Shown here piece by piece: positions 1-64,000 of a stretch of 64,000 nucleotides of DNA. Both the position numbers and the translations under genes were made by a program. This DNA is from Styela clava (lineage: Eukaryota). The stretch's first letter is position 1; each line of letters starts with the position of its first letter. A model generated the notes under the pieces. The model saw only the letters and a program-made list of their open reading frames with translations, had not been told where the DNA came from and made no database searches. The stretch is from contig NC_135256.1 in NCBI RefSeq assembly GCF_964204865.1, positions 7,998,001-8,062,000 of the forward strand, read 5' to 3'.

Positions 1-1399
1 TCTCACATTATACGAATAATACAGATTATACACACAAACAACTTACATTTAACAGGTGATACTAAAGAAGCTGATATTCCTATTTTACGAAAAACTGCGT
101 ACATAAATTCAGGACTGTTTACATACAAATAATATGGCATTTAAATAGTTACAAACTCACAAATTTGCCTTTCCAATAGAGCTGATGAAATTGATCATCA
201 TCATGGCACTCCTTTAGACAGTTTACTTGACTTGGAACAGCTGTAGAAATGAATGAAAGATCAGAAAACAATGTTACATTAAAGAACTAGTTATAATAGC
301 ATGAACCATTGCATTCATGATAAGTTATTGGCAATTTATAGTTATCAATATACTCACACTAGCATTTGGTGAAATTCATGGGCATGGTAGCCTACTACAA
401 TATTCTAGTTTCATTTTATATAGCACGAGTCAGATTCATTGATACCATAAATATTGTACATACAGCATACCAATAACATTTAATATGATTTTACATTGGT
501 GTATATCAAAATATCCAGCCAACCTCTCCCTATCTATTTGCTCCTGGCCTATTTTTTTGATCCGACTTCGGGAACTTATGAATTAGCTAATGACAAGATA
601 CATACACCGGGGCACAGTGCAGCAGTGATACATGGATATCGTATGTAAATCTGCTCATACACAAAATATAATCAAAAGGAATCTTTTGGGCAATGGTAGA
701 TCTAAATATATCATTTTTGTTAAAACATTTTGAAGTTTATATTACTGTAGACTATTAGGAGTATTTGTTCGACGGTACCATTGCACAACTGCTTACCAAC
801 GAAACTATACTAAAGTACTGGGTCCTACCTATGTCTGTGTATGACAAGAACCCATATAACAATACTGGTACAACTGTAGTCTACAATCCAAGCCAAAATA
901 ATTCTTCACAAAAACTGTTAAAAAAATTAAAAAAACGCAAATACAAAAATATATCATTACGCCAGGTACGTATTTACCTTACTGGATTTATTATAGTACC
1001 GGTATAGCCCAATTCCACTTTGTAAATAATTTTGTTCGGGCGTAGATAGGTACATGTACGGTACCGGTACCACCGCAAATCCTACATATCGCAGCCTCAT
1101 GGTACAGGTATACAATAATTTATTCGTCGTGACGCTTGCACAGAGCTCCCTGCAACTTCTTCTGTCGCCTTAGAATACAATATAGATTGTACGGTAAGCG
1201 ATAACATCCAACACGACAAGCGCCACAATCCAAATGCCTCGACAAACCGAGTTAAACCACCTTCAGACCAGGTTCACAAATGCGACGATTTTAAGTCGAG
1301 ATTTACGTCACAGAAAGTTAAACCACCTTTTTGATCCGGACCTAAACCGCCGATCCAAAGTTAAACTCCGATTCGAGGTTAAACTACCTTTTTGATCGC

Positions 1400-1600
1400 C
1401 ACCTAAATGTATAAATTGCCTCGAATCGGGACATACGGCGCGCGGCTGTAAAAATATAAAGCGGTGCCGAACTTGCGCAAAGGAGGAACATATCAGCTCC
1501 AAATGCCCGAATAAAGTCAAAGAGTCCCAACAGTCGCTCAGGTGATGGCTTAAGACCACAATAGTAAACAAACCGACAACGAAAACAAAACAAAGCAAGT
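1400..1600 (+). pseudogene. Tx1-like ORF1 fragment (family B), two CCHC zinc knuckles
   Basis: Reads CINCLESGHTARGC...CRTCAKEEHISSKC on +; closely matches 42940-43130 at DNA level. Confidence 0.8.
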
Positions 1601-4600
1601 TTAGGAATCAGATTACCCGAGACGAATTGAAAGAGTTTCTGAAGCTATTTGAATTATCAAAGGACGACCTAGACGGATACCGAATCTGAATCTGTTGACT
1701 TGAGTTTATCGACTAGGCTGAAAGCGATCCAACTAGATCGGAAAGTATGGGAAATGAAAGGGCAGGGCATAAAACTCCCTGCTCACATGATGTATGTTTC
1801 GGATAAGATACCCGTATATTTGAATTATGTTCCTGTAAAGATGTAAAATAAAGTTCTAAAAGAATACTTCGAGGCAAATCATGGCAAAGTCCACCATGTG
1901 GCACACGTCTACGACGGGGACTATAAAACAGGTACCAGATGTTTGATCATGATAAGAGAGGATATTCTGACAAAAAAGCCGGTAAAAAGTTATTGGAGTA
2001 CATGGTTGCACGCTTTTTATAAAGCACTACGGTATCATCCCTACGTGCTTCCATTGTACTAACCCATGACACATCCGTGCATTATGCCCATTGAGATCTA
2101 ACCAAAATAAAACTCAAAGGAATCTGGAATCTGAACAGAAATCATCAACTCAACTAATCAATCAAAATAATCGCGACGTGATTGAAAAGCCCAGTCTACC
2201 GGAACCTGAACAACATGCTGATCAAACCAAAATTGAAAAACAAAATGACGAGACAGCAAAACAGAATGCGGACAATGCTGACGAGTTTGAAAAGAGATTA
2301 CAGGAGTTGGACACCACAACTCCTACTAGCTGGGCAGAAGAGTCAAGGTTTATAACAGCCCAAGACTCGCTTGACTCCATTAGCTATAGCAATAATAAGA
2401 GGTGTAGACAGTCAAACAGTAGCAGCAATACATTACTGAGCAGACCCAGAAAATATGCTAGTGTGACCGACCCACGAGCGGTTTTACAATGCCCGAAATG
2501 TCGCAAAAACATGGGTCTAATGAGTGACCAGAAATAAATCCACTGTATAACATGTAAAATAGATTATAGCCTTTTTTGGACCTGCTGTGACGAGGATGAT
2601 CTCGTCATAATTGAAAACGACAAATTTAAATTCTGGCAACAATCAGATTGCGCAAAATGTAGAAAACGAAGTATACCCACCAAGTACTGCAATACTCTGA
2701 TACCGTATTCAGAATTTATAAAAGCCTAAAACGCATGCCCAAAATGCAAGTCCCCACGCCCCAAATTGAGTTTTTGAAATCAACAATAGTTAAATACAAC
2801 GCCCCTTCTCAATTAGGCCCAAATAACGTTGCGACATATGCTCAATTCAGGAGATACACGCAATCAAACAGGACGAACTAATTTGGTCACAAGAAAGGAA
2901 GTAGGGAAAATCTATTTGTAACTCGTATACGTCTATATCGGCTGGAACAGGAATATTGATATGCAATGAAAGTGTAGAAACGGAAGAGCACAACGCGCAA
3001 GTAGACAGCAAAGGAAGGATCATTGGAATTAATGTAAACGTATCTGGTCACAAAATACACCTCGTCAACGTATATGAATACATCGATAGCGGAAACCTAC
3101 GAGTCCGCCGTGAAACTTAATCGAGGCTCTATCATATTTTGTGAACACCCGAACGCTCATAATAATCGGTGGTGATTTTAACATGGTAATGGACCTGCAA
3201 CTCGATCGTTCAAATTTTTCAAAATTCAGCTACTACGATAGACCAACTATAAACAGAATGAACAATGTGCTAAATGACTTAAATTTGAACTATTACTTTC
3301 GGACGCTGTACGAAAAAAAAAAGAATTCACCTTCCACTACCCGACTGGCTCGTCAAGGCTCGATCGTTTTTATACGAACCATCTCATTATATCAACGTCC
3401 TGTCAGTTTTCAGACCATGACGCTGCTCAGATCGAATTACCCATCACAAACATTAAAACTAACGGCCCGGGAATCTGGAAGAACAACGTTACCCACTACA
3501 AAATGAAACTTTTAAATCAATAGTTAGTGAGAAATGGCAAAAATGGAACACACTCACCTGTATATTTAACACAATGGTGGAACCACGTAAAAAAAAATTA
3601 ACACAACATCGATTCATTTTAGCGAAGCAAAATCAGATACAAAAACTAGAGCACGACTTGAAGATAATCAGGCAAAGAATAATAAACGGGGAGCAACTTT
3701 TCACTAAATATACTCGAACTAAAGCCAAATTATGAAATCTTCATGCAGCGAACCTCTCTACTATCAAAATGCAATTCAAAATTGACGATTTAGAAATTAA
3801 TAAAAACTAACGCCAGCTTCATTTTTAATAAAATTCGAGAGCTAAACAAAACAACACCATCCCAAAAATAGGTTAATTCGGTATAATTCGGACCAAAGAA
3901 GAAGAAAAACAACACATAGGGGGAACATTTTACCAAAAGCTATTCCAAAAAGAATTGGGAGACGACCAAGATCTTTCAAATACTTTTACACCCAGCAATT
4001 CGGACGTGGATACCTCAGACTTAGTACGCAAAATAACAGAGCAGGAACTTAAATACGTGGTTTTCAATTTGGCTTTGAACAAAATGCCTGGACCGGACGG
4101 CATAAGTGCCGAATTTTACTAAACATTCTGGGATATTCTAAAGAAGGACCTACTCATGATCATTAATGAAATTTATCTAGATTCATCCCCGACTGCTGAA
4201 ACAACATATGGAATTGTAACTTTGATATATAAAAATGGCCCAACGGACAATTTAAATAACTATTGACCGATTAGTTTTTTAAACATAGACATTAAAATTT
4301 TAAACAAAATACTTGCAGAAAGGATAGAGAAATTATTACCCCATTTGACCCATTGTCACCAATTATTAAATCCGCCCCACAAAATATCGGACATCAACTT
4401 CATACTAAGAGAAATTTACTCGGACATGAACTACGAAAAATCTGGAGCAATTATATCCATAGCCTTTAGAAAAGCATTCGATTCCATACACCATAACTAC
4501 CTTTTTGAAATTTTGAAAACCCAAAACATGGATCCCGCCTTCGTAAATTACGTAATCAATCTATATGAGGTGTCAACTTCTTCAATTTTAGTAAACGGCC

Positions 4601-6030
4601 ACCTAACTCACCCTAACTCAGTCAACTTGAATAGGGGAATTAGACAAGGCGATCCCCTATCAGAAATTCTCTTTACTTTGGCAATCGATCCACTCTTACA
4701 AGAAATAAACCGTGAAAAATCTATAAATCCCTTCTACCTAAAGGGAACGAGTGCAAAGATTAAATCCCCCACGTAAGCGGATGACGTCACATTAACACTA
4801 ACGGACAATTTAGCAATACATATGTCTCTGGAACTAATTAAAGAATTTGGGAAGATATCAGGGCTCAAAAACAAAGGGATCAAATTCGGAAATATTTCAA
4901 ACTTTAAAGAAGTCAAGTGGACAGACAACATCAACATTCTGGGACATAACTACGGAAACATGAAAGACAAAGTTAGTAAGTGGAATAAAGCATTTTCAAA
5001 AAACCCATCTATAATGGGCGTTTCATCACATAGTTATTTGGCTCTGAAAAAAAAGTCAAAAATAATTACAAGTAAAATTCTCCCACTTTTCACATACACG
5101 GCAAAGTCCACCCCCACCACCGGAAACAACAAAATTAAAATTAGGAAAATGATAATGAGACTTGTTTTCAACATGAAAGAATGCATCGACTATATAATCT
5201 TAGTCCGACCGAAGATAATAGGTGGTTTCAGCGTTATAGATATACCAGTTTTCCTAGACCTAATTTTCATCGACCCAGTTATAAAATACTGCCAAAACTC
5301 TATTTTCCAGAACGAGGTAATACAACAAAGAATGGACTACCAATTAGCATATCAAGTACGACACCCTACAGACTTCAAAATCAACTTTTCAAAACCGCAT
5401 TCAATCAACCTAGAAAGCGCCTTTGGAAGGTATGCCTCGACATTATCAAACTGTACAATATCACAAAAGACGAAATCCAAACGTGTAACCACAAGCAAAT
5501 CTACAATAGGATTATTAGAGACAGAAACCCCTGGAAAATAAAGCCTTTGGCCAACAGAAATTGATACAATTTACATGACGTCATAAACAACCCAAAACAG
5601 ACCGAGTTTCTATAAAAAGCAGCACATGGGATATTACCTACTACGGACAAGGGAAATATCGTGCCCCTTATGTCATCAATACGAAAAAACAGAAACACAT
5701 GTCTTCCTCAAATGCAAATTTGCATCAACTATAATAGAAAGAATATTAAAAGACTGGGGAACCGCTACAAATAGTGATTTACCACAGACAACAACAAAAA
5801 ACGTCATTTATCATGCTTTCCCCGACTCTATTCACCAAGAAGAGCAAGCCGCAACCCTTCTAAATTATATACTAGCTGAAATAAAAGCATCCATCTGGGC
5901 GAAAGAAATCTAAAAATTAAGTCCAGTTCACCCGTATCAACAACAAGGGTCTTACACAAATTTGTACAATACTCAGGTATACAACGGATATATCCAAGCC
6001 ATTGTAGATGGCTTCGATAAGACACCTTTC
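1600..6030 (+). mobile_element. Decayed Tx1/L1-clade non-LTR retrotransposon, family A (5'-truncated ORF1 with Cys-rich C-terminus; ORF2 APE endonuclease-RT-Zn finger)
   Basis: APE motif IIGGDFN (ORF 3141); RT motifs PGPDG, FRKAFDSI, RGIRQGDPLS; YADD mutated to *ADD near 4774; C-terminal CPLC..ETETHVFLKC (ORF 5626); many stops and frameshifts. Confidence 0.9.
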
Positions 6031-8270
6031 CGGATTTTATAAACATATGCGAAATCCGCTGTAAAACTTATTTTCCGGCCGAGATGTACATCAAATCCTG
6101 TCTGAACTGTTTTGGCTCCGGGCATCTCGCCCGTGAATGCACAAACTCTCCTTCTTGCCGGCTCTGTAAAAAGTCAGGTCATGGTCAGAAGGTCAAATTT
6201 TCCTGCCATGACATCTAGCAAGCAAGACAAGAATGTACTACGCATTTCGACTAAAAAACCGCGCGATAACGGACCTGCAACACCTTTTAAGCCACTGACA
6301 GGGACTGTGAGATATGGTTCCCCCAAAGTCCCACGATGTGTAACATTTACTCCGGTTCAGGTTGGGGAAAATAATGCCGAAACAGAAGAAATATCTTTCA
6401 ATAATAATTTTAATAAATTCCTCAGTCGGGTTACGGTCGACATCCACCCGACCCCGACTGAGTTTCAAGAGATATCAAATTCAAATTTAGTAGAACATAG
6501 TAATAGGAAATAAACCAGTAATAATAATGTTCCAATAAAGGACCAGAAAAAACAATTGGAAAATAATGAAGAAGATAGTAGTAACATCATTAGTGAGAAG
6601 GAGAGCTCTCTAGAAGTTGGTGTCTTAGATATCGCTAAACTTTCGGAGAGCTCTGATGAAGACCACGAGTCGTTTCTAAAGAAACTCCGTGGTCATAGAA
6701 AATCAAAAGAACCTGGACGTAAATGGAACTATTCTCAAATTATAAGATCTTCTGATCAAAGGGACTACAAGAGGGGACGAGAGAGCACGTCTTCAGACGT
6801 GTCATCTGCTCTCCGTCCAAGTAAACTCGGGTTTTTAACCCAATTGCCGTCAGGTGAATAACCAGATAACTTTTAAATATAAAATAGCTCCTTTTCTTAA
6901 TAACCTTCTATCTCTACCTTACTGATATTCTTCTATACCGTTGGACTACCGTCTGTATAGTAACTATACAGCTTTCCATAGTTCATTGCCTTACCTAATA
7001 ACTTGTGTACAGACTATTGTAAATAGCATAATGTCGATATTAATAACTATCCTCTCCTAACTTTCCTTTTAAATGGATACTCTAAGCATAGCCTCAATCA
7101 ACTTTAATGGGTTAAGCTTAAATAGAACCAGGCTATGTCTCTGGTTACGGAGCCATAAACTTGAAATAGTATCTATACAACAATCACACCGTTGTAATAA
7201 GGACGATATAGAATCCTGGGCGACAGATCTGGAATATACCGCATATCTTAACACCATCCTCCATGATGACTTAACCATCAAACATTTTCGTGCTGGAACT
7301 GGTATTCTGATTAATAATAACTCCCCTTGTACGGTTGTATCGTACAAGATTTCAATCCTTAATAGGCTCGACCGACTGGACCTTTTTGTATAATAATAAT
7401 AGTATTTTTTGCTTAAATAATACTTATGTCCCGTCGGTTCGAGGCCTTATCTAAACCAACTTCATGGAGAAGATGTGCGGTGTATTCCAGACTCTTGATC
7501 CCTTGGATCCCATAATAATTTTAGAAGATTTTAACCTTGTCCTGGATGAGCGTGATGTTCTCATTAAACAGAACTTCAGGCTCACCGGGGCAGAGAAAAT
7601 AATAGGACCATCTTTACAAGCTGCAGGTATGATAGACATCTACCGCAGGAAATATCCTGCTGGTAGGGTGTATACCTGTAAAATTGGCGCACAGGCGCGT
7701 AGGTAGGATCGACCGGATATATATCTCCGAGAGCTACGTGACCTGTGTGAAATATATCCGCCATTTTATTAACACTGTTTCCGATCACACCTTGTCTTAA
7801 AATCTTCTCTGAAGATAAGCAAGGACAATCTAAAATCTTTTTCCTCGAAGGTAAGGTGGGGCAAGGGTGCTTGGAAAAATAATATCTCCTTGTACCAGGA
7901 TCCTGTTCATATAGGCATTATTTCTAATAAATATAAGGAAATGGTCCACTACTTGGAAGATTTTTCTTTAATTCAAGGATGGTGGGATTACGTTAAAGAT
8001 AAGATTAAGAAAATAACTTCTGCTCATTCAATCAGCAAGGCAGAAGAAAATAAAAGAAAAAAGGGTTATCTACAATACCTTATAACAAAAGGTCAAGACC
8101 ATAAAGAAATTATTAGCCTTAGAAATGAACTTCTTCTTCAACAGACAAAATAATTCTAAAGATGTAATTAAAATAGTCCATGATTTTTATGAAGAATTAT
8201 GGGGAACCACATATGATATTAATGTGGCAACCCAGGATAAATTCATAAAGATCATGGAAACAACCGAATA
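6030..8270 (+). mobile_element. Decayed Tx1-like element, family D (ORF1 C-terminal half, spacer, ORF2 endonuclease and linker)
   Basis: Zinc knuckle CLNCFGSGHLAREC near 6100; ORF 7073 SIASINFNGL...SIQQSH; EDFN; WGKGAWKNN and WWDYVKDKIK linker motifs typical of L1/Tx1 ORF2. Confidence 0.85.
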
Positions 8271-8282
8271 GACCTTAGTCAT

Positions 8283-8590
8283 TTAAAACCCATCCTACGC
8301 GCAAAAATGAAAGTGATGTAAAAAAAAATTTTTAACATTAGCTCTCATGGGAAATGTGATCAATAGAGCAGAAATTTGCATTTTTTGAGATTTTCTAGAT
8401 ATGTTTCATCGTATACGTGTGTAGTTTTGGGGATAGAATATTTTTACATTATTTTTGATATTTTTATCATGATAAACATGGTCAAGATGTTTGATAATCG
8501 TTCATTAAAATTTTAATGATCGCGGTGTTTCCGATGACGTCATTCTCACTAGACCATGAGATTCTGCCAACTCGCCGTGCTCTGTGGGAT
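8283..8590. mobile_element. Non-coding DNA-transposon-like insert between Tx1 fragments (starts at TTAA; possibly a Kolobok- or piggyBac-type non-autonomous fragment)
   Basis: Unrelated non-coding sequence starting ttaaaaccatcctacgcgc; no matching second terminus seen. Confidence 0.3.
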
Positions 8591-11500
8591 ATGCGCTGCA
8601 AATGCGGCGGATATCCTGCTACAAGAAACTCATAAAATAGATAGGGAAAAGGTTAACAAATGGTCAAATAATCTTGGTTTCGCTTTCTACCACAACGCCC
8701 CAGATAACCAAGAAACAAACCTCACACACTTTTTTGCGGGCACGGCAATCATGCTGACAAGCAATTTAACGAGCGAAGGCATTGTTTACATAACAATAAT
8801 AAACTACCGTGCACGTGCATTAGACCGACAGTATCTCGGAAGAATTATCGAAATCGTCAATGTATACGGACCCCCCTACTCAAAGACGCCATCACGCGTC
8901 AGATCCCAGCTGGACTTCTATAAGTATCTCACCTCTAGTTTAGCATCTGACGAGCAAACTGTAGATCTTATAATACTTGCAGGTGACTGACGTAGCAGAC
9001 GTCCTTCAGACTAAAAACTTCAAACTTACATAAGGCGAAAAAGCACTAAATAAATATAGGAATCCACTCTATTCAATCCGTATTATGACTACAGCCGATC
9101 TTTACAATAAAAAGAATAAACCAATCCAGGCGCATCAACAGACTATATATCTCAAAAAACACAAATGAGTTCGTTCTCCTACTTTCCAAATTTAATATCC
9201 GACCACCTACACTTACCCGCCTCGATACAAAAGCTAAAAGGGGGCATGGGGATATGGAGGAATAACACTGCCCATTATAAAAACACAGATTTTATCAAAA
9301 TAATAAAAAATCGCTATAACCTCCTCCTCGGACATCTCGAAAGTGCCAATAACTTGTTGGACTGGTGGGACGACGTAAAAGTCCAAAGAAAGAAAGAAGC
9401 GGTTTCCTATGGTATTCGGCAAAAACATCTCGCATCCGCGGAGCAACGGAAAATTGAAGAAGAAATAAGGAAATCCGCACAAGGCACGTCTTCACTCTCC
9501 AAAACCGAACTCAACACCAAAAAACAACGCCTTACATCCTTACTGGCCGAAGGGGTCAAGTTTCAAAAGATAATAGCTAGAGCGAAACCAACAGACGACG
9601 ACGATATCCCGACAAAATTTTTTTTTCAACAAAATTCTCATCCGGGAAAAACAATGTTCCTCAACCGCATACGTCTAGACGGCGCCACTACTACGGATGA
9701 CCCTCAGATAATAATCAATAAAACCCATGACTTCTGTAACAACCTGTGGGGTACCACCAGCGCTACCGAACAAGACGCACAGACTCACTATTTTAATATC
9801 ATGTCTGAGCCATCCCTATCCCCCTCTGATACAGAGGAAATGAGTGGGCTAGTCACCGAAACAGAAATCCTCCGCATAATTCAAAGTTTTGATAACAACG
9901 AATCCCCCGGAGTAGATGGATTGGGTAATGAATTTTACCTGACCTTTTGGAAAACCATAAGAAAACAATTCGTACAACTAATAAACAACGTCTTAGCGTT
10001 TGGACAAATGCCACATAGTTGGAAAATGGCCCGGGTGATCTTGATCCACAAAAAAGGAAGCACCATTGAATTAAAGAATTGGCGGCCCATATCCATTCTG
10101 AACCAGGACTATAAGATTCTAACTAAACTACTATCAAATCGCCTATCCCACAAATTTGGACTCCTAATCCACCCCGTACAAAAATCCACAATACCAGGTA
10201 GACAAATGTCAGAAATACACAGGAACTTAGAAAGTATAACCAGATACTCCCAAATCAACCAAGCCATAGTCACAATACTAACAGTAGATCAGATGGAAGC
10301 TTTTGATATGGTGAACCACGAATTTTTGCATAAACTTCTCGAAAAAATCGGAATCGGAACAAGGCTCTGAAATCTTATAAAAGAACTATACAACAACATA
10401 AAAAGTAGAATTGAAATTAACGGTGCTTTCACCCCTGAAATATGTATAAAAAGAGGAACCCTAAGTATGCTCCTCTATACCCTAAACGCTGAGCCTATTA
10501 CCAGGGCCATACTCAAGAACAAATACATCCGGGGTATAAAACTTGGCAAGAAGAAGGAAAAAATCCAGCAATACGCGGATGACACCAGTTTCATACCAAC
10601 AACATTGTACTCAATTGAGCTGATTTTTAAAGAGTTATCACTTTTCCAACTAGCAACAGGACAATCCCTAAATAAAGACAAGTCACAAATCCTATGCCTA
10701 ACCAAAGATGCTGAAAAGCATCTTGAAGGATCAATTTTCGAAAAATATCGGCGGGAGACGGTCGAAATACTAGGGGTTAATTTTGGCAAAAACGCAGGAA
10801 ACGAAGTCTGGGATAAAAAGATCAGTAAAATAACCCAAATCCTCAAGAACTCTAACTCGCGACACCTCACATGGAGAGGTAAACAAACAATCATACAATC
10901 CCTTGCCCTCCCGCAAACACTTATGGAAGCGAAAACAAGAGCGATACCAACGCAATATCTAAACAAAATTCAAGCCATGTTTTTTTAAATATCTCTGGCA
11001 CCCCGTATACTTTGAGAGCGTCGCCCGAAAAACACTTCTCCTACCAGCAAGAAAGGGCGGAATTGGTATGGTCGATATAAAATTGAAATCATACGCTTGC
11101 CTCTTTCAGAAACTAGTTACCCGACTTAATACAAAAGATCCAGTAGAATTCTGTCACTACGAAGCCCTCTACACATTGGGATAAAAAATAAAGTCTTTCA
11201 ACCCGTCACTATATAATAACTCGGCTCCCCATGCACTCCAAATTGACCAACATTGGCAGCATATTCTTTAATATAAATCACGTCATGAAATTAGCCCCAT
11301 CTGAATGGGAAGGAACATCTCTGAGATTTCTCTATAAAAAACTAAAAGAAAATATCTATGAATGCTCTAGTACAGAGTTGTGACTGGGATAGAATTCATT
11401 TAAGGGATAGGCGAGTGAAGCCGTATTTTTCCAATGTCGAGCGGCAGTCTGCGTATCGAATCAAAAGAGACGGCTTCCTTTTCGGGCATCGGAAATGGAG

Positions 11501-12010
11501 GTTTGGCCTACTTCGAAATAATATAATCTTTCAGCAACCACAGCGGAACTGTAAACTATGTAACAACGCCCTTGATACAACTCCGCATATCTTCTTGAAT
11601 TGTTCCCCGTACCTGGAACTCCATAACGCAGCCTCTCGGACTTTAGGAAAGTTAACGGGACACAACTTAGTCATACATCGCCAACAGATCTTCAACAATA
11701 GCTACAATGATAAATTAGAACTGGCGTTCTCAAACTCTTCTCTATCCTCAAATCAAAAGTTATTACCCTAAAACTCTCGCTAGACACTCAGGACAGATAT
11801 GCAACAAACTGGGACATGGAAAACGTACTCCAAAAGGTACTATTTGATTTCGCCCAATACTGTATATGGACAATTACAACTTCACGTATGGATCGATACA
11901 GAATTTCGAACTAAAACCGAATTGGAAATCTTACCTGCTCGCCATAAATGGTAGCTTAAATTTTGATAATAACATCAAACATCCCAACGGAAATGATGAA
12001 TCGGGAGCTT
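8590..12010 (+). mobile_element. Tx1-like ORF2 (family B): APE endonuclease, RT, C-terminal Zn finger and 3' end; best-preserved Tx1 copy in the window
   Basis: LQETH, VNVYGP, LAGD; ORF 9165-10370 with SPGVDGL, NWRPISILNQDYKILTKLL, DQMEAFD; QYADD in ORF 10467; CKLC..DTTPHIFLNC in ORF 11358. Confidence 0.93.
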
Positions 12011-12074
12011 CACGGTGGATGTCAGACTGTGTGCGTGTTACACATTTCGCACAGTAAGTACGCGGCGGAAAAAA

Positions 12075-14790
12075 AAACGAAAGATGTCTGCTAAGACGGC
12101 CCGTTGTTCCTTTAAGATCTAGCTGAGGTATTGGAGTTTTGGTTGTATTTAGGCAGTTAAACATTGTCTATTTGAGTCGTGTTGGGAAACTGATATAATT
12201 TTGGACTGAAAACTTGGAGATAACTAACAACATGGGTGACTCAGCAGCGGTCTCCAGTCAAAACACGCAACAGGGAAAACGACCTCGTTTGGTGGTCGCT
12301 GAGGTAAGCGCCGATCTAGATGTGAAACGGTTTTTGAACATATTATCAAACTCGGAGTCTACAAATAAGTACGTTGAACACTTAACCGCTTTGTATGAAC
12401 AATGTCGTCGGCAATGGTTGTTTTCCTTTCCAGTGGTCGGCAACCTTTTTTAAGTGACGGACCGGTAAAGCCTGACCAAAATTTTGGCGGACCACCTTTG
12501 TGTTGGCAATCTTTTCAAAACAAAGGTGATGATATTTATTGCAAAATCTGCATTTGTTTGCTGGGCATTAATTGTTCCCAATTTTTGAGACACGGTCGAG
12601 AAAGATACACGTTACGTGTTTTTTACGTTCAGCCTTCTTTTTTGTAGTTGTCACTATTGAAAACCCGACCTCACATAAGGCAAAAGGTGACAGCGCCCGC
12701 AAACGTCTGGGTATTCATAGAAAATTATAGACCTTTGCTGTCACTTATGGCTATGAATCCATATTGCAAATACAAAGTATTTTTTCTTCGCGATTGATGT
12801 TCCCGGTATATCTACACTCTGAGTTTTGTTAGATACTTTGAGGCGCAGTCACTCGAAAATTGCTTTATTGATGTTTGTTTAGCCATAACTATTGACGTGG
12901 AACTCGTTTGTAAAGTCAGACATGCTGCTCAGATGCGTTGTTTTTGTCTGGTTTGTAAAGGTGTTATTAGGGTTATGGCCGCTTTCATCAGGCCACCTTT
13001 CTGCGGACCGGTAGTAATCTTTCCGCGGACCGGCGATGGGCCGCGGCCCGGTGGTTGCCGATCCCAGCTTTAGGCAATTACATCCAGAAAATGGAAATAT
13101 TTCGAAACGAGACGACTTCTTGAGGAAGAATACAAACATTTTAACATCCGAAAATGTAAACAATCGTGTTTTTTTTTTCGCCAACAAAGCCGCCAACGCG
13201 AGTTAGTAAAGATATGTGCCTGATGAGCAATTAGTTTGGGACATCCTAATTAATTAAAACCGGCTGTGGTAAATTACGCCACATAAACAAACAATTTTAT
13301 CGGAGGACGTCGCTATACAACGGCTACGTAGCCGCGTGAATTGCGGACTTCGACCGTACAAAATTTCCGCCTTTTTTAACCATCAATGGATAGCGTTGCA
13401 AGACATACTTGTCTTCGGAATTATATAACCCCACCTGCTTTAATTGCCTCGAGCAGGGCCATAGCGCAAGAAATTGCACCGCGGCTAAAAGTGGCGACAA
13501 TGCCAGCAAGAAGGTCATATAAAGGCAAACTGTCTTAAATAATAAAACACACCAGAAGTCCATTGAATCATGGCTAAAAATCACCACAGTCACAAAAGCA
13601 CAAAAATAAAATAAACCAGACAAAATTGAAATATCAACCGTTGTGCCCCAAACCCCACAAAACGTCTCTGTGGACGAAGTTTCATCAAAAAGTAACGATA
13701 CAACAGAAATCATCGACGTCGAAAGCAAAGAAACAAAAGATTGGTCATTAAGTCCCGTAATCAACAAAGACCCGCACTCGAGTCCCCCTCCCATTGCACA
13801 AAGAAATCTTCCTCGACCTCCTCTGCGGCCCCACCGACGGCAAAAAAGAAAATGAACTTTACTAACCTGCACGTCTCCTTAACTCGATCCAAACTTCAAA
13901 AACTCATCCCCACTTGATAAAATTAATATCTTTGAATGTAAATGGAATCATGGCCCATCTGGACAAAATCTCACTCACCATCAAGACTCATGACCCCGAC
14001 ATTATGCTAATTCAGGAAGCTCACAGAATAGATACTGACAAAGTTACCAAATGGGCATCTAAACTAGGATATAGGTTTTATCTGAATGCCCCAGATAAAC
14101 TCAAAACCCATCTTAAACACTTCTTCGCATGCACGGGAATATTGCTATCCAACCAACTTGTGAGCAATACCATCACTTACAATATAATAGTAAGATACCG
14201 GGTCTGCTCATTAGACCTGCAATACCAAGAAAAAAATGTAAAAATTATAAATGTATACGGTTCTCCAACACAAGACATAGCCCAAACAGACTTTTACACA
14301 AATCTGGCTACCAGATTAGCGCCCGACAACCTTGAACCCTGACCTCCTCATACTCGCTGGGGATTTCAATGCAGTGACGGATAAAACAGATAAACTACAA
14401 ATTACCTATTTTAAACTGACTGAAGGTGAGAAAATACTATATAAATACATCCAGGATAACAACCTTTTCGATCCATATCTTAACCATTGTCCAAAAAAAC
14501 CATTTTTCCTATTAAAAGGAAGAACCAATTTAGACGCATAGACAGAAGAATATCCATTTTCAAAATGGCCAAATCACAAATCAGATCATTCTCCTATCAC
14601 CCCAATTTAGTATCAGATCACATACATTTCGCCGCCATCGAATTAACCCAATATAAAAGAGTCAAATGGGGAAGGGGCAACTGGAGAAACAGCACAGCCC
14701 ATTACGAGGATCCTGATTTTCTCCAGATGATCATAAACCGATATAAAACCCTTCTCAGAGATCTCGAACGCGCCAACAATATTTTAGTAA
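12075..14790 (+). mobile_element. Tx1-like element, family B: 5' leader, ORF1 (ATG 12232, interrupted by a MITE) and ORF2 endonuclease, 3'-truncated
   Basis: ORF1 start MGDSAAVS..RPRLVVAEVS shared with 42475 and 46917; zinc knuckle CFNCLEQGHSARNC near 13436; ORF2 IKLISLNVNG..IQEAH..INVYG..LAGDFN..SDH. Confidence 0.88.
12431..13067. mobile_element. hAT-type MITE inserted in Tx1 ORF1
   Basis: Imperfect TIRs cagtggtcggcaacc / ggttgccgatcccag with GC-rich subterminal palindromes; ORF1 reads on across the insertion; TSD degraded. Confidence 0.7.
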
Positions 14791-14869
14791 TATACCGAAG
14801 GTATTTGTGCATTGATTATTTATATATATATAAATAATAATCCCTATTCTTGCTTTCTCGTACGTGGCG

Positions 14870-14969
14870 TCGTGTAAATTCCAATTATTCGATTGAATTC
14901 AGTTACACGAGAGTACCGTTGAACAAAAAATGGCTATGAACCAAGCAGACCGAACGAAAGAGCACCTGA
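14870..14969 (+). pseudogene. H3: Histone H3 gene 5' fragment (Inr-like site, 5' UTR, codons 1-13) truncated at a Tx1 5' junction
   Basis: 14930 ATG GCT A(t)GA ACC AAG CAG ACC GAA CGA AAG AGC ACC TGA equals MARTKQTARKSTG with a 1-nt insertion and 2 substitutions; preceded by aaaaa, TCAGTT at 14899 and a possible decayed TATA (tgtaaat) near 14873. Confidence 0.85.
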
Positions 14970-15192
14970 TCGGTCGTTTTCAACAGCTATCACGCCACCT
15001 CGCGGGCATAATACCATGGAAGAAGCTATAAAAAAAACGACAAACCGATCCTACTCATCAGTCACGAATGAGAACCTAGAGAACACCCCCGATAGAAGCT
15101 GCGATATTAGCTTCAAATTTAAAGGAGTATTATCCAAAGAAGAATTAGAGAAATTTATTTCGAATATAAACGTCACTAAAAACGATCTAGAC

Positions 15193-16434
15193 CAGAGTTT
15201 CAAGAACTTTTTCTATCAGCGCCCCCTTAGACGACTTTTTAACTAGCAAACGCCCTCTGACAAGAAAAGTCAAAGCTACTTTATTCTCCATTTATCATTA
15301 GTACCAAGAATGAGCTGACAAAAGCAATAAAAAAACTTTTGACCCGATCTCACACATGAGGATATTTCAATTTGACTCTGTTCCCCAAAAAATAGAACAC
15401 TAAAAAATTAAACATGGGTTTGAATGTATAAACCCAGTGGTAGTGGTGCATTTTTCGCTTCTGGAAATTCAGGGTTATCTAGGAAACGGAAACCAAAAAT
15501 TTCTTAGCTATCTCCAAAATGATTTGATTTTATTTGCGCTTGAACTTCTGTTTGCGTATGATTATACTCAGAAGTTTCGCAAAATTTTCAACCACTCACT
15601 TACTTTTCTGCTGGAGCGCATCTTCTGCTGTCAGGACATGGCAATTAAAGAGTTCAAACGGTGAATACAGAACATTACGTGGTTGTGCCGAGAAAAATCT
15701 GGACATAACTTGAGGGATTGATAGAGGTGACCTGCAGTGGTTCCGGCATGACCCTCCATACATCAAATAAGACGCTTGCTTTCCAGAGAGAAAAGTCAGC
15801 AATGACATCCAGTGGGCACCTTAATTATTGGACTGGAACCTCTCAGATTCTCTGATATGTAGGGTATTCGAAAGAAAATCCTCAAACGATTGGTAAACTC
15901 AAGGCTGCAGAAATAAAATAGAGAAATACCCAAAAAAGAGTGATTTACAATGTTGCAAAAAAAATGCAATTTTTTCTTCAATGACGTGGAGAGCATTTGG
16001 AACATATTCTAGGAACAACATAATTTTTGTGCAAAACGTCCTAGATTTTCTGACACTTTTGGGTACGAACAGAAGTTCAAGTGTAGACAAAATTAAATAG
16101 TTCACCCCATTTCGTAGATTTAATCGAGAAATTGATGGTTCAGTTTTTGGGGATCACGCTGTATAATACTGTTTTTAATATAAATCAGTTAAATATGCTG
16201 CTAAAGCGAGAAATTTCCAACACCGAAATCACAAGCAAACTAGTTTGAACCAAAACATGTGAGTAAATGGCATAAAATATCACATTTCTTGCGATCTCCC
16301 GTTTTGATGTCAGCGCCCCCCAATCGCCCAGTTTGACAGAAAGCGCCCCCCAATTGCCCAAATCGCCATCAGCGCCCCCCAAGTTATTGCAAACGCCCAC
16401 AAAGGGGCGTTTTCGCCCACTTTGGGAACCGCTG
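15193..16434. mobile_element. hAT-type MITE with 8-bp TSD
   Basis: TSD atctagac at 15185-15192 and 16435-16442; imperfect TIRs cagagtttcaagaa / tttgggaaccgctg; subterminal agcgcccccc repeats at 16311-16382. Confidence 0.85.
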
Positions 16435-17149
16435 ATCTAGACGGATATGTATCCTATCCAGATAGAGCAGTGAACTTAAGTCTGGTAAACCGTCTGAGGT
16501 TTTACAACTAGACAGACACATATGGGATTTAAAAAGAAAAGGCATGCGGCTCCCGGTACACTGGCTTTACATGACCGACAATATCCTGGTATACGTGAAT
16601 TACACACCGATAAAAATAAAGAATGAAGTGATACAAGACTACTTCATGAGAAATCATGGCGCGGTAACGTCTATAAATTATGTACTAGATGATGTCATCA
16701 AGACGGGCACGAGACGACTTATAATAGACAGGGAAGACCTGATCAAACGACCAATTAAAAGCTACATTAGAATCCAGAAATGTACAATATATACCAAACA
16801 CCCAGGCATAACTCTTGTGTTTTAATTGTGGAGATACAGGACATCAAAAAGCAGCGTGCCCGCATAGAAAACCATCTGTAGCTAGTTACAACGCCCAACG
16901 AAACCGAACCTGAAATAATCAACGTACCTACGCCCGACAACAAACAGAAATCGCCAAATAAAGAAACTAGACAGCGATCGGAGACCGCCGACTTATCGAT
17001 CTTTCGCATGTTCAATATGTTACTCGACAATTTTGACGGAATACGATTTCAAATGTGGTATTCTCCCAAATTGCAATCTATCCGTTGGCCACATTCTGAA
17101 TAATTTCTCCTGCAGAAACACACAGCAGTATTTCGCCGAAAATATTAAA

Positions 17150-20100
17150 CTATGTGGTTAGGTAATTGGTTGTTATAAACACTGTGTCATGATCCGAATA
17201 ATACGTGTCCACAATATCAACAACAATGCTGTCATCCGTACAATTTCTATTAAAATACATGTGATCAAGCAAAGACCCATAATCTGTGGTCGCGCGATTG
17301 GTGGGAATATATTGTCGGAAACCAAGCTCATTCATTTTTTCCATGATAGAAGATGATCGATTATGGAAAATATTATCATTAAAATCTCCCAAGATGAATG
17401 TTGGAGCTCCTTGTGGTATGAAGGTCATTAATTCAGACAATATGTTAAGAAATTCCAACTGCGGAAAACTCGGTGGTCTGTAAATTAACAACAAAGTGAA
17501 TTCTTTATTCGTGGAAGTTTTCAGTCGAATCATTTTATGCTCAAGCACATTCGAAGATGTTTTTATTTCAACTGGGTTCAGCTTTCGCGAAGCACAGACT
17601 AATAATCCGTGCTTTCCACCATGATTTTGTTCACTGGGTACGTGTTCTCTAAAGGAAACGTAGTCAAATTTGTTAGTGAATTTGTCTATGTTGTGGCGTT
17701 CCGTCAAATATGTTTCTGTGAAACAGCAAATATCAGCATGACGAAAAATTTCACCCTCTGTATAAGAAACTATATCGTACATCTTCTTTAAAAAGTACCT
17801 TATGTTTAAATGACCTATCGTTAACCAATTTGATTTATTTAAATCTGTCAATGTGGGTGGACGTTGGTGTGCTATGGGCATTGTACGCATGTTATTCATC
17901 ACTTCAGAACACTCAGAACTATATCGGATAGTACAGGGATCAAAATCAGACAGATTCAAATTTTCCAACTTTCTAACCCGGGACAAAGCGACATAAACTT
18001 GCCCACAGCCAAATTTCTTTACCTTTGTGTTGACGACAATCTTATTTAAAGTAATACCTTGACATTTGTGAATTGTGACGGCCCAACCAAGCGTCAACGG
18101 AAACTGGTATCGGGAAACTTGTGCTCCTTTGCCATATGCCTTTTCGAATTTGGCTTCCCTGCGTGTTATCGGCACGAGGCGGGGGTGTTGCCTTTTCCAT
18201 CTACTCTTAGCCATAGCTTTTCGTCCAACATTATCGTTGTCAAACTTAATCAAAATGCTGATTACAAATTCTTTGTCATTTTTTGCAATATATTGAACGG
18301 TACCCATTACTCCGTTCACCAAACCGTCACTCGTGTCTATATTATAAAGCAACATGACCCTACACCCAACAGCAATTTCCAAGACGGTGTGCAAACCGCC
18401 GGTTTTGCATCTTTTTAACTTTAAACCAGATGCACGCAAACTAATTAGAGACAACCCCTCCCTTTTGTCATCTATGGCCGGTATCACAATTTTTTCGGGC
18501 CCACTTTGAATCAACTTATTCAGTTTGAATAAATTCCAGTTATCTACGTCGTTGTTGTAAGCAAAAACGTGCAATGCCTCCTCTGGATAGTTGAGATCGA
18601 AAAGATGAATCTCCCTTGTGCGCAGTGTATCTATGTCGGCTCGTGTTTGATTTCCCAATCGAATCCGACATAACAATTCTGCAAAATTTCTATCGTTTTT
18701 TTGGCGCATAATTTCATCTAATTCGTGCAAGTGGAAATAATCATTCCAAAGAGACCGACCCAGGCGCATAGTTTCATCAGAAACAGGACAAAATATTGGA
18801 GGCTGACAGACTGGAGGCAATTGGAACAAATCACCGACTGCTAAAACAGAAACGTTTCCAAATGGAGCCGCATTTCCCTTGATCACTTGCAGGCGTTTGT
18901 GAATGTTTAAAAGCATGTCTGAACTTACCATGGAGATTTCATCGATAATTAATACACGTAATCTGCCGAGATGAGATCGCAAAGTATTCAGTTTTTCGAA
19001 GGATATGCCGTCGTGTCCACTGCTAGCTTTCCTATTTGTTAACAGTAGTGCAGAATGTATAGTTATACCATCTATGTTGAATGCAGCAACGCCTGTTGGA
19101 GCACAAAGGAGGCAAGTTACATCATTCGGATCGACAGTTCTTGAAAGAGCGAAATATCTTCTTGTATCGTGCTGAATCAATTTTATCACATGTGATTTCC
19201 CTACTCCACCAGGACCACTTAAGAAAATTCTATATGGTTCAACAGAACCGTTTTGTTTAATTGCAATAACGGCATCCTTGCACCACTTCCTGTGATGGAA
19301 TACTATAGCCCTTTGCTTCTCATTCAAGCAGCGTATCATATTACAATATTCAGATGTAGATAATACATTTCTGTTCTTTTCGATTTCGTATCTCGCACCT
19401 ATGTCACTTTTGGGAACGGCAACACGTTTGACACTCTCAATGATCGCTGAGTTGGCAGCAAGATCCTCTCTTATCATGGTGGTGTAAGGTGTATCACCTT
19501 CCGATTTATCTTGTTGATTTGAAAGGTCACTTTCCATGCCAAGATCGCCCCACAAATGAAGAGGAGGACCGCTCACTGAATTTTTGTGAACAGCTGAATC
19601 AACTAACTCCACATTGTTGCAATACCGTGATTCCACAGCAGACAATTTGTCTTGTATTTCCAAATAATAAGATGAATATGTTGGATGGTCCGCCAACAGG
19701 TCGCGCTCCTCTGAACGCCACGGGAGGTATAACATCAATTTGGCACGGCAAAAATTGTTGAAATCAGTTTCCTTGTTATGTTTTCGAAAACGAATTATAC
19801 ATTCTCTTCTTCTTTTACTCATTTTCCCAAGGCCGCGTCTCAGTACAATATGCTGGGGTAAATCATAATGAAGATCCTTATTCCCGTGATCGTCGTGCAA
19901 CAAATCTTTTACGCTGTCATCGACGTGTTTGTCATTTTTTCGATAACTCACTGCATAATTTGCAACGAAAGTTGCTAAACACACATTGTCCAAGCTACTC
20001 GGCCTCGCCGAGTATTGGTCAAGTATATTTTTTTGAAATATGTCACTATCTTCGTCTTCCAGTTTCTCCAGTTCTTTTTTTGATTTTAAGATACACTGTC

Positions 20101-23038
20101 GTTCTGCAACAGGATCAGTGTTTATGTAAATAACAGATCTACTCATTTTTTTCATTGGAATGGATAAGATACGATAACATGCTTCCTGTGCACTTAGTTC
20201 TCGATTATTTAAAAAGACAGAGCTTATTCGCCTAAGCATATTTTTTATATCAAAATCCTTATATTCTTTGCATGCATGTTTTAATAGCAACCCCATTCCC
20301 TGTCCACTTTTCATCATATACGATGCGACATACGTGACACATGCATAAGGATCAACAACATACTGGATATCCATATTGGCTTGCCATGCCTTTAATATCA
20401 CGGGGTTATATGCGTTGATGAAGCACTTCGCCGGCTTTCTGGCTAGGATAACAGTGTTGCCTTTTTGTGACATACAAAGTGCCTGCCGATATTGTTGATT
20501 ATCAATATCAATATTTTGTAGTAAATCGTCCATACTTACATCCGAACTGGTGTCTCGGTACGACGACGATAGCGTATCACGGACTTTTTTTAAAACAATT
20601 TTAGACTGGGCCATTAATTCACTCTCATCCTCCTCGACTTCTTTTGCAATTATTACTTTTTCACTCGGTGGTTTTGGGTAATTAAATCTACATCCACCAC
20701 TTTTCCTGCAATAGGAAGAATGACTGTGTGTCTGTAAATCCTGAACGAGGGCTTTCAATGGGAGGTCGTCAACAGGAAATGAACAAGCAACGTGCTTGCT
20801 AATGAACGCGCACACCTCTTCATCAGTTTGAATGCCCAACTTTGGGGCCTTGTCAACCCAAAGCAACATATGGGCATGAGGGGAACCTGTGGCTTGAAAT
20901 TCTATCCGAATCCCATAATCAGTAATATGACCCAATGGCTGTGCCGGGGACAATAGTACATCTTTGTACAAGCATTCTAAACGATAGTGAAAGTGTCTAA
21001 CTGCGGTAACTGGGTTGGACCTTAACCACATAGACCTCTGCTCAAAGGAAAGCTTAGCTACGTCATCATCCGTTAAAATGGACCCGTACTGTCTAGCAAT
21101 GGATGAAATTAAGTCTGGCCATCGCATGTCTGCGGCACTTAGTGTGAAGAAAAATGTAGGAATTCCAATCTGACGAATCATATCCAGTACATCATAAAAT
21201 ACGCCTTGGAAATAAGCGGGCGAACCTCGAATATTCTGCAGTATTCTGAAAGCTTTATCAGTTTTAATCATGTTATTTATACTATCCGAATTTCGAATAA
21301 ATCCAGCAGTTATCTCGTTATTTCCGCATTCGTGATTTACTCGACGAAACACGAAGTGGTTGACGTCACCCTGTATCTGTTTGCTTTCAATTGCATACTG
21401 GGCGGATAATAAGTATTCAATATTTCGTGCGAATCTTCCGTCAGCATCTAAAAGTCTTTGATTGAAATACTTACGCGGAGTGATTGGAACAACACGATCA
21501 GTACTGAAACCATTATTTCCATCCGGATATAATGATGGATATGCTAGTTGTTCGAATTTATCATCGGCCAATAATGGAATCGGTTTTTCATCTTCAGCGG
21601 GAGCCATACTGATAATTTTATTACTGATGTCATCATTGACAACCGTTGATTCATACTGTAAACCTCGGACACTTGTTGATTGTTTTAAATCAATCTCATC
21701 CCCTTTATTTTCAATTACTGCGCTGCTTATTTCGGGGGAATTACTTTTTGTAACCTTACATCTTTGAATTTTGTGACTGATATCCATAAGTTCCATTTTT
21801 GAATAACTGTCTGTGTTCGAATCTGAATATTGTGATTCAGGTTTAAATACAACGTAGTGCTGTTGTCCAATTAAACCTAAATGAAATTCATTTTTATATG
21901 AATATCTGGATCGCACAACAATATCATCTCCGTTAGTTTTGTGCACAACAATTTTCAGTGCGAACATATTGGTGATGGCTTGCAATGCTATATGCTCGCC
22001 CCACTGTGAACCATTTTCCAACTTATTTAAGTAATTTTGCCACATTAGATTATGACGAGACACCGGATTATTAACTTGGGAAATGTGGTAATCGTAATCT
22101 GACGGATGCTCCATGTCAGAGCAATAAAGTTCTTCATATCCGACATTGGAACATACAAAATCTCTATAAGCATCTGCGTGTTCAAGCATATATTTGGATA
22201 GTTCACGTCGTATTTCGACTGGGGTTTGCAGCGATATGCCAAGACGTACTAAGTGATGGCAGACGGCGTTAAACATACAATTTCCATCTGATGGAACGTT
22301 TATCATTTTCATTCCCTGCGTTTGCGAAGTGTTCCATAAATTGCGACTCGAAACGCTACCCGTACATGTCGGCGAATACGAAACATTTGTGGATGATGAG
22401 TTTGTTGAACTACGCTTTTTCTCGCTATCAGAGGAATGGCGAGAAGCACACGTTGTTTGAATATCTGGTGCTACGGGAATGTTTTTGACCGATTCATTAG
22501 AATTTAACTGCATGTCATCGTTGTCGTCGATAAACATAGCATTCCACAATTCCTCGTCATTTTTTGAAGCATGTTCAATATAATTGTCGTTGATAATGAT
22601 ATCTTTATACAAGAAATTGTTAATTTTCAACCATTTCAGTGCACATATGACTTTATCAATTCGCACATAATCATACATGTAATGCGATGTGTAGGACAAT
22701 TTACGTTTTAACTTCAATGGAATCAACTGACATTCAGAGGGCAACCGAGAAAATTGATCACATACGACGTGTAACTTAGAGGGAACATTGACTGCTGGAC
22801 CGTGAATTCCTCGTTGCTTGCCACAAGGAAGTCCAAGAATTTTCATAAAAGGGATTCGCTGTGAAATCAAACGAAGTTCTAGCACATTCAGATCTTTTAA
22901 AGCAGCTGGTTGGTCCGCTATCGTCATATTATTCGCTTTAGATTGGCAAGGTATTTTTCCATTCTTTAACGATATGTGACATGTTCTGCAAATGTACACG
23001 TTTCCATCTGGTGACTTAATTTCGATGATAGAACACAT
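17150..23038 (-). CDS. Helentron Rep/Hel transposase: DUF6570-like region, OTU cysteine protease, HUH Rep, PIF1 helicase, C-terminal APE endonuclease (1962 aa)
   Basis: OTU VPSDGNCMF..WGEH..HY; Rep PTFFFTLS, EFQATGSPHAH, YVASYMMK; helicase GPGGVGKS, IIDEISM, GDLFQLPPV, TIHKCQGITL, YVALSR; APE HLNIR, FTETYL, YRPPS, GDFND, LDH, SDHD. Confidence 0.96.
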   Translation of the reverse strand: MCSIIEIKSPDGNVYICRTCHISLKNGKIPCQSKANNMTIADQPAALKDLNVLELRLISQRIPFMKILGLPCGKQRGIHGPAVNVPSKLHVVCDQFSRLPSECQLIPLKLKRKLSYTSHYMYDYVRIDKVICALKWLKINNFLYKDIIINDNYIEHASKNDEELWNAMFIDDNDDMQLNSNESVKNIPVAPDIQTTCASRHSSDSEKKRSSTNSSSTNVSYSPTCTGSVSSRNLWNTSQTQGMKMINVPSDGNCMFNAVCHHLVRLGISLQTPVEIRRELSKYMLEHADAYRDFVCSNVGYEELYCSDMEHPSDYDYHISQVNNPVSRHNLMWQNYLNKLENGSQWGEHIALQAITNMFALKIVVHKTNGDDIVVRSRYSYKNEFHLGLIGQQHYVVFKPESQYSDSNTDSYSKMELMDISHKIQRCKVTKSNSPEISSAVIENKGDEIDLKQSTSVRGLQYESTVVNDDISNKIISMAPAEDEKPIPLLADDKFEQLAYPSLYPDGNNGFSTDRVVPITPRKYFNQRLLDADGRFARNIEYLLSAQYAIESKQIQGDVNHFVFRRVNHECGNNEITAGFIRNSDSINNMIKTDKAFRILQNIRGSPAYFQGVFYDVLDMIRQIGIPTFFFTLSAADMRWPDLISSIARQYGSILTDDDVAKLSFEQRSMWLRSNPVTAVRHFHYRLECLYKDVLLSPAQPLGHITDYGIRIEFQATGSPHAHMLLWVDKAPKLGIQTDEEVCAFISKHVACSFPVDDLPLKALVQDLQTHSHSSYCRKSGGCRFNYPKPPSEKVIIAKEVEEDESELMAQSKIVLKKVRDTLSSSYRDTSSDVSMDDLLQNIDIDNQQYRQALCMSQKGNTVILARKPAKCFINAYNPVILKAWQANMDIQYVVDPYACVTYVASYMMKSGQGMGLLLKHACKEYKDFDIKNMLRRISSVFLNNRELSAQEACYRILSIPMKKMSRSVIYINTDPVAERQCILKSKKELEKLEDEDSDIFQKNILDQYSARPSSLDNVCLATFVANYAVSYRKNDKHVDDSVKDLLHDDHGNKDLHYDLPQHIVLRRGLGKMSKRRRECIIRFRKHNKETDFNNFCRAKLMLYLPWRSEERDLLADHPTYSSYYLEIQDKLSAVESRYCNNVELVDSAVHKNSVSGPPLHLWGDLGMESDLSNQQDKSEGDTPYTTMIREDLAANSAIIESVKRVAVPKSDIGARYEIEKNRNVLSTSEYCNMIRCLNEKQRAIVFHHRKWCKDAVIAIKQNGSVEPYRIFLSGPGGVGKSHVIKLIQHDTRRYFALSRTVDPNDVTCLLCAPTGVAAFNIDGITIHSALLLTNRKASSGHDGISFEKLNTLRSHLGRLRVLIIDEISMVSSDMLLNIHKRLQVIKGNAAPFGNVSVLAVGDLFQLPPVCQPPIFCPVSDETMRLGRSLWNDYFHLHELDEIMRQKNDRNFAELLCRIRLGNQTRADIDTLRTREIHLFDLNYPEEALHVFAYNNDVDNWNLFKLNKLIQSGPEKIVIPAIDDKREGLSLISLRASGLKLKRCKTGGLHTVLEIAVGCRVMLLYNIDTSDGLVNGVMGTVQYIAKNDKEFVISILIKFDNDNVGRKAMAKSRWKRQHPRLVPITRREAKFEKAYGKGAQVSRYQFPLTLGWAVTIHKCQGITLNKIVVNTKVKKFGCGQVYVALSRVRKLENLNLSDFDPCTIRYSSECSEVMNNMRTMPIAHQRPPTLTDLNKSNWLTIGHLNIRYFLKKMYDIVSYTEGEIFRHADICCFTETYLTERHNIDKFTNKFDYVSFREHVPSEQNHGGKHGLLVCASRKLNPVEIKTSSNVLEHKMIRLKTSTNKEFTLLLIYRPPSFPQLEFLNILSELMTFIPQGAPTFILGDFNDNIFHNRSSSIMEKMNELGFRQYIPTNRATTDYGSLLDHMYFNRNCTDDSIVVDIVDTYYSDHDTVFITTNYLTT

Positions 23039-24007
23039 TCAATTATTTTCATGTTTACGTTCTTGTAAGCAGTTTTATTGAGTTTCACTACACTAACTTT
23101 GTACTGTAAACGGTGGCATGAAGTGCAGGGAAAATCTGCGCTACTGGAAATATGGTGATGAAATTTCTGTATATATGTAAAGTTTGTGTTATTTTCTCCA
23201 TGTTGACGAACGTCCGTGGCGCGTTTTTTTATTCGATTTAGACGAGCAGTTTTTTCATGTATAGTTTCCTTCGTTCGTACCTCGGCTGTCCGTTTTTTGT
23301 CTTGTTGTAGACGGCCAGATTTTTCTGGAGCCGTTTCGCGCGCACAAACCTCGGCTGTTCGTTTTTTTTTTTGTTGGAGACGGACAGATCTTTCCGGAGC
23401 TGTTTCGCGCGCACGAACCTCGGCTGTTCGTTTTTTGTTTTGTTGGAGACGGACAGATCTTTCCGGAGCCGTTTCGCGCGCACAAACCTCGGCCGTCCGT
23501 TTTTTGTCTTGTTGGAGACGGACAGATTTTTCCGGAGCCGTTCCGTGCGCACGAACCTCGGCCGTCCGTTTTTTCTTCTGTTGGAGACGGACAGATCTTT
23601 CCGGAGCCGTTTCGCGCGCACGAACCGCGGCCGTCTGTTTTTTGTCTTGTTCTCGACGATATATTTTTTTTTTGTGTGGTCTTCCATTTTCGCACCTCCG
23701 CCATATGTTTTTAAGCCTTATCAAGTCGACATAAGGTATCCATCTCAGTTTCATTTGGGTGCTTTTGCCGAGATTTGTTAACAATACCAGATAGCATTTC
23801 TCCGGAAACCAGTGATATCGTGTCACCAATACCATAGCGAGCACTCGCAAGCCACTGTGACAGAGAACGTTCAGAAGCAGCACTATCACTATCCTTGTCA
23901 TTGAAAGATGTGGGACTAACACTGTCTTTCCAAGTTTGTTCGGCCTTACTTTTAGCCTTTCTCTCCCTCTTTTTAACATCTAAACTTTTTTTCTTCATCT
24001 TGGGCAT
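23039..24007 (-). pseudogene. Disrupted N-terminal part of the Helentron transposase (basic N-terminus, STPR-like repeats, first half of Zn finger)
   Basis: ATG 24007 MPKMKKK; in-frame TAA at 23711-23713; frame change in the T-run near 23665-23673; CTSC half of a Zn finger out of frame with the CRTC half in the 1962-aa ORF. Confidence 0.75.
23215..23720 (-). repeat. 69-bp coding tandem repeat (23-aa unit ETAPERSVRLQQxKKRTAEVRAR), STPR-like
   Basis: Unit spacing of 69 nt (ctcggctgt at 23281 and 23350); about 5 near-identical units plus degenerate flanking units; 23-aa period and ETxxERxxRL pattern resemble STPR repeats. Confidence 0.85.
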
Positions 24008-25249
24008 CGCGTTATATCAAAATATATAGTAAACAACAGCCAACTCCCCACGTTGTCGTCGAAATACTACTCGAGGAAATACTTTTATGAATAAATTTGC
24101 AAATCCGAACTGAACAGTTTTCAGCCAGTAGCCAATTTACTACCGAAAATGGCTAACGCCAACTATCCTATAGTATATATTGTGTCAAATAAAACGGCGC
24201 TAACCGCAATTGAGACGGCTATTCAACCACAGCCTAGCGATATTTTGGTAAAGAATTAGATTTGGTTTCAGTCAATAGCCTATTTGCCACCGGCAATGGC
24301 GACCGTCGACTATCCCATAGCTCTATAGTTTGTGTCAAACGCAAAGATAGTATACGACGGATGGTTCCGATTGTATCCGAATGGTCACACACACACAATC
24401 GTATGGAAAAGGGGATCTCCCAAAACAGAAACTGCGGCTTTGATAGCATCGCAGACAGGGCATTGTTACGCACACAATCCCTTTCGATTTCTTCTCTCTG
24501 AACCTCTAGCAACACCGTGTGTCCCATCACTAATTAATTAATAACTCGCTGAATATACGACATAATCAACCCAAAATCAATAGGCTTCTGGTCCGAGATA
24601 TGATGTATGCACATGCAATTTGGAGCAGATTCAACCTCGCATTCGCGAGATATCGCGGTCATCTAACAGACACACAGACATACACACAGACAAATACCTA
24701 TCAATATACTTACCGATCTTAATAATTAACCATCGACATGCCGCACCTAATATGGAAATAAACCTAAATCAAACGAAACCTGGACTGATCCTGTACACAC
24801 GATCGAGTGCCCCAATTGCGACAAATTCATTTCATTAGTCAATGAACAATGCGACGAGTACTGCGTAAATTGTGAAGAGGATTTCTACCTATTATCATCC
24901 TTTTGTGACCCTCCGACCCTGGTGATGGCCAGAAAGAAGGACACAAAATGTTGGGAAAAATTCCTTTGTATTAAATGCAACGAACTGTCAATACCGGATT
25001 AAATGCTGCTACTCCTGTATACCATTAACAAAAATAGGAAAGAATAATTCGATTTGTCCCCATTGCAACCAAAAATACCCCAATCCAATACCGCCATCCG
25101 AATACCTCAAACCCGTATAATTCGTAATATAATAACACTTTAAACTTACACCGCCTATTCTACCCTGTTGTTTTCGTCATTTCCATTCATAATGAACATA
25201 CTAATAATTTCAAATTTGCATATTCCATCATACCTTAATTTTACCATGT

Positions 25250-25795
25250 ATATATGTGTATTTCGTCGTTTTTATGTGTATATTTATATTGTAATATTCG
25301 TACATTTTCTTACGCACCCTATACTGTATGATAAACTCTGAATCACCGCAAATAGTTTAGTCCTATAGCAATAGTATATAAAGCAACCCTACTGCAAGAT
25401 ATCTCGAAGGGGTGAGATATAAAATGTAGTAGGGTCCCTACTGATACAAAACCACCACATTGCAAATAACATAGCATATCCAAATAACCATAATTCAGAC
25501 CATTATTAATGATATATAAAGGAACCCCCACTCCTAGATATCTCGAGGGGTCGTCGAGATATAAACCGTAGTAAGGTCCCTACTACTTTACAAACCCTTT
25601 TTCGACTTTTTTATATGTATATTTATATGTGCATCGCAATATCTGTATTTTATCGCCTTTACACCCTACATAGCCCGACATACTTGATGAGTCACCGCAA
25701 TTAGTAGCTTAATGCCCTAGCAATGATCTATAATGGAACCCTACTCCTAGGTATCTCCGGTGGCCGACGAGATACAAAATATAGTAATAGTCCAG
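25250..25795 (+). repeat. Three diverged copies of a TATA-preceded hairpin unit downstream of family A ORF1
   Basis: Hairpin copies near 25375-25443, 25512-25586 and 25725-25793; inner stems atatctc/gagatat, atatctcga/tcgagatat and gtatctc/gagatac. Confidence 0.8.
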
Positions 25796-26244
25796 CGGAT
25801 AAGAGGTAACACCATGCACTTTTGGATGCAAGCATGAAACCTGTCATCCCCTGATCAATTTGGTTTGGATATGGTGCCATCCAAGAAAATACCCCGTTGC
25901 CATGGAAACGAGGCATCATCCGTATAACTATTAAAGTGAAAGAAACATTTCTTTAGGAAAATATATTTTCAAGATAAGTAAACCGGTCTGTATTTAAGAA
26001 GTAAAGAAGTGCATTTTGACAATTGCCCTTGATAACAGAATACCTGGTTATCATGAAAACGAGGTATCGTTATTGACCAATCACGATTATTAGTCGCACA
26101 ACCTGAACCCTAACCGGAACACAAATACTATGTTCATGTTGTGCGCCACCTTGGTGCAAGAACAAAATAATAACAAAACGATCCATATGTACACTTCGTT
26201 TCCAATAATTGATTGATGTCCGATTGATTGAGGTACCACTAAGA

Positions 26245-26330
26245 CAGGGTGGGCAAAATACAGCGGGATCCAGCTCGCCGAAGTATTTCATCCGGCCCAC
26301 TAGTACCTGTAGAATTTACGACTACAGTAT
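26245..26330. mobile_element. Left terminus of a hAT-type MITE (right end not located)
   Basis: cagggtgggcaaaat followed by ggatcc..catccggccc subterminal motifs like those at 27453. Confidence 0.45.
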
Positions 26331-27452
26331 ATATAGTTTTTATGGATATACATTTGCGTTGTTGAAACTAACGAGTCTTCGGCTAAGAAATAGACATGTA
26401 TTATCTACACCTGTAAATAATGTGGAAAACCAGCCACATATACCTAAAACCCATCCAAGATAACCCGATTGCTACATTATGCTGTTTATTATATAAACCT
26501 TAGTCTAGGTTTGGACTTAATTTTCTACCAACATTCTCTCTGCAGCTGCCTTAATTTGCCAGCCACTGTAACAAATCCATCAGTATGAGTGGGAAACGCA
26601 ATGTGGATTCCGAATGACGTTTTTTTACCAAGAAATGGAGAGACGTATTTTTTAAAGACAATATTCAACTGCCTGCTTAATTTGTAATGAAGGGTTTCCG
26701 GTGTTCGAAGAATATAACATTTTTTTGAACAAAACATATACAGTATAAGACTTTCGCCAGCAATTTTCGACACAAGAGCCTAAAATCAGGGCAACAGATA
26801 CTGTTATAAAGCTCACTTCACTTCATAGCCCACTAACTAAGTCTATTAGTCTTAACTGGACCCCCTCAGGAAAGTGATTTCCCACACCTGCTGGGGTAAG
26901 ATAAACTACGCCGAGTAGAAAACATTTCCCTTTTCTTATTTCGGTCCGCCAACCTGTCAAGATATAAGCCATGGAAAATGATTCCCATATTCTAATTTCA
27001 ATCCTTGTACACATAATATTATTCCATACATATTAAGGTCTTAAACCGCTATTTATTATATCAATCCGCCGAATTTATTACCGTTAAATAACAATGTCAA
27101 AAACACATTTCCTGAGCACCGCGATTATATTCATTGTGACAGATATAAAACAGTATGTTGCCTGGTATTCAATAGAATTGCAGTCTCATAAAATGTAGTG
27201 AAAATATTGAGGTTTGTTGGAGCTTAGTGCACACGATTTTCGAGAGGAAAGTAGTATTATTGTTTATTGTTAATTGAATTCTGATTATTAGAAGGGCATT
27301 GGGCAATATAGATATTTACTATTTTCACACGACACAGATAGCGAACGGCAATATATGGAAGAGGAGAATGTACCTAAAAGTTTGTTTCAAGAATCGAATT
27401 TAATTAAGCAATATATTTGTAGCACTTACATAAGGCGACGTTTGATCTAGAT

Positions 27453-28940
27453 CAGGGGTCACCAAACTACGTCCGGCGGGTCGGATCCGGCTCGCGGCGT
27501 CATTTTATCCGGCCCGCAAAATTTTGGCTAAATTTTTTTCCAAGGAAGATTTCCCCGAGCATCGTCTTCCTTGTTTATTTCGTAACATTGACCGATCAGC
27601 AAGATGCAAAAAAACGTGACGTAATAAAAAGCCTCTTCGCATCTCAGCTCAGATAACTTTTGTCATCCTGACAAATTTCCAGTCGTGGTGGTAAACAATA
27701 CTTCGTTTTTGCGACTTTGAATGCTATTCGTTAGTTTTTGATTGTGTTTCGGGAATTTAAGTATGAATCAAATAAGTCAACTATCATTTGCATCCTTAGG
27801 AGTTGTAGTTTTAATAGTAGTAATAAAAAATTAGTCTAGAAATAGCTGTGAAAAAATAGGCTAAAATTCTCTACCGGTACGCAACGTTTTCTGCGAAAGA
27901 TGCACTTGTACACTCGTGGCGCGTGCTTTCGACGAAACTGTTTACGTTTCTTGTGCTAAAATAAATGTTGAGTGTGCATTTTGCGCTAACAGTACTATAA
28001 TCCCTCGCGTACTGCTCCAATTTCATAAGTCACACTAACTTTTGTACTGCTCAAATGCGGATATTCATGTAATATGTTACAAAAAAAATTAAAGTTCATC
28101 CGATTTAAATAAAAACTGCGCCAGTGGATAGATCTGAGTAAAAATAGAAAACAGTACCAAGTTTATAAAAAACGGTCAAGAAATAACCGAGATATCGGAA
28201 TTTTAGTACCGCCCGACAGGGCAATTATTTTCATAAGGATTGTATTACTTTTTTGATAAGAACTGTAATAAATATGAAAAATAACACATGTCAATCACTA
28301 ATATTGAGACTATTTCGGGATTTTATTCTGGCAATGGTCATTGACACCGCCGAAAGATCGTCGCAAATAAACGCTGGAGTTGTGCATGATAGTTTAATTT
28401 GCACTACGTATAAAAGGGGGGAGGCGAAATTTTTAAAAGCGTCGAAAGCTGAGAAATGTATGCGCTAATGAAAAAATCAAATACCAGATATGTTGTTTAT
28501 TTTATCTGAATTATGTCAAAATTTCATGGAATTCCAAGCTACAGCAGGCAGTCCGTAGTCGTTTTTAGCAGTAGCAGTATTCCAACACGGCGTAACAGTA
28601 CTTAGCAGACGTGAAGCGTACATTATTTTGGCCGATTTTGTAACATTCCTAATTCATGACAGCAACGTTTTGATAACAGTTAAACTCAGGATAGTTGTCT
28701 AGATATAGAAATCTTGTATATTTGTTTTCCTAGGATGTTTTTGATCTATATTCTGCGATATAGATAGAACTAAATATTCAAGACTTCAGAAATGTAGAAT
28801 ATATATTGGTAAATAAATTGGATGAATTTCCCAACTTTTGTGAATTTATTTTATTGCATTGACAAAAATATTCATCCGGCCCGTTTCAACCCAGTTTGAG
28901 TCATACCCGGCCTGCGGTCAAAAAAGTTTGGTGACCCCTG
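27453..28940. mobile_element. hAT (Charlie-like) non-autonomous element, perfect 16-bp TIRs, 8-bp TSD
   Basis: TIRs caggggtcaccaaact / agtttggtgacccctg; TSD atctagat at 27445-27452 and 28941-28948. Confidence 0.95.
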
Positions 28941-29486
28941 ATCTAGATTACAAGAATCAGTTTTCCGTTCCGAGTTATGAGAAAGAATTTATCTTTATTA
29001 GACACGTTTAGTGGACATAACGATCGTTTTGTTGTTATGTTGTTCTTAGGATTTCTAATATAATACACATAATATGTGACCGCAAAGACGGCAGTAACCC
29101 ATTTTTGACGTTTTTACTGAAATTCATGACTGTGGCAATTTTGCAAAAATTATACCTAGTTCAACAAAAAGAAAGCCAGAAATAAATTTTTTACGTTATT
29201 ATGTGTACAAAAACTGCTGCAGATACCCTGTACTTTTTTAATGTTGCACAGTGTTACCTGAACAAATTTGTGCATATATACTCACACCAAAAGTAGTTTG
29301 AGGTCGAAGCTCGGTGTTTTCCAGCATTGCAATGGTGTTGGAATGAAGAACGCATATATACGCTTTATTCAGCACTTGTTTTTCGTGACATCGCAACGAC
29401 GAAAATAACAAAACAATGATATTTTTGGCAGCGTTTGTTGCCAGAAGCGCAAGCATTGCAGGAAGTTTTTACTGATCTTGGTCATC

Positions 29487-31850
29487 TTAGATATTTTGTA
29501 GAAATTTGAGACATATTATAAGCTCCTCCGTTGGTTTCAGTGTACACTGTTTTGTCCCCTCCGACCATGATTTGAGGGCTGCTGTTGTAAGCCTTGTGGT
29601 GAGTCCGCATTTCACGAATAGATGAAACTCTGACTCGTCGGTGACTCTGCAAATATTGCTGAGTTGGCTTCGCGAGGTTGAATAGATCCTATGCTTGTTG
29701 TTGGTGGGTAATATTCTGTGTGCTATTTTCCAGATTAATGTTTTGTCTTTTGCGTCGTTGATCATGTTGTGGATATTTGTACAGTTGTGGTTTGCTAGAT
29801 GAGTGATTTTCCATATGTTTCTACCTTGTAGTACTCTGTAGATTTCTTTGTTTGTAGATTGTTGTATTTTGTCTTTCGTGATTTTTTGTTCCTTAATTAT
29901 ATTGAGACCTGCCGCATGTTTATCCGGATTCCAAGTGTGTGGTTTATTTAGGTTTATAATTGCATCTGTTAACTTTTTGGGTCGAAAGCCAAGTTGATAT
30001 GATATCGTTTTGTCTATTGGGAATTCATCTGGACAATGACAATATTTCAGTATTGGCTTTATATAGGCCATATCTATAAGTACTGGAATGTCTTTTATGT
30101 CATACCCTCCTGCGTTTTTGGGCCTTACTAGGATTTCGTAGTCGATTTCTTCTTTTTATAATCTATTTTTATCAGGTCCCAGTTATTCTGGTAGAATTCA
30201 GCACTAATACCGTCAGGACCGGGGGGGTTCATCTTTGATAATTTAAGGACAGCACTTTTCAGTTCAGATTCAGTTATGTCTGAGACTATCAAATTCGAAT
30301 CCCATGGGTCATGTTGGGCGTATGTTTTAAAATTTTTCTGTTTAGAAATATCTATTGCCCAGTCTTTTTGAAATAGGTGGTGGTAGTAATCCAATACAAT
30401 TTTTTGTTTCTGAGTTTGCTATGTTTCCCATTTTATCGTATTATTATTCAATAACCGAATTTAGTTTTCGTTTTCTTATTGTTCTCAGAAAAAGATTTGC
30501 GTCACCTTTTGCTAATTCCATGTCTTGTATTTTTGATTGCATGCGATTTGTGTCCAGTGTGTTGCAGTGCAAGTCGAGTAATTCTTTCTTCTTTTTTGGT
30601 AGTGTCTGTAGACATTTTCTCCTTTTGTAATCCTGTATTTGGTTAACTTTATATCGTTTGTCATGGTTCTTTCCTTCTGTAGCCTTTGTTCCCGTTTTCT
30701 CCTGGCATATTCGATTAAGATAGCTTTTAGTTTTGATTTTATGAGACACCACCATTCGACAATATTCTGATCGTATAGGTTTTTCATTTTGGCAATTTCT
30801 TTGCCAGTATTTGGATGAAGTCTGGTTTTGAGTAGCATTTTGAATTGTTTTTCCAGTAGCTTTTAAATTCAGGGATCATTGAGCCGAATGGTATTTCCAA
30901 AATGACTATTTCGTAGTCGGTAAATTTGCAAGTTTTATGAGATTTTGTATAGCGTTTTATCGTATTACTGATATAATATCTATCAATTCGGGATGCGCCT
31001 AATGGGTGTAAAAAGGTGTACTCTTTCTATGCGGGTATTTATTTCGAAAGCAATCAATTAATTTTAAGTTTTTGATGGTATTTTGTAGCGATGTAATGTC
31101 TCTTCTAAGCTGCGGTTTCGTTATCGGGAAGGGGATTTTATCCAAAGTTGGATTTTCAACGTTATTGCCGTCACTCAAGATTCTATTGTTTTGTTGGTTG
31201 AAAAAATTAAATCTTAACTTGGTTTCCGTGTTGCTATGGTTGTATCTATCTATGTTGAGGAGATTAAGACTTTTTTTGTTAATTTGCCAAATATGGCAGA
31301 TTCCCAAAAATTGAATTGGGTATTTTTCAGGAGCACTAGTTTGTCGTTCGTGCAACACGTCTAAAATATATTATAATCAATATTGCACTTTATGCAATGA
31401 GTATATTTCTGGTCGCTTAGGATGCTCATCGCTTTCTTACATTTTGGGCATTTTATGACCGCGATGGGGTTGGTGACACTCGCGAACTTCCTCGGTCGTT
31501 GTAGCGATGTATTACTGATGCTGGTTGAAGTCTTTGTCCCTTTTTTGGGGTCTTGACCGAGTCGAGTGAGTTCTGCCTCAAGTCCATGTCATCCGCCCAG
31601 CTGGTTGATGAATTGGTGGTGGTTTCTGCATACATGCTTTTTTCGAAAATATCTCTCTCTCCTCGGAGCTTCGATTATCTGTATCGTCCGCGGCTTTATT
31701 TGCTTTTTGCTCCATTTGGATTTGTTGTCTCTCTGGTTGAGTTGTTTTGCTAATCGGTTCGGTTTTACTTTGATTGATTGTTTCGTTTGTTATTTTGTTC
31801 TCGGGTTCCAGTTCTGGTGTTTGTTTCTTGTTTTGTCGAGCTCCTAATGG
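29487..31850 (-). mobile_element. Tx1-like family A, inverted and internally deleted (ORF1 tail, endonuclease, start of RT, ORF2 C-terminus)
   Basis: TSWADD ORF1 linker (cf. TSWAEE in ORF 2091); PPGPDGISAEFY; WKIAHRILPT..ESEFHLFVKC. Confidence 0.85.
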
Positions 31851-31869
31851 GCATAAGGCTCTCGTATGG

Positions 31870-33575
31870 CTGGGTTGTTACAAAAAAGAAAACCCAAAAC
31901 AACTAAAAAATTACCGCCCCATATCAAAATCTAAATACAGACCACAAATTAATATCAAAAATTATAGCTAATAGACTCAAAAAATCCTCGGCAACTACAT
32001 ACTCCAGACACAAAAAGTACCCTCCCGAATAGATCGATATTTGACACTCAAAGAAATACTAAGGCGGTATGGAACATGGCGAAAAAATAAGACATCCCAT
32101 TATAAATAATTAGCTTCGACCAGGAAAAGTCATTTGACCGCGTAAATCAGACATTTCTCTTTAAAATTATGAATAAAATAAAAATGAATAGTAGTACCAT
32201 GAGCCTCATACGTCAAATTTACACAGACATCTTCAGCGTTGTGCAGGTCAACGGTGCAAAAACAAAAAGAATACCAATAACTAGAGGAATACGTCAGAGG
32301 TGCCCATTGAGCATGATATTGTATGCACTAGCAACGGATCCCCTTGCCAGGAAGATCGAAAACAATCATGAAATTAAAGGTTACAACATCGGAAAGCATA
32401 AAATATAGCTCTTCCAATTTGCGGATGACACTATAGCACGTGACGTAAAATAAATAGAAGAAACTTTCACCGAATTCAGAAATTACCAAACCTAACTGAA
32501 AAAAAACTCACCGAAAGCAAAACAGAAATTCTATGTACAAACTCTTCCCATACGTGAAAAATTATATAAAATGCTAGGACAATACTTCGGTTCCAACTCA
32601 ATTGAAAAAAATATATATAATAAAAAAAGGAACATTGGAGAAACATAAAAGCAGAAATTTGACATGGTTTGGAAAAGTCCTGATAATAAATACTCTATAT
32701 CTCAAATAGTTTATCATGCACGAGTAATCGACGTACCAAAAAAAAAACTAATGAAATTTAACAGTCAAATGTTCAATTTTTTATGGCATCCAAAACACTT
32801 TCAACTAATTTCACAGAACGTATTGACACAAGGGTATAAACAAGGGGTATTAAAAGTGCCATTCATCAAAGGAAAAGTGGAATACCGAACGACGAAAAAG
32901 GAAAAAAGTGAACTTTTTCTTGACGAAGGAGGGGAAGGGAGCATATATGGGATGCAAATTTTGCAAAGAACGGAAAGATAGTATCGAACACTGAATGGAG
33001 GAATATCCATTCAATACCTAAATAATGGGAAAAATAGAAGTAAGTTTAAATTCGGCTTTAAAAACATATCACCATTTAACACAAGAACTAATTTCGTTTA
33101 ATAAATATTCAGGGAAGAACAAAAACATAATAATTCCTATGATAAACATATTCAAAACAGTAATGAGGAGCAAAAACAAAACTGGAACAAACCAATTGAA
33201 CATCCAGAAAGAGAAAGTTTACAGGAAACCATAACTAGGAAAATAATAAACAAACTAATTTGGCAAGAACGACACGTAAAAGCACTAAAAGGGGAAATAA
33301 ATAAAATAAAGAAAATTGAAAATTGGATGGAACGTGAAGCAAACTACATAATTGCTTTGAAATAAACAGATCAAACTCGAACAAAAACTCATACTAATTG
33401 GGAAACATGTTTTAAAAACTAGAAATACCATCATAATACGAAATGACGATGAAGCAGCCTATCACATCTGAGAGATAGGGGGGTCATACCTCCTACTCGG
33501 TGATACTGGCGGAAGCCAAATTCCTACATGTATACCGGGATATGACGGCACGTTTCTGATCCAAAGAAAAGAAAA
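31870..33575 (+). mobile_element. Tx1-like ORF2 RT and 3' region (family E)
   Basis: NYRPIS, DQEKSFDRV, RGIRQRCPLS, QFADD near 32415. Confidence 0.85.
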
Positions 33576-35640
33576 AAAATGTTGACGGTATTGTACAGTA
33601 TCCCAACGGCGCCCCCGAAATTAGTTTTTTCAATTAATTAAGCGCATTAAAAGCAGATAGGAAAATGTAAAAATTAAAGCAGGAAGGAAACAGTTTACCG
33701 GCGCACAGGCTTATTAAATTGGGTACCAATTAAAATGGAAGACGCAGACGTACTGGATTATATAGCAAAGAATCATGGCAAACCGGAGTTTATTTCACAA
33801 ATCAGCGACAAGAAAGGTATTAATACAGGTTCTAGGCGTCTAATTATAATTAGAGAATATTTAGTAGATAGGTCAATTAAAAGCTATATCTGGATACATG
33901 GGAAAAGACTGTTTGTGAAGTACCTAGGTCAAAAAGAGACTTGTGGCTTTTGCAATGAAGGTGGGTACACGAGGGCCCAGTGTCCCACGAGGATGTAAAA
34001 AGCAGGAATGAGGAAACAAAATGAAGACGAAGGAGGGCCTCACGATGAAAGGAACGAAAAAAGAACAGAACCAACGAGCGAAATCGAGGAACCGCCTAAA
34101 AATACAAGCTGGGCATAAATTGTCCAAATAGAAGAGGAGAACGAAAAATGGTTACAAACTACGCCTTTGAACAAAAAAAAGGCATTCAATGAAAAAACGG
34201 AAACCAAAAACGTGACAACCCAAACAAAGACATGTGTCTGACACTATCGGATACCACTAGCTTGGAGGAACTTGATATAATAGAAAGCGATCAGAAACGT
34301 GGGTGCTGTTTCAATTGCACACAAGAGTATGATATTCTTAGAGCGTGCTGCAACACGAGCCTATTAATGCTAACTCTCCGTAGGGAAGTGGAATTCGATT
34401 ACCCAACCATAGGTATAAACTGTAATGAGCTAGCCATACCATTAGAAAGTGCCCCAGATCTAAGGAAAAGATGTCACTCTACCCAAACAATGGACAAATT
34501 AAAACTAAAAGTAAGTAATAAAAAAACTAAGGATAAGTGCCCAAGATACCGAGAAGAAAACAAAATCCATAGTTGATCAATGAGGAATCAGATTAAAATT
34601 GTAAAAATTAACGTTGACGGACTACGAAATCTCGAAAAACGAGAAGCACTATTCGATTATTTTAGGGAACAAGAATGGGAAATTTATTTTTATAAAGGAA
34701 ACTCAAAGCACCAACAGAGATGAATTCAAATGGACACAGGAATGGGACGCTGGTAAATCATTTTGGAACTCTAACAATAGCAAGTCGGCTGGAGTCGGGA
34801 TATTGATAAACGAAAACAAGATGAGTACTACTATTTTAAAACAAGACTTGGATAATAAAGGGAGAATTCTTTTGATAGCAGTCAAAATTAACGGAGTAAA
34901 AATCAAATTGATTAATTTATATGCGTATGCAGACATTTCTGGAATAGATCCATATCAAAGAATTAGCTTTTTTGGGGGCGCTTGCAAACACCTATGCTAG
35001 ACCGAAAACATAATATTTGGCGGCGATTTTAATGTGGTACTAGATTCAATAATCGACAAATATCCTCCAGACTCGAAATACGGACAATCCAAAATCCAAA
35101 GCTATTTGCAAGAAATTGTTGGCAAATCCAAATTATTCGACACATTTCGACATTTTTCACCAAATAAAAGAAAATATACGTATCATCATCAACAGTTCGA
35201 GATCGGATAGGTTCTACACAAACAATGTACAATTCGTTAATTCAGTCTTTCATTCTTCAATTCTAGGAACGGACCACGACTTAGCTATACTAACAATTAA
35301 TACCGGTCTGAAAGAGCAGAGAGGGCCAGGAGAAATTTGGAGAAATAATACAGAGCACTTCAACAATAATAAGTTTTTACAGGAACTAGAGGACAAATGG
35401 AAGAAATGGAAAAGGCTAAAAGAATTCAAGCAGTACAATTGGCAACAACGGTGGAAAAATGTAAAAGACCGGACAAAAGGATTGCTAATCTCCTTCGGAG
35501 AAAGAGCTAAGAAAAAAGAAAAAGAACGACTGGAAACGCAAGTACAGTACTATAGATCCCGACTGAACCAAGGTAAAAAAATGTTTAATGAATTCAAGCA
35601 GGCCAAAAAGTTATTAATGATACATCAAAGAACCACATTA
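33575..35640 (+). mobile_element. Tx1-like ORF1 (family-A-type with Cys-rich tail) plus ORF2 endonuclease
   Basis: TGSRRLII..KSYIWIHG..CGFCNEGGYTRAQC; CFNC..ACC tail; ETQST..WNS..SAGVGIL; GGDFN; TDHD. Confidence 0.82.
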
Positions 35641-36540
35641 CATCTAATAATATCCCAGCTGGTAGTCACGATTTACAATTTCTTTTTTCCATAATTAAAA
35701 CTGTGCATTCAGGAAGCGCATAGGGTGAATCAACAACTGATGGCACTTTGGGCAAACTCGCTGGGGTATAATATATACTTTAATACTTTGGACAAATCTG
35801 ATAAATATCACACACATTTTATGCAGGGAACGCTAATCATGGACAAATTTGAAAACATCATTTAGTCAACAACTTATGCCGTTCACATTAAATATCGATG
35901 TGATAGCATCGAAATAGAGATCGATAATCTAATAGTAAAACGTGTACGCCCCAGCTCAGAATTGGCCTCTAAAAAAGGTATCCTTTGAAAGCCTAGTGAA
36001 TGTCCTGACAAACTATTGCGACTCCCATGACTTAATCATAGTGGTAGATTTCAATCTCATCTTGGAAGAAATTGACATTCTCAATATAAGCAATCTTAAA
36101 CTTTGCCCGTCTGCAAGGATTTTTAAAAGTTTTATTAGAACAAATAATATTTACGATACCTTTTGGAAAAAATATCCCCAAAAACAGATCTTCCCCTATT
36201 ATACCGGAACACAAGAACGCAGGGTCGATAAAATCTACAATACATACAATTTGGAACATTTGATCTCGCATATCGGCCATATACCGAACACCATATCCGA
36301 TCATACGCCCTGCCCTTTAATTAAGTCAATCTACCTAACAGCTATGAAAAGGAGTATCTGGACTAAACGAAATAGAATAATCAAAACGATCAATACTATC
36401 AAAAATAACTGCTGGATTAAACTCCAAAATCAACCTAATGAACTACGCAAAAAGATCTGAGCACAGCAAAGAGCTCTCAATATTAAGTCAAATCGCCAAG
36501 ATATTGCTGGAAAATATCAAAATGCTGTGGGAATAACCTG
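35640..36540 (+). pseudogene. Tx1-like endonuclease fragment (family D-like) fused to an ORF2 C-terminal fragment
   Basis: IQEAHR, VYAP, VDFNLIL, RRVDKIY, ISDH. Confidence 0.7.
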
Positions 36541-36548
36541 AAACTCCT

Positions 36549-36740
36549 GTAGTAGTAGTAGTCTTTTATTCATTATTGCTGTTTGATTAAGCTAATCTCC
36601 TCGATCAACAGCACGGAGCATTTGGTCAAATATTTACTTCCATTCAGCGGCTTTGCCAGCCCGCTCTGAGTTAGGTGCATTGGGACCCTTCGAGAGTTTC
36701 TTTGAGGCCACTCTGCGTTTCCGTAACGTTTTTTTTTTAT
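36549..36740 (-). mobile_element. Short 5'-truncated retroposon 3' end with AATAAA and (CTA)n tail
   Basis: The - strand reads ...aatgaataaaagactactactactac; a microsatellite tail is typical of some non-L1 LINEs and SINEs. Confidence 0.5.
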
Positions 36741-36779
36741 ATTAAACCGTTACCGCGTTGTTTGTTATAATCCCTTAAA

Positions 36780-39700
36780 AAATTTCTCCAGGACATAACT
36801 ATTACTTAAGCAGACATAGACGGCTACGTCATTTATCCAAAAGTTTCATCAACAGACTAAAAGCGATCCAAACAGACCGTATTATTTGGGACCTCAAAAG
36901 CAAAGGCAAGAGATCTCCGGAGCACCGACTTTACATTTCAGACAAAATACCAGTATATTTGAATTATATACCCGTAAAAATAATATTGTTAAGGATTACT
37001 TCGAAAGACATCACGGAACTGAAACATTCATGAATTAAATATTGGACGACGGGATTAGAACTGGAACCAGGCGACTCATCATCAGCAACGAAAACATAAT
37101 AAAAAAACCAACGAAAAGTTATATAATGATCCAAAATTGTACAATTTTCGTAAAGCATCACGAAGGTTGCAACGTAAGCAGGCAACGCCCAACGATACAG
37201 AACAAAACGCAATTACGACCAAAACAGCCGCAACGGCTTATAAGGCAATATCAGCGGAACGCCAGACAACAGCAACGCAAAACACAACGCAGCCACAACA
37301 AAAGAAAGCCACCGCCATTAAATTGCCTGCATGCAAAAACGTACCATTAGAAAATAGTAATCAAGCACTCGAAGATAATCGAAACACAAACAATTCTAAA
37401 TCAGACCAAAGCGAAACTACAACCAATAGCCGGGAACAAGTATATATAGAGATTCAATCCAATCCAATCCAACCTCAACTTTGGTCAGTGACCAACGCGA
37501 CGCATATTGCGTCAATTGTAAGACCGATTTCCACCTCCCGTGGTCTTGCTGTGCACCGCAAACCCTGGTGATGGCTCGTAAAAACCAAAATGTCTTTCTG
37601 GCAAGAGACGGAATGTCCACAGTGTTGTAAAACGGCCGTGCCCCTTAAATGCTGCTATTCTCTAATAGCAAAAACGGACTTCAAATTCCACAAAAGAGCA
37701 TGCCCCCGATGTGAAAATCCTTTCCCAAAGCCAATATAAAAGCAAAACTAGGCCACGAACATACTAATTCAAAATGGAGGAAAAAACAAATTTTGACATT
37801 TGTTTTATACAGGAGACTCATTCGGAAAAACAAGACGAAATCAAATGGATACAGGAATGGATTCATGGCAAATCAATATGGAATTCCCACAACTCACTTT
37901 CAGCCGAAACAGCAATTTTGATCTGTAACCGAAATATGGACATACACCAACACAAAGCAAAAATGGATAATTTTGGAAGAGTTATTGTCGTCGACCTAGG
38001 TCCTAAAGATATTTGGACATAAAATTGATTTGGTAAATATATATGAATATACCGAAACCGGGAACAAGAACGCCACGCGGATAAATTTGATGGAAAAACT
38101 TTTGACTCTCAATAATAACGGTCACCTATAATCCTAGGAGGGGATTTCAATATGGTACTCGACCTAAATCTGGATCGATCAAATCACCAGAAACATAGTA
38201 ATGACGGAAATATTATCTCCATAATTAAACCTCAAAGACTCATTTTGAACCCTGCACGACAATGAAAAAGAATTCACATATCATCACCCAACTGGCGCAT
38301 CGCGACTCGACCGATTTTATACAAATTATATTTCAGGGACATCCCACATTCACGTATCCTGCCCATACTCTAACCATGACGCCGTAATCTTAGAGCTGGC
38401 AATGCAGAGGAATAAAACCAGAGACTAGGTTCATAGAAAAACAACACTCCCCACTATCTGAACGAAGAATTTCAATTCCTAATAATTTCAAAATGGAATA
38501 AAAGAACGACACTAAAAGACCTTTATTTTGAAAACCAACCGGACTGGTGGATCCACATCAAAGACAAGATTAAACTAACTAGCATTACCTTTAGTATCAA
38601 ATTGAAACCCGAGAAAGACCAACAGCAAAAACAACTGGAACACTATTTAAAGAAAATAAGGGAGAGGATAATAAAAGGTGAGCAAACATTCAAATTATAC
38701 CAGAATGTCAAAAACCAACTTAAAAACTTACATATTTATCGAAAATCCGACTACAATTGAATTGCAATCGAAAAAACCAGATCTTGAACTAACAAATGAA
38801 AACGCAACCCAACTTTTTAAAGCCATTAGTCGGGCAAAAGCGACTTCGGTAAGAAACCAAAATTTATAACGAAGAAGAGAAACTAACTGTCGTCCATAGA
38901 TACTTTGAAAAACTCTTAAATAAAAATTTCGACACAAACCTCAACCTAATAGACAATTTGATAGAGAACCAGGGATCTATAGACCTTACGAGTATAAGTC
39001 AGAGTATAACTGAACAAAAACCTAGAACCGCAATTTTTAGCATGACCAAAAATGAGACCCCGGGCCTCGACGGTCTAAGTATAGAACTCTACCAGTCCTG
39101 CGAAACTAAGAAGTACGATATTTTAGACCTTTTTAACGAGATCTACTCAAAAACAGGACTATCCCAAACCATAACAAACGGAATTATTATTTTGATTCAT
39201 AAGAACGGACCAACAAAGAACCTGAACAATTATCGACCAATTGCCTTCTTAATACGGACATGAAAATACTTAATAAAATTTTAGCCGAAAGAATAAAAAA
39301 AAGATACTCCCCCAAGTAACGCACCCACACAAATATTTGAACCTCCTAACAAAATCAACTCTCTATTACGAGAGCTAACAAGCGAGATGGCACACGTTGG
39401 CATGGGAGCCATCATTTCAGTCGACTTTAAAAAAGCTTTTGACTCGATCAATCATAAATACCTTTTTGAAATACTAAAACGTAAAGGTTTTGACCCAATA
39501 TTCATTAAATATATTAAACAATTATACTTTATGGCGACATCGTCGATACTTGTCAACAGCCGACTAACAAAACCTATTTATCTAAACAAAGAAATTAGAC
39601 AATAATTTTCACTTTAGCAATTGACCCATTACTGCAATCAATTAATAAGGAAAAAGTTTTAGCACCGACATACGCCGATGACCTAACTATCACTCTACCG

Positions 39701-40790
39701 AATAATGTAGCCATATGCAAAGCTCTGGATTTATTTGAAAACTTCAAAAAGATATTTGGATTACAAATCAATACGAAGAAAACACGCGGGATTAGATACA
39801 AGAATATTGCGAACTTTAAAGAAATTACTTGGGTGAACAAAATAAGCATACTGGGACACAAATATCTAACGATTAAAGAAACAGATAAGTGGAATTCACT
39901 TTCTCCGGAACTAACAACAATAATTGATAACCCAAATTATAACTCTATGCCAATTGAAAAAACATCCACTATTATAACGACCAAAATATTACCACTATTC
40001 ACATATATAGGAAAAGCCGCATACACCACAGGAGAAAACAAGCAAGAATACGAAAATTAATAAAGAAATTCCTTTTTAATGATAAAGAAGCAGTGGAAAA
40101 CGATATGATTGTTAGGCCAAAAAAATCAGGAAGCTTTAACATCGTAGACATACCTGTATTCCTTGACCTAATTTATTTGAATCCAAAATTAAAATCCATT
40201 CAAAATTCTTCATCACAGGATAACATCACAATGCAGCGTATCGAATACCAACTGGCATAACAACTTCGAAAATATACGGACGCCAAAATCACCCCCAGAA
40301 AACCACACACGGCCCACCAACACTGGTAAAAGTGCCTTGACATCATCGAGAAGTACAAAATCGAGAAGTACAAAAAAAGTAAAGAGGAATTTACCACCAA
40401 AACTAGAATAACGATAAACGAGCAGAATTTATATGGAAAATAGCTCACGAAATCCTACCCACTCGCGACAAGGCGAGAATAACGGCTATAATAGTGCCCT
40501 CTGTAAGCATTGGGGTAAATCAGGAGCACAACAATTATATCATGTAAATTTACAGTAGGTTTGCTAAAAACCGCCTTGAAGTGTTGGGAAACCATATCAA
40601 AAAAATAATTCCGAAGCCCTTCCAAAGAATCCATGCTATTCTACAAATTCTCGCCTCCTATTCAATGTGATATGTTAAATCTACCATGTAAAACAGAACC
40701 ATCAAATATATGACGCCCCCAGACCACCAAAAAGTTCTAAATAAGTTCCCATTGTTCATAAATTATCGTTGTTTAAAAGTTACGCGATTC
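36780..40790 (+). mobile_element. Decayed Tx1-like family A element (ORF1 plus most of ORF2)
   Basis: TGTRRLII..KSYI; FIQETH; GGDFN; TPGLDGL; VDFKKAFDSI; TYADD near 39670; colinear with 1600-6030. Confidence 0.88.
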
Positions 40791-42215
40791 GGTGACGCGA
40801 CGTCCGATAGCGTCTGGTGGCGACAAGTTACATTTTAATCGACATAACCTGTTCAGAACAATCGTATCGCAACTGTCGCAAAATAACGCCCAGAAGCGGA
40901 CGCCTGCAGCGCATCCATCCTACAAAAATATGGCAATGGTCGCCGTGAAAGGCACTTGTACCAGAAGAGGATCCTCGCGACCCGCCATAAAGAAAAACGT
41001 CTCTGAAAATTACAATTTTCTTTGCTCCGCGTTTTCGAGATGTGATAGTGCGGAAGTAGTTTTGGGCGATTCATCAATCACCGAGGAGGGGGTGGAGTCT
41101 CGCAACTCGATGTCATGTACCAAAACTTGTACGTAGGAGGTACCTGGTAATTTTGTTATAGAAGTATTCCCTATTGTGGATGTGTCTTTCAGCTTCGGTT
41201 TTCGGGTTCTTCTCGGTGATGGAGTTATGGGTAGTGAAAGCTCACTGTTGTCTCTGGATAGTGACCAGTCTTGGATTTCATCGTCAATAACCTCAATTTC
41301 CTCTGATTCCGAGGGGGATTCTGAGGGATGCGAAGATTCACTCTCCTTACGTTTATCGGTTGATTCGGCCGAGTTATGTGTGTTGTTTTTGTTATTACTG
41401 ATTGATTTGTTTGGCGCTGAGTTTGTTGGATTCGGTTTAGTTTTCATTGTTTGATTGAGCTAGGTTTTAAGCTTATCCGTTGTGTTTTTGGTTTGTTTAT
41501 GTGGACAATTGGATTGCAAATGACCTTCCTTATTGCATTGGCGAAATCTAACTTGGTTTTGGCAGTTCCTTGTTGTGTGCTCCTGGAGGCGGCAGTTCAG
41601 ACATGTTGGATTGTACAAATCCAATGGAAGAAATGTCTTGCAACTTGCCCCATTGATGGTAATAAATTATGGAAATTTAGATTTGTCGAAATTTCAATGA
41701 ACGCTGCTATGTACCCATTGTAGAAGGTGGTTCAACGGTAGTACAACTTTGATATATGCTTCAATTTTCCGCATTTTGTACTACTTAGGGCATTCCGGAC
41801 AGACTGGTGTTTTGTTTCATCTGGGACTGGTATGCCCCTTATACTGATTCTAGTAGGTGGTTTGGTCGACGGGTTGAAACTGATTTTAACATTATGCAAA
41901 TCGATGCCCTGGTTGTTTTGGTTCAAGAACGCGTCCCTCATAGATAGGTCTTCCAAGGTTAAATCAATTTGTTTAAATGAGATGATTCAAGTTTTAGGCC
42001 TGATTTCGTATATACCCGAAATACATTCTACATACTTTTCAAAGGTGTCAACAGATCTTAGAATGTCTAGATTCAACTGCAGCAGAATAATTCATATGTA
42101 TATCCAATTTGTGTTTATCCTTATTGTATCCCTTAAAGTTTGATGCTCTGTCTGAACTTAATCAAATAGCGAAATAACTTACTCGATTATCGACGGTTTG
42201 TTTACAGTTAGACAT
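40790..42215 (-). mobile_element. Tx1-like family B 5' leader and ORF1, inverted
   Basis: - strand MNYSAAV start at 42095; KPPTRISIRGI..PDET; Ser/Glu-rich tail homologous to 61200-61450. Confidence 0.82.
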
Positions 42216-42299
42216 GCCTTCACAACAAACAGACGCGGACGACGCTAATTGCAAACCTTACGCTAGCTGTTGTGACCAGACTATGCGCGTTTAGCGATT

Positions 42300-42345
42300 A
42301 TCATTATCAAAAAACGCAAACATGTCTGGAAGAGGTAAAGGAGGA
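42300..42345 (+). pseudogene. Histone H4 or H2A gene 5' fragment (TCATT start, A-rich 5' UTR, codons MSGRGKGG) at a Tx1 5' junction
   Basis: caaac ATG TCT GGA AGA GGT AAA GGA GGA at 42322-42345 is an exact match to the shared H4 / invertebrate H2A N-terminus; similarity stops where the Tx1 leader begins. Confidence 0.8.
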
Positions 42346-44790
42346 GTTCGCTGTGTTGATTAGGTCTTGATAGTGGTGTATTTAGCTGTATTAGGTACAA
42401 TATTATAGTCGCTGTCTGATTGAGGCACATGAACAAAGGATCACGCATTCTTGATTAAAACGCGGATTATAAAAATGGATTACTCTGTAGCAGTCTCTGG
42501 TCAGGTTGAAGTACAAGCTAAGCGTCCACGCTCGGTGGTTGCCGAGGTAAGTGGTGAATTAGGTATGACTAGTTTTCTATACATTCTAACAAATACGCCG
42601 TCAATGAGGAAATACATCAATGATCTTACCTTGATGTATGAATTAGGACCGAAGATCTGGGTTTTATCAACTTGACAAAAATTATGTGAACAAGTCTAAA
42701 AGAGACGATTTTCTAAAATAAAACCCGATGAGGTCAAACGGCAATAAGTGATTGAAGCACTAATTAACGCGAAGTGTGGTAAACTGAAAAATATAAACAA
42801 ACTCTACCACCGAGGTACGACGCTGTTTAATGGTTACGTTGCGGCATAGTTTACCGACTTCGACCATGTCAAATTTTCACGTTTCCTGGACATAGACGGG
42901 GCGCGCTGTAAAACATTTCTGCCGACGGAACTATACGCGCCAAAATGTATAAACTGCCTCGAATCGGGACATACGGCGCGCGGCTGCAAAATACCAAACG
43001 GTGCCGAACTTGTTCTAAGGAAGGACACATCAGCTCAAACTGCCCAGATAAGGTAAAAGAGACCCAACAGTCTCTTAGGGCATGGCTTAAGGCCACTGTA
43101 GTAAACAAACCGCCAGTGAAAAACAAAACCTACCAACCAGCATAAGAGGAAACATCCCGTAGAACACAGGTGAAAGAAACTCCGCCAATCAAAAACGGCA
43201 CAGGAGATCACAAAGAGATAACCATCTCACAGGGCAGCAGTGAGTCAGGGGAGATTGACGTTGAAAACAATGGGACCAAAAGTTGGTCCTTTAGCCCCGA
43301 CATCAGCGAGGAATCATTCCGCCCGAACCCGCCACCTCCAATAGCGCCTATAGGCAATACGTCATTCCAACCCCCAAAGGTAGGAGGAAGTCATTACTCG
43401 AAAAAGGATTCCGGAGTACGAACCCCAGGTGGTCTCGTACGATCCGGTGTTTCCGGATGCACCTCAGATTTCTTCCGCTCCAGCCTGTCTGGACACGGAG
43501 CAGTCATATAACACCACGGACCTCAAAAAACCTCAGCCGCGCCACCTAACGACCCAAGTAAATAAGAGAGACAGGAGTCAGACAAATTCTTCCTCTGTCT
43601 CTGCTTCGTCTTCTACTCCTTTGACAAAACAACCGTCAGCCAAAAAATGGAAATATTCATCAAATCTGGACTCGAAAAACCTCACCCACCTCAGTAATTG
43701 CCAAGCTAAAATGAGACTAATTTCTTTGAATGTAGACGGTATCATGCCACACCTCCAAAAAATGGGATTCACCATAAAAAAACACAAACCTGCGATTGTC
43801 TTTCTTTAGGAAGTGCATAAATTTCAAAAAACAGAAATTTACGCATGGTTCTCCAAACTGGGCTATAAAAGTTTTTAGACTCGATGGACCACACAAGAAC
43901 CGACGAACGCTTCTTCTCTGCAGGAACTGCTTTTTCAGTGTCCAACGTCCTAGTAGAAACAGTTATCCAATTCAAAGCCCTAATAAGTTATAGAGTCACA
44001 TTACTAGAACTAAAACTTCAGAACGACACCCTAAAAATTGTGAATGTCTATGGACCCCCACATAAAGGCAGACTTACACAAACCAAATTTTTCGAATCGC
44101 TGACAACTATATTATTTCAAGATTTTCTCCACCACGCCAACCTTATAGTAGCAGGAGACTTTAATGCTATAACAGATCAGATAGACGCCCTACATATAGC
44201 AAAATCCGGATTAAAAAACGGCGAAATTTTTTTTCAAAACATTCATTCAGAGCACAAAGGTAAGTGACCCTTACGGAGAAAACAATCCAAACAAGAGATT
44301 ATATACAATCCACCGCAAGCTTTAAGCCAGGCGCATAGATAGGATATATATCTCCGAGGAGCTTAAGATTTTCATGAAATTATGCGAGTGTCATACGAAC
44401 ATAGTCTCTGTTCATCCTCTCTCGGCGCCTTCCTTAAACTGAATTGGGGTAAAGGCACTTGGAGAAACAACACCAAGCATTATTGCAACACGGTCTTCCT
44501 TGAAATAATCGAAAATATATATAACCACCTCCTGGTTCAATTGGAGATGTACAATCACCTTCAAATATGGTGGGACCACGTAAAATAAAATGATAGAACA
44601 GAAAACATAGAAAAAAAAAGAATTCTTAAACATCAACAGCGAACAGAATAATTCAGACCTCGACAGCAAAAAGTTATACTTATCAAATATCATTTATGAA
44701 AGGAAATCCTTCGCAAAGTATGTAGCAAATCAGAAGGAAGCTGAGGAAGACGAGAACCCGACTAAACTCTTTTACGATAACATTGCAGCC
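42346..44790 (+). mobile_element. Tx1-like family B element with intact 5' end: ORF1 (ATG 42475) and ORF2 endonuclease
   Basis: MDYSVAVS..RPRSVVAEVS; two zinc knuckles; MRLISLNVDG; VNVYGP; VAGDFN; WGKGTWRNN. Confidence 0.88.
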
Positions 44791-44799
44791 TTGTTTTAT

Positions 44800-46790
44800 G
44801 CCGCGTTCGATCTTAATTCCATTGTCGAGTTTAATGTTTCGTCACAGCCGAGCCGGACGTATTAGGTTAGACCTACAAAACCAAATAACGTGGTTGAATC
44901 AGCAAGGACTAGTGATAGCTTTTTGAAAGCCACGCAATATGAAATAAAAGCAGGCCAAACGAATATTAGATTCTACCCTCCATCAAAACCACCAACCAGA
45001 ATCAGTATCAGGAACGTTCCTGACTAAACAAGACCCTAGCCCGTAATGTATGTTCTAAGCAAAGTCAACTGCGGCAAACAATGAATGTATAGCCGCTTGG
45101 ATGGAAGACTTTGAGCGAGAACACTACCCTATTTCTAACAATTGACAGCGCAAAGGTAAAATCATATCTACCAAGCGAGCTCTATAACCCAATTTGTAAA
45201 AGCTGTTTAAACCCGGAAAAACAATTTAGCAAACTGTGACAATCAAACCCGATATAGGTTATGTAAATGTGTAGGCCACATTCTAGCAAACTGCCCACGA
45301 AGGTGATTTCAATGCTGTGACGGACGAAACAGATTTCAACCAGACAAAAACCTCTAACTTACCACAGCCCAAACAAACCGATCTTCACAATAAAAAGAAT
45401 GAACCGATCCAGACGCATCGACAGGCCATACATCTTAAAACGCGCAGCAACACAAATTAGATCATTTTCCCAATTTAAAATCCGACCACCTGCGCTTTCC
45501 CGTCATCAAGATGACTTAATATATAAAGCTAAAAATGGGGGTGGAGCATCTGGAGAAATAACACCGCTCACTACAAAAACCCAGAACTTGTTAAAATAAT
45601 AAAAAATCACTATAACCTCCTTCACGGACATCTCGAAAGTGCCAATAACTTGTTAGACTGGTGGGACGACGCAAAGATCCAAATAAAGAAAGAACCGATC
45701 TCCTATGGGATTAGCCAAAAACAGCTCGCAGCCGCGGCACAACGGGAAATTGAAGAGCAAATAAGAAAATCCGCTCAAGGTACGTCTCGCTTCTCCTCGC
45801 GACACTTAACAAGGAGAGGCAAACAAACAAATACTATCTCTTGCCCTTCCCTCAACACTCATGGAATCGAAAACAATAGTGATACCAACGCGATATCTCA
45901 ACAAAATCCAAGCCATCTTCTTTAAGTACATCTGGCACCCCGAATACTTTACGAGTGTCGCTCGTAAAATATTGCTCCTACCGACAAGAAAGGGCGGAAT
46001 TTGTTTGGTCGACATCAAATTGAAATCCCATGCATGCCTCTTTCAAAAACTAGTCATCTTACTCAGTACAAGCAACCAAGTCGAATTCGAGCACTACGAA
46101 GCTCTTTACACATTGGGGTACAAAATAGTCTTTCAACCCGTCAGTCTATTTTAACTCGGCCACCCACGCTCTCCGTTGGCCACATATTCGTAACATAAGT
46201 CATGTCATAAAATTAGGACTTTCCGAATGGGAAGGAACAACTGTGAGGTTTCCCTACAAAGTAAATACTTACGAATGCTGTAGCAAAGATAATTGCGATT
46301 AGGGTAGAACTCACCTAACGGACAGGCGAATAAAGCCGTATTTTTTCAATCCCGAGCGGCAGGCTGCATATCAAATTAAAAGAGACGGTTTCCTTTTCAG
46401 TCACCTAAAATGGAGGTTCGGACACAACACCGCATTTACTACAAAATTGCGCTAGACACTAAACAGTCAAAACAGTTACGCAGCAAATTGGGACTTAGAA
46501 AACCTGCACCAAGAAGTACTACCTGGATTAGCTCAATATATGAATAACTTCAATTACACATACGAATCGATCTAGACCGTCGAACTAAAATCAAATTGCA
46601 AATCACTACTTCCACGAAATATACTTGCAAACTAGCCGCATATATGACGGCACCCCCTGTCCCCGATAAATGGGAGCATTCCATAAAAAATACCATCTAG
46701 ATCCCTAACAGAAATGATGAATCGAAAGCTAATGTAACACTGATCCGAGACAAGAGTATATTTTCTGATCCGTAGATAGAAAAAAAAACG
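44800..46790 (+). mobile_element. Heavily deleted family B element (ORF1 piece, endonuclease piece, ORF2 C-terminus, 3' end with A-run)
   Basis: Colinear with 8990-9500 and 10850-12010 with the RT core deleted; shared 3' motif atccc(t)aac.gaaatgatgaatcg..agct. Confidence 0.82.
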
Positions 46791-47757
46791 AAAGACATGT
46801 CTCGAACAGGTGTTCGCCGTTCGAAGAATTAGCTACATTAGTTGAGTGTTTGATTGTATTAAGTAAAGTCCTACTCTGTATATATTCTGTGGAACATATT
46901 AACTTGGAGATAAACAATGGATTACTCCGCCGCAGTATACGGTCAGAACAAGCTACAAGTAAAGAGACCACTCTCGGTGGTTGCTGAGTTGAGTAAAGAT
47001 ATAATTATTACCATGTTTATTAGGATACTTACTAACTCTGCATCCACGAGAGACTACATAGAAGAACTAACCGCTTTGAGTATTATCGTTTCGACAACTA
47101 GCTGAACATAATATCAACAAGTCTAAATGGGACGTGTTTTTGATTTCTGCCGCCTACGATACCACCGACGCGCGTGAGCATTAAGGAGGTCCCGGACGAA
47201 ATCAGACGGCGGAAAAATAAATTATAACCAAACTCTACCATCGAGGAACGATGTTATGTAGGCTAATGAATACATAGCGGCCTGGCTTTCCGACTTCGAC
47301 CATGTCAAATTTCCGTCTTTCCTGGACATAGACGGCGCGCGATATAAGACGTATTTGCCGACAGAACTTTACACTCTCAAGTGCATTAATTGTCTAGAAT
47401 CAGGACACTCGGCTCGTAACTGCAATGACTTTGAAGCGATGCCGCGTGTGCGAGAGCCGCATAAGCTTCAAATTGCCCCGAAAGGAAAACAATAGCCCCA
47501 ACAGTTAATAAGATCTGAGAACAAGCCACAAACAAACACCAAATAAGAGCAAAGATATCTCCTTAAAAAACGCCAGTAGTTATCTCGCCGAATAAGAGTG
47601 CCACACAAAATGTCGGAGACACCGGAACCATCTCGAGGAGCAACAACGAATGTGAACTCATTGACGTTAAAAGCAAAGAGAACAATGACTAGTAACTCAG
47701 CCCTGACATAAGTGAAGCGTCTTTTCGCCTGAGTCCACCGCTCCCGGCAGTACAACG

Positions 47758-47948
47758 CAGGGCTGGGAAGCCGGGACTGGAGTCGGAGCCATTACATTTT
47801 GATGGAGCCGGAGTCGGAGTTGGAGCCAAGCTTTTTATAACAGATGGAGCTGGAGCCGGAGATGGAGCTACCAAAAATTTAGGGCCTCCAGGCTCCAGCT
47901 CCTAAATATCTCATTTTTTGTTTTTCAAACTTATAATTTTCTGATAGC
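47758..47948. mobile_element. Left part of a hAT-like MITE with (GGAGYC)n subterminal repeats
   Basis: cagggctggg start followed by repeated ggagtc/ggagcc hexamers and inverted ggctcc copies. Confidence 0.6.
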
Positions 47949-47953
47949 GTTAC

Positions 47954-50230
47954 TGTGACGACCCTTGTTTTGCCTGTTAAATGACTTCATGTATTATGCT
48001 TCTATATTTGGTATTCTAGGATCCTTGTTTTATTTGTTAAATGACGTCATGTGATATCGTTTCCATATTTGATATTCTAGCAGTTTAGACGCTGCGACAC
48101 GGTCGATCGGTTCTCTGGGGCAGCGGTGTATGCTGTGTGTGACAGAGTGCAGTCGTCTGAGTGTTTCGGTTAAATTGGTGGGTTTTGAATGTTTGTGTGA
48201 ATGCCTCTGGTCTTCAGGGATGTTTGTCTGTGTTGTGTGACTGTCGGATGTTTTGTGCTGGACAGTGGGCTGACGTAGGGACCATGTTATTGTTTTTACC
48301 AGTACAGTGCCATTACAGTTCATTTACCGTAGTGTTGTATTTTCAGTTTTATCGCGGAATTAGCTTTCATCAGTATTGTTCAAATGTTGTGCACCTATAG
48401 AATTGTTCATAGTCTTTTTAAATGCCTGTCATAAGTTACTTTCGGCCTGTTTTGCAAATTGCAGTAGCTAGTTTATTGTACCAGATTCTAGGGGCATTTG
48501 GTTTTTTATTCAGAGTTGTCTTGGATTTCAGGGTTGGTCAGTGTTTTTGTTGTGTACGTGGTCTTTCTTGCATTTTACTGCCTGGTATCTGTTATTTTTA
48601 TTTTATGCTTTTCGTTCCTTTGGGGAGTGTTTGGTTGTTTTGGATCGTCTACTGCAGGGGTTCTCAAACTTTTGGTGTTGCGGAGCCCTTGAAAGGTTGA
48701 ATATTATTCGCGGAGCCCCAAAATAAATGTTAAAATTTTACTTTCAGATTAATATTTCTGAGCAAGTTAAAAGTACTTTACTTATTTTAAATGCTGAACC
48801 CTTTTTAATAGGGTTAACACAAGTCATAGATAAATCTAAATTTCAAACATAATATACTAAAGCTGTAAATTTGACACTTGACCAACATATTGATAAATTA
48901 GGGGGCGAATCTTTTCCTTTTTGACATTGAAAGACTTAAAAGGCCGCTAATAACGTGCGCGATATCATTTTGTTACAATCGCCGATTTTTTTCGTCAGCA
49001 TGGCGTGTTTTTGAACCTTTAAACATCTTTACGCCGGTGTTTATTCTCCCTAAATCAAAAATTTTCCTCGGCATATACATGTATTGTTACACAATGACGA
49101 CGTTAATTGCTTTTTGTTCTCGTGGGGAAGTATGAGTTTAATGTGAAAAACATGTTACCATATTATAGTCATCGGCGATGAAGGCTAAAAATACTAATTA
49201 ATAAAGAGGTAAATCCGCAACTCGAATTTCTTAATTGAAAAACGCCTTCTAAAATATTAAAACTGAAACTTAAAATGGAAGATCACACGTTTCGTTTTCA
49301 GCAGACTCACCTCAGATTGAAAACGCTTTTATAGACATTGTAAATCATAAAATTTGGTGTTATGTTAGGTTTTCATCGTAGTAACTGCGAAATCGAAACA
49401 CAGTCAATTGTGAGCGCGATCCGCGATGTACCTTTTTTCATTCTGAAACTACCGGCAGAGCCGAATGCAATAAAATAAATTTCAATTGTTCGTATTTTGC
49501 CCAAATATTGTGATTTTTTAAACGGCGATATCTTGCTTAAAAATAATCTCAAGTGCAAAAGAACGAATCAAGTTTGACAAATCCCAAGATCACAAAAATA
49601 CGACTCCAATTTATTTATAGTTGGCAGTTTATCACATATTTTATGTCATTTTAGAATAGTATTTTCATTTTAGTAATCTTAATAGTAATCTCGAACCAAA
49701 CGTGAGTAACGATGAGCACAATTACATGATAACAACGAGACACGTTAATTAAATGCTCGCATCGGTCATGGATTGAATATTTTACGCAACAGAAATCTCG
49801 TTATCCGTTTTTTTAATTGCGAAGAATGTTGCGCGGAAATTTCCGATTTCAATTTTGAACCACCTGCCTCTTAAGAATCCTGGCTGCGCTCCTGCTTATA
49901 AATAATGTCATTTTTTAATTCCGCCTCTTTACCATATTTCGAGGCTATATTGTGGTCAGATTTTATCAATGCTGTTATTGCTTCTTCGAACAGTTACAAA
50001 ATTTTTGAGTCAGTATTTTGAAGAGTTCGCGGAGCCCCTGGGTTTCTCTCGCGGAGCCCTGGGGCTCCGTACGGAGCACTTTGAGAACCTATGGTCTACT
50101 GTTCGAGTTGTTAATAAATGACATAAAATAGCATAAAGACTTGGACTATTGAGAGAAAACTTGACGTCAGATCATATTAGAAGATATTCTGAACCTGGAT
50201 AATTATTTCATACATTGCCGGTACGCTACA
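47954..50230 (+). mobile_element. Solo LTR (about 830 bp after removing the nested MITE) with 5-bp TSD
   Basis: Starts TGTGACG and ends CGCTACA; TSD gttac at 47949-47953 and 50231-50235; AATAAA near 50113. Confidence 0.8.
48655..50093. mobile_element. hAT-type MITE nested in the solo LTR
   Basis: TIRs caggggttctcaaa / tttgagaacctatg; TSD gtctactg at 48647-48654 and 50094-50101; gcggagccc subterminal repeats. Confidence 0.93.
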
Positions 50231-50479
50231 GTTACAAATGATAAAATCTTTTCTTTTCAGCTTGTAATTTCGTTATTGTAAAAAATATTTTAAACAAACA
50301 CAAAACATATCTATTTGCTTGTTTTGTTACGAGAAATCAGTGTCAGCGTATTATTTATTAATAGTGGTCCTATTTCAAACGAAATTGAAAACCAACACCC
50401 ATAAATAAGTCGAGTTCTTTTCATTAAATTTTGACCCCCCTCATTTAAAAGACTTGGAAGACTCAAAAAATCCTTAGTA

Positions 50480-51110
50480 CCGTGTGCGAATGCATTTTAC
50501 TATAATCGCCGATATTTTTCGTCAGCGTGGCTTGTTATTTTGGTCGTAGACACCTGGTGTTTATTCTCGCTAAATCACATATTTCCTTCAACATAAGTAT
50601 GTCTTATGTTCATCGGCGGGAATATGCTCAAGTATAACATTCAATTAGTAACGCTAATTTATTGGTTGACAGGCGGCAATATAAAATACTAAAAATAAAA
50701 CCCAAAACAATAGAAGTTTCTTCATAGGAGGCAGGCAACGATTAAAAACGCCTCTTTATCCATTGTGAATCGCAAAAATTCGTGTGTCTATAGCACACAT
50801 TATGCTCAGTCGGCGTTGGAATCCATAGCGTCAATGAAATCGAAATACAGTCAATTGTGCCTGCTGAGAAAGTGGCGTATTCGCGGCGAAGGAACTTCAG
50901 TAGCCTTTCGGAAGGGATTTCCAGGCGATGAATATGTATTTTTGATTCACTAATATATTTCATGTGTATTTTTATTGCCCTAAATTAAATTGTAATTTAT
51001 GTGAATTTATATCAGATCTTTTCTAACGGCGATTCCCGCAAGATCGAAAAAAAGGATCAAAGCTAAATATAATCGGGCAGTTCATCTCATATTTTCATGT
51101 TCACAGATTA
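50480..51110 (+). repeat. Diverged non-coding repeat also present inside the MITE at about 48950-49640
   Basis: Shared blocks such as aatcgccgat..ttttcgtcagc.tggc, ggtgtttattctc.ctaaatca and gaaatcgaaa.acagtcaattgtg. Confidence 0.7.
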
Positions 51111-51384
51111 CCTTGGTAATTTAGACCTTAGAGTAGTAATGTTTTTCTTTTGCCGTAAGAAGAAACAATTGCAAGTTACGTTGAACACAATTAAATTACT
51201 ATAGAAAGACATTTTAGGTTCTCATAATTGTCAGGGAATTGAGGAAAGTCGGCTGCAAAAGTGGGGTCTTTTAACGAGCGCGTAATCGCGACGACTGTCT
51301 CAGAAGGGATTGAATTTTAACCCTGTGTCTAAATCTTAGCTGCGCCCCCAATCGGAGCGATTTTTTATATTTTGAGTTGACGTA

Positions 51385-51658
51385 TCTTATTCAGGATGGT
51401 CTTTATATTCCCCAGAGTGTTCTGTGCAAAAAGCACATACGATTGGAGAAATCATCTTGAAAGCTTTTTGTGATCGATGATTTCTTTTTCCCACTCTATT
51501 TTCGCTCTCTATCACCTCAATACCCCCCCCCCCCCACATACGTTTTCCCCCCTCCCACACCACTCTTTCCCCACCGAAACCCACCTTCTTATTTTTCACG
51601 CCGAACTGAAGCCCAATACAGAGGCGAAGGCGGGGTATAAAAAAGAAAGAGAGAGAGA
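51385..51658 (+). mobile_element. Possible 5'-truncated LINE 3' end with C-rich 3' UTR and A/(GA)n tail
   Basis: C-rich tract, short hairpin, then ggggtataaaaaagaaagagagagagac; no TSD found. Confidence 0.3.
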
Positions 51659-52869
51659 CTTTGCATTTAAATTTAGAGCTATTTATACTTTACCTGACGA
51701 ATTTTTAATATCAGATGTATTGGGGATAAATCTTGTAACCTTGTTTGATAAAGGGGTAAATTATTCAAAAAAGGTTAAGAACCACTGGCCTAAACTGAAG
51801 ATCACCTCCACCATAGGGAATGCACCTTTCCATCTTCCAAAGATCGGTGGCCACTTCCCTCAGGTGACTCCAGAACTCGACTCTCAGGCTGTTTCTTACG
51901 GTCCGGTTTTCTCGGATACTTCTCAAATGTCTTCTGCCTCAGCCTGCCTGGGCACACAGATGCCGAATGGGAACAACACCAAAGTCAAGGACCCCCAGAC
52001 AAATTACCCGATAAGTCAAGTGAACAAGAGGGGTCGGAGCTTGGCAGGTTATTCCCCATCACGGGCCTCGTTAAAACAACCTTCGGCCAAAAAAAGGAAA
52101 ATAAACTGTTCAAGTTTTCCTGAATCCAATAACCGGAAACACAAATGAAAATAATCTCTTTAAATGTTGATGGAATAATGCAACACCTCACAAAACTGAA
52201 TTACACAATAAAGAAATATAAATCGGATAGTATCCTAATACAGGAGTTACACAAATTTCATAAAACCAAACTTTACTCATTATAAACAGGGTTACCATCT
52301 AGCTAGAGTCAAAAATAAGCTCGGGTGTCAAAAGTTTAATTTTTCAAGGAGCGGGGGGAGGGGGGTACCTAATAACGGCAGAAAAAGAATGAAAAATAAA
52401 CCAAATACTAATCTCTCCCGCACTCCAATTTTTTATCCACTCTAAGTTTTTTTCTTTTCTGTGGAAGTTTTATTAGAAGTCGCTTCGAACATGGTTGAAT
52501 GCGAGTCCAAAATCGCAGGAGGCCATGAAAAGGCACAAAGTCATAGACATAAAAACAGGTTGATGGCACTACAAATTGACCATAACTTATGGAATCTAAA
52601 ACAAGAAGACAAAAGCCTAACTGCTCATAAGTTCATCGTTCCTGACAAGTCGTCACTGTACGTGAACTGGGAGCCGATCAAGATGGACGACCATATAATA
52701 ATGGATGACATAACCGACAAACATGGAAAAACGGATTCAATGTGCCTCCTATGTGCTAGTAACGGTTCATGAATATGAACAGAGAGATATAACAATCTCA
52801 TATGTCTTTAAAGAAATGCTTCATTATCTGTGGCCCGAGTCGCATTTGCGCGAGGATACCTAAAAAATC

Positions 52870-55800
52870 GCATTTGGTGTTGTCCCGTCATACAAATACC
52901 CTGAAAAATATTTTGTTATATCACTGAATTGACTAGTGTTATGGCTAGCTGAGGCCACTAGCGAAGTTGAATAATGTGCTTGGCTAATCTAAATTGTTAA
53001 ATGGCCTTTTATTTTTCGTCGGGAATATATGCTAACAAAACTGTCTTCATTGAAAACTAAAATCGAATGAGGAATCTATTAGCCTTGGTTGGCTATGCCT
53101 GATAACCAAATATTAATGAAAATAAAGCTGACCAATTTAAACAGACAATCTAAAACGGGATTTTCCCCTTTCTTCCCATAACGATCTCAGTTATGTGTTT
53201 AAAATCTTCCACTAAATGTAGATATAGTGAGATTTTTGTACGCTTTAGTGAGTCTTTTGGTGGTTTTTGCATGTTTTAGCTTGATAAAGGACAAATAACG
53301 ATCAATGTGTTTGGACAACAAAAGTGTTTGTTTTGTATTGCACTGTTTACCTATTCTTGGCACTATTGTGGCCCGCAAACAATACAAAAATAATTGTGTG
53401 GCCCGCGAGGCCGACAATCTTGGACCACCCTGGTCTAAGATGTCGATGCAGTCTCTGACGCGGTGGAAGCTTTGTATTGCAAGCTATGGGGGACAGTGGC
53501 AAAAACAAACGGGAAAGTGAAAAACTATTTTTATTGACCTTATGGAGACTTACCAAATTTCCCAATCCCACTATCTACCTATTGGCAACCTTGCAACAAA
53601 AGAAGAAATCCAAAACATAATCAAATCGATGCCTAAAAACAAGTCCCCTGGAATGAATGGACTCTCAATTGAATTATATTCAACTTTTTGGAAGATCATC
53701 AAAAAGAAATTCATACAGCCAGCAAACAACATATTGGCGTTTGGGAATTTTCCAAAGAGTTATCAAATCTCAATGTTGATTAAAGAGACTATATTTTGAC
53801 TCAGGTGCCTGATCCAGCTGTTCAATACGTTATCTGCTCGATATGTGCAGGTCAGGTACACAAGGTTATTTGATCTTGCGGATCTCACAAAAAATCCTTC
53901 AACGTCATATTGTTGTCGAAGCTTACTTGGATGCTGTTACGAAATGTCCTCAAATTCAGGAAGATATAGAGAGCCTCAGTGACTTCACAATGGAGGTACT
54001 TAATTGTCAAATCATCCTGGAACAATGGGGATGACCAAATGATCTCAATTTATCCAGCGTCATTCTTGATGTTTTCCGTAAACTACCGATACAACTTGAG
54101 GTCAAATTTCATGACCGGGTGAGTGGAAGATAAAATTCTTATTTCACTACATTTCAAGAGCTAATTTGTTTTCTAGAAGAGAAAATTACTGCTGCAAATG
54201 ACCCAATTTATAGGATAAGTGCAGAAAAACGATTTACCAAACCTAATATAAAACCCAGAAAAGCACAGAGGTATTTTCCACACAAACTTACTCGAATACG
54301 GCCCACTCTTTCAACTTGAAGGTAGAACCAAAATTCATTGCTAATAAACAGAAGTGTGTTTGTGGTTATTTGAATCACTCAATATGAAAATGTGCATTTG
54401 GTGTTGTCCCGTCATACAAATACCCTGAAAAATATTTTGACCAAATGTTATATCACTGAATTGACTAGTGTTATGGCTAGCTGAGGCCACTAGCGAAGTT
54501 GAATAATGTGCTTGGCTAATCTAAATTGTTAAATGGCCTTTTATTTTTCGTCGGGAATATATGCTAACAAAACTGTCTTCATTGAAAACTAAAATCGAAT
54601 GAGGAATCTATTAGCCTTGGTTGGCTATGCCTGATAACCAAATATTAATGAAAATAAAGCTGACCAATTTAAACAGACAATCTAAAACGGGATTTTCCCC
54701 TTTCTTCCCATAACGATCTCAGTTATGTGTTTAAAATCTTCCACTAAATGTAGATATAGTGAGATTTTTGTACGCTTTAGTGAGTCTTTTGGTGGTTTTT
54801 GCATGTTTTAGCTTGATAAAGGACAAATAACGATCAATGTGTTTGGACAACAAAAGTGTTTGTTTTGTATTGCACTGTTTACCTATTCTTGGCACTATTG
54901 TGGCCCGCAAACAATACAAAAATAATTGTGTGGCCCGCGAGGCCGACAATCTTGGACCACCCTGGTCTAAGATGTCGATGCAGTCTCTGACGCGATGGAA
55001 GCTTTGTATTGCAAGCTATGGGGGACAGTGGCAAAAACAAACGGGAAAGTGAAAAACTATTTTTATTGACCTTATGGAGACTTACCAAATTTCCCAATCC
55101 CACTATCTACCTATTGGCAACCTTGCAACAAAAGAAGAAATCCAAAACATAATCAAATCGATGCCTAAAAACAAGTCCCCTGGAATGAATGGACTCTCAA
55201 TTGAATTATATTCAACTTTTTGGAAGATCATCAAAAAGAAATTCATACAGCCAGCAAACAACATATTGGCGTTTGGGAATTTTCCAAAGAGTTATCAAAT
55301 CTCAATGTTGATTAAAGAGACTATATTTTGACTCAGGTGCCTGATCCAGCTGTTCAATACGTTATCTGCTCGATATGTGCAGGTCAGGTACACAAGGGTA
55401 TTTGATCTTGCGGATCTCACAAAAAATCCTTCAACGTCATATTGTTGTCGAAGCTTACTTGGATGCTGTTACGAAATGTCCTCAAATTCAGGAAGATATA
55501 GAGAGCCTCAGTGACTTCACAATGGAGGTACTTAATTGTCAAATCATCCTGGAACAATGGGGATGACCAAATGATCTCAATTTATCCAGCGTCATTCTTG
55601 ATGTTTTCCGTAAACTACCGATACAACTTGAGGTCAAATTTCATGACCGGGTGAGTGGAAGATAAAATTCTTATTTCACTACATTTCAAGAGCTAATTTG
55701 TTTTCTAGAAGAGAAAATTACTGCTGCAAATGACCCAATTTATAGGATAAGTGCAGAAAAACGATTTACCAAACCTAATATAAAACCCAGAAAAGCACAG

Positions 55801-55925
55801 AGGTATTTTCCACACAAACTTACTCGAATACGGCCCACTCTTTCAACTTGAAGGTAGAACCAAAATTCATTGCTAATAAACAGAAGTGTGTTTGTGGTTA
55901 TTTAAATCACTCAATATGAAAATGT
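52870..55925 (+). repeat. Near-identical tandem duplication (1524 + 1532 bp)
   Basis: Copy 1 52870-54393, copy 2 54394-55925; I see one 8-bp indel and three substitutions; ORF translations repeat at an offset of 1532. Confidence 0.97.
53440..53790 (+). pseudogene. Tx1-like RT N-terminal fragment (duplicated at about 54972-55322), preceded by a hAT MITE right end
   Basis: KNKSPGMNGLSIELYSTFW; TIR ttggaccaccctg ends near 53432. Confidence 0.75.
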
Positions 55926-56200
55926 GTTGGTTTTCACGATAAGCCTATTTCAGATAGGTGTATTACTGTTTGTGCCAAGCACAAGGTTTGGAGTCTGCAG
56001 GACGCTCAAGTCGAAAGCTAGAACTCTAGTCCAAATCTCCAACACTAGTGGACCATAAGTTAGTGCTCAACTTGCTAAGTAAAACAGGGTTTGGTGCCGA
56101 AGTAACTAGCACAATTGAAATATACTGTGCTTTTACCCCCAAAATCCCGAGAAAAGAAGGAATTCAGTAAGGATGTCCACTCGGTATACTGCTGCATACC
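55325..56200 (+). pseudogene. BEL/Pao LTR retrotransposon gag fragment (first part also at 53795-54393)
   Basis: Translates ..VFRKLPIQL..TFQELICFLEEKITAANDPIY.. followed by a decayed zinc knuckle, resembling BEL/Pao gag; recognised by eye only. Confidence 0.6.
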
Positions 56201-56580
56201 CTAAATGTGGAGCCCCAGGCATAATCTATCTTATCAAATACAAACATACATGGCATCATTTTGGGTAAAAAAGAACAAAAATTCGAGCAATTCGCGGATG
56301 ATACAAGCTTTTCAATCAAGACACATAACTCCATAAACAACCTATTTCAGAAATTCGAAACCTTCAAACAAGCCACAGGTCAAATACTTTGGAAAGGACA
56401 AAAATTTTATGCCTAAACAGCATCGCCAGACAGAATATAAAGACAACACAATATCAAAAATACATCCGCGACAGCTCAAAAATATTGGGCCTTAATTACG
56501 GGAACGGCGCCTCACAAAATCTGTAATAGGAAAATTGGCAAATACATAGCATTCTCCAAACAGCGGAAACACATGATTTG
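56200..56580 (+). pseudogene. Tx1-like RT fragment (family B-like)
   Basis: YTLNVEP..QFADDTSF..FKQATGQ, colinear with ORF 10467. Confidence 0.75.
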
Positions 56581-59210
56581 TCAAGTACCCGTATATGGGA
56601 ACTATGTCCCAATAAAGATGGACAACCAAGTTCTAAAAGACCACTTCGAGGCACATCATGGAGAAGTTCACCAAGTGGCACACGCTCACAACGGAGACCT
56701 TAAAACAGGGAATAGAAGGCTGATCCAAATGAGAGAATATCTTGACAAATAAGCCAATAAAAAGCTATATCAGAGTACACGGATGTACGCTTTTACGGTA
56801 TCGTCCCTACGTGCTTTCATTGCAATCATTCTAGAACACACCTGTGCATTATGCCCATTAAGACCTAACCAAAACAAAAATCAATCAAAGAATTCGGAAT
56901 CCAAACAGAAAATATCAAACAAACAAATCAATCAAAACAAGTAATTGAAAAACTCAGTCCGCCGGAACCGGAACAACAAACTGATCAAAGCTTAATCGAT
57001 ACCTATACAGACGAGACAGGCAAACAGGATTTGGATAATAGTGACAATTTTGAAAAGAGCTTGCAGGAGTTTCACACCACAACTCCTACTATCTGGGCAG
57101 AAAAGTCAAGCTCTACCACAAGCCAACCCTCGCTCGACACAATCGCAACGATAAGAGTAGACATTCGAACACCAGCAGCAACACATCACTAAACAGACCG
57201 AGGAAATACGTCAGTTTAAATGAACCACTGTCTGTTCTACAAAGCTCGAAATGTCACGAGAGTATGAGCCTTATGAGCGACCGAAAAGAAACCCATTGCA
57301 TATCGTGTTGGACCTGCTGCGACGAGGATGAACTCATCATACTTGAAAGCGATAAATTTAAATTCTGGCAAGCATCAAATTGCGCAAAATGCAAAAAACA
57401 AAGTATTCCGACCAATTGCTGCAATACTATGATACCCTATTTACAGTTTATAAAAGCCGAAACGACATGCCCAAGATGCAAATCCCCTCTACCAAAACAA
57501 TAATCATCATGTCCAGTTCAATTAAAATAATCTCATTAAACGACCGAGGCCTCAAAACCAAAATTAGAAGGGAAAATATATTTCAGTATCTAAATTTCTA
57601 CAGGATCTAGCACAACAACAAAGAAAGGACTAACATATCAAAAAGAATGGACATGACAATCAATTTGGAACTCATAGAACTCAAAGTCAGCAGGAACCGC
57701 CATATTATTTAAAGACAAGGATATACCAATTACGGATTCAAACATGGATAATAAAGGTCGCCAAATTGCAGCCAAAATTCAGATCATTTTTTAGGTTTAG
57801 GCTGTTGATGGGCGCCAGATGCTTCCAGTCACTTCTTTGCTCCCGTTTTTTTATTAAAATTTCTACAGGATCTAGCACAACAACAAAGGAAGAACTAACA
57901 TATCAAAACGAATGGACATGACAATCAATTTGGAACTCATATAACTCAAAGTCAGCAGGAACCGCCATATTTTTTAAAGACAAGGATATACCAATTACGG
58001 ATTCAAACATGGATAATAAAGGTCGCCAAATTGCAGCCAAAATTCGGATCTATAACCAGATTATCAACCTTATTAATATATATGGATGTAACCGCGACAA
58101 CACAGATACTGAACAACGACATAAATTCTTCAACCAACTAAAAGCCAGAAGTCTTACCGATGACACAAGAATACTAGGAGGTGACTTTAATAATACTAAA
58201 AAACCGAAATTAGATAAAATGCTCATTCCCTTAACAATCCCGCCTATCAGAAGTGACGTCATAACTATAAAAAACGTCATCAAAGAACTAAAATTAATAG
58301 ATGGATTCCGTAACAATTACCAACAGCGAGAGGGAATATACTTTTGTTAACCTATTGGGGGCATCAAGAATAGATAGATTTTATATTAGTAAATCTAATA
58401 ATAATTATAGATATCACACAAAACCTGCACATTCACTGATCACGATATAATCATACTAGAGATACCATTTTGCTCTATTCCTCCGTAAACCAAAAAGTTA
58501 CTGGGAAAACAATACAAAGTTTTCTTTGGTATTGGAATTTACGGAAATACTAGAAAATGGATGGCCCTAAATGGAAAACCATAAGAAACCTATATGACCA
58601 GAATATGGCGGAATGGTGGTGCTTCGCCAAAGTAAAACTAAAGTCGTTATCAATGGAATACGCAAAAAGATACCTACATCTACAAAATTAAATAAGCATC
58701 AAAAACAACATACGATTGCCCAAACACCGGAATACAAAAGACGAAAACGTTTAAAAACACTATTCAAAAGTAAAGAAACAACTACGAGAACTGCACCACA
58801 ATTTGAAACAAAACAAATTCAATCCAAAGTACAGGACCTGGAAATCTCAAAAGCTAACATTAATTTTTTTAAAGTAAATTCGGAATCGCATGTCCAACAT
58901 GTCATCTGGGATTCGAACAAAATCGATTTCTAAATAACTGAACCTGAACTGAAAAGCGCTATATTTAGAATGCCCAGAATGAAGACCCCTGGAATAGACG
59001 GAATAAGCATTGAATTCTACCAGATATACTGTGGCTTAATGAAAAACAAACTACTTAAATATATTAACGCGGTATACAAAATACTCCGAATCCAAAAACA
59101 AATAACCTAATTAACCCCTTCAAACTAGATCACGAATCGGAATTTCAACCGCGATATTGCTAAAAGCAAGAAAGAATTAGGCTCTGGGGATTTAATTTCA
59201 ATTGACTTCA
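56580..59210 (+). mobile_element. Tx1-like family A (ORF1 with Cys-rich tail, ORF2 endonuclease, start of RT)
   Basis: Closely parallels 1810-2770; ORF 57264 CISCWTCC..CAKC..CC..CPRC; MSSSIKIISLN; LGGDFN; TPGIDG. Confidence 0.87.
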
Positions 59211-59214
59211 GAAA

Positions 59215-60240
59215 ATGTCACTAATGAAAACATTCTTGACACACCAGACAGAGGCTGCGACATCAGTATCAAATTCAAAAACGTAATCAGCAAAGAACCT
59301 CCGTCGGCATATAAATATTACAAAAGACGACTTAAGTCTTAGATGGATATGTATCCTTCCCAAATGGCGCTAAAGACATAAATCTGGTAAACAGGCTGAA
59401 ATCCCTGTAAATGGACAGACATATATAGAATTTGAAAAACAAGGGCAAGAGGCTCCCGGCGCACCGACTTTACGTAACCGATGAGATTCCGGTATATATT
59501 TATTATGTGCCTATAAAAATGAAAAACGAGGTGTGCTCATAGACTACTTTATCGGAAATCATGACGAGGTCCAATGGTGTTAAGACGGGCACAAGACGCC
59601 TTAGCATAGAGAAGACCTATTTCAGCAACCAGTCAAAAGCTACATCAGAATACAAAACTGTACACTGTATATAAAACCCCCAGGAATAATTCATACGTGT
59701 ATTCACTGAGAAGAAGCAGGACAGATAGCATCGTGCCCTGCCAGACGATCGCAAGTAAGGGCAACGCTCAAAGCCACCGAAACAGCAACAAACAACACGG
59801 CAGCTACACCAGGCAGTAGCCGGAGATTTAATCAAACGTAGAAAACTGAGCCTGATAATAAAAAAAGTAAACATTAACGAAATTAATAACGATATGGAGG
59901 TAAATCAAATGACTAGCATACACGAGGACTCCATTCAACACCGACACTTCGATAGAAATTGAGGTGTGCGACTTGAAAAAAGGGAGAGGCTCCTCGGGTA
60001 ACAAATCCAATCTGGAACGAGCTAGAAAAAAATATGCAAGTCTGACCGACCCGACCCACGCGTTCAAATGACCCAACTGCGAAACGACCGTGTCCCGAGC
60101 AGACGAGCAATGTGACGCATTATGCGTAAACTGCAAAGAAGACTCCCATCTCTTATTTATGGTCTTGTTCTGAGTCTCCGATCTTCTTAAAAAGTCAAAA
60201 CGAAGACGACATTGTGGGAAAAATCTATCTATGACAATCG
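59215..60240 (+). pseudogene. Tx1-like family A ORF1
   Basis: TNENILDTPDRGCDISIKF matches ORF 15016; KTGTRRL; decayed Cys-rich tail. Confidence 0.8.
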
Positions 60241-60249
60241 GACTAGATC

Positions 60250-61460
60250 GTTGCTGACTACGCATTTCGCATGTCAAATAGACATAAAAAAGAACAAGGA
60301 TATAAACACTTGGATTATATAAATAGATTACTCTTCAGTAGTCGCCGGCCCTTTGACATCACTGGAAATAGACCACAATCAGTGGTAGCAAACGTGAGCA
60401 ATCATATTGATGTTAATTCCTTCTCAGACATACTAGAAGCTGTCAAAATTAATTGAAACTTGAACACATCTCCGGGTTGTACGAATTCAGGCCTAGGGCC
60501 TGGGTAGTTTATTTCAAACAAAATGACGTAGTTCCTATGGGAATCTCTGTGAAAGACGAGTTTATAGAGCAAATCAAATATGGCATTAATCATCGAAACA
60601 ACCCGATAAACTACAATCCACAGGTTAAACCACCTTTTATAATTAGCATCAGGGGATACCTGATGAAACAAAACCCCAGACCGTCTCGACTGCTCTAAGT
60701 CTGATTAACAGCGGCAAAACAAAACACATATCCAAAGTCCAAACTCTATTACCGAGGCATTATATATATATACAATGAGTAGCCTACACATCTCAGCCTG
60801 AGTTTGATAAAACGGAATTCCTACCTTTCATAACCATAGATGGGGCGAGATGTAAGACCTATCTCCCATCTGAAATGTACGAGCTGAAATGCCTAAATTG
60901 CCTATTACAGGGGCACGCCACCTAAAACTGTCCAAACCAGGTGAAATGTCACCTGTGGAGTGTGGAAAGAGGAATCACTTCCAATCAAAATGTCCGCAAA
61001 AAAACAAAGAAAAGCACACCAGAAATCCACAAAACCTGGATAAACCAAGCAATAAAAACAAAACCGAATAAAACAAATGATGTAACGAACAAAACCCCAG
61101 ACACCAATGAAACACAAAAACAACAATACAACCATACCGGATCATTTGAAAAACTCCAGAACAAATCTTCAAACTCCGCAGAAACCCCGGCCGTGAGGAG
61201 GTAAACCAAAAATGAAAAACACCTCTACGAGAGGAAATACCCTCAATTCGACCAAAACTGCCAGGCGTAGTTCTTGTGCACGAAGGCTTCCCAGTTCTGG
61301 TGCGAACGACTACGAACTGAGGGACTCCATCTCTTCATCTGTATTCCTCGAGACACCACAGACCAACTCCACGCCAGTATACCTAGAAAATGTTGAACAA
61401 GCCCCCACGGGCTATCTAAGTTCCACTACAAACAATACATCAGACAAACCACACTAACTA
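60250..61460 (+). pseudogene. Tx1-like family B leader remnant and ORF1
   Basis: RPQSVVANVS; GLYEFRPRAW; IDGARCKTYLPSE; zinc knuckles. Confidence 0.8.
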
Positions 61461-61889
61461 TCACTAAAATACCTACGATAAAAAATATTGGCAAAAGTCT
61501 TAAATATAAAGATTCAATATCAAAAACTAATGAGGTCAAAACGATTCAAACAGAACGGGCGACACCCAAGGCAGTAAACAGACCGGAACAAGGCGAAATT
61601 GAGCACTACCAATTAGGGAAACAAGAATCATCAGATGTACCAAATCGAAGCGCGCCCAGGCGTGACCGCCAAAACTATGAGGCGGTCGACGCACAACAAG
61701 AAACGCTTAAGGATGGCGAGTCAGAGGAGATAGATAACGACAGTTTGCACATATCTGAGGAAAAGGATAACAACAAGTGGAAATACATTACATCGGGGAG
61801 TAGCGATGAGTATCGTCTACGAAAAACTATTAGTTTATCTACGCCTGAAACGGCTGTAGAATGCCCGAACTGTAACAAATAATATGGCT

Positions 61890-63260
61890 TTTGAAGTGAG
61901 AGGCACAATCTGACAGCGAATATGAGGAATGCTCGAATTCAGATGTACCTGGCCATTCAAATGCACCAGCCCGCAAATGTATGTGACTCGCAAAGAAGTC
62001 GTAGAAGAAGGGCATTGTTAGGTCGACAGCGAGGAAGAAGTAGAACGAGAACCACGACCCATCAGGGCCAAGACTAAAATAGCAGAAGGTGGTAAATCCA
62101 CGTGCAATACGTTCGTTTTCGGAGAGAGTAGGCGTACAAAAACAATTTACCCCCAACACTACAAGTTTGAAAGTGTTCTTGCAGTTTGTTACGGCAAATG
62201 ACAAACCTCAACGCCGGGCGCAAGATAGAAGCCTCGGGAAACAGCCAGGTGTGGAAACCAAAGAACACTGAAGAAATGAAGGCATTCCTGGGCCTAATTA
62301 TCATCATGGGACTAATCAGAATATAACGATTGGCCATGTACTGGCAGTAGAAAAACTTGATTTTTGACTGGCCCATCCATACCCAAAAAAATTATCCTAA
62401 TAATTCAAAAAACTTTCAAACTTTTGTGGAAATACCGTACCTCCAGTTCTGTAATGAAACTAAAGCCTCATCTCCACATGACCCACTTAAGAGTTAGACT
62501 GTATAAGATTCGATCACTTTTTGAACTTGTGAAACTGACGATTCTTTCCGTTTATACCCCAAACAAATATAAATCAGTTGATGAATCTATGATTCCATTC
62601 AAAGGTAGAATAAGCTTTTGGTATTTTATACCCTAAAAACGTGTTAGTCTGGGTTTTGGCAGAATCGAAAACAGGATATGTTCCCAAATTTATACTGGCA
62701 AGGATCCACGGTTTCAAGAAGTGGGATTGGCATCTAGGGTGGTGTATGATCTCATTGATCCATTTTTAGATAATGAGTACCACCTATATGTCGATAACAT
62801 TTATACTTCCTCAGATCCTTTTATAAAATTGTATGAAGACAATGTTTATGCCTGTGGTACAGTGCGCTTGAGAAGAACTAATACATGTGAAAAGAAGGGG
62901 TGGACGTGGAATGCCATCGGAAGACTTTCCATGTCCACCCCATCTACATGATTATAATAATTATATGGGCGACGTGGACTTCAAATACGCTATGCGTAAG
63001 TAATATAACATTGGAAGACGTTCCAAAACATGGTACCGATGTATTTTTTATACATTATTGAAATGACGTTACACAACAGTGCCGTGGTGAAGAAAGCTAT
63101 TTTGCCTGAAAAAAAAAGAAATTTGTGTCATAAGAATGGCGAAAAGATTTGGTGAAAAAATGTTAGGGGGATTTCAGGACTGTATAATTTGTCAAGAATG
63201 TGGCGTACATCTGTGTGTAGCTCGCGGAAAAGATTGCTTTACGCAATGACACACAAAGAA
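61890..63260 (+). pseudogene. piggyBac (PGBD4-like) transposase relic
   Basis: EMKAFLGL; SVDESMIPFKGR; YHLYVDNIYTS; ACGTVR; YNNYMGDVD; C-terminal CQECGVHLC; frameshifted. Confidence 0.9.
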
Positions 63261-63559
63261 AGAATTTTAGAGATTATCACACCCTTAATCATGTGATGCT
63301 TCCACAGAGAAAGCCATAATAATTTTGTTTGTCCGTTATCGTATTTATAAATAAAATATATGTTTCGCCAGCAAAATGGCAATGTTTTATACAAGAAATA
63401 TTTAGGAAGTGATATTATCAATGACGATAAGGCTGTGTGACTCGACTTGCTCAAAACACACCAGCCTGGTGATGACAGGAGCGTAGTATTAAAACGCAGC
63501 CAACTGTAAAGTCATAAACAAGTAAAAATCGCTGTTCAGTTGATCGAATAACAGACATA

Positions 63560-64000
63560 TAAGACGTTCTTCAATTTCGGCGTTTGCTATAGCCTTGCTC
63601 TTACGGCAGACCTTTGCAACGATATATAGTAATTGATATATTGAGTAACTCCTCGGGCCATTTGACGTTGATAAAAATGGGTATACAAATTTGGGCCAGA
63701 CTGCTGGTCCAGGAAAGAATTAATGGGTAATTCCATTGATGATGCCGCGATCTATTGCAGTATACACACGGCATCGTTCTCGCACTCGGTGTATGTGTGG
63801 CCCATTTGCAAGCACCTCCCGCTGGTTGGTATATATAAAGTTCGCGGAGGTTAAATATGTCTTGCATCTGGTTTCATCGAGTATTACGTAATCGGGCCGG
63901 CAGACGGTCCTTTTTGAAGTTCTCAATCAGAAATGAGGTGTATCCGTTGTAGATATTTGCACCACGGTGCCAGTTCTTAACCGCATTCCTCACATTTGCG
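63560..64000 (-). pseudogene. Tx1-like ORF1 fragment, inverted
   Basis: - strand HRGANIYNGY, LDETRCKTYL and decayed knuckles RCLQMGHTYTEC / CVYCNRSRH match family B ORF1 motifs. Confidence 0.65.

Follow-up and report, generated by a model that had tools for sequence, protein, structure and literature searches.

We analyzed a 64,000-nt stretch of Styela clava DNA (NC_135256.1, here contig C8, positions 7,998,001 to 8,062,000; hereafter the window), in which a short histone H3-like sequence precedes ORF1 of an L1/Tx1-type LINE, designated family A. The features of this locus, in window coordinates, are as follows.

14838..14898 (+), upstream flank of the copy; not the H3 promoter
14899..14930 (+), H3-derived head, part 1: the H3 initiator TCAGTT (14899-14904) and the A-rich H3 5'UTR
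14931..14966 (+), H3-derived head, part 2: H3 codons 1-12, with a 1-nt insertion at 14938 and two substitutions
14967..15015 (+), element-specific 5' leader; its first triplet, TGA (14967-14969), closes the H3 reading frame once the 1-nt insertion is discounted
15016..15192 (+), N-terminal part of ORF1, with its ATG at 15016-15018, 46 nt after the TGA
15193..16442 (strand not assigned), later insertion of a short non-autonomous DNA element of 1.25 kb, following the target copy of GATCTAGAC at 15184-15192; the part given here ends with the second copy at 16434-16442
16443..17040 (+), ORF1 continued: an RRM-like part (16544-16822) and a CCHC knuckle (16818-16865); the frame is broken by decay
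17041..24700 (-), later insertion of a Helitron/Helentron-type element (approximate bounds), with an intact 1962-aa ORF at 17150-23038
24757..24996 (+), probable continuation of the family A copy after the Helitron

The short DNA element, flanked by the 9-bp direct repeat GATCTAGAC, has more than 40 copies at 82-90% identity spread over the genome, and the family A copy on contig C13 is uninterrupted at this point. The C13 copy is instead interrupted by an element encoding a long ORF that looks like a hAT/ZBED-type transposase (positions 1900-3249 of the excised C13 locus). The 1962-aa ORF gave Pfam hits to DUF6570, OTU, Helitron_like_N, PIF1 and a C-terminal apurinic-type endonuclease (Exo_endo_phos). 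The probable continuation at 24757-24996 was colinear by tblastx with the related element at window 2439-2678. Aligning the 3' ends of old family-A-like copies in the window gave no definable terminus.

The H3-derived head of the window copy

To locate the histone genes, we performed a Pfam Histone search of the whole assembly. The window lies beyond a large tandem histone array at C8:7.29-7.84 Mb, about 160 kb from the last intact unit, and H3 fragments occur as close as 7.964 Mb. The repeat unit is 5,755 bp, with a 5,822-bp variant, and the gene order is H1(+), H4(-), H3(+), H2B(-), H2A(+).

We then compared the window with an H3 gene of this genome, read in an excised histone locus (L033). 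Window 14896-14966 aligned to L033 1441-1518, comprising the H3 initiator, 5'UTR and codons 1-12, at 82.3% identity over 79 columns (E 4.9e-15). Thus, the similarity covers the H3 5'UTR as well as the peptide, and the TCAGTT described as Inr-like in the initial annotation is H3's own initiator. In the H3 gene, the A of TCAGTT lies 31 nt after the start of a TATA-like CATATAG. The coding part differs by exactly three changes: GCC>GCT, a 1-nt T insertion at 14938, and GCA>GAA. The initial annotation counted 13 H3 codons; there are 12, and the thirteenth triplet is the element's TGA. CDS nt 5-36 matched 28/32 ungapped. This was the only window position reaching 21/32 on either strand, five shuffles gave none, and no other H3-derived segment was found in the window. 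All four core histone leaders in L033 (H3, H4, H2A and H2B) contain an ACAAAAAA-type A-run just before the ATG.

The window copy is not inside an H3 gene, as there is no promoter upstream and no H3 remainder in the window. The 100 nt upstream of TCAGTT scored 14 in local alignment to the H4-H3 intergenic/promoter region, against a shuffle mean of 14.7 +/- 2.2 (p 0.73), while the leader scored 89 in the same test. A resemblance upstream of the head (GTAC...GTCG) was not above chance. The only other genomic match to this 5' end is on C13, where two copies are 95% identical including their flank and represent one duplicated locus. In a four-way alignment, H3, the window and C13 become alike at TCAGTT; H3 drops out after GAGCAC(C), while the window and C13 stay alike. 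Therefore, the H3 piece is part of the retrotransposed unit in these copies. The window and C13 heads share GCT for GCC, which shows that the head was inherited within that subfamily rather than re-acquired each time.

Related elements in H3 genes of the tandem array

A BLAST search with window 14870-15184 identified places in the array where the H3 leader continues into family-A-like sequence. These heads stand 5820-5822 bp (once 5755 bp) after the preceding H3, which is the unit period, indicating that the interrupted H3 genes keep their normal place in the repeat. The junctions were read from short pattern matches of 35 nt or fewer together with search coordinates, and the following types were distinguished.

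Class 1: 5' junction after H3 CDS nt 35, then TCAGTT; H3 resumes at nt 12, after ...AATAAAAAT; 24-bp duplication (nt 12-35); 6.6-7.3 kb; four array sites, C8:7939781(-) and C18:8643602(-)
Class 2: 5' junction after nt 31, then TCCTTTAAGT; H3 resumes at nt 5; 27-bp duplication (nt 5-31); about 6.3 kb; six sites
Class 2, 5'-truncated: 5' junction after nt 27 (7342926); H3 resumes at nt 5 (7344650); 23-bp duplication (nt 5-27); about 1.7 kb; one site, an independent event
Other: 5' junction after nt 31, then different sequence; 3' junction not found; C8:7906728(-)

H3 resumed at nt 5 at six places, including the independent 5'-truncated copy, and at nt 12 at three places. No other 3' junction types were found with the patterns tested, some of which were uninformative because the excluded base was A and the element tail is A-rich. 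In one occupied unit, a 200-N assembly gap (C8:7520192-7520391) leaves the 3' side of a class-2 copy unassembled. A precise 3' junction with a variable 5' junction is the usual signature of site-specific LINEs (PMC4640811). The Pfam search listed about 70 uninterrupted array-type H3 genes, and twelve interrupted ones were found in and beside the array; both counts are lower bounds. About 15% of the assembled H3 genes (roughly 12 of about 82) are thus interrupted, which bears on histone gene dosage and on how the array is homogenised. However, several array copies are probably duplicates made by unit amplification, and we count about five independent H3 insertions.

To examine the coding content between the junctions, we performed a six-frame search with the ORF1 piece of the window copy. 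ORF1 homologues were located about 360-400 nt after each head, with 69% identity and 429-aa open frames in class 1, and 46% identity and 513-aa open frames in class 2. At the DNA level, the N-terminal ORF1 part of the window copy was 80% identical to class-1 array copies over query positions 219-287. A search with an RT piece from a related window copy placed RT homologues about 3 kb further on, in ORF2 open frames of 716-1150 aa in class-1 array copies and 1173-1291 aa in class 2. These therefore appear to be full-length autonomous LINEs. An RT-bearing ORF of a neighbouring Tx1-like copy in the window (family B, 9165-10367) matched human L1 ORF2p best among solved structures (E 7e-27). A search of the Atlas gave only generic RVT_1 clusters and was uninformative for clade placement. 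In a public protein library, the nearest ORF1 relatives outside this genome (P0001 and P0002) are 43-45% identical and are gene models that fuse ORF1 (RRM plus CCHC) to an endonuclease/RT part.

Origin of the H3 head and alternative explanations

The initial annotation inferred that family A is specific for the 5' end of histone H3 genes and may be transcribed from the H3 promoter. This inference is supported for the lineage, in sister subfamilies rather than in copies identical to that of the window, by recurrent 5' junctions at H3 codons 9-12 (after CDS nt 27, 31, 35 or 36) and by 3' junctions where H3 resumes near its start. The initial annotation had listed a head travelling as part of the element as a refuting outcome. 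This is the case in the window/C13 subfamily, but it does not refute the inference here, because the in-array members of the lineage show true H3 insertion.

We consider it likely that family A belongs to a lineage of autonomous L1/Tx1-type LINEs that insert into the first 36 nt of the H3 coding sequence. We infer that the endonuclease nicks the antisense strand at nt 4/5 or 11/12 to prime reverse transcription, and that the sense strand is cut about 25 nt downstream. Transcription from the H3 promoter is supported indirectly and inferred from DNA only. The C18 class-1 copy matches present-day H3 wherever its head was tested, and is preceded by unrelated sequence ending in GACAAAAAA rather than the promoter. 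Together with the window and C13, this makes three loci with unrelated flanks whose head begins at the same TCAGTT. The simplest reading is retrotransposition of RNAs that started at the H3 cap site of an H3-resident element and carried the 5'UTR plus 12 codons, although the class-1 body itself begins with TCAGTT, so the elements may also have their own initiator. In all three lineages, the H3 frame is closed within 1-3 codons of the junction, by TGA in the window (discounting its 1-nt insertion), TAG after two further codons in class 1 and TAA after two in class 2. This would leave a 12-14-codon upstream ORF ahead of ORF1. The window copy is best read as an old, decayed copy that kept the H3 head on insertion into a non-H3 site and was later split by a DNA transposon and a Helitron. 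Its 3' end is lost in nested insertions, and its own insertion site therefore says nothing about specificity.

Alternatively, the H3-derived 70 nt may be a fixed 5'UTR captured once by a window/C13 subfamily that inserts without H3 preference, with only its cousins (classes 1 and 2) being H3-specific. The unrelated flanks, the shared derived changes in the head, and the absence of a window-type junction in the array and of a second H3 segment in the window are consistent with this. We regard it as unlikely, as the head ends at nt 36, within 1-5 nt of the array junctions of the cousins, ORF1 is 69% identical to class 1, and the young C18 class-1 copy shows the same head-bearing form arising from an H3-resident family; however, only three old loci are available, which is too few to judge preference. 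An in-place insertion into an eroded part of the histone array, with the promoter decayed or replaced, is very doubtful. The window lies 34 kb from the last H3 fragment and is a nest of histone-headed Tx1 copies, but identity drops from 82% to background exactly at TCAGTT, the same boundary is seen at C13 and C18 on other contigs, and neutral decay would not stop at the cap site. Least likely is a one-off chimera formed by template switching of the reverse transcriptase from the element RNA to an H3 mRNA, as in U6-L1 chimeras. Such switching onto abundant small RNAs is documented for L1 and discussed for Tx1-related SINEs (PMC4494074). However, the switch point would be arbitrary, yet it coincides with the genomic insertion site of the relatives and lies one base from the class-1 junction. 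In addition, heads occur in three lineages and the array copies have true target-site duplications.

Comparison with known systems and other histone-headed elements

Keno, Mutsu, Dewa and other target-specific Tx1-clade LINEs (Kojima and Fujiwara 2004, cited in PMC4494074 and PMC4640811) insert at one fixed site of a tandemly repeated multicopy gene, with a precise 3' junction and a variable 5' junction. The present elements share this behavior, an RT that is L1-like wherever it was tested, and an ORF1 with an RRM-like part and a CCHC knuckle. They differ in that the target is a protein-coding, Pol II-transcribed histone gene, hit inside its first 12 codons, rather than an snRNA, 5S or tRNA gene or a microsatellite, and in that the duplication is 23-27 bp. 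Like R1 and R2 of rDNA, they occupy a fraction of the units of a tandem array and appear to depend on the target's promoter; co-transcribed upstream target sequence can help form the 5' junction (Eickbush 2000 and Fujimoto 2004, cited in PMC4494074). R2 uses a restriction-like endonuclease and removes the upstream rRNA with a ribozyme, whereas here the upstream H3 part, which is seen in retrocopies, is inferred to stay on the RNA as a translatable mini-ORF under a Pol II host promoter. SINEU elements, with a Tx1-clade tail, also have a 5' head derived from a host gene (PMC4494074), but their head comes from an snRNA gene; here the headed element is an autonomous LINE and the head comes from an mRNA 5' end. 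In L1 5' transduction, a copy likewise starts at a host transcription start upstream of a resident element and carries host sequence along. Here, the piece inferred to be transduced is always the same one, because the resident elements always sit in the same gene at the same site.

The Tx1 and target-specificity papers list only RNA genes, repeats and transposons as targets, and no LINE reported to target histone genes was found in full-text searches, which did not cover Repbase or subscription journals. A lineage living in histone genes extends the strategy of living in redundant genes to a Pol II protein-coding family. It would link element expression to S-phase and the germline through the histone promoter, and the immediate stop and short upstream ORF would provide a ready-made solution for translating a LINE from a hijacked mRNA start. 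The headed retrocopies would also give a DNA-only read-out of the H3 cap site, and an endonuclease with a defined 25-30 bp target in a conserved gene would be of practical interest for targeted insertion tools.

Other core histone genes showed similar associations. In the window, a second Tx1-like family carries heads from the H4 gene (5'UTR plus 8 codons; 42285-42345) or the H2A gene (leader plus start codons; 46783-46811 and about 12060-12090). Two of these sit at head-to-tail junctions with a preceding element, and the region upstream of the H4 head shows weak promoter-like similarity. In the array, a roughly 7-kb LINE with 510-aa and 1150-aa open frames (ORF1 at C8:7543742 and RT at C8:7546636) lies in the same orientation as H2B. 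Its A/T-rich 3' end abuts H2B at CDS nt 22, about codons 7-8 (C8:7549744-7550403), where H2B resumes with AAGAAAATGTCAAGC after ...AATATT. Copies are also present at C8:7619832(-) and C8:7735091(-); the 5' junction was not found. It is somewhat more likely than not that a clade of autonomous L1/Tx1-type LINEs has radiated over the core histone genes of this animal, each inserting within the first dozen or so codons, riding the S-phase Pol II histone promoter and turning the histone start into a mini upstream ORF. These would be the first site-specific LINEs specialised on protein-coding genes.

Clusters of more distant Tx1-like RT hits (32-38% identity), with 1150-1180-aa open frames at spacings of roughly 6-8 kb, were detected at C4:23.30-23.47 Mb, C8:4.24-4.52 Mb, C5:7.92-7.95 Mb and C6:19.5-19.6 Mb, and may be other array-dwelling, target-specific families.
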